A stretch of DNA of 25,321 bases from Macrostomum lignano (taxonomy: Eukaryota): positions 1 to 25,321 of the forward strand of contig NIVC01005128.1 in assembly GCA_002269645.1 (NCBI GenBank), in the 5' to 3' direction. Shown here one piece after another: positions 1-25,321 of this stretch (positions are counted from its first letter, which is position 1; every line of letters begins with the position of its first letter). The notes below the pieces were generated by a model. The model saw only the letters and a list, made by a program, of their open reading frames with translations. It was not told where the DNA came from and did no database searches. The translations under genes were made by a program, and so were the position numbers.

Positions 1-743
1 ACATTAAAACAAATGAATGGCTAAAACAAATTATTCGCATCATTAAAAACAAAATATTATTCAGTAAAACAAATTTACGAATTAAAACAAATCATACGGT
101 ACTTATTATTTTGGCGGGAATTTAATTTCGGGAAACACAAACTAATTTTCTAGAATAAACATAAGCCCTTCTACAATATATCTTTTTTATATAGTTAAAT
201 TGCTGTTGGCAAAGCTATATATTTTAAAATTTCATTTTTATCCTTACATTTTTCATTTTATGTTAGTGGATTCCATAGTCAGGAAGGTGGCAAGTGCACG
301 CGGGAATCAATTTATGGAAAAATCCTTGGTGCACGCCAATGTACACCAATTTTTTAAAACCCTTAACATGACGTTTCTGTTGCATGCCAAAAATCTTGAA
401 TACCAAAAATCATGTACGCCGAAAATTGTAGTATACCGTATTAGATACTATTTTTAAATAAATTTTCTACTTACGTTAAACAAAGTTTATATATAGAAAA
501 AGGAAATTCGCTTCAAAGAACATAGTGAGTATCAAAAACTTTTTCTTCACATTTCAAGAAACAAATAAACTAAAAGTCTACAAGAGTCACAAAATAAGAG
601 CGTTTAAAAGTTATTAGATATTTTAATTTTAATGTTGGCTAGTAGAGTGTAGGCCTGGACTGTACGCATTTGTTTCCCCATTGATATTCGCATTGATATT
701 CGAATTTTAACAAAAGCAAAATACTAAAAGCAACCCGTAGCAT

Positions 744-3700
744 GAAACTTTACACAGAGTAAACTGCAACCGTGAAACGACTATTGGTCAAGTTTCAGCT
801 CGATATGTAACTTTGGCTCTGAGCAGGAGCGATTTTCGATGTGTTCCATTTAAAATACATGTGATTCCAAAATTCGTATTGATATTCGAGTACAGGTACT
901 TCTGCTTCACTGATCTTGACGAAACTTTACACAGAGTAAACTGCAACCGTGAAACGACTATTGGTCAAGTTTCAGCTCGATATGTAACTTTGGCTCTGAG
1001 CAGGAGCGATTTTCGATGTGTTCCATTTAAAATACATGTGATTCCAAAATTCGTATTGATATTCGAGTACAGGTACTTCTGCTTCACTGATCTTGACGAA
1101 ACTTTACACAGAGTAAACTGCAACCGTGAAACGACTATTGGTCAAGTTTCAGCTCGATATGTAACTTTGGCTCTGAGTAGGAGCGATTTTCGATGTGTTC
1201 CATTTAAAATACATGTGATTCCAAAATTCGTATTGATATTCGAGTACAGGTACTTCTGCTTCACTGATCTTGACGAAACTTTACACAGAGTAAACTGCAA
1301 CCGTGAAACGACTATTGGTCAAGTTTCAGCTCGATATGTAACTTTGGCTCTGAGCAGGAGCGATTTTCGATGTGTTCCATTTAAAATACATGTGATTCCA
1401 AAATTCGTATTGATATTCGAGTACAGGTACTTCTGCTTCACTGATCTTGACGAAACTTTACACAGAGTAAACTGCAACCGTGAAACGACTATTGGTCAAG
1501 TTTCAGCTCGATATGTAACTTTGGCTCTGAGTAGGAGCGATTTTCGATGTGTTCCATTTAAAATACATGTGATTCCAAAATTCGTATTGATATTCGAGTA
1601 CAGGTACTTCTGCTTCACTGATCTTGACGAAACTTTACACAGAGTAAACTACAACCGTGAAACGACTATTGGTCAAGTTTCAGCTTGATATGTAACTTTG
1701 GCTCTGAGCAGGAGCGATTTTCGATGTGTTCCATTTAAAATACATGTGATTCCAAAATTCGTATTGATATTCGAGTACAGGTACTTCTGCTTCACTGATC
1801 TTGACGAAACTTTACACAGAGTAAACTGCAACCGTGAAACGACTATTGGTCAAGTTTCAGCTCGATATGTAACTTTGGCTCTGAGCAGGAGCGATTTTCG
1901 ATGTGTTCCATTTAAAATACATGTGATTCCAAAATTCGTATTGATATTCGAGTACAGGTACTTCTGCTTCACTGATCTTGACGAAACTTTACACAGAGTA
2001 AACTGCAACCGTGAAACGACTATTGGTCAAGTTTCAGCTCGATATGTAACTTTGGCTCTGAGCAGGAGCGATTTTCGATGTGTTCCATTTAAAATACATG
2101 TGATTCCAAAATTCGTATTGATATTCGAGTACAGGTACTTCTGCTTCACTGATCTTGACGAAACTTTACACAGAGTAAACTGCAACCGTGAAACGACTAT
2201 TGGTCAAGTTTCAGCTCGATATGTAACTTTGGCTCTGAGTAGGAGCGATTTTCGATGTGTTCCATTTAAAATACATGTGATTCCAAAATTCGTATTGATA
2301 TTCGAGTACAGGTACTTCTGCTTCACTGATCTTGACGAAACTTTACACAGAGTAAACTGCAACCGTGAAACGACTATTGGTCAAGTTTCAGCTCGATATG
2401 TAACTTTGGCTCTGAGCAGGAGCGATTTTCGATGTGTTCTATTTAAAATACATGTGATTCCAAAATTCGTATTGATATTCGAGTACAGGTACTTCTGCTT
2501 CACTGATCTTGACGAAACTTTACACAGAGTAAACTGCAACCGTGAAACGACTATTGGTCAAGTTTCAGCTCGATATGTAACTTTGGCTCTGAGTAGGAGC
2601 GATTTTCGATGTGTTCCATTTAAAATACATGTGATTCCAAAATTCGTATTGATATTCGAGTACAGGTACTTCTGCTTCACTGATCTTGACGAAACTTTAC
2701 ACAGAGTAAACTGCAACCGTGAAACGACTATTGGTCAAGTTTCAGCTCGATATGTAACTTTGGCTCTGAGCAGGAGCGATTTTCGATGTGTTCCATTTAA
2801 AATACATGTGATTCCAAAATTCGTATTGATATTCGAGTACAGGTACTTCTGCTTCACTGATCTTGACGAAACTTTACACAGAGTAAACTGCAACCGTGAA
2901 ACGACTATTGGTCAAGTTTCAGCTCGATATGTAACTTTGGCTCTGAGCAGGAGCGATTTTCGATGTGTTCCATTTAAAATACATGTGATTCCAAAATTCG
3001 TATTGATATTCGAGTACAGGTACTTCTGCTTCACTGATCTTGACGAAACTTTACACAGAGTAAACTGCAACCGTGAAACGACTATTGGTCAAGTTTCAGC
3101 TCGATATGTAACTTTGGCTCTGAGCAGGAGCGATTTTCGATGTGTTCCATTTAAAATACATGTGATTCCAAAATTCATATTGATATTCGAGTACAGGTAC
3201 TTCTGCTTCACTGATCTTGACGAAACTTTACACAGAGTAAACTGCAACCGTGAAACGACTATTGGTCAAGTTTCAGCTCGATATGTAACTTTGGCTCTGA
3301 GTAGGAGCGATTTTCGATGTGTTCCATTTAAAATACATGTGATTCCAAAATTCGTATTGATATTCGAGTACAGGTACTTCTGCTTCACTGATCTTGACGA
3401 AACTTTACACAGAGTAAACTGCAACCGTGAAACGACTATTGGTCAAGTTTCAGCTCGATATGTAACTTTGGCTCTGAGCAGGAGCGATTTTCGATGTGTT
3501 CCATTTAAAATACATGTGATTCCAAAATTAATATTGATATTCGAGTACAGGTACTTCTGCTTCACTGATCTTGACGAAACTTTACACAGAGTAAACTGCA
3601 ACCGTGAAACGACTATTGGTCAAGTTTCAGCTCGATATGTAACTTTGGCTCTGAGCAGGAGCGATTTTCGATGTGTTCCATTTAAAATACATGTGATTCC

Positions 3701-4765
3701 AAAATTCGTATTGATATTCGAGTACAGGTACTTCTGCTTCACTGATCTTGACGAAACTTTACACAGAGTAAACTGCAACCGCGAAACGACTATTGGTCAA
3801 GTTTCAGCTCGATATGTAACTTTGGCTCTGAGCAGGAGCGATTTTCGATGTGTTCCATTTAAAATACATGTGATTCCAAAATTAATATTGATATTCGAGT
3901 ACAGGTACTTCTGCTTCACTGATCTTGACGAAACTTTACACAGAGTAAACTGCAACCGTGAAACGACTATTGGTCAAGTTTCAGCTCGATATGTAACTTT
4001 GGCTCTGAGCAGGAGCGATTTTCGATGTGTTCCATTTAAAATACATGTGATTCCAAAATTAATATTGATATTCGAGTACAGGTACTTCTGCTTCACTGAT
4101 CTTGACGAAACTTTACACAGAGTAAACTGCAACCGTGAAACGACTATTGGTCAAGTTTCAGCTCGATATGTAACTTTGGCTCTGAGCAGGAGCGATTTTC
4201 GATGTGTTCCATTTAAAATACATGTGATTCCAAAATTCATATTGATATTCGAGTACAGGTACTTCTGCTTCACTGATCTTGACGAAAATTTACACAGAGT
4301 AAACTGCAACCGTGAAACGACTATTGGTCAAGTTTCAGCTCGATATGTAACTTTGGCTCTGAGCAGGAGCGATTTTCGATGTGTTCCATTTAAAATACAT
4401 GTGATTCCAAAATTCATATTGATATTCGAGTACAGGTACTTCTGCTTCACTGATCTTGACGAAACTTTACACAGAGTAAACTGCAACCGTGAAACGACTA
4501 TTGGTCAAGTTTCAGCTCGATATGTAACTTTGGCTCTGAGCAGGAGCGATTTTCGATGTGTTCCATTTAAAATACATGTGATTCCAAAATTCGTATTGAT
4601 ATTCGAGTACAGGTACTTCTGCTTCACTGATCTTGACGAAACTTTACACAGAGTAAACTGCAACCGTGAAACGACTATTGGTCAAGTTTCAGCTCGATAT
4701 GTAACTTTGGCTCTGAGCAGGAGCGATTTTCGATGTGTTCCATTTAAAATACATGTGATTCCAAA
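744..4765 (+). repeat. Left arm: 177-bp tandem array, about 22.7 units
   Basis: Unit phase TTGGCTCTGAG recurs at 813, 990, 1167 ... 4707 with an exact 177-bp period and only scattered substitutions. The array ends at GATTCCAAA (4765). Confidence 0.98.
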
Positions 4766-7274
4766 CAACAACAACAACAACAGAGTACGCTGCCAGTTCG
4801 CAAAAGCAGCGTCAGATGGCGCGCTTCGAAGCTTGGGCGCGAACAAAGGCCGCACCGCCGGCAGAGTCCGGGGTGCCGGCGTAAGCCAGCAGACAGTCGA
4901 CGTAGCGCCGAGTCCTCGCCTGTCCCCGCCGGTAGGGTGCCTGCAACGTAAGTAGCAGCACCTCCTGCACCGGCTCCGGACAGTAGGCCTCGGTGCGGAT
5001 GACGTGGCCTGCTAGCTGGAGTCGCCGACGGCGCAGCAGATCGCTAGGACGGGCCAGGCCGGCGCGATGATAGAGCGCCGTGTTGGTGACTCGCTCGTTG
5101 CCGATCTTGAAGGCGGCGCGCAGCAGGCCAGCGTGCGCCGCGTCGACTTGAGCCTCGAGCGAGTCTATCAGCGTCCAGGTCTCGGCGTTGTATAACAGGA
5201 CGGTCTCGATCACCGCCTGGAACAGCGCCGCCCTCTGGCGGTCCGGTAGGGCCTCGGACTGCAGGACTGACCTTATAGAACGAAAGGCAGCCCAGGCAAG
5301 TCCTCGGCGACGCCGCAGATCCTCGCGGACGTCGGGAACCAGACCGCCGAGGTAGACGAACTGCTGACATCTTGGAAGCTCACTCGCCTGTCCATCAGCG
5401 CCTCGGCAGAAGATTGCAGCCTCGGTGTCGTCCGGCACGCATAGCACGACGGTCTTCTGCGTGTTGACCACCAGGCCGACGCTCGCCGCAACGGCAACCA
5501 GTCTATCCAGCTGTCGTTGGGCGCCCTCGAGGGCGAGGTCATCGGCGTAGCCAAGCACGCTGAGCCGTCTCTCCGGTTGGCGTCGACCCACGCGTCGCCG
5601 CAGCAGGAAGCCGTCGTCGTTGGAAGGCAGAGCAGTCCGTAGCACCCAGTCAAGCACCAGAATAAATAGGAACGGCGCTAGCGTATCTCCCTGGAGCACC
5701 CCGGAGGATGTCTCGAAGAAATCCGATAGGCCGTCCGGTGTTTAGACAGCAGCCGTCGTGCCGTGATATAGCGCCATGACAGCAGAAATCAGCAGGTCTG
5801 GCACGTTGTACGCACGGAGCACCTCTGGGAGCGCGTCCCTCACGACCGAGTCGAAGGCCTTCCTGAAATCGACGAAGATCAGGATCAGGGTCAACTGGCG
5901 GATGCGCGCCTCCTCGATGACTCGCCGAAGAGCCAGGATCTGCGTCACTGTGCCGCGATGGGCCGGAATCCGTTCTGCTCAGGCCACAGGTACGGGTCCA
6001 GCACAGTCTGTAACCGCGATAGCAGCATGCGGTTGAACAGCTTCGCGGCGCAGGACTGTAGGCAGATGCCTCGATGCTCCTCGAGCTTGGTGGTGCCCGG
6101 CTTCTTTGGAATGGCGACGATGTGCGCCGTGGTCCATTCGTTTGGCGCCACCTCACCGGAAAGCACGCGGTTCATCACTCTGGCGACCTGAGTGGCCACG
6201 CAGTGGATCCGCAGCGCCTCGGTGGGCACCTCGTCTGGACCAAGCGCTTTGCCGCCCGGCGACTGCCGAGCGAACTTCACAACGTCGGCTGTGCTGACTG
6301 GGGCAACGTTGAAGCTCTCCTCCGCCGGCAACGGCGTCTCCGGCGGCAGCCTCAGATTTTCTGGAAGCGGAGGGGGCGGCGCGTTGACAATGGCGGCGAA
6401 GAACTCGCGCAGCTCGTTCCTGCGCTCATCCGGAATGTCGCCTGCTTGGTTGAGCGCGATGCGCCGCTTTCGCCCCGTCAGAGTGTTGATGACGGACCAG
6501 GCCACGCGCCCTCTGGCATCGGGCCCTGCGGCAGAGACGGCTTGGATGGCGTCATCGACAGCGGACTGCTGCCGCTGCAGGTAGACAGCCGCCAGAGCCT
6601 CCTCCGCCTCACGAGTTTGCCGCCCACTCAGACGGAGCCTCTCCAGATCTTCCCTCGCTTCGTCGATCGCGGGGTCGTCCTGCCAGACCGGCTGCCCGCG
6701 CTGGGCCGGTCGCATCAGCGGGACTGCTTGCTCCGCAGCGGCTCGAACTGCAGCGCTCACCTCCGCGTACTCGGCTCCTCCACGCTTGTCGCCCAGCGCA
6801 GTGACAAAGACACCGGCAAAGCGACGCCGCGTCTCGGCGTCCCTGAGCGCGCGGTAGCAGCGCCGCGGTGGCCGCTTTGGCGGACGGTAGAGCGGGTCCC
6901 GAAGCCGAAGGTCGCAGATGAGCAGCCGATGGTCGGACAGCAGAGCCAGCGGCGTAATGGTGCGGCAGTTGGTGACGCGGCGGCACTCACGAAAGCGCAT
7001 AAGCACGTGGTCGAGCTGTGCCAGCCTCCGCGTAGCGTTCCGGCCGCGCGCGTTCCGCCGCCTCTGCTTGCAGCCGACGAAGGTCGCGAGCCTGCCCGGT
7101 GACTTGCGGAATCTGGTGTTGGCCGACACCATGTCCTGTCTCTCCAGGAAGTCCTCTAGCGCTCCGGTGTTGCCGTTCTCGCGAGCTGTCACAAACAGCG
7201 ATCGCTCGGACCTACGCAGAACTGCGTTCAGGTCTCCGAGAATGACCACTGTGTCACGTTGCGCCATCTCCTCC
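4764..7274 (-). mobile_element. 5'-truncated RTE-clade-like non-LTR retrotransposon (LINE), inactivated
   Basis: Minus-strand AP-endonuclease motifs (ILGDLNA, LDHVL, SDHR) are followed by RT motifs (EQNGFRP, FVDFRKAFDSV, QGDTLAPFLF, YADD, FVYLGG) and an RTE-type C-terminus (LLYNAETWTL, RRRRLQLAGHVIR). The 3' UTR after the stop at 4812-4814 is about 30 nt, then a (GTT)6 tail (AAC x6 at 4764-4781 on +). Clade assignment rests on motif recognition, not a phylogeny. Confidence 0.9.
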
Positions 7275-7276
7275 AC
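4812..7276 (-). pseudogene. Disrupted endonuclease-reverse transcriptase ORF
   Basis: Three ORF-track pieces join up: 7276-5945, 5948-5742 and 5699-4812. A 1-nt frameshift near 5958 restores GFRP-H-RGTVTQILALRR, and there is an in-frame TAA at 5742-5744. The N-terminal part of the endonuclease is missing. Confidence 0.88.
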
Positions 7277-8667
7277 CTGTACTCGAATATCAATATGAAT
7301 TTTGGAATCACATGTATTTTAAATGGAACACATCGAAAATCGCTCCTGCTCAGAGCCAAAGTTACATATCGAGCTGAAACTTGACCAATAGTCGTTTCAC
7401 GGTTGCAGTTTACTCTGTGTAAAGTTTCGTCAAGATCAGTGAAGCAGAAGTACCTGTACTCGAATATCAATATGAATTTTGGAATCACATGTAATTTAAA
7501 TAGAACACATCGAAAATCGCTCCTGCTCAGAGCCAAAGTTACATATCGAGCTGAAACTTGACCAATAGTCGTTTCACGGTTGCAGTTTACTCTGTGTAAA
7601 TTTTCGTCAAGATCAGTGAAGCAGAAGTACCTGTACTCGAATATCAATATGAATTTTGGAATCACATGTATTTTAAATGGAACACATCGAAAATCGCTCC
7701 TGCTCAGAGCCAAAGTTACATATCGAGCTGAAACTTGACCAATAGTCGTTTCACGGTTGCAGTTTACTCTGTGTAAAGTTTCGTCAAGATCAGTGAAGCA
7801 GAAGTACCTGTACTCGAATATCAATATGAATTTCGGAATCACATGTATTTTAAATGGAACACATCGAAAATCGCTCCTGCTCAGAGCCAAAGTTACATAT
7901 CGAGCTGAAACTTGACCAATAGTCGTTTCACGGTTGCAGTTTACTCTGTGTAAAGTTTCGTCAAGATCAGTGAAGCAGAAGTACCTGTACTCGAATATCA
8001 ATACGAATTTTGGAATCACATGTATTTTAAATGGAACACATCGAAAATCGCTCCTGCTCAGAGCCAAAGTTACATATCGAGCTGAAACTTGACCAATAGT
8101 CGTTTCACAATTGCAGTTTACTCTGTGTAAAGTTTCGTCAAGATCAGTGAAGCAGAAGTACCTGTACTCGAATATCAATATTAATTTTGGAATCACATGT
8201 ATTTTAAATGGAACACATCGAAAATCGCTCCTGCTCAGAGCCAAAGTTACATATCGAGCTGAAACTTGACCAATAGTCGTTTCACGGTTGCAGTTTACTC
8301 TGTGTAAAGTTTCGTCAAGATCAGTGAAGCAGAAGTACCTGTACTCGAATATCAATACGAATTTTGGAATCACATGTATTTTAAATGGAACACATCGAAA
8401 ATCGCTCCTGCTCAGAGCCAAAGTTACATATCGAGCTGAAACTTGACCAATAGTCGTTTCACGGTTGCAGTTTACTCTGTGTAAAGTTTCGTCAAGATCA
8501 GTGAAGCAGAAGTACCTGTACTCGAATATCAATACGAATTTTGGAATCACATGTATTTTAAATGGAACACATCGAAAATCGCTCCTGCTCAGAGCCAAAG
8601 TTACATATCGAGCTGAAACTTGACCAATAGTCGTTTCGCGGTTGCAGTTTACTCTGTGTAAAGTTTC
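7275..8667 (-). repeat. Right arm: inverted 177-bp tandem array, about 7.9 units
   Basis: Reverse complement of the left-arm unit with the same 177-bp period. The inner end ACCTGTACTCG at 7275 abuts the LINE 5' end. Confidence 0.98.
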
Positions 8668-10161
8668 ATGCTACGGGTTGCTTTTAGTATTTTGCTTTTG
8701 TTAAAATTCGAATATCAATGCGAATATCAATGGGGAAACAAATGCGTTGGACTGTAGGCTAGGCTGTAGCCTCAACTAGTTGGTTTAATGAATATTCAAA
8801 TTCAATTGTTCACGTTTAACTTTATATATTGTATATATATAGTGTATACATCTATATTTGACTTGTTGATATACTGTCAGTTTGTATTTGCACGCCAAGG
8901 TTACACGCCAAGTAAAAAACTTATACGCTGAAAATTTAGGCGTGGCTTGAGACCCCTATTTGCACGCCAACTTTGCACACCAAAATTTTAGCGTGGCTTG
9001 TGCACGCGGGAAAATTCCCGCGTGCAGGCCACCTTCCTGAGTATGAAGTGGATTCCATATTTGATTTTGTATTTTACCATTCTGCTGCTAATTCTACGTT
9101 TTACTATGCTATTCCATTCTGATTCCCCTGTGGATTCCACATTTTACCGGGTACCATATATTAGGCCTAGCAAATACAGATAATTTGTTCAAAACTTTAG
9201 AGCAATGCTAGACCTGTGCCATGGAGGATTTAGTAAAAAAAATTCACATTTTAAGCAATTTTTGCACTTTGGATAGAAAGACTTGGATTTAGAAAATTTT
9301 AAAATAGCCTATGTTAGATGTCACTTTCTATATATGTTCATTTTTATGCTTAGTATATCATGGCCATAAGATAAAGATAGTCTCGACTCTCTTACTAGGC
9401 CAGCCCTAGGCTTACTATAAATGTAAATTTTGAATTTTATAATTTAAGCATATTTGAATGGCAATAAGGCAGGACTACTAGCTATATAGTAACAAGCTTA
9501 TTTGACTAAAGGCAAGCTAGTGCTAGCTAAATAGTAGAAAAATTTTATGGGCAATAGGCCCAGCTGGCTAGCTAGAGTTTTGGCACCACAACACAACTCA
9601 TTTTCTAAGTTCTAATGGCTATGGATCTGGCAGTGCTATATAGAACTTAAAAAATATTTTAAAAGATTAAAAAGACTAGGCCTAATAAGAATATGGCTTA
9701 TATCTATTTAAAATTCAACATTAAAAGTATCTCCTTTCAAATCTTGAGACTCATCATCTAGTCTTAAATCTTATCTAGAACAAAGTCTCAATTTCTGCCA
9801 CTTATAGAAAAACTATACTCCAGAAGGCATAGATCATGCTGAAAAATTCTGGCATGCATTTAGTTTAGCCTAAAATTGTAGCATGCATTGGCATATATTT
9901 GGGTATTGTATGCCAAAAGTGGCATGTTGGCATGCTATGGCATAGAAATAGCAGGCATAATAATAGTGAGGCATATTTTTTAAGACAAAAGTTCATGAAA
10001 AGACTTTGTATTGTGAAATGAAGACAAGAATTCATACTTATTTTTATTGCAAAATAACAAGTAAATTTTATTGTGCCAAAAAAAGTTATTTACTTAGTAT
10101 ATTTATTATTTGCATGCTACAATAGTTTTAAAAAATGTTGAAGACTCAATAACATGATCTA

Positions 10162-10333
10162 CATACATGTGCAAATTTGGGAATCACCCGGCCATTTCTA
10201 TTGGCAACATACACATGTAAGTCGCTATTGGCTGAGAGCAGTCACGTGACTACTATTCCGTCCAATAGCAACTTACATGTGTGTGTTGCCAATAGAAATG
10301 GCCGGGTGAATCCCAACGTTGCGCCCAAGCATG
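10162..10333. mobile_element. Palindromic MITE, copy 1 (CATAC...CATG ends, 8-bp TSD)
   Basis: Long inverted arms (GGCCATTTCTATTGGCAAC... / ...GTTGCCAATAGAAATGGCC). TSD ATGATCTA at 10154-10161 and 10334-10341. Two more copies in the window. Confidence 0.9.
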
Positions 10334-11301
10334 ATGATCTAGACTATAGTAGAAAAACAATATTGAAGAATGTTCCTAATATTATAATAGCCTTGCCAGA
10401 TCTATAGCTATTAGAAAATGAGTTCTAGTGCCAGAACTCTAGCCAGTGCCATTATTTTTACTAGTATAGCTATATGGGCTAAATAAACACTGTTATTTAT
10501 ACTAAACTATATAATTTTTTAATATATAGCCTCCAAGCTAAAATATAAATTTTCACATTTGAAGCTAGCTAGGACCAATCTCAAATGGGATTAGCCTAAG
10601 TCTAAGAAGCATAGCATAATAATCTATAAAGTACTACTACTGACAGTAGGCACAAGCGCTATAAATAGGCCATGAAAGATGAGGCCCCTACTGCAAGTCC
10701 CTAAAGTAGAGTAGAAATGTTTGTATTTTGATTGATTTTAATGCAATGAAATAGTTTCTCCTATATTAGATATATATTACCTTGTATGCTTATGACTATG
10801 TTCTAATAAATATAAAATGCTAGTACTAGTCATAATGATTATATTGGCTATTGAATGCTTAAAAATCTAGCTCTTTTACTTTGAGTAGACTAGTGTAGTG
10901 AAAGTCCTTTTACTTGTCAATATTAATTATTATATATAGCTAGAAGTAAATTTTATTAAAAGTAGTTTTGCAAATAAATAGGAGCCTAACTTTGCAATGC
11001 AATTACATATATTAGAAGCCTGCTTAGACCTGAAAGCCATATTTAATTTGGTAATTGTGATTTTGGTTTTAACATTTTACTGTAAGCATAGCCTTGCAAC
11101 TTAGTATATAAAACGAGTCCATTACTAAAATTTGTTTGAATGAAGGGCTATTGCTATGCTTCCAGATTTATACTTCTACACACATTTAAAGTACACTATT
11201 ATGTGCCAGTGCATAACAACTTTTTAATGCATTTCAATGTCTTGTTTATATTCATGTAACAACCAACTGTCCAGCCAACCAGACAGAGCCCAGTCATCTC
11301 C

Positions 11302-11643
11302 ATGGCAACCAGAGCTGGTGGTGATGCCACCTACTCGGTGAATGACAAGGCTAAGCCAGGCTTCATTCGGGTCTCCTTTGACCTGCCAGGTCTGAAGAAG
11401 GGCCTGCTAGATGGCAGCAAAAATGCCAAGAAGACTAGCAATTCAACCCTGAATGTGTCAATCGCGCCTGGCTCAGCTCACTTTGGCAGCGTGTCAATCA
11501 AAGGCCAGACGAAAGGTCACGTGATTGAGTACCAGCTACGCGCTGATCCCTCCGAGCTGCTCGGCGCGTGGCTTGGCTCCCCGCCCAGCTACTATGAGGT
11601 TGAGCAGGGAGTCCTGAGGGTCTTTCTCAAGCTAGCTGATTGA
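11302..11643 (+). CDS. 113-aa protein with possible HSP20-like chaperone (alpha-crystallin/CS) fold
   Basis: ATG-to-TGA ORF in a GC-rich island within AT-rich flanks. IRVSFDLPGLKK near the N-terminus and EQGVLRVFLK at the C-terminus resemble the DLPG and GVL-x-V motifs of alpha-crystallin domains. AATAAA at about 11880. It may be only the last exon of a longer gene. Confidence 0.55.
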   Translation: MATRAGGDATYSVNDKAKPGFIRVSFDLPGLKKGLLDGSKNAKKTSNSTLNVSIAPGSAHFGSVSIKGQTKGHVIEYQLRADPSELLGAWLGSPPSYYEVEQGVLRVFLKLAD

Positions 11644-12250
11644 TTGGATTTTTAATGATAGGATGTGCAATTGTGTCTTTGAAATTAGCAGTTAGAAATT
11701 GCAAGCTAGCTAGACATTTATTGACCATATTCGTCGCTAGTAGATTTATGTTATTATTTCTGCTATTAAGCGTCCATGAATATTATTGTATTTGTCATGC
11801 TTATCGGTTTATTAAAATATAAAGTTATTTTACTATGATCTATATTTATAAAATTTTGTTTGTCTGCTGTTTTGCCGCTAATAAAAATCAGTTGTTGCTG
11901 TATAATCGGCAAGTGATTTGCTTTTGTTTATTTATCCCAAACAAGCAAGGCTCGCTTCCACCGCCATGCCATCAGATGCAGTCAGGTCAGATTTTGTGTG
12001 ATTTCGCAGAATTTCTAAATTGAAGTTCAAGATTTATTTCTACATTTAGTCGTGTGATTTGATGGCAGTGTGAATCAACTTTTAATGTGTCGCTTTCACT
12101 AGCTGGCAATTTGACAGCAGGATAAATTTGTTCAAGTTGTGAGCTAGGGGAAGCGCCTGTAGCAGCGGTCGGCAAACCTTTTTTACCTCAAGGGTTAGAT
12201 TAAGACAGGTGAGAGAGGAAAGGAGAGGGGAGCGGCTGGAGAGGAGCTCG

Positions 12251-12623
12251 AGGGAGACGCTAGAGAAGAGGGAGACGCTAGAGAAGAGGAGGAGGCTAGA
12301 GAAGAGGGAGACGCTAGAGAAGAGGGAGACGCTAGAGAAGAGGAGGAGGCTAGAGAAGAGGGAGACGCTAGAGAAGAGTGGAAGGCTAGAGAAGAGGGAG
12401 ACGCTAGAGAAGAGGGAGACGCTAGAGAAGAGTGGAAGGCTAGAGAAGAGTGGAAGGCTAGATAAGAGGGAGACGCTAGAGAAGAGGGAGACGCTAGAGA
12501 AGAGTGGAAGGCTAGAGAAGAGGGAGACGCTAGAGAAGAGTGGAAGGCTAGAGAAGAGGGAGACGCTAGAGAAGAGGGAGACTCTAGAGAAGAGGGGAGG
12601 CTAGGGAAGAGTGGAGATGCTAG
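12251..12623 (+). repeat. 18-bp purine-rich minisatellite (GAGAAGAGGGAGACGCTA and variants), about 20 units, within a GA-rich tract 12207-12884
   Basis: Three alternating variants are visible: GAGAAGAGGGAGACGCTA, GAGAAGAGTGGAAGGCTA and GAGAAGAGGAGGAGGCTA. Confidence 0.92.
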
Positions 12624-13790
12624 ATAAAAAACGAAGGCTAGTGAGGCTAGTGAGGCGGGAGAAAAAAAGAGGAGACTATAGAACGGAAAAGGGGGCGAGG
12701 TGAGAGAGAAAAGCGGTGGGGAGAGGCGATAGAGAAGAGAGGTGAGGGTACAGAAATGAGAGAAGACAATACAACATGTAAGAGGATAAGTAAGATGGGA
12801 AATGAAATTAAAGCAGAGAATTGTGAAGAGAGAGAAAAGAAAGAAGCTGATGAGATGGATCAGAGAAGAGCTAAGAAGAGACACGTCAAACCTTGAGCGA
12901 GCGAATTGCTATTGTGGAGTTTCAATAAAGTACCCGAGGGCCGGATAGAGAGGCTTCGTGGGCCGCATGTGGTCTATAGCAACTCCTAATCAAGGACTTC
13001 TAGACTAGCAGGACGTAAAACTCAAAGATCGTGTAAATTTTTAGGAGGACGATTTCCTGGAAAAAATACACTGCGGAGATAGGAGCAAATCATTTTTTCA
13101 TCACAAAATCAATGATTGCATTTGATCTAAGGCAGCTAAGATAACCATTCTTTTTATTTAGCACGCACAACATGTTACTCTATTATATTTTAATGTAGTT
13201 GTGTCTTGAAAGTTTCATCTTCATATTATTTTCTTTTTATTTCATAAGCCCCAAGTTGCAAAATACTCACAAGTGGCATTAGCCGAACTTTGTATTTTTC
13301 CTTTTTAAAATCAAGTATATTTGCAATAAAAATGCTGCATTACGGTACTATTAAGCCATTATTGTAGGTATAATTCCATTTCAATGTAGTAACTATACTA
13401 ATAGACCTGTCTATGTAGTTAAATATATAAGGACAATATTTACAATATGCCCCCACCATTTTCATTTTTCTTGTTTTACCTAGGCCTCAAGTCTTTAGAA
13501 AGCTATCAGTTTTTACCTGAAAGCCAGACAGAAAAAAATGGTTAGGGCCTAGGCCTAGTCACAAAAATGGGCACTAACCTTTTTTCTAGGTTTTTACACT
13601 TTTAATTAGGCTTAGATTTTTAATTTTTTATTGCAAATTTGAATACACTATACTATATAAACTAGGCCTAGCACCCAGCTGGTTTAGGTTTACCTTCCTT
13701 GAATTATATATTTTGTTGAATATAATACCTTTAAAATTGCAATTTTAGTTTGTAATGGTATATTTCATATCATATTTGAATCATAGGCCT

Positions 13791-13969
13791 CATACATGCG
13801 CAACCTTGGGAATCACTCGGCCATTTCTATTGGCAACACAGAACACACACATGTAAGTTGCTATTGGATGGAATAGTAGTCACGTGATTGCTCTCAGCCA
13901 ATAGCAACTTATATATGTGTGTTGCCAATAGAAATGGCCGGGTGAATCCCTAGGTTGCACCCAAGCATG
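13791..13969. mobile_element. Palindromic MITE, copy 2 (nested in the 4.86-kb element)
   Basis: Same family as 10162-10333. TSD ATAGGCCT at 13783-13790 and 13970-13977. Confidence 0.9.
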
Positions 13970-15129
13970 ATAGGCCTAATTATTAGATTATTATGATAGG
14001 TCTTTTATTATAAACTAAAAAATGGGTAATACAATACTGCATGCCCACATTTATCTTAACTTTAGCATTTATTTACTATTGAAACTAGGCCTAGGCCTTA
14101 TTGCACTCATAAAGCTTTGAAACTAGGAATATTTAGGCCTATTCATTTTACTACCTTATATCTATTTATAAAACTAAGCTGGCTCTAATAATTGACAATG
14201 AAAATCTAGTTTTTAGTATTAATTTAAAATTTGTTTATTAATTTAGTTATCTATATTCAGTTTTAATTTTATTTTTATAGGTAAATATGATTTTTTAATT
14301 AGTATTATTTAATAACTTAGATTTTGGCTATTAGGGTCTAATCCAAATACTAAATAGTACTTAGATGTCTAATTGTTACATTTTTATTCAATAATCTTTA
14401 ATTTTACTATAAGTATTTTGTACCAATATATTATCCTATCATCTATCTTAATAGATAGATAGTTATCATGCCAATTAAATTTTTGGTAGTAACTTACACT
14501 AGCAACCATTTTAGACAAAAGGCTGCAAAATCTAATCTTGTTAGATTTCAAACAGATTTCCTTATGATATAAATTATGTCTAGCATTGTATTTGACATAC
14601 TTAATCCTTTGATCTTTCATGTGCCTATCTGACTTCAGTGGAAATTTTTGCAAAGCATCAACCTGCTAAAATGCCATTGCACAAGATGATATACTTTTGG
14701 ATACCAATTAAAGTGATCCACAAAGTGTCTTTCCTGACACCACAAGGTCTTCATTACATTTGACTTTAGCAAGTGAGTAAATTTTCTAAATGTTGTTTTT
14801 TTTAATATATGGATAAGGGTTAGTAAAAAGCAAGGGTCAATGTGGTTGGGGCAAAAGATGATATATCCTTACCTTTTACATGGCTAGTTTCCCTAAATTT
14901 ATGATGGCATAGTTTGTAGCAAAATTTATGGTATAACCTTTTAGGAAAGTTCATTCCAATAAAAAGACAAAATTTCTCATTTTACCATTGCCCATACCTA
15001 CCAACATTTTAGTGTGGTGGATGGACTCCAGCACTAGGCCTATTGCTCATCATTGCAGCACTCAAGTCAAAGTTTTGCATTTTTGGGCTTCCAATATCAA
15101 CTAGAGCGATAGTCTCAATTGGAGGCCAT

Positions 15130-15360
15130 GGAAAGCAATCTCAAGCATGCTGGTAGAGCCTGGTGCCAACCTTGGAAAGAATTTGGAGCCCACCTGATTG
15201 TTAATCATTTTTCATCTGGCAGCTGCAACTGAGCATTGGAAATGGAATTCACTATATCTATAACTGGCCAGCGGGAACTGCACACTGAGAAGCAATGCCC
15301 ATGTCCTTCACCCCACATAACATTGAGGTCTCACTTTAGTGGTCTTAGCGATGTAGGATG
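15130..15360 (-). pseudogene. Possible decayed P-element/THAP9-type transposase C-terminal remnant
   Basis: Minus-strand fragments in different frames, KIASYIAKTTKVRPQC and about 40 codons later QSGGLQILSKVGTRLYQHA*DCF, loosely resemble the YIAG...C-x-x-C and RGGL-x-x-PS motifs of P transposases. Many stops and weak similarity. Confidence 0.3.
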
Positions 15361-15733
15361 CGATCTTCATAGACATGCCATTGAACCTGATCTGCTATGC
15401 CACATCTCAAGAAAGCTGACTAATGTTTTAAGGGTATAGTGCGGCAAGACTGAGTCTGATAGATAGTCCAATTTCAGCCACTGTAGGCCGACTGTGCAAA
15501 ATTAATTGAAGCAAATAAGCTTCATGGTACTTGCTAATTTGCCAATTTTTTCTCTTTTTAAATACTGATATCTGCTTTTCTGTTTAGTTTAGCTACAAGT
15601 TGCGCAGCCATTGGAGCTAAGGCCGCCCACGCATTGCCTGGATGTAGTGCTCCTCACTAACCCCGTGCATAAAACTCCACATGGCCATGACAATCCAACT
15701 GCACTGTTAGTTCCACAAAAAAATTCTATGCCG

Positions 15734-15903
15734 CATACATGCGCAACCTGGGGAATCACTCGGCCGTTTCTATTGGCAACACACATGTAAGTCGCTATTG
15801 GCTGAGAATAGTCACGTGACTACTATTCCATCCAATAGCAACTTACATGTGTGTGTTGCCAATAGAAACGGCCGGGTGAATCCCTAGGTTGCGCCCAGGC
15901 ATG
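15734..15903. mobile_element. Palindromic MITE, copy 3 (nested in the 4.86-kb element)
   Basis: Same family. TSD CTATGCCG (15726-15733) versus CTATGCCT (15904-15911), a 7/8 match. Confidence 0.88.
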
Positions 15904-18900
15904 CTATGCCTGGTAAACACTTAACACTACACTGCTGGTTATTATACTCATATTTCGACCTCCAAATTAAGCCAAGCCTTTACAGTATTTAAATTTACTT
16001 TTCTGATTTACTTTTGATTTACTTCATAGATACAAGTACCATGTCATACAAAATATTTACTCAATTTTGCCCTTGCAGTTGCATATTATGAGCTGTGCAT
16101 CTTTGTGCCTGGTTTATTTTTCCATTTCTGAAACATCAAACATTGCAAAAAACCAATTCAAAAACAAAGAACATTTTCTATTTTCTACATCAGTATGTAT
16201 AAAGAATGTATCTATACATTGCTCTTTTAATGTTTCAATGCACTGTATATATATTATAAATTACATCTTACATTCTTTGCAAGTCAAAACAGTTGAAAGT
16301 TCACATTTCAGATCTGTGAAACAAAATAAAATTCATTTGAAATGAAAAAAAGTCTTGTCTTTTTTATTTACTAAGGTGAAAGAGAAGTTATTAACTTTGA
16401 GTTATTTATAAGAAAGACATCACCAGCAAAAATTAAGGTAGTGCCAATGAGTCTTGAAGTGCTAGTGTCAGCCAGCAAGCAGTTAAAGAACTGCAGTTGC
16501 TCATCTTGAATGCAGTGCACAGTAGAATAGCCTCAAAGCTTGATGTTGTCTGGTTACTAGAGCACAGCAATCTTCTGTATGTTGACAACCAAACCAATTG
16601 CCAGCACAAAACCAACCAGCCTGCCTAGCTTTTTGGGTGGCAGGCTAGGTCACTGAGTTGTGACAAGTGAGCAGGACATGGAATGCCATAATGCAATCAT
16701 TAGGTTGATCAAACATGAAGCATTGGCCAATACACAGCTAGTAGATAAGCTCAGAATGTAGGCTGAAAATCAGGCAGTGGCAATTGAGGCTTGTTGCTGG
16801 CAGCTGAAACAAAATATGTTGAAATATAAAGAATTTAATTGTTCAGGGTTAATGCAAAAATAAATATTATCAAAGGTTGTCAATTGTATTTTAATATATA
16901 AGTCAACATAAAAAAAAAGCTAATACATAAGCAAAAGGTACAAAAATTCAATTAGAAGTTTTACTACTATATGATGTAAATTTTTAGCTAAAAAAGTAAT
17001 TTAAACTTAAAATAGTACACATATAAAACTATTTTAACAAATTCCTTTTTCTTAAACTATTATTTAACATTTACCTTTTCTAACGACTACTAATCTATTT
17101 ATTTTGTTAATTATTAATGCAAATATATTTCTTATTAACACATTTTAACCTATAAAACTTGCAATTTAATAATAATAATAATAATAATATTAAAAGTTAA
17201 ATACTAAAAAAATCTAGAATATTTCTTATAGATAGGCCTACTTAGTAAAAATGGTTAGAGCTTGTTTTTGTGCCTAGGTCTATATGACTATATTCTTGTC
17301 CTATATATGCAGGTCTAGCTTAAAAAACTGATAGCTTTCTAAAGACTTGAGGCCTAGGTAAAACAAGAAAAATGAAAATGGTGGGGGCATATTGTAAATA
17401 TTGTCCTTATATATTTAACTACATAGACAGGTCTATTAGTATAGTTACTACATTGAAATGGAATTATACCTACAATAATGGCTTAATAGTACCGTAATGC
17501 AGCATTTTTATTGCAAATATACTTGATTTTAAAAAGGAAAAATACAAAGTTCGGCTAATGCCACTTGTGAGTATTTTGCAACTTGGGGCTTATGAAATAA
17601 AAAGAAAATAATATGAAGATGAAACTTTCAAGACACAACTACATTAAAATATAATAGAGTAACATGTTGTGCGTGCTAAATAAAAAGAATGGTTATCTTA
17701 GCTGCCTTAGATCAAATGCAATCATTGATTTTGTGATGAAAAAATGATTTGCTCCTATCTCCGCAGTGTATTTTTTCCAGGAAATCGTCCTCCTAAAAAT
17801 TTACACGATCTTTGAGTTTTACGTCCTGCTAGTCTAGAAGTCCTTGCTCCTAATTACTCTTGCGGCACTCTGAGGCACCGCGCCCTGTGGCATTGTCTCA
17901 ACGCCTTACTGGCTGAAAATGTGAAAGGCTTTTAATTGTTGTTTAAGTCAGCCCGATCACTCTGAAGCTCTGGCTTGAAATTGAGGCATTGTCATGGCTT
18001 CAACGCTTGAAATTGTTGTTTCTTCTCCAAGGTGTACAGGATGACATGCAGCGTCACAGGGCCAAATATTGCGGCAGCAACGCCAATTACAAGAAACTAC
18101 TGCATGGAAATTTAATGTTTCAGCCATGCTTTCAAGCAGCTGCGAGCGCGCTACTGTACATGCAGCTGTGACTGCAGTTCAGACTTATGGCAGCGACTCT
18201 CTGGAAGGAGCTGGTGCCAATCCGACGGGTGGGTCAGGGCGTCGACATGCATGGGTTTATTAGTGATGGGGGGGACGTGCCACAAATTGCATAAGGTTAG
18301 CCAAAAATGATCTACATGTACATGTACACATGTAAATTACTATAAATTCTTGCATATAATTTACATGTACACTTTTTCAGAATCGCAGTGTTGTCACTTG
18401 AATAGCAATTGTTTAGTGTCGCAGACAGATCTAGGCGCTATTTTGTCGCCCTGAAGCAATCATCACCGCGGTCACACAAATATGTGGGGTACGTGGGCCG
18501 TAGTCAACTTTCAACTTTTCTTGTTTATTTTTTCAGCATCAAACCGTCCAGGCCAACCCCTTAATAAATTTCTGGGTGCGCCACTGGGTGTAAAGTGGAA
18601 ACTAAGGAACGGCGGAGCGAAGGACGTGCAGTGGAATTTTTGATTGTATAATACTTGGAGCTAAATAAACCTCCCAAGTTCGGCAAAAATTATGATTTTT
18701 TACTTAATATTTTAATACTTCTGCAAAATTGTCAATAAATTTTAATTTCAATAACTACTTTACGATTCATTAGTAGAAATGTTTGTATAAGATTTTGTTT
18801 TAACTGGTATATTTGCATTTAAATTTGCTTCTCAACAACAGATTTTTTGTCATGAAGTCTAGCTAGCGTTATGCGCTGAGGGGCAGAGACGATAAATTCT

Positions 18901-19289
18901 CATAGTAATACAGCTTCAATACAGGGTATAGTATATGCGCTGAGTGTTGGGTCAGGACGATTATTCCTACAGCTTCAGCAGTCAGTTAAGCTTGTGTCCA
19001 TTGAATGCTATCATTTTATTAGGATTTATAAAATGCACCATCAAGATGTATGCAGATTTTCTTTTAACATAGGTAAGTGCAAATATAATCCATTCAAATT
19101 CAAAATAGCAACTGTCTACTGTTTTTTGTCTAAATTTATATGACTAGGCCTAAGCTTAACCAGGCTCTAGGCATTAAGAGAACCAGTACAGTAGAGTAGG
19201 TTTAAATTTTCAAGTTAAAAGCTATAAATTGCTCATTGATAGGTTCCAGTTCCTATGGTTCTTTTCAGAAAATTGAAATAAAGCCTATC

Positions 19290-19990
19290 AACATCCACAT
19301 AAATGCATGGCAATAATTTCCAATTTAATCTACCTGGTATGTCCGTGTGGTCATAATTTGTAATGGAAGTGCTTCTCCCCACAGTCCCATGCCAATTGCA
19401 ATAATTCCAATTTTATCCACACGGATCCATGTCAATAATTTCCAGCTTATCCCCATGGTAGCTTATTGAAATAGCTGCCACCATTCAAGTCTATAGGCCG
19501 TGTCAATAATTCCAATTTTATCCATATAGATCTGTGTCAATAATTTCCAGCTAATCCCCATAGCAGCTAATTAGAATAAAGAACCTTAAAATGAATCTGT
19601 TCAAAAACTGTCTTTTTGTTTTTATTGTTTTACAAATCTTCCAAATAAACTACATATATATTGAATAGTATCAAGTACTTTGTTAAAACTTTTTGTCATT
19701 AAAAGGGTTAATTTTAAATATTTGCATGGCTGCTAGCTTTAATTAAAACAACCAAATGACCCAAAGATCAAAGTAAATGAGACTTGCAAAATCTAACTTT
19801 CAATATATAATAAGAATGATAATAGTACTAATAATAATAACAATATTGATTTAATGTCAGTACACAAAACTAAACATAAACAACTGCACAATCTTAGCCA
19901 TCGAAATAAGCTAAAAATTATTGACATGGATCCGTGTGGGTAAAATTTGAATTATTGGCATGGACCATGGGGATAAGCACTTCCACTTAT
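19290..19990. repeat. Degenerate modular repeat with an inverted partner (old foldback/MITE-like relic)
   Basis: Module TCCACACGGATCCATGTCAATAATTTCCAGCTTATCCCCA recurs degenerately at about 19295, 19415 and 19525. About 19362-19442 is inverted at about 19914-19990. Confidence 0.6.
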
Positions 19991-22144
19991 AATATTTATT
20001 TTGGAATATTTTGTATGTAATAAAGTCTATTGGCACATATTAGCATACATGAGCTTATGAGCTAAAGAAGCAATTTTCATTCCAGCATACACTAGTACAT
20101 GATCTTGACCCTGGCCCCTAGCAAACTTAAAAATTTACACTTCTCTAATGTGTACCAAGAAAAGACAATTATAAAATAATACTTTAAATACTTTTTATTT
20201 GCTAAAATTGATTTAAAAAAGGCAAAAACCAAAAATCAGGTGCAAGTTTTATGAAAACCCTTTATTAGCAATTTGAAAGCAATAAAAGTATAAAATTAAA
20301 TTATTTGAATTTTTTAAATTTAGAAACATTTATAAAAGCATAATTATTTCACATATAGATTTATTTTTAATAAAATTATTTGTTAAAATGGTAAATTAAA
20401 TTACGACTAATATGTCTCTAATAAAAATGATAGAAAATCTAATAATATATTTATTAACTTCAAGTATCTTATAATAGTAGATTCTATAATGCTACAACAT
20501 ATTTAATATTCTTTTCAAGGGTTTATTTGTTTATCACTTGTTATTATTGACAATGTAATTTCATTGGTATTTGTTGCTTAATAAGCATACAGTAAGCATC
20601 TAATTTGGAAGCCAGGTAACACATTAGAATTCCCATAGGTATTGGAAAATTGCATTTTATTTAGCTTTTATTGAAAAGTTTTAGAAAATTCCTTTTTTCT
20701 TGCATACGCGTTGCAATGATACATATTTTTGTATAATTTCATTGTTCTTTGTCACCTCATAAGCCTACATAAATCATTTGATTTGAATGCCAGGTTCATA
20801 TTTTTGGTACCATTTTTTACCCAAAAATGTTAAGTCTAAATGCAGGCATAATACATATACCAATACTATGCAAGTTGATATTTAAAGAAAAGAAAACAAC
20901 TTAAATTGTGTAGATTGATTGGGACTTGGAACTATTGGTACTACCTGCTGTCTCGGCAATCTCTATATGCTAAGCTGTATGCCAAGACTGAGGGCACACC
21001 AGACCCCTTTGTACACCAAGCTGTATGCCCATGGTGTACTCTAGGTTCCTCTATACGCCAGAATTTCCAAGTGGACCAAGCGGAATTTCTGGCGTACAAT
21101 ATACCATCTGGAGTCTGGGTCATATATACTAGAATATATGCTAATGTATGCTAAAAATGGCAATTAGCCTCATTGTATGCTAGGAAATCTTAGCATATAT
21201 GTTGCCTTCTGGACTATGGCCTAGGGGTAGGGTAATCTTGTAGTTTTGTACATTTAATTATTTATGTTGAAAAAATAACTTTGAAGTAACTTTAAACTTA
21301 GTAAATGATAGAATAAATAATTGGGAACAAATTTAACATATTATTGAATGCCTACTTTTGTTTAAACACTATAAACAATGTTAGTGTCCAATATTAAAGT
21401 GGATAATAATGTGACATCCAATATAAGAATTTCCAATATAAGACTCTAATGAGTCTAAGATCTTCAAGATCAAGAACAAGACCTATATATTATTTATACA
21501 TTTATACATATATCTACATATTTATATACATTGTTTTGCATTTGAGTTGCCAGCTATCTAGGGAAAGATTAACACATTAAAATTGGCCTATTGATTGATC
21601 AATCGAATGATTAGTCCACTCAGTTTTAGATATAAAAGAAGAAAGAAGAGAGAGAAGATATAGTATATAATATTCTAGGTAATTTTATAGAACTTATTAT
21701 TTGCTAATCTAATTAGCTAATTAGCAAATTAGCATAATTCTCTAGTTTTTTATAGTTTTATAGGTGAAATTTGCAGTTTTCTCATATAAGTTTCAACATT
21801 GAATCACAAATAGTCTAGTGGGAATTATCAAACATACAAAAATACACACACATACACATAGAAACATGTCAGTTTTAGTATATTGAGTGGGTATAGAAAC
21901 AGTATATAAATTGCATATAGATTGTGTATATATTGTCTTTCAAAATTTCTTCTAGTGCATACTGTCCCACTTTCCTACCTATGGTTGCCTATTTGTATCC
22001 TTATTGTAGACATTTTTAACCAAGCCAGGAATGTTTACTTCTATAAAATGCAATCCCATAGGACAAAGCATAAAAGAACTATTTTTGTGAAATATTTGCT
22101 AAGATTTCTTCTAACTCTTAACTTGTTTTTAAATCAAATTTTAG

Positions 22145-22184
22145 ATGCAGCCAAGAAAGGTTATCAAGATTTCATTGCGACCAG
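22145..22184 (+). CDS. 40-nt internal exon of an unidentified host gene (DAAKKGYQDFIAT-R)
   Basis: TTTTAG acceptor and CAG/GTAAGT donor. It ends in phase 2, which is compatible with the next exon at 22590. Confidence 0.55.
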
Positions 22185-22589
22185 GTAAGTATATTTATTG
22201 TTCTCTAACAAAATTCTCATTTCTATAAGATAGGTACTTTGTCTTTCTTGAGAAAGAAGAAAGTTTATCCAACTTTAAGTAATTTGTTCACCTATTTCCT
22301 AAGAGATAGTGTACTTTTCTTCTTATAAAAATCTTTGAATGCTGTCTATATGTGCATTTTTTTAAATTGGAAGCAGATAGAAAGCAAATGTTTGCTAATG
22401 TGGTATATGGGTTTCTTGTTAAATTTGATTAACTTGAGAGAAGCAATATTGCGCCATTGGAGAAGTTGATGGCTTAGTGAAGCTAGCCTTCATAAAGATT
22501 TTCTAAGAAACAAAGCGTCATCATTGATCTCCCAATTGGACTTCCATCTGTCGTCCATCTCTTCAAGAGGCAGTATTTACTTTGAACAG

Positions 22590-23356
22590 GCCCCCAGCCC
22601 GCTGCCCCTACGACAGCCGCCTGTTTCGCTCCATTATCAATCGCCACTTCGAGTCCAGCGACTCTCTGCCGCAGTCATCATCGCAGCAGCAGCAGCAGCG
22701 GCGGCAAAGCTCTGGAAGCAGCTGTCGGAGCCGTCGAAGTCAGGCACCAGCTGACCGACTCAGCGGCGGCAGCGGCGGACTTGCCGACGTCAGCAACGGC
22801 TCCATCTCAAGCTCGTTGCATCGTCGGGAATCGTCGCGCAGCGCTATGCTAGTCCAGCGAAGCCTTCGCGAGCTGATGCGCCAGCAGTCGCTGAGCCAGC
22901 AACAGCAGCAACAGTCCTTGGCTTCCAATCCAGTGTCTCGACGTGAATCCTCGCTGTCCATGGCTCCGCTTGATTCGGCGCCCAGATCGCCCTGTTTCAC
23001 AGTCAGGATGAGCTGATTGAGCATCTGGGCGGCTTGCTGACTGACCGCTGCCAGCAGCGACAGGTGCCCCAGGTCAAGACCGAAGATGATGCTGAGGAGG
23101 GGGTCAGGTTTTTTATTGGCTCCGATCGGACATCCTCGGCCGCTGCCGGCGACGCAGCAGCGCTGGCGAACTCCGCCCAGGCCGTGGCCGACTGCCTGCT
23201 GGGCCTGCCGCCGATGCCGCAGACTGAGCTGTCGCTAAGCGACATCACCGAGCATCAGAGAATTATTAAACGAAGCAGCGAATTAATCAATTTTGCTGTG
23301 CAGTGCCTTGATCAGGTCCAGCCGGCGGATTTAGGAGACGACGAGAAATGGACTAT
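22590..23356 (+). CDS. Large exon of an unidentified host gene (S/Q-rich low-complexity region then a helical region), with an apparent 1-nt frameshift near 22975
   Basis: GC-rich. TTTACTTTGAACAG acceptor and AT/GTAAGA donor. Frame 1 (RPPARCPYDSRLF...SMAPLD) joins frame 3 (FGAQIALFHSQDELIEHL...DDEKWT) if one T is added at GATTCGG. Confidence 0.65.
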
Positions 23357-23456
23357 GTAAGATCCCTTAGCGCTGGATGCTGACCTTTAATACCATTGTC
23401 CATGTAGGAATCTCTTTTGAATACAATATATTTATATCGTTTCTATTTGTGTACAG

Positions 23457-23553
23457 GAGCCAGCTCAAAGTGTTCGGTCTCCTCACGGCTCTGGACCAAG
23501 CTGGCTGCGCTGACGATATCGACTCGACAGACGGCGAGGCGTTGGTTAAATGG
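23457..23553 (+). CDS. 97-nt exon of the same gene (M-SQLKVFGLLTALDQAGCADDIDSTDGEALVKW)
   Basis: Follows a 100-nt GT-AG intron (23357-23456) with frame continuity. Donor TGG/GTAAGC. Confidence 0.72.
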
Positions 23554-23739
23554 GTAAGCAAATTGTTGAAGACTTGGATTAATGTATTCGCCAACAGGCT
23601 GGGTCGATGTATTGTCAGTTGGGTCACATAGATCAATCTAGGCCAATAAAGGCTATTAGGTCAAATAAGATCATTGGTTAAATTTTAGTCTTAGGGTCAA
23701 TTTTATGTCTTTGTGGCATTTATTTCGGTCCTCTGGTCA

Positions 23740-24718
23740 ATATAGGCCATCGTGTCAATGCGGGTCATCAGGTCAATCTAGGTCATCATGTCAATCTAGG
23801 TCATCAGGTCAATCTAGGTCATCAGGTCAATCTAGGTCATCAGGTCAATCTAGGTCATCAGGTCAATGTAGGTCATCAGGTCAATCTTAGGTCATCAGGT
23901 CAATCTAGGTCATCAGGTCAATGTAGGTCAATCAGGTCAGTGTAAGTCAATCTAGGTCAATCATGTCAATCTAGGTCATCATGTCAATCTTTGTCATCAG
24001 GTCATCTAGTCAATCTGGGTCATCGGGTCAATCTAGGTCAATCTGGGTCATCAGGTCAATTTAGGTCAATCTGGGTCATCAGGTCAATCTAATGGTCAAT
24101 CTGGGTCATCGGTGTCAATCTAGGTCAATCTGGGTCAGTCATCGGGTCAATCTAGGTCAATCTGGGTCATCAGGTCAATCTAGGTCAATCTGGGTCATCA
24201 GGTCAATCTAGTCAATCTGGGTCATCGGTCAATCTAGGTCAATCTGGTCATCGCGTCAATCTAGGTCAATCTGGGTCATCAGGTCAATCTAGGTCAATCT
24301 GGGTCATCGGGTCAATCTAGGTCAATTCATCAGGCAATCTAGGTCAATCTGGGTCATCAGGTAAATCTAGGTCAATCTGGTCATCAGGTCAATCTGGGTC
24401 ATCAGGTCAATCTGGGTCATCAGGTCAATCTAGTCATTCAGTTTAACCTAGGTCATCAGTCAATCTAGGTCATTCAAGTTAATCTAGTCATCAGGTTAAT
24501 CTAGGTCATCAAGTCAATCTAGGTCACATCAATCTAGGTCATTCAGGTTAATCTAAGTCATCAAGTCAATCTAGGTCATTCAGGTCAATCTAGGTCATTC
24601 AGGTTAATCTATGTCATTCAGTTCATCAAGGTCAATCCTGGTCATTCAATCAATGTAGGTCATTCGGTCAATCTAGGTCATTCAGGTCAATCTAGGTCAT
24701 TCAGGTCAAAGGTCAATC
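23740..24718 (+). repeat. Intronic complex satellite of 8-10-bp RGGTCA-based modules (GGTCAATCTA, GGTCATCA, GGTCAATCTG, GGTCATTCA)
   Basis: Dozens of same-strand modules are visible, with a degenerate lead-in from about 23625. Confidence 0.93.
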
Positions 24719-24730
24719 TTATCCCTCCAG

Positions 24731-25194
24731 CCCCCGCCAGTCGTTAACCGCGCCCCCGCTCTCATCTTCCGCAGAGCTCTTAACCAGCTGCGCAGTCATT
24801 TATTCTTCCCGGACGGCCGAGTGTCCAGCTTTCTGTCCGAGCGGCTGGCCTCCGTCTGGCCGAGCCGTCAGTCCGGCATTGGCCGCTTGTCCGAGACATT
24901 CGTCTGGAGAGGCCTGCTGTCAGCGACGACGAAGACGAAGACACGACTCTCGCAGGACGCGAGCCTCTGTTGAACAGCTTGAACGCCAGCCAGCACGACA
25001 TCGCCACGGCAGCGGCCTTCTCGATGCCACCATCGAGGACGCAATGCCGAGTTTCCCGACTTGTCGGCCGCCTCCCCATACCGCTTTCTATTGCGGAGTT
25101 GAACCGCGTGCTGTGCGACACCGGCCGCGACGGTGACTCGGCCGGTCCGACGCCACGGTGCGCAGCGCCTCCTCCACAGTGCTGCGCCGAATGA
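24731..25194 (+). CDS. Probable downstream (possibly terminal) exon of the same gene, exact acceptor uncertain
   Basis: GC-rich block after the satellite. Candidate acceptors end at 24730, 24774, 24787 and 24795. Frame 1 is open 24784-25194 (LVRDIRLERPAVSDDEDEDTTLAG...CCAE*). Confidence 0.45.
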
Positions 25195-25249
25195 CCAGTG
25201 AGAGAGACTGCTGCTTTTTTACTGCTGTCGTTTGGCTAAAAGCTTTAAG

Positions 25250-25321
25250 CTCGAGACTCTCAGGCTCGAAGTTTCTCCGACTCGAAACTTCTCAAACTCG
25301 AAACTTCTCAAACTCGAAACT
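25250..25321 (+). repeat. Start of a 16-bp tandem repeat (CTCGAAACTTCTCAAA) running off the window edge
   Basis: Degenerate then exact copies at 25250-25321. Confidence 0.7.

What the first reader, a model, noticed from the sequence alone, without database searches (positions are those of the whole stretch)
664..8747. Mobile element whose terminal inverted repeats are kilobase satellite arrays
Seen directly: identical 80-bp unique termini, an 8-bp TSD and two inward-facing arrays of a highly homogeneous 177-bp unit, with unequal arm lengths (4.0 versus 1.4 kb). Established: Drosophila FB, sea-urchin TU and Galileo have modular long TIRs. The ACGCATTTG terminus does not match the CA-type ends of P/hAT or the usual G-starting Mutator ends that I know. 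Inference: a possibly undescribed foldback family that moves satellite arrays around the genome as a unit.
Basis: partly seen in the sequence, partly recalled or inferred. Interest (0 to 1): 0.85.

Follow-up and report, generated by a model that had tools for sequence, protein, structure and literature searches.

The report
Foldback transposon with satellite arms, flatworm
This is a real foldback-type DNA transposon insertion in the flatworm Macrostomum lignano, with arms made of a 177-bp tandem repeat and a dead LINE retrotransposon at its centre; it is a well-known kind of element, apparently not yet described in flatworms.

Summary
The 80-bp termini are identical and inverted (664-743, 8668-8747). 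An 8-bp target-site duplication, TGGACTGT, flanks them. Two inward-facing arrays of a 177-bp unit measure 4022 and 1393 bp and are about 99% homogeneous.

The window is contig NIVC01005128.1 of the Macrostomum lignano Mlig_3_7 assembly. Four other redundant contigs carry the same insertion with the same junctions. A palindromic assembly chimera is therefore very unlikely. The left arm has 22.7 units in two contigs and 13.7 in two others.

- The 2.5-kb GC-rich centre is a 5'-truncated, frame-broken RTE-like LINE without a target-site duplication.
- The element sits inside another small TIR element, and both are absent from a diverged paralogous locus.
- An 11-mer, ATTGATATTCG, occurs twice in each terminus and once in every monomer.

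The best reading is a non-autonomous foldback-like cut-and-paste transposon, structurally closest to Tetris, FB, Tm1 and Galileo. It encodes no transposase, and the superfamily is unresolved (an 8-bp TSD fits Mutator, P or hAT). Other genomic copies could not be searched with these tools, so "family" and "moves satellites around" remain inference. This is a new member of a known kind and of modest interest.

The parts
656..663 (.). Left copy of the 8-bp target-site duplication TGGACTGT
   Evidence: Read directly. Identical flanks are present in contigs L006 and L007.
664..743 (+). Left unique 80-bp terminus, starting ACGCATTTGTTTCCCC. It holds two copies of ATTGATATTCG, at 680-690 and 692-702.
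   Evidence: 80/80 identical to the reverse complement of 8668-8747.
744..4765 (+). Left arm: 22.7 copies of the 177-bp monomer (39% GC), each with one ATTGATATTCG
   Evidence: Monomers carry 0-3 differences from the consensus. The arm has 13.7 units in contigs L006 and L007.
4766..7274 (-). Centre: 5'-truncated, defective RTE-like non-LTR retrotransposon (C-terminal part of the AP endonuclease plus the reverse transcriptase). The (TTG)n tail lies at 4766-4786, the ORF stop at 4812, and no TSD is present.
   Evidence: RVT_1 hits are split over frames. The closest relatives are Macrostomum lignano RT proteins, at up to 90% identity. tblastn aligns residues 110-934 of the 936-aa P0001, with a frameshift near 5958. 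An in-frame stop lies between ORFs 5742-5948 and 4812-5699.
7275..8667 (-). Right arm: 7.9 copies of the same 177-bp monomer, inverted
   Evidence: The copy number is the same in all five contigs.
8668..8747 (-). Right unique 80-bp terminus, with two ATTGATATTCG on the minus strand at 8709-8719 and 8721-8731
8748..8755 (.). Right copy of the TSD TGGACTGT
278..663 (.). Left half of the roughly 677-bp TIR element into which the foldback inserted (end ..GTCAGGAAGGTGGC..)
   Evidence: The paralogous locus L004 lacks window 278-9046.
8756..9046 (.). Right half of the host TIR element. The 12-bp direct repeat GTGGATTCCATA lies at 266-277 and 9047-9058.
   Evidence: the 12-mer occurs once in L004 (around L004 7111-7123).

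Best explanation
A non-autonomous foldback-like class II (cut-and-paste) transposon inserted into an intergenic TIR element of Macrostomum lignano. Its ends are 80-bp unique inverted termini, and each is followed by an array of a 177-bp monomer, so the whole arms form very long TIRs. It encodes no transposase and must have been moved in trans. The insertion made an 8-bp staggered cut, which produced the TSD TGGACTGT. Inferred: the transposase recognises the motif ATTGATATTCG (within ATTCGYATTGATATTCGA), present twice subterminally and once per monomer. Each arm would then be a row of binding sites, as shown experimentally for Galileo. Shown: after insertion the arms behaved as satellite DNA, with the left arm at 13.7 or 22.7 units in different contigs. 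Shown: an RTE-like LINE lies exactly at the arm-arm junction, with no TSD of its own. Inferred: the LINE was captured at, or with deletion across, the fragile centre of the palindrome, and it now acts as a stabilising spacer. My estimate for the superfamily is Mutator/Phantom-like about 45%, P-like about 20%, hAT about 20%, and other about 15%.
For: Structure and TSD. Clean insertion: the flanks are the two halves of another TIR element, and the whole nested pair is absent from paralog L004. Reproducibility: the termini, TSD, LINE junctions and right arm are the same in L002, L003, L006, L007 and the window. The assembly is known to be redundant (PMC5730564). Arm dynamics: 22.7 against 13.7 units, and the 81T variant occurs only in left units 3, 5, 9, 11 and 15. 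Motif: 34 matches inside the element and none elsewhere in the window, against 0.67 expected. Terminus and monomer share 17/18 bases, which 1 of 2000 shuffles reaches. No transposase: the only coding signal between the ends is the LINE. Precedents: Tetris has 220-bp repeats in its TIRs, TSDs of 8-10 bp and no ORF. Tm1 has TSDs of 8-10 bp. Galileo THAP sites lie in its TIR tandem repeats. MULE TSDs are 8-11 bp.
Against: Only one insertion site was seen. No second genomic copy, no exact empty site and no autonomous partner could be retrieved. The paralog lacks the host element too, so it does not by itself fix the foldback boundaries. The terminus ACGCA.. and the TSD do not show the usual hAT signatures, and nothing positively identifies Mutator or P. 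The role of the motif as a binding site is inference only. Copy-number differences between contigs could in part be PacBio assembly noise, since 1-bp indels are visible in L002 and L006.
Confidence: 0.8

Rival explanations
1. Assembly artefact: a palindromic chimera made by long-read or assembler errors, not a real inverted structure.
For: Mlig_3_7 is a PacBio/Canu draft with many errors and much redundancy. The window is a short 25-kb contig.
Against: The arms do not abut; 2509 bp of unique LINE sequence separates them. The arms differ in length and in variants. A direct, not inverted, 8-bp duplication flanks the unit. The flanks continue as the two halves of another TIR element. Five contigs share all the junctions, and they include at least three haplotype-like versions that differ in the second transposon and in left-arm length.
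Confidence: 0.03
2. A local inverted duplication of a resident satellite array (template switching, or breakage and hairpin repair) rather than transposition of a foldback unit.
For: The LINE at the centre without a TSD and the out-of-phase inner ends (unit positions 128 and 154) show that repair or rearrangement happened at the centre.
Against: An inverted duplication would give inverted flanks, not a direct 8-bp TSD. It would also not end at the same base of an 80-bp unique sequence on both sides. The surrounding host element is otherwise uninterrupted, and the paralog has no array at all.
Confidence: 0.05
3. A composite of two independent one-armed elements (terminus plus array) that landed head-to-head around a LINE. 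They either sit there as two insertions or were mobilised once through their outer ends.
For: The arms differ greatly in length, and no shared register exists between them (13-19 mismatches at every offset).
Against: Two independent insertions would each have their own TSD, and neither inner end shows a terminus. One TSD brackets the whole unit. Both arms end inside a monomer at the LINE. If the pair moved through its outer ends it is functionally a foldback element anyway.
Confidence: 0.07

Closest known systems
Tetris (Drosophila virilis and D. americana foldback element; Dias et al. 2014, PMC4079207)
   Same: Both have a unique flanking domain at each end followed by tandem repeats of satellite-like unit size (220 bp against 177 bp here) inside long TIRs. 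Copy number in the arms is variable and allelic. Both have a middle domain without a transposase, TSDs of 8-10 bp, and a non-autonomous status with an unknown partner.
   Different: No sequence relationship was tested or is expected, since one host is an insect and the other a flatworm. The flanking domain here is only 80 bp (up to 866 bp in Tetris). The arms hold far more units (up to 22.7, against about 3-4 in the described complete Tetris copies). The middle here is entirely a LINE fragment. Free satellite arrays derived from the element were shown for Tetris but not here.
Drosophila melanogaster FB and Phantom-type Mutator foldbacks, including Tm1 of root-knot nematodes (PMC3169594)
   Same: All have composite TIRs of variable and unequal length built from tandem repeats behind short terminal motifs. 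Many copies lack coding capacity. TSDs are 8-10 bp.
   Different: The repeat units there are short (about 14 bp in Tm1; 10-31 bp in FB, from my own knowledge) against 177 bp here. The modal TSD is 9 bp against 8 bp here. A FLYWCH plus MULE transposase defines those families, and none is known for this element.
Galileo (P superfamily, Drosophila; PMC3688188)
   Same: Both have long, internally repetitive TIRs. In Galileo a transposase-binding site near the end recurs in the TIR tandem repeats, which is the same layout as ATTGATATTCG here.
   Different: Galileo encodes a THAP/P-type transposase and makes 7-bp TSDs (my own knowledge). No transposase was found here, and binding was not tested.

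Membership tests
Foldback-like transposons (structural class) | Long terminal inverted repeats built largely of tandem subrepeats behind a unique terminal sequence | tested here: met
   80-bp identical termini plus 177-bp arrays of 22.7 and 7.9 units
Foldback-like transposons (structural class) | Arms of unequal or variable length between ends and between copies or alleles | tested here: met
   Arms of 4102 and 1473 bp. The left arm has 22.7 units in two contigs and 13.7 in two others.
Foldback-like transposons (structural class) | Target-site duplication that marks insertion of the whole unit | tested here: met
   TGGACTGT lies on both sides, and the flanks are halves of one TIR element
Foldback-like transposons (structural class) | Dispersed multi-copy family at unrelated sites | not testable with these tools
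   No DNA search of eukaryotic assemblies is on offer. Exact-pattern scans of the metagenome, viral and prokaryote collections found nothing. About 45 kb of other M. lignano DNA held here has no copy.
Mutator / Phantom (FB, Tm1) | TSD of 8-11 bp, usually 9 | tested here: inconclusive
   8 bp is inside the range but is equally typical of hAT and P
Mutator / Phantom (FB, Tm1) | MULE DDE transposase (with a FLYWCH finger in Phantom) in autonomous copies | not testable with these tools
   This copy holds only a LINE fragment. Autonomous copies could not be searched for.
hAT | 8-bp TSD | tested here: met
   TGGACTGT
hAT | Terminal YARNG and the TSD consensus nTnnnnAn (from my own knowledge of the superfamily) | tested here: not met
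   The terminus is ACGCA, and the TSD has G at positions 2 and 7. By contrast the second element in the window (CAAGG.., TSD CTCCTAAT) fits both.
P superfamily / Galileo | THAP-domain transposase; 7-8 bp TSD; binding sites repeated in the TIRs | tested here: inconclusive
   The TSD length is compatible and a repeated motif is present, but no transposase was found and no binding data exist
RTE-clade non-LTR retrotransposon (the central insert only) | A single ORF with an AP endonuclease followed closely by the RT, a very short 3' UTR and a simple-repeat tail | tested here: met
   Exo_endo_phos plus RVT_1 relatives of 930-1050 aa. Alignment to residues 110-934 of 936. A 25-nt 3' UTR and a (TTG)7 tail. 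Clade assignment by phylogeny was not done.

The most novel reading that the evidence does not exclude
This may be one copy of an undescribed flatworm foldback family whose 177-bp monomers each carry a transposase-binding site. Satellite arrays would then be transposition substrates themselves. The family would seed and disperse tandem arrays through the M. lignano genome, where simple and tandem repeats make up about 15%. LINE cDNA captured at the palindrome centre would act as a stabilising patch.
Probability: 0.2. Interest if true: 0.55.

Novelty: new member of a known kind. Interest (0 to 1): 0.3.

Why it matters
Foldback elements link transposons and satellite DNA, and they promote inversions and other rearrangements. 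M. lignano is a regeneration and transgenesis model with an unusually repeat-rich, recently duplicated and karyotypically unstable genome. A foldback family with kilobase palindromic arms could contribute to its assembly difficulties, its tandem-repeat load and its rearrangements. On present evidence this is a single, well-behaved example of a known architecture. Its value lies mainly in annotation (a repeat-library entry) and as a lead for a genome-wide survey.

Tried and rejected
1. Searched for other copies through translated satellite ORFs, because the monomer is 59 codons with one stop-free frame that gives a 1085-aa ORF. No protein matched. The open frame is not significant: 9.5% of shuffles have one.
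2. Ran exact-pattern scans for the terminus and for a monomer 22-mer. Metagenome contigs (twice), viral contigs and prokaryote genomes all returned nothing. A phage BLAST also returned nothing.
3. Looked for an exact empty site. All four redundant contigs carry the insertion. The diverged paralog L004 lacks the host element as well. L004 has a TIR element nearby that shares only the 12 terminal bases with the host element.
4. Tested positional homology between the arms. No register stands out (13-19 mismatches at all offsets). I therefore dropped the idea that the right arm corresponds to a specific part of the left arm, although a few rare variants (5A, 30C, 104T) occur in both arms.
5. Ran tRNA and Rfam scans to test a SINE or RNA origin for the monomer. 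There were no hits.
6. Compared the monomer and the terminus with the rest of the held DNA. Only chance-level matches appeared.
7. Looked for a LINE target-site duplication. There is none: GATTCCAAA lies before 4766 and ACCTGTACTC after 7274.
8. Searched the literature for flatworm foldbacks and M. lignano satellites. Nothing relevant turned up.
Full report
**What is in the sequence**

Tandem Repeats Finder reports two arrays of a 177-bp unit. One is at 744-4765 (22.7 copies, 99% matches). The other is at 7275-8667 (7.9 copies, 98%) and carries the reverse-complement consensus. The inverted-repeat search pairs 664-2136 with 7275-8747 (1473 nt, 99% complementary), and every other register of the left array pairs equally well.

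The outermost 80 bp, 664-743 and 8668-8747, are not part of the satellite and are 80/80 identical as reverse complements. TGGACTGT lies immediately outside both ends, at 656-663 and 8748-8755. It is far beyond chance: an 8-bp match at two fixed positions has a probability of about 1.5e-5, and the arrays speak for themselves.

The 2509 bp between the arms (4766-7274) are 58-66% GC, against about 38% in the arms. On the minus strand they encode the C-terminal part of an AP endonuclease and a reverse transcriptase. Pfam RVT_1 is split over three ORFs.

A protein search finds single-ORF elements of 930-1050 aa with Exo_endo_phos plus RVT_1. Among the named hits, all are Macrostomum lignano proteins, at up to 90% identity. 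tblastn aligns residues 110-934 of the 936-aa P0001 to 7279-4821, with a frame change near 5958. An in-frame stop separates ORFs 5742-5948 and 4812-5699.

The ORF stop is at 4812. A 25-nt 3' UTR follows, and then a (TTG)7 tail at 4766-4786 that abuts the left arm. This is a 5'-truncated, defective RTE-like LINE that fills the whole centre, so no other middle domain remains. It has no target-site duplication, and the arms end at different phases of the monomer (positions 128 and 154).

**Origin of the window and independent copies of the locus**

A small ORF downstream (11260-11643) is an annotated M. lignano protein cluster. Looking up its members showed that the window is the entire contig NIVC01005128.1 (25,321 bp) of assembly GCA_002269645.1, known as Mlig_3_7 (locus L005, 100% identical).

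Four more contigs carry the same locus at 99.85-99.96% identity: NIVC01001907.1 (L002), NIVC01000785.1 (L003), NIVC01001729.1 (L006) and NIVC01005029.1 (L007). The assembly paper states that the sequenced DV1 line has extra chromosomes and that the assembly holds 180 Mb of duplicated blocks of at least 95% identity (PMC5730564). This redundancy is therefore expected.

All four contigs contain the right terminus, the right flank and the LINE tail junction. The two that reach the left end (L006, L007) show the same left flank and the same TSD. The contigs are not copies of a single consensus:
- L002 lacks a 4.9-kb transposon that the window, L006 and L007 carry.
- L006 and L007 have a left arm of 13.7 units, against 22.7 in the window and at least 19.7 in L003.
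- The right arm has 7.9 units everywhere.

The 2.5-kb unique spacer, the unequal arms and the direct TSD add to this. Together they make a palindromic assembly chimera very unlikely.

**The insertion is clean and nested**

A sixth contig, NIVC01000642.1 (L004), is a diverged paralog of the region at 93-97% identity. This is consistent with the recent whole-genome duplication of this species (PMC5704211, abstract seen). It lacks window 278-9046 completely. L004 reads ..ttagtggattccata|tttgatt.., where the window has the 12-mer GTGGATTCCATA twice, at 266-277 and 9047-9058.

The extra DNA begins GTCAGGAAGGTGGC.. and ends ..GCCACCTTCCTGAG. It is a TIR element of about 677 bp, split by the foldback at its TGGACTGT. 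The order of events was therefore:
- divergence of the paralogs;
- insertion of the small TIR element;
- insertion of the foldback into it;
- arrival of the LINE, either before transposition or here;
- divergence of the present haplotype-like copies.

I could not obtain an exact empty site for the foldback itself. No other copy of the host element is in the DNA I could reach.

**Internal anatomy that bears on mechanism**

The 11-mer ATTGATATTCG occurs 34 times in the window, against 0.67 expected, and all 34 lie inside the element. There are two per 80-bp terminus, 12 bp apart and starting 17 bp from the tip, and one per monomer, always in the arm's orientation. The match extends to ATTCG[C/T]ATTGATATTCGA (17 of 18 bases), a score reached by 1 of 2000 shuffles of the terminus.

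This is the layout found experimentally in Galileo. There the THAP domain binds about 70 bp from the end and again in the tandem repeats of the long TIRs, and the authors suggest this gives foldback-like elements their binding specificity (PMC3688188). I infer, but cannot show, that the motif is the transposase-binding site. I also infer that the monomer arose by duplication of subterminal sequence that contained it.

**The arms behave as satellite DNA**

Monomers differ from the consensus at 0-4 positions. The variant 81T occurs only in left units 3, 5, 9, 11 and 15, which suggests a 6-unit duplication. The two allelic forms differ by 9 units and in variant order. No register of the right arm against the left arm is best (13-19 mismatches at every offset). 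The arms are therefore homogenised rather than simple mirror images. Some differences between contigs may be PacBio consensus noise, since 1-bp indels are visible in L002 and L006.

**The LINE at the centre**

A LINE that inserted at random into a 5.5-kb foldback would be flanked by same-orientation array on both sides. Here it sits exactly between the oppositely oriented arms and has no TSD. Either it was captured at the centre, or it inserted with a deletion that crossed the centre.

Long palindromes without a spacer are known to break at the centre and to be stabilised by a spacer. That is established knowledge from bacterial, yeast and mouse work, and it was not tested here. My inference is that the LINE is a repair patch or spacer, and that copies with a spacer are the ones that persist. 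The alternative is that the LINE fragment is the family's transported middle domain. Only other copies can decide between these.

**Comparison with known elements**

The architecture is that of foldback elements. The closest published analogue is Tetris of Drosophila virilis. It has a unique flanking domain, then roughly 220-bp tandem repeats inside the TIRs, a non-coding middle, TSDs of 8-10 bp and allelic copy-number variation. Its repeats also form free satellite arrays (PMC4079207).

Tm1 of root-knot nematodes and Drosophila FB have the same plan with short repeat units, and they belong to the Phantom branch of Mutator. Galileo has the plan with a P-type transposase.

An 8-bp TSD fits MULEs (8-11 bp), hAT and P. 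The terminus ACGCA and the TSD TGGACTGT do not show the usual hAT signatures. The second transposon in the window shows both, which serves as a convenient internal control. With no transposase in hand the superfamily is unresolved. I lean towards Mutator/Phantom-like because most foldbacks are.

A full-text search found no foldback element described in flatworms and no description of this satellite. Repbase and Dfam could not be consulted.

**Verdict**

This is a real and well-supported foldback-like non-autonomous DNA transposon insertion in M. lignano. Three details add to the picture: a dead RTE LINE at the palindrome centre, nesting inside another TIR element, and a candidate binding motif in every monomer.

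It is therefore a new member of a known kind. The claims that a family exists and that it spreads satellite arrays remain untested, because the tools give no DNA-level access to the rest of the genome.

Noticed in passing
window 12991-17846: A second transposon of 4856 bp with perfect 524-bp TIRs, ends CAAGGACTTCTAG.., and the 8-bp TSD CTCCTAAT, which fits the hAT target pattern nTnnnnAn. It has no ORF above 92 aa. Contig NIVC01001907.1 (L002) has a clean empty site with a single CTCCTAAT, so the insertion is polymorphic between redundant copies of the locus and presumably recent.
   Followed up: yes
window 278-663 + 8756-9046 (direct repeat 266-277 / 9047-9058): A non-coding TIR element of about 677 bp (ends GTCAGGAAGGTGGC..) hosts the foldback. 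It is bounded by an unusually long 12-bp direct repeat, GTGGATTCCATA, and is absent from the paralogous locus L004. L004 has a different 673-bp element (L004 7251-7923) that shares only the 12 terminal bases (GTCAGGAAGGTG).
   Followed up: partly
window 10150-10333, 13779-13969, 15722-15903: Three copies of a palindromic MITE-like unit of about 180 bp (arms GCGCAACC..GGGAATCAC.CGGCCATTTCTATTGGCAACACA), 76-94% alike. Two of them lie inside the hAT-like element.
   Followed up: no
window 1698-4955 (+) and 7228-8598 (-): The monomer is 59 codons long and has one stop-free frame, so the arrays read as ORFs of 1085 and 456 aa. No protein homologue was found, and 9.5% of shuffled monomers also have an open frame, so this is probably chance.
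   Followed up: yes
window 12250-12624 and 23727-24709: There are two 18-bp minisatellites. One, GAGGGAGACGCTAGAGAA, has about 21 copies and strong GC and AT skew. The other, GGTCATCAGGTCAATCTA, has about 55 degenerate copies. L002 stops aligning to the window at 23634, just before the second one, which suggests a length difference between copies.
   Followed up: no
window 11260-11643 (+); 22582-23360 (+): A small annotated hypothetical gene (126-127 aa; PAA79294.1-like, no Pfam domain) is present on six contigs of the assembly. GC-rich (about 56%) exon-like ORFs with poly-Q lie at 22.6-23.4 kb, where the paralog L004 has an annotated 671-aa gene.
   Followed up: partly
L002, L003, L006, L007 vs window: Five contigs of Mlig_3_7 represent one locus at 99.85-99.96% identity. 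Two of them end inside or near the foldback arms (L002 starts at window 3130; L006 starts at window 589). This suggests that the long inverted satellite arms break the assembly.
   Followed up: partly

Follow-up and report, generated by a model that had tools for sequence, protein, structure and literature searches.

Three nested mobile elements at one locus

The window considered here, the whole 25,321-nt stretch of Macrostomum lignano contig NIVC01005128.1 that was analyzed, contains three nested mobile elements: a TIR element that hosts a foldback-type DNA transposon, which in turn encloses a fragment of a LINE (Table 1). The locus is also present on four more M. lignano contigs. Together, the five contigs represent at least two haplotypes of a single locus, as alleles or as assembly duplicates; they were assembled separately and differ in SNPs, arm length, and the presence of a 4.9-kb element. 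At a homeologous locus (L009), by comparison, the interval corresponding to 278-9046 is wholly absent, which indicates that all three elements arrived after the homeologs had diverged by ~3%. Because L009 lacks the host TIR element as well as the foldback, it is not a clean empty site for the latter. A TIR insertion at L009 7251-7923 was also considered as an empty-site control for the foldback and set aside, as it has only its termini in common with the host element.

The assembly, Mlig_3_7, was built from PacBio reads with Canu from a genome that is very repeat-rich and partly redundant, and its GenBank annotation leaves out repeats. Array copy numbers and single-base indels (e.g., at position 5960) are clearly unreliable.

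Table 1. Mobile elements, repeat arrays, and junction features of the locus on contig NIVC01005128.1
Feature	Position	Strand	Description
TIR host element	278-9046		~677 bp without nested content; receives the foldback at 664-8747
TSD, left copy	656-663		TGGACTGT, 8 bp, read directly from the sequence
Foldback-type DNA transposon	664-8747		Non-autonomous; 177-bp tandem arms behind 80-nt unique termini
Left unique terminus	664-743	+	80 nt, begins ACGCATTTGTTTCCCC; two copies of ATTGATATTCG
Left arm	744-4765	+	22.7 units of 177 bp, 99% (Tandem Repeats Finder)
LINE 3' tail, (TTG)n	4766-4782	-	CAACAACAACAACAACA; reads CAACAA... on the + strand; abuts the left arm
LINE body	4783-7274	-	C-terminal part of AP endonuclease, RT, 3' UTR; GC ~63%
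In-frame TAA stop in RT	5742-5744	-	Common to 5/5 contigs
GGG run	5960-5962	-	GGGG in the other four contigs, which read through
Junction microhomology	7275-7282		ACCTGTAC (sense GTACAGGT); unit positions 147-154 or LINE codons V Q V
Right arm	7275-8667	-	7.9 units of the 177-bp repeat, reverse complement (Tandem Repeats Finder)
Right unique terminus	8668-8747	-	Perfect inverted copy of 664-743
TSD, right copy	8748-8755		TGGACTGT, 8 bp, directly after the right terminus

An apparently undescribed foldback transposon

The initial annotation took the two 177-bp arrays to be the arms of a mobile foldback element, and the ends of the element bear this out. Its unique termini match at 80 of 80 positions in inverted orientation, and the 8-mer duplicated at its two ends would match by chance with a probability of ~1.5e-5. 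The duplication is direct, and the outer flanks are unrelated to each other. The terminal motif ATTGATATTCG occurs twice per terminus (at 680-690 and 692-702 on the left) and once per 177-bp unit, which amounts to 34 copies against 0.02 expected. Foldback transposons are defined by inverted arms of tandem subrepeats, inverted unique termini that share a motif with those subrepeats, a TSD around the whole element, and multiple genomic copies that vary in their middle domain; the first three features are found here. The perfect termini (80/80) and perfect TSD show that the foldback moved recently as one unit.

Tetris-like foldbacks consist of a flanking domain, tandem-repeat arms that share its motif, 8-9-bp TSDs, and a variable middle domain (PMC4079207). 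In structure, the present element is likened to Tetris of Drosophila virilis, FB, and Galileo by its unique flanking domain (80-nt termini), 177-bp units that share ATTGATATTCGA with the termini, a TSD in the 8-9-bp range (8 bp), and non-coding copies with a middle domain. It differs from them in its flatworm host and in a middle domain that is exactly one LINE fragment and nothing else, and a sequence relation to them is not expected. Strict Drosophila FB and Mutator-related foldbacks are flanked by a 9-bp (9-10-bp) TSD, whereas the duplication here is 8 bp with symmetric termini; reading it as 9 bp would require one terminus to be a base longer than the other.

No transposase was found in the foldback, which has no coding capacity and no ORF with homologues. 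The 59-codon open frame of the 177-bp unit was rejected as a protein, with no homologue among 5.8 billion proteins; one stop-free frame of six is expected in such a unit ~10% of the time by chance. In pattern scans, a 24-mer of the unit was absent from metagenome, prokaryote-genome, and viral collections, and the lone match to a 23-mer of the terminus, on a GC-rich bacterial contig without repeats, was dismissed as chance. Neither the 177-bp repeat nor the foldback element is mentioned in the M. lignano genome papers, and the family is apparently undescribed.

The LINE had been placed at the "symmetry center" of the foldback. This holds for the point at which orientation switches but not for arm length; the arms are 99% complementary yet strongly unequal (4,102 vs. 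1,473 nt). The motif ATTGATATTCGA lies at positions 135-146 of every unit. The inner end of the left arm falls at unit position 128 (125-128 with the tail overlap) and that of the right arm at 154 (146-154 with the microhomology), exactly where the unit has a self-complementary GTAC (positions 153-156). The phase offset between the arm ends is 18-29 nt, of which the ~26 nt originally noted is the maximal-match value. In the second haplotype (L007/L008), the left arm has 13.7 units with an unchanged inner end, and unit-variant patterns differ between the haplotypes. That both LINE junctions are identical while the left arm went from 13.7 to 22.7 units indicates that the junctions are older and more stable than the arrays.

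The central LINE and its junctions

In DNA alignments with related LINEs (L001, 82%; L002, 86%), the central LINE is unbroken from 4766 to ~7274. The interval first assigned to it, 4757-7300, ends 25 nt inside the right arm. Full-length relatives align by tblastn to frames -1 and -3, covering residues 110-934 of the 936-aa P0001, and the RT domain is found by Pfam. These relatives are 930-1050 aa long and encode an N-terminal AP endonuclease followed by RT (PF03372, PF00078) in one long ORF. The window copy is short by ~690 nt, or 109 codons, at its 5' end, with the truncation point inside the endonuclease domain; the RT is retained, along with the C-terminus of the endonuclease (GDLNA). An exact look-up of its two large ORFs returned no record. 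Adding the missing ~690 nt to the 2.5 kb present gives a size of ~3.2 kb. RTE-clade LINEs are compact (~3.2-3.3 kb) and end in a short simple-repeat tail rather than poly(A). Judged on architecture alone (one endonuclease-RT ORF, compact size, and a (TTG)n tail in both the window LINE and L002), the element appears to be RTE-like. This copy is dead: the lost 5' end includes the N-terminal portion of the endonuclease, and a stop codon interrupts what remains. Its sole frameshift, one missing G at 5960, had been suggested as a diagnostic of LINE cargo shared among loci, but it is private to NIVC01005128.1 and unusable for that purpose.

The LINE alone lies between the oppositely oriented arms, with no spacer and no TSD of its own; this central claim of the initial annotation was confirmed by the arrays, the alignments, and both junctions in all five contigs. 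The left arm ends ...GATTCCAAA at 4765 and runs straight into the LINE tail CAACAACAACAACAACA, the LINE 5' end adjoins the inverted right arm directly, and neither junction contains filler. No direct repeat surrounds the LINE. Both junctions are identical in 5/5 contigs and two haplotypes. The relative L002 ends in an equal (TTG)5 tail followed by unrelated flank, so the 3' end of the window LINE is complete. At the 5' junction, a relative has GTGCAGGT at the codons where the window LINE reads V Q V, and P0051, the M. lignano protein closest to it, has VRVEEM; the overlap between LINE and arm is certain for 3-5 nt and possible for 8 nt.

A full 3' tail, 5' truncation, 5' microhomology, and the lack of a TSD are the traits of target-primed reverse transcription (TPRT) with target deletion. 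As far as sequence can tell, the junctions bear the TPRT signature, and known insertion mechanisms account for them. For example, L1 insertions with target deletion and microhomology are established (10.1101/2024.12.14.628481). The present case resembles human L1 deletion insertions in the 3' tail at the priming site, the 5' truncation, the 5' microhomology, and the missing TSD. Unlike those insertions, it has the axis of a long palindrome as its apparent target, flanks that are mutually inverted, and an RTE-like LINE with a (TTG)n tail.

Origin of the LINE-centered foldback

We propose that this arrangement probably arose (a probability of roughly 55%) when a single LINE inserted into an existing palindrome, on its axis or close to it, and target sequence was lost rather than duplicated. 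As read from the junction sequences, the opening in the forward-unit strand would lie at ...TTCCAAA|ATTCG in the left arm, made by the LINE endonuclease or already present as a nick, and its 3'-OH would have primed reverse transcription of the LINE RNA from the (UUG)n tail. Synthesis of cDNA would then have halted ~690 nt before the 5' end, and the cDNA end would have annealed via 3-8 nt (GTACAGGT) to a 3' end of the arm in opposite orientation, which would have primed the second strand. Because the nicks would lie on both sides of the palindrome axis, target sequence would be lost, not duplicated. The loss would amount to at least 26 nt if the arms had met without a spacer at GTAC (unit positions 153-156) and to more if a loop or further units had separated them; the amount is not fixed by unit-variant patterns, as every register between the arms gives 13-19 mismatches within the 99%-identical array. 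A two-step variant, with an ordinary insertion beside the axis followed by microhomology-mediated loss of the short inner palindrome, would yield an equal product. Today, the LINE serves as a passive 2.5-kb spacer and middle domain of the foldback. Long palindromes are unstable, and separating the arms of a long inverted repeat in this way should stabilize it.

This proposal retains part of an earlier suggestion that LINE cDNA patched a break at a palindrome tip and thereby deleted the original loop, perhaps with the transposase. A break at the tip fits junctions with loss between the arms, but the tail and microhomology suggest active TPRT from a left-arm nick, not passive patching. Of a deleted loop or transposase there is no sign, and a spacer-less palindrome at GTAC needs a loss of just 26 nt. 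It was also argued, rightly, that ordinary insertion into one array cannot leave opposite orientations on both sides. Ordinary insertion followed by recombination between the arms fails on logic as well, since inversion between inverted repeats leaves same-orientation units around the LINE.

An insertion at the axis comes with two qualifications. The pre-existing palindrome is an assumption, because no LINE-free copy of the foldback was seen (5/5 versions of the locus carry the LINE). Moreover, only ~1% of random insertions would land as close to the axis as 26 nt, so that one must add either a preference for the center, arising from breaks or nicks at a hairpin tip, or survivorship.

Alternatively, the LINE fragment may already have been inside the element when it transposed to this site, as the constant middle domain of a composite element that propagates. 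We regard this as somewhat unlikely; it is compatible with both origins of the junctions. In Drosophila melanogaster, FB-NOF is a foldback whose arms enclose a defined foreign segment that moves with them, and NOF is not known apart from FB. Unlike NOF, the central segment here is a piece of a LINE family that exists independently, and any co-mobilization with the foldback is putative. The recent movement of the foldback as a unit and the presence of the LINE in all haplotypes of the locus are consistent with cargo status, and if one unusual event had given rise to a founder that was then amplified, the central position would need no center targeting at this locus. Set against this, the five copies found represent one locus, and the protein and pattern searches of the available collections led to no second one. 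Non-coding middle domains do occur in foldback families, but in those described the middle domain differs between copies (PMC4079207).

It is also conceivable, although distinctly doubtful, that the LINE made the palindrome. TPRT would have primed in a subterminal array of one orientation, the unjoined "primary RT" end would have been replicated and fused, and one transposon end would have been duplicated in inverted orientation around the cDNA; the resulting inverted termini would then have been mobilized to this site. In that case, the right arm would be a duplicate of the left one, made in the LINE event by breakage-replication/fusion. The polarity is as such a model predicts, in that one arm bears the tail while the inverted copy is joined to the 5' end by microhomology or without homology, and the central position would be automatic. 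TPRT-type L1 insertions in foldback junctions have been described from cancer genomes and from experimental clones (PMC7058536), and the layout here is similar: genomic DNA, tailed LINE cDNA, then the same DNA inverted. L1 foldback junctions, however, are somatic and chromosome-scale, with copy-number change, whereas here a 1.4-kb inverted segment ends in a transposon terminus within a germline element flanked by a direct TSD. The inverted duplication that marks a foldback junction does not extend into the outer flanks; since the flanks do not mirror each other and the TSD is direct, an extra mobilization is needed, and the model survives only with that later transposition. In NIVC01005128.1, the two arms share a rare variant, 5C>A combined with 133A, with one occurrence per arm close to the center, as a copied arm would predict, but 5C>A is absent from the left arm of the second haplotype and was set aside as a marker. 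The registers between the arms all fit about equally well. The arms now differ in length (22.7 vs. 7.9 units), and foldback elements arise without LINEs in other taxa (PMC4079207).

Finally, chimeric long-read joins at the orientation switch or the LINE junctions are barely credible as an explanation: the assembly type and its unreliable copy numbers and indels invite the suspicion, but both junctions are common to five separately assembled contigs that differ elsewhere, the inverted outer termini with a direct 8-bp duplication require orientation to switch inside the element, and the LINE is single-copy and non-palindromic, unlike a missed-adapter read. A palindrome of missed-adapter or chimeric-read origin was rejected for the state of the LINE and the agreement of the five contigs.

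Overall, the locus is a neat single case made up of known mechanisms, and its main yield at present is a seemingly undescribed foldback-type family together with very recent transposon activity in M. lignano. A real preference for the center, if that is what the position of the LINE reflects, would amount to germline evidence that palindrome axes (the tips of hairpins or cruciforms, or breaks arising there) attract LINE integration, and it would suggest that insertions of this kind stabilize long inverted repeats by supplying a spacer. If the same fragment were found at many loci, it would point to a DNA transposon with retrotransposon sequence as its fixed core or to a foldback born from a LINE event. 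Should the doubtful LINE-made origin be true, the product would be a new mobilizable foldback with a LINE fragment as its founding middle domain, the germline counterpart of tumor L1 foldback junctions and a retrotransposon route to foldback DNA transposons.

The foldback element and its central LINE

The two arrays of 177-bp units lie inside termini that are unique in sequence and identical to each other (first bases ACGCATTTGTTTCCCC), recovered in an inverted-repeat search as 80 nt of complementarity outside both arrays (664-743 versus 8668-8747). An 8-bp direct repeat, a target-site duplication, bounds these identical inverted termini; 664-8747 is therefore a foldback-type DNA transposon, and the arrays are its arms. 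An 11-nt motif, ATTGATATTCG, occurs twice per terminus and once in every unit, giving 34 copies versus 0.02 expected; repeated transposase-binding sites would be expected to show this distribution. Except for a single bacterial match, set aside as chance, the metagenome, prokaryote and viral collections contain neither the unit pattern nor the terminus pattern, and papers on M. lignano do not mention the 177-bp repeat. The unit is 59 codons long and one of its frames is free of stops, so that ORFs of 1085 aa (left arm) and 456 aa (right arm) arise mechanically. We do not regard this frame as a protein, since the array's open frame has no homologue in the protein collection and chance alone would leave one of six frames open about 10% of the time.

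Features of the window and, where indicated, of the homeologous locus
Feature	Position	Strand	Details
Host TIR element, ~677 bp	278-663 and 8756-9046		Termini GTCAGGAAGGTGG.../...CCACCTTCCTGA; contains foldback element; flanked by AGTGGATTCCATA at 265-277 and 9047-9059
8-bp direct repeat TGGACTGT	656-663 and 8748-8755		Bounds foldback termini; read from sequence
Left arm, 177-bp tandem array	744-4765	+	22.7 copies, 99% alike
LINE	4766-7274	-	Between the arms
Right arm, reverse complement of 177-bp unit	7275-8667	-	7.9 copies
Self-complementary elements, ~160-190 bp	10162-10335, 13784-13977, 15727-15911; homeolog (L009) 8900-9073		83-91% alike
Small annotated gene	11260-11643	+	127 aa, hypothetical protein; relative PAA79294.1; no Pfam domain
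Purine-rich array	12250-12624		18-bp period (GAGGGAGACGCTAGAGAA); strong GC skew
Non-coding element, 4.9 kb	12991-17846		524-nt terminal inverted repeats, 100% identical; 8-bp duplication CTCCTAAT
Degenerate array	23727-24709		18-bp period; 10/18/28-bp periods; counterpart in homeolog at about 80% identity

The LINE has 63% G+C against a background of 30-39%, and on the minus strand it encodes a reverse transcriptase preceded by the end of an AP-endonuclease domain. Full-length relatives, each a protein of 930-1050 aa from a single ORF, carry PF03372 and PF00078, and the nearest named ones come from Macrostomum lignano; residues 110-934 of a 936-aa relative map to 7279-4821 in two frames (tblastn). 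An exact look-up of the window LINE's ORFs returned no record. In DNA alignment to two related elements, the 5' end is short by about 690 nt, nothing is missing at the 3' end, and the (TTG)n tail is seen to be characteristic of the family: one of these relatives (L002) terminates ...GTAGCTTGTTGTTGTTGTTGT, with unrelated flank beyond. A full length of ~3.2 kb, a single ORF and a simple-repeat tail together fit an RTE-like LINE.

LINE junctions and other versions of the locus

The initial annotation placed the LINE directly between the inverted arms, without spacer or TSD, and the junctions bear this out: neither contains additional sequence, no direct repeat surrounds the LINE, and the left and right arms stop at unit positions 128 and 154, respectively. 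Where the left arm meets the 3' end of the LINE, its forward-unit strand ends in ...TTCCAAA and runs on as the complement of the LINE tail (1-3 bases ambiguous), which is the layout that a TTCCAAA 3'-OH priming reverse transcription of LINE RNA would leave. The sense strand of the 5' junction reads GAGTACAGGTGGAGGAGATG, where GTACAGGT corresponds to unit positions 147-154; at the matching position, a related LINE shows GTGCAGGTGGAGGAG and the most similar M. lignano protein has VRVEEM. The cDNA end is thus joined through 3-8 nt of microhomology to a 3' end in the arm of opposite orientation. Taken together, the two junctions look as a 5'-truncated, target-primed insertion usually does when target sequence is lost rather than duplicated. 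The unit also contains self-complementary GTAC at 147-150 and 153-156, and the inner end of the right arm coincides with the axis of a would-be spacer-less palindrome centred on the second. With such a palindrome, the left arm would have lost just 26 nt (129-154); larger losses fit equally well.

The Macrostomum lignano assembly GCA_002269645.1, from the DV1 line, is known for its redundancy and its many tandem repeats (PMC5730564). The small annotated gene, whose protein match led by exact look-up to this assembly, gave access to the other versions of the locus; it is present in six contigs, five near-identical and one homeologous. Besides NIVC01005128.1 (L006), the whole of which is the window at 100% identity, L004 and L005 show 4-5 base differences from the window in 10 kb, and L007 and L008 represent a second haplotype, in which both the LINE and the right arm carry several substitutions. 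The left arm has 22.7 units in the window versus 13.7, with a different variant pattern, in the second haplotype (L008 1077-3505), reflecting either fast array turnover or a poorly assembled array; the right arm is nearly unchanged. Both LINE junctions are the same in all five contigs; the structure is thus real and arose before these haplotypes separated. Its junctions stayed stable while the arrays changed, and a foldback without the LINE was seen in no version of the locus.

A TAA at 5742-5744 is likewise common to the five contigs. At window position 5960, GGG is replaced by GGGG in L004 (2831), L005 (4696), L007 (3780) and L008 (4700), all of which read through where the window has a frameshift. 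The LINE's sole frameshift is therefore private to the window contig, and the missing G probably reflects either an error in the long-read consensus or a mutation confined to this contig.

The homeolog (L009), about 97% identical to the window, lacks 278-9046 entirely, host TIR element included; the three nested insertions therefore all took place after the homeologs had diverged. A different insertion bearing the same termini as the host TIR element lies at L009 7251-7923. Elsewhere, the 4.9-kb non-coding element has a clean empty site in L004 (NIVC01001907.1), AGCAACTCCTAAT followed by TACTC, and is therefore an insertion polymorphism; its family was probably active recently. Two of the self-complementary elements, which look like foldback MITEs, sit within it.

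Origin of the central position

The reading we prefer (confidence 0.55) is that one LINE inserted at, or right beside, the axis of a foldback element already in place and that target sequence was lost in the process. The LINE is a dead passenger and now makes up the middle domain. The position is the weak point of this reading: the chance of a random insertion within 26 nt of the axis is about 1%, so that either the axis attracts nicks or breaks, or copies gaining a spacer survive better. Long palindromes are unstable, and the 2.5-kb LINE spacer should therefore stabilise the inverted repeat.

The central position needs no coincidence at the present site if the element was already propagating with the LINE fragment at its core, as cargo, a reading we consider less likely. 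The same advantage applies if the LINE event itself created the inverted arm and the element was mobilised afterwards. That course predicts the junction polarity observed, but it is the more doubtful of the two: with a direct TSD and outer flanks that are not inverted, it calls for one further transposition. Arm-to-arm matching of unit variants gives 13-19 mismatches in every register and so does not separate the readings; one suggestive variant is shared by both arms in the window and missing in the other haplotype. With five contigs in agreement, an assembly artefact is very unlikely.

Relation to known foldback transposons

The element structurally matches the foldback-type transposons Tetris, Galileo and FB. 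As in Tetris (PMC4079207), where part of the flanking domain recurs in the arm repeats, arm units and termini have a stretch in common, here ATTGATATTCG. Unlike Drosophila FB, which has a 9-bp TSD, the window element has an 8-bp duplication, a length that would suit several superfamilies. The junctions of the LINE, in turn, match the insertion-with-deletion events known for L1 (10.1101/2024.12.14.628481).

Overall, the element probably represents an undescribed flatworm foldback family whose middle domain is a nested LINE. Known mechanisms suffice for this single locus; were the same junctions to occur at many loci, the significance would be far greater.
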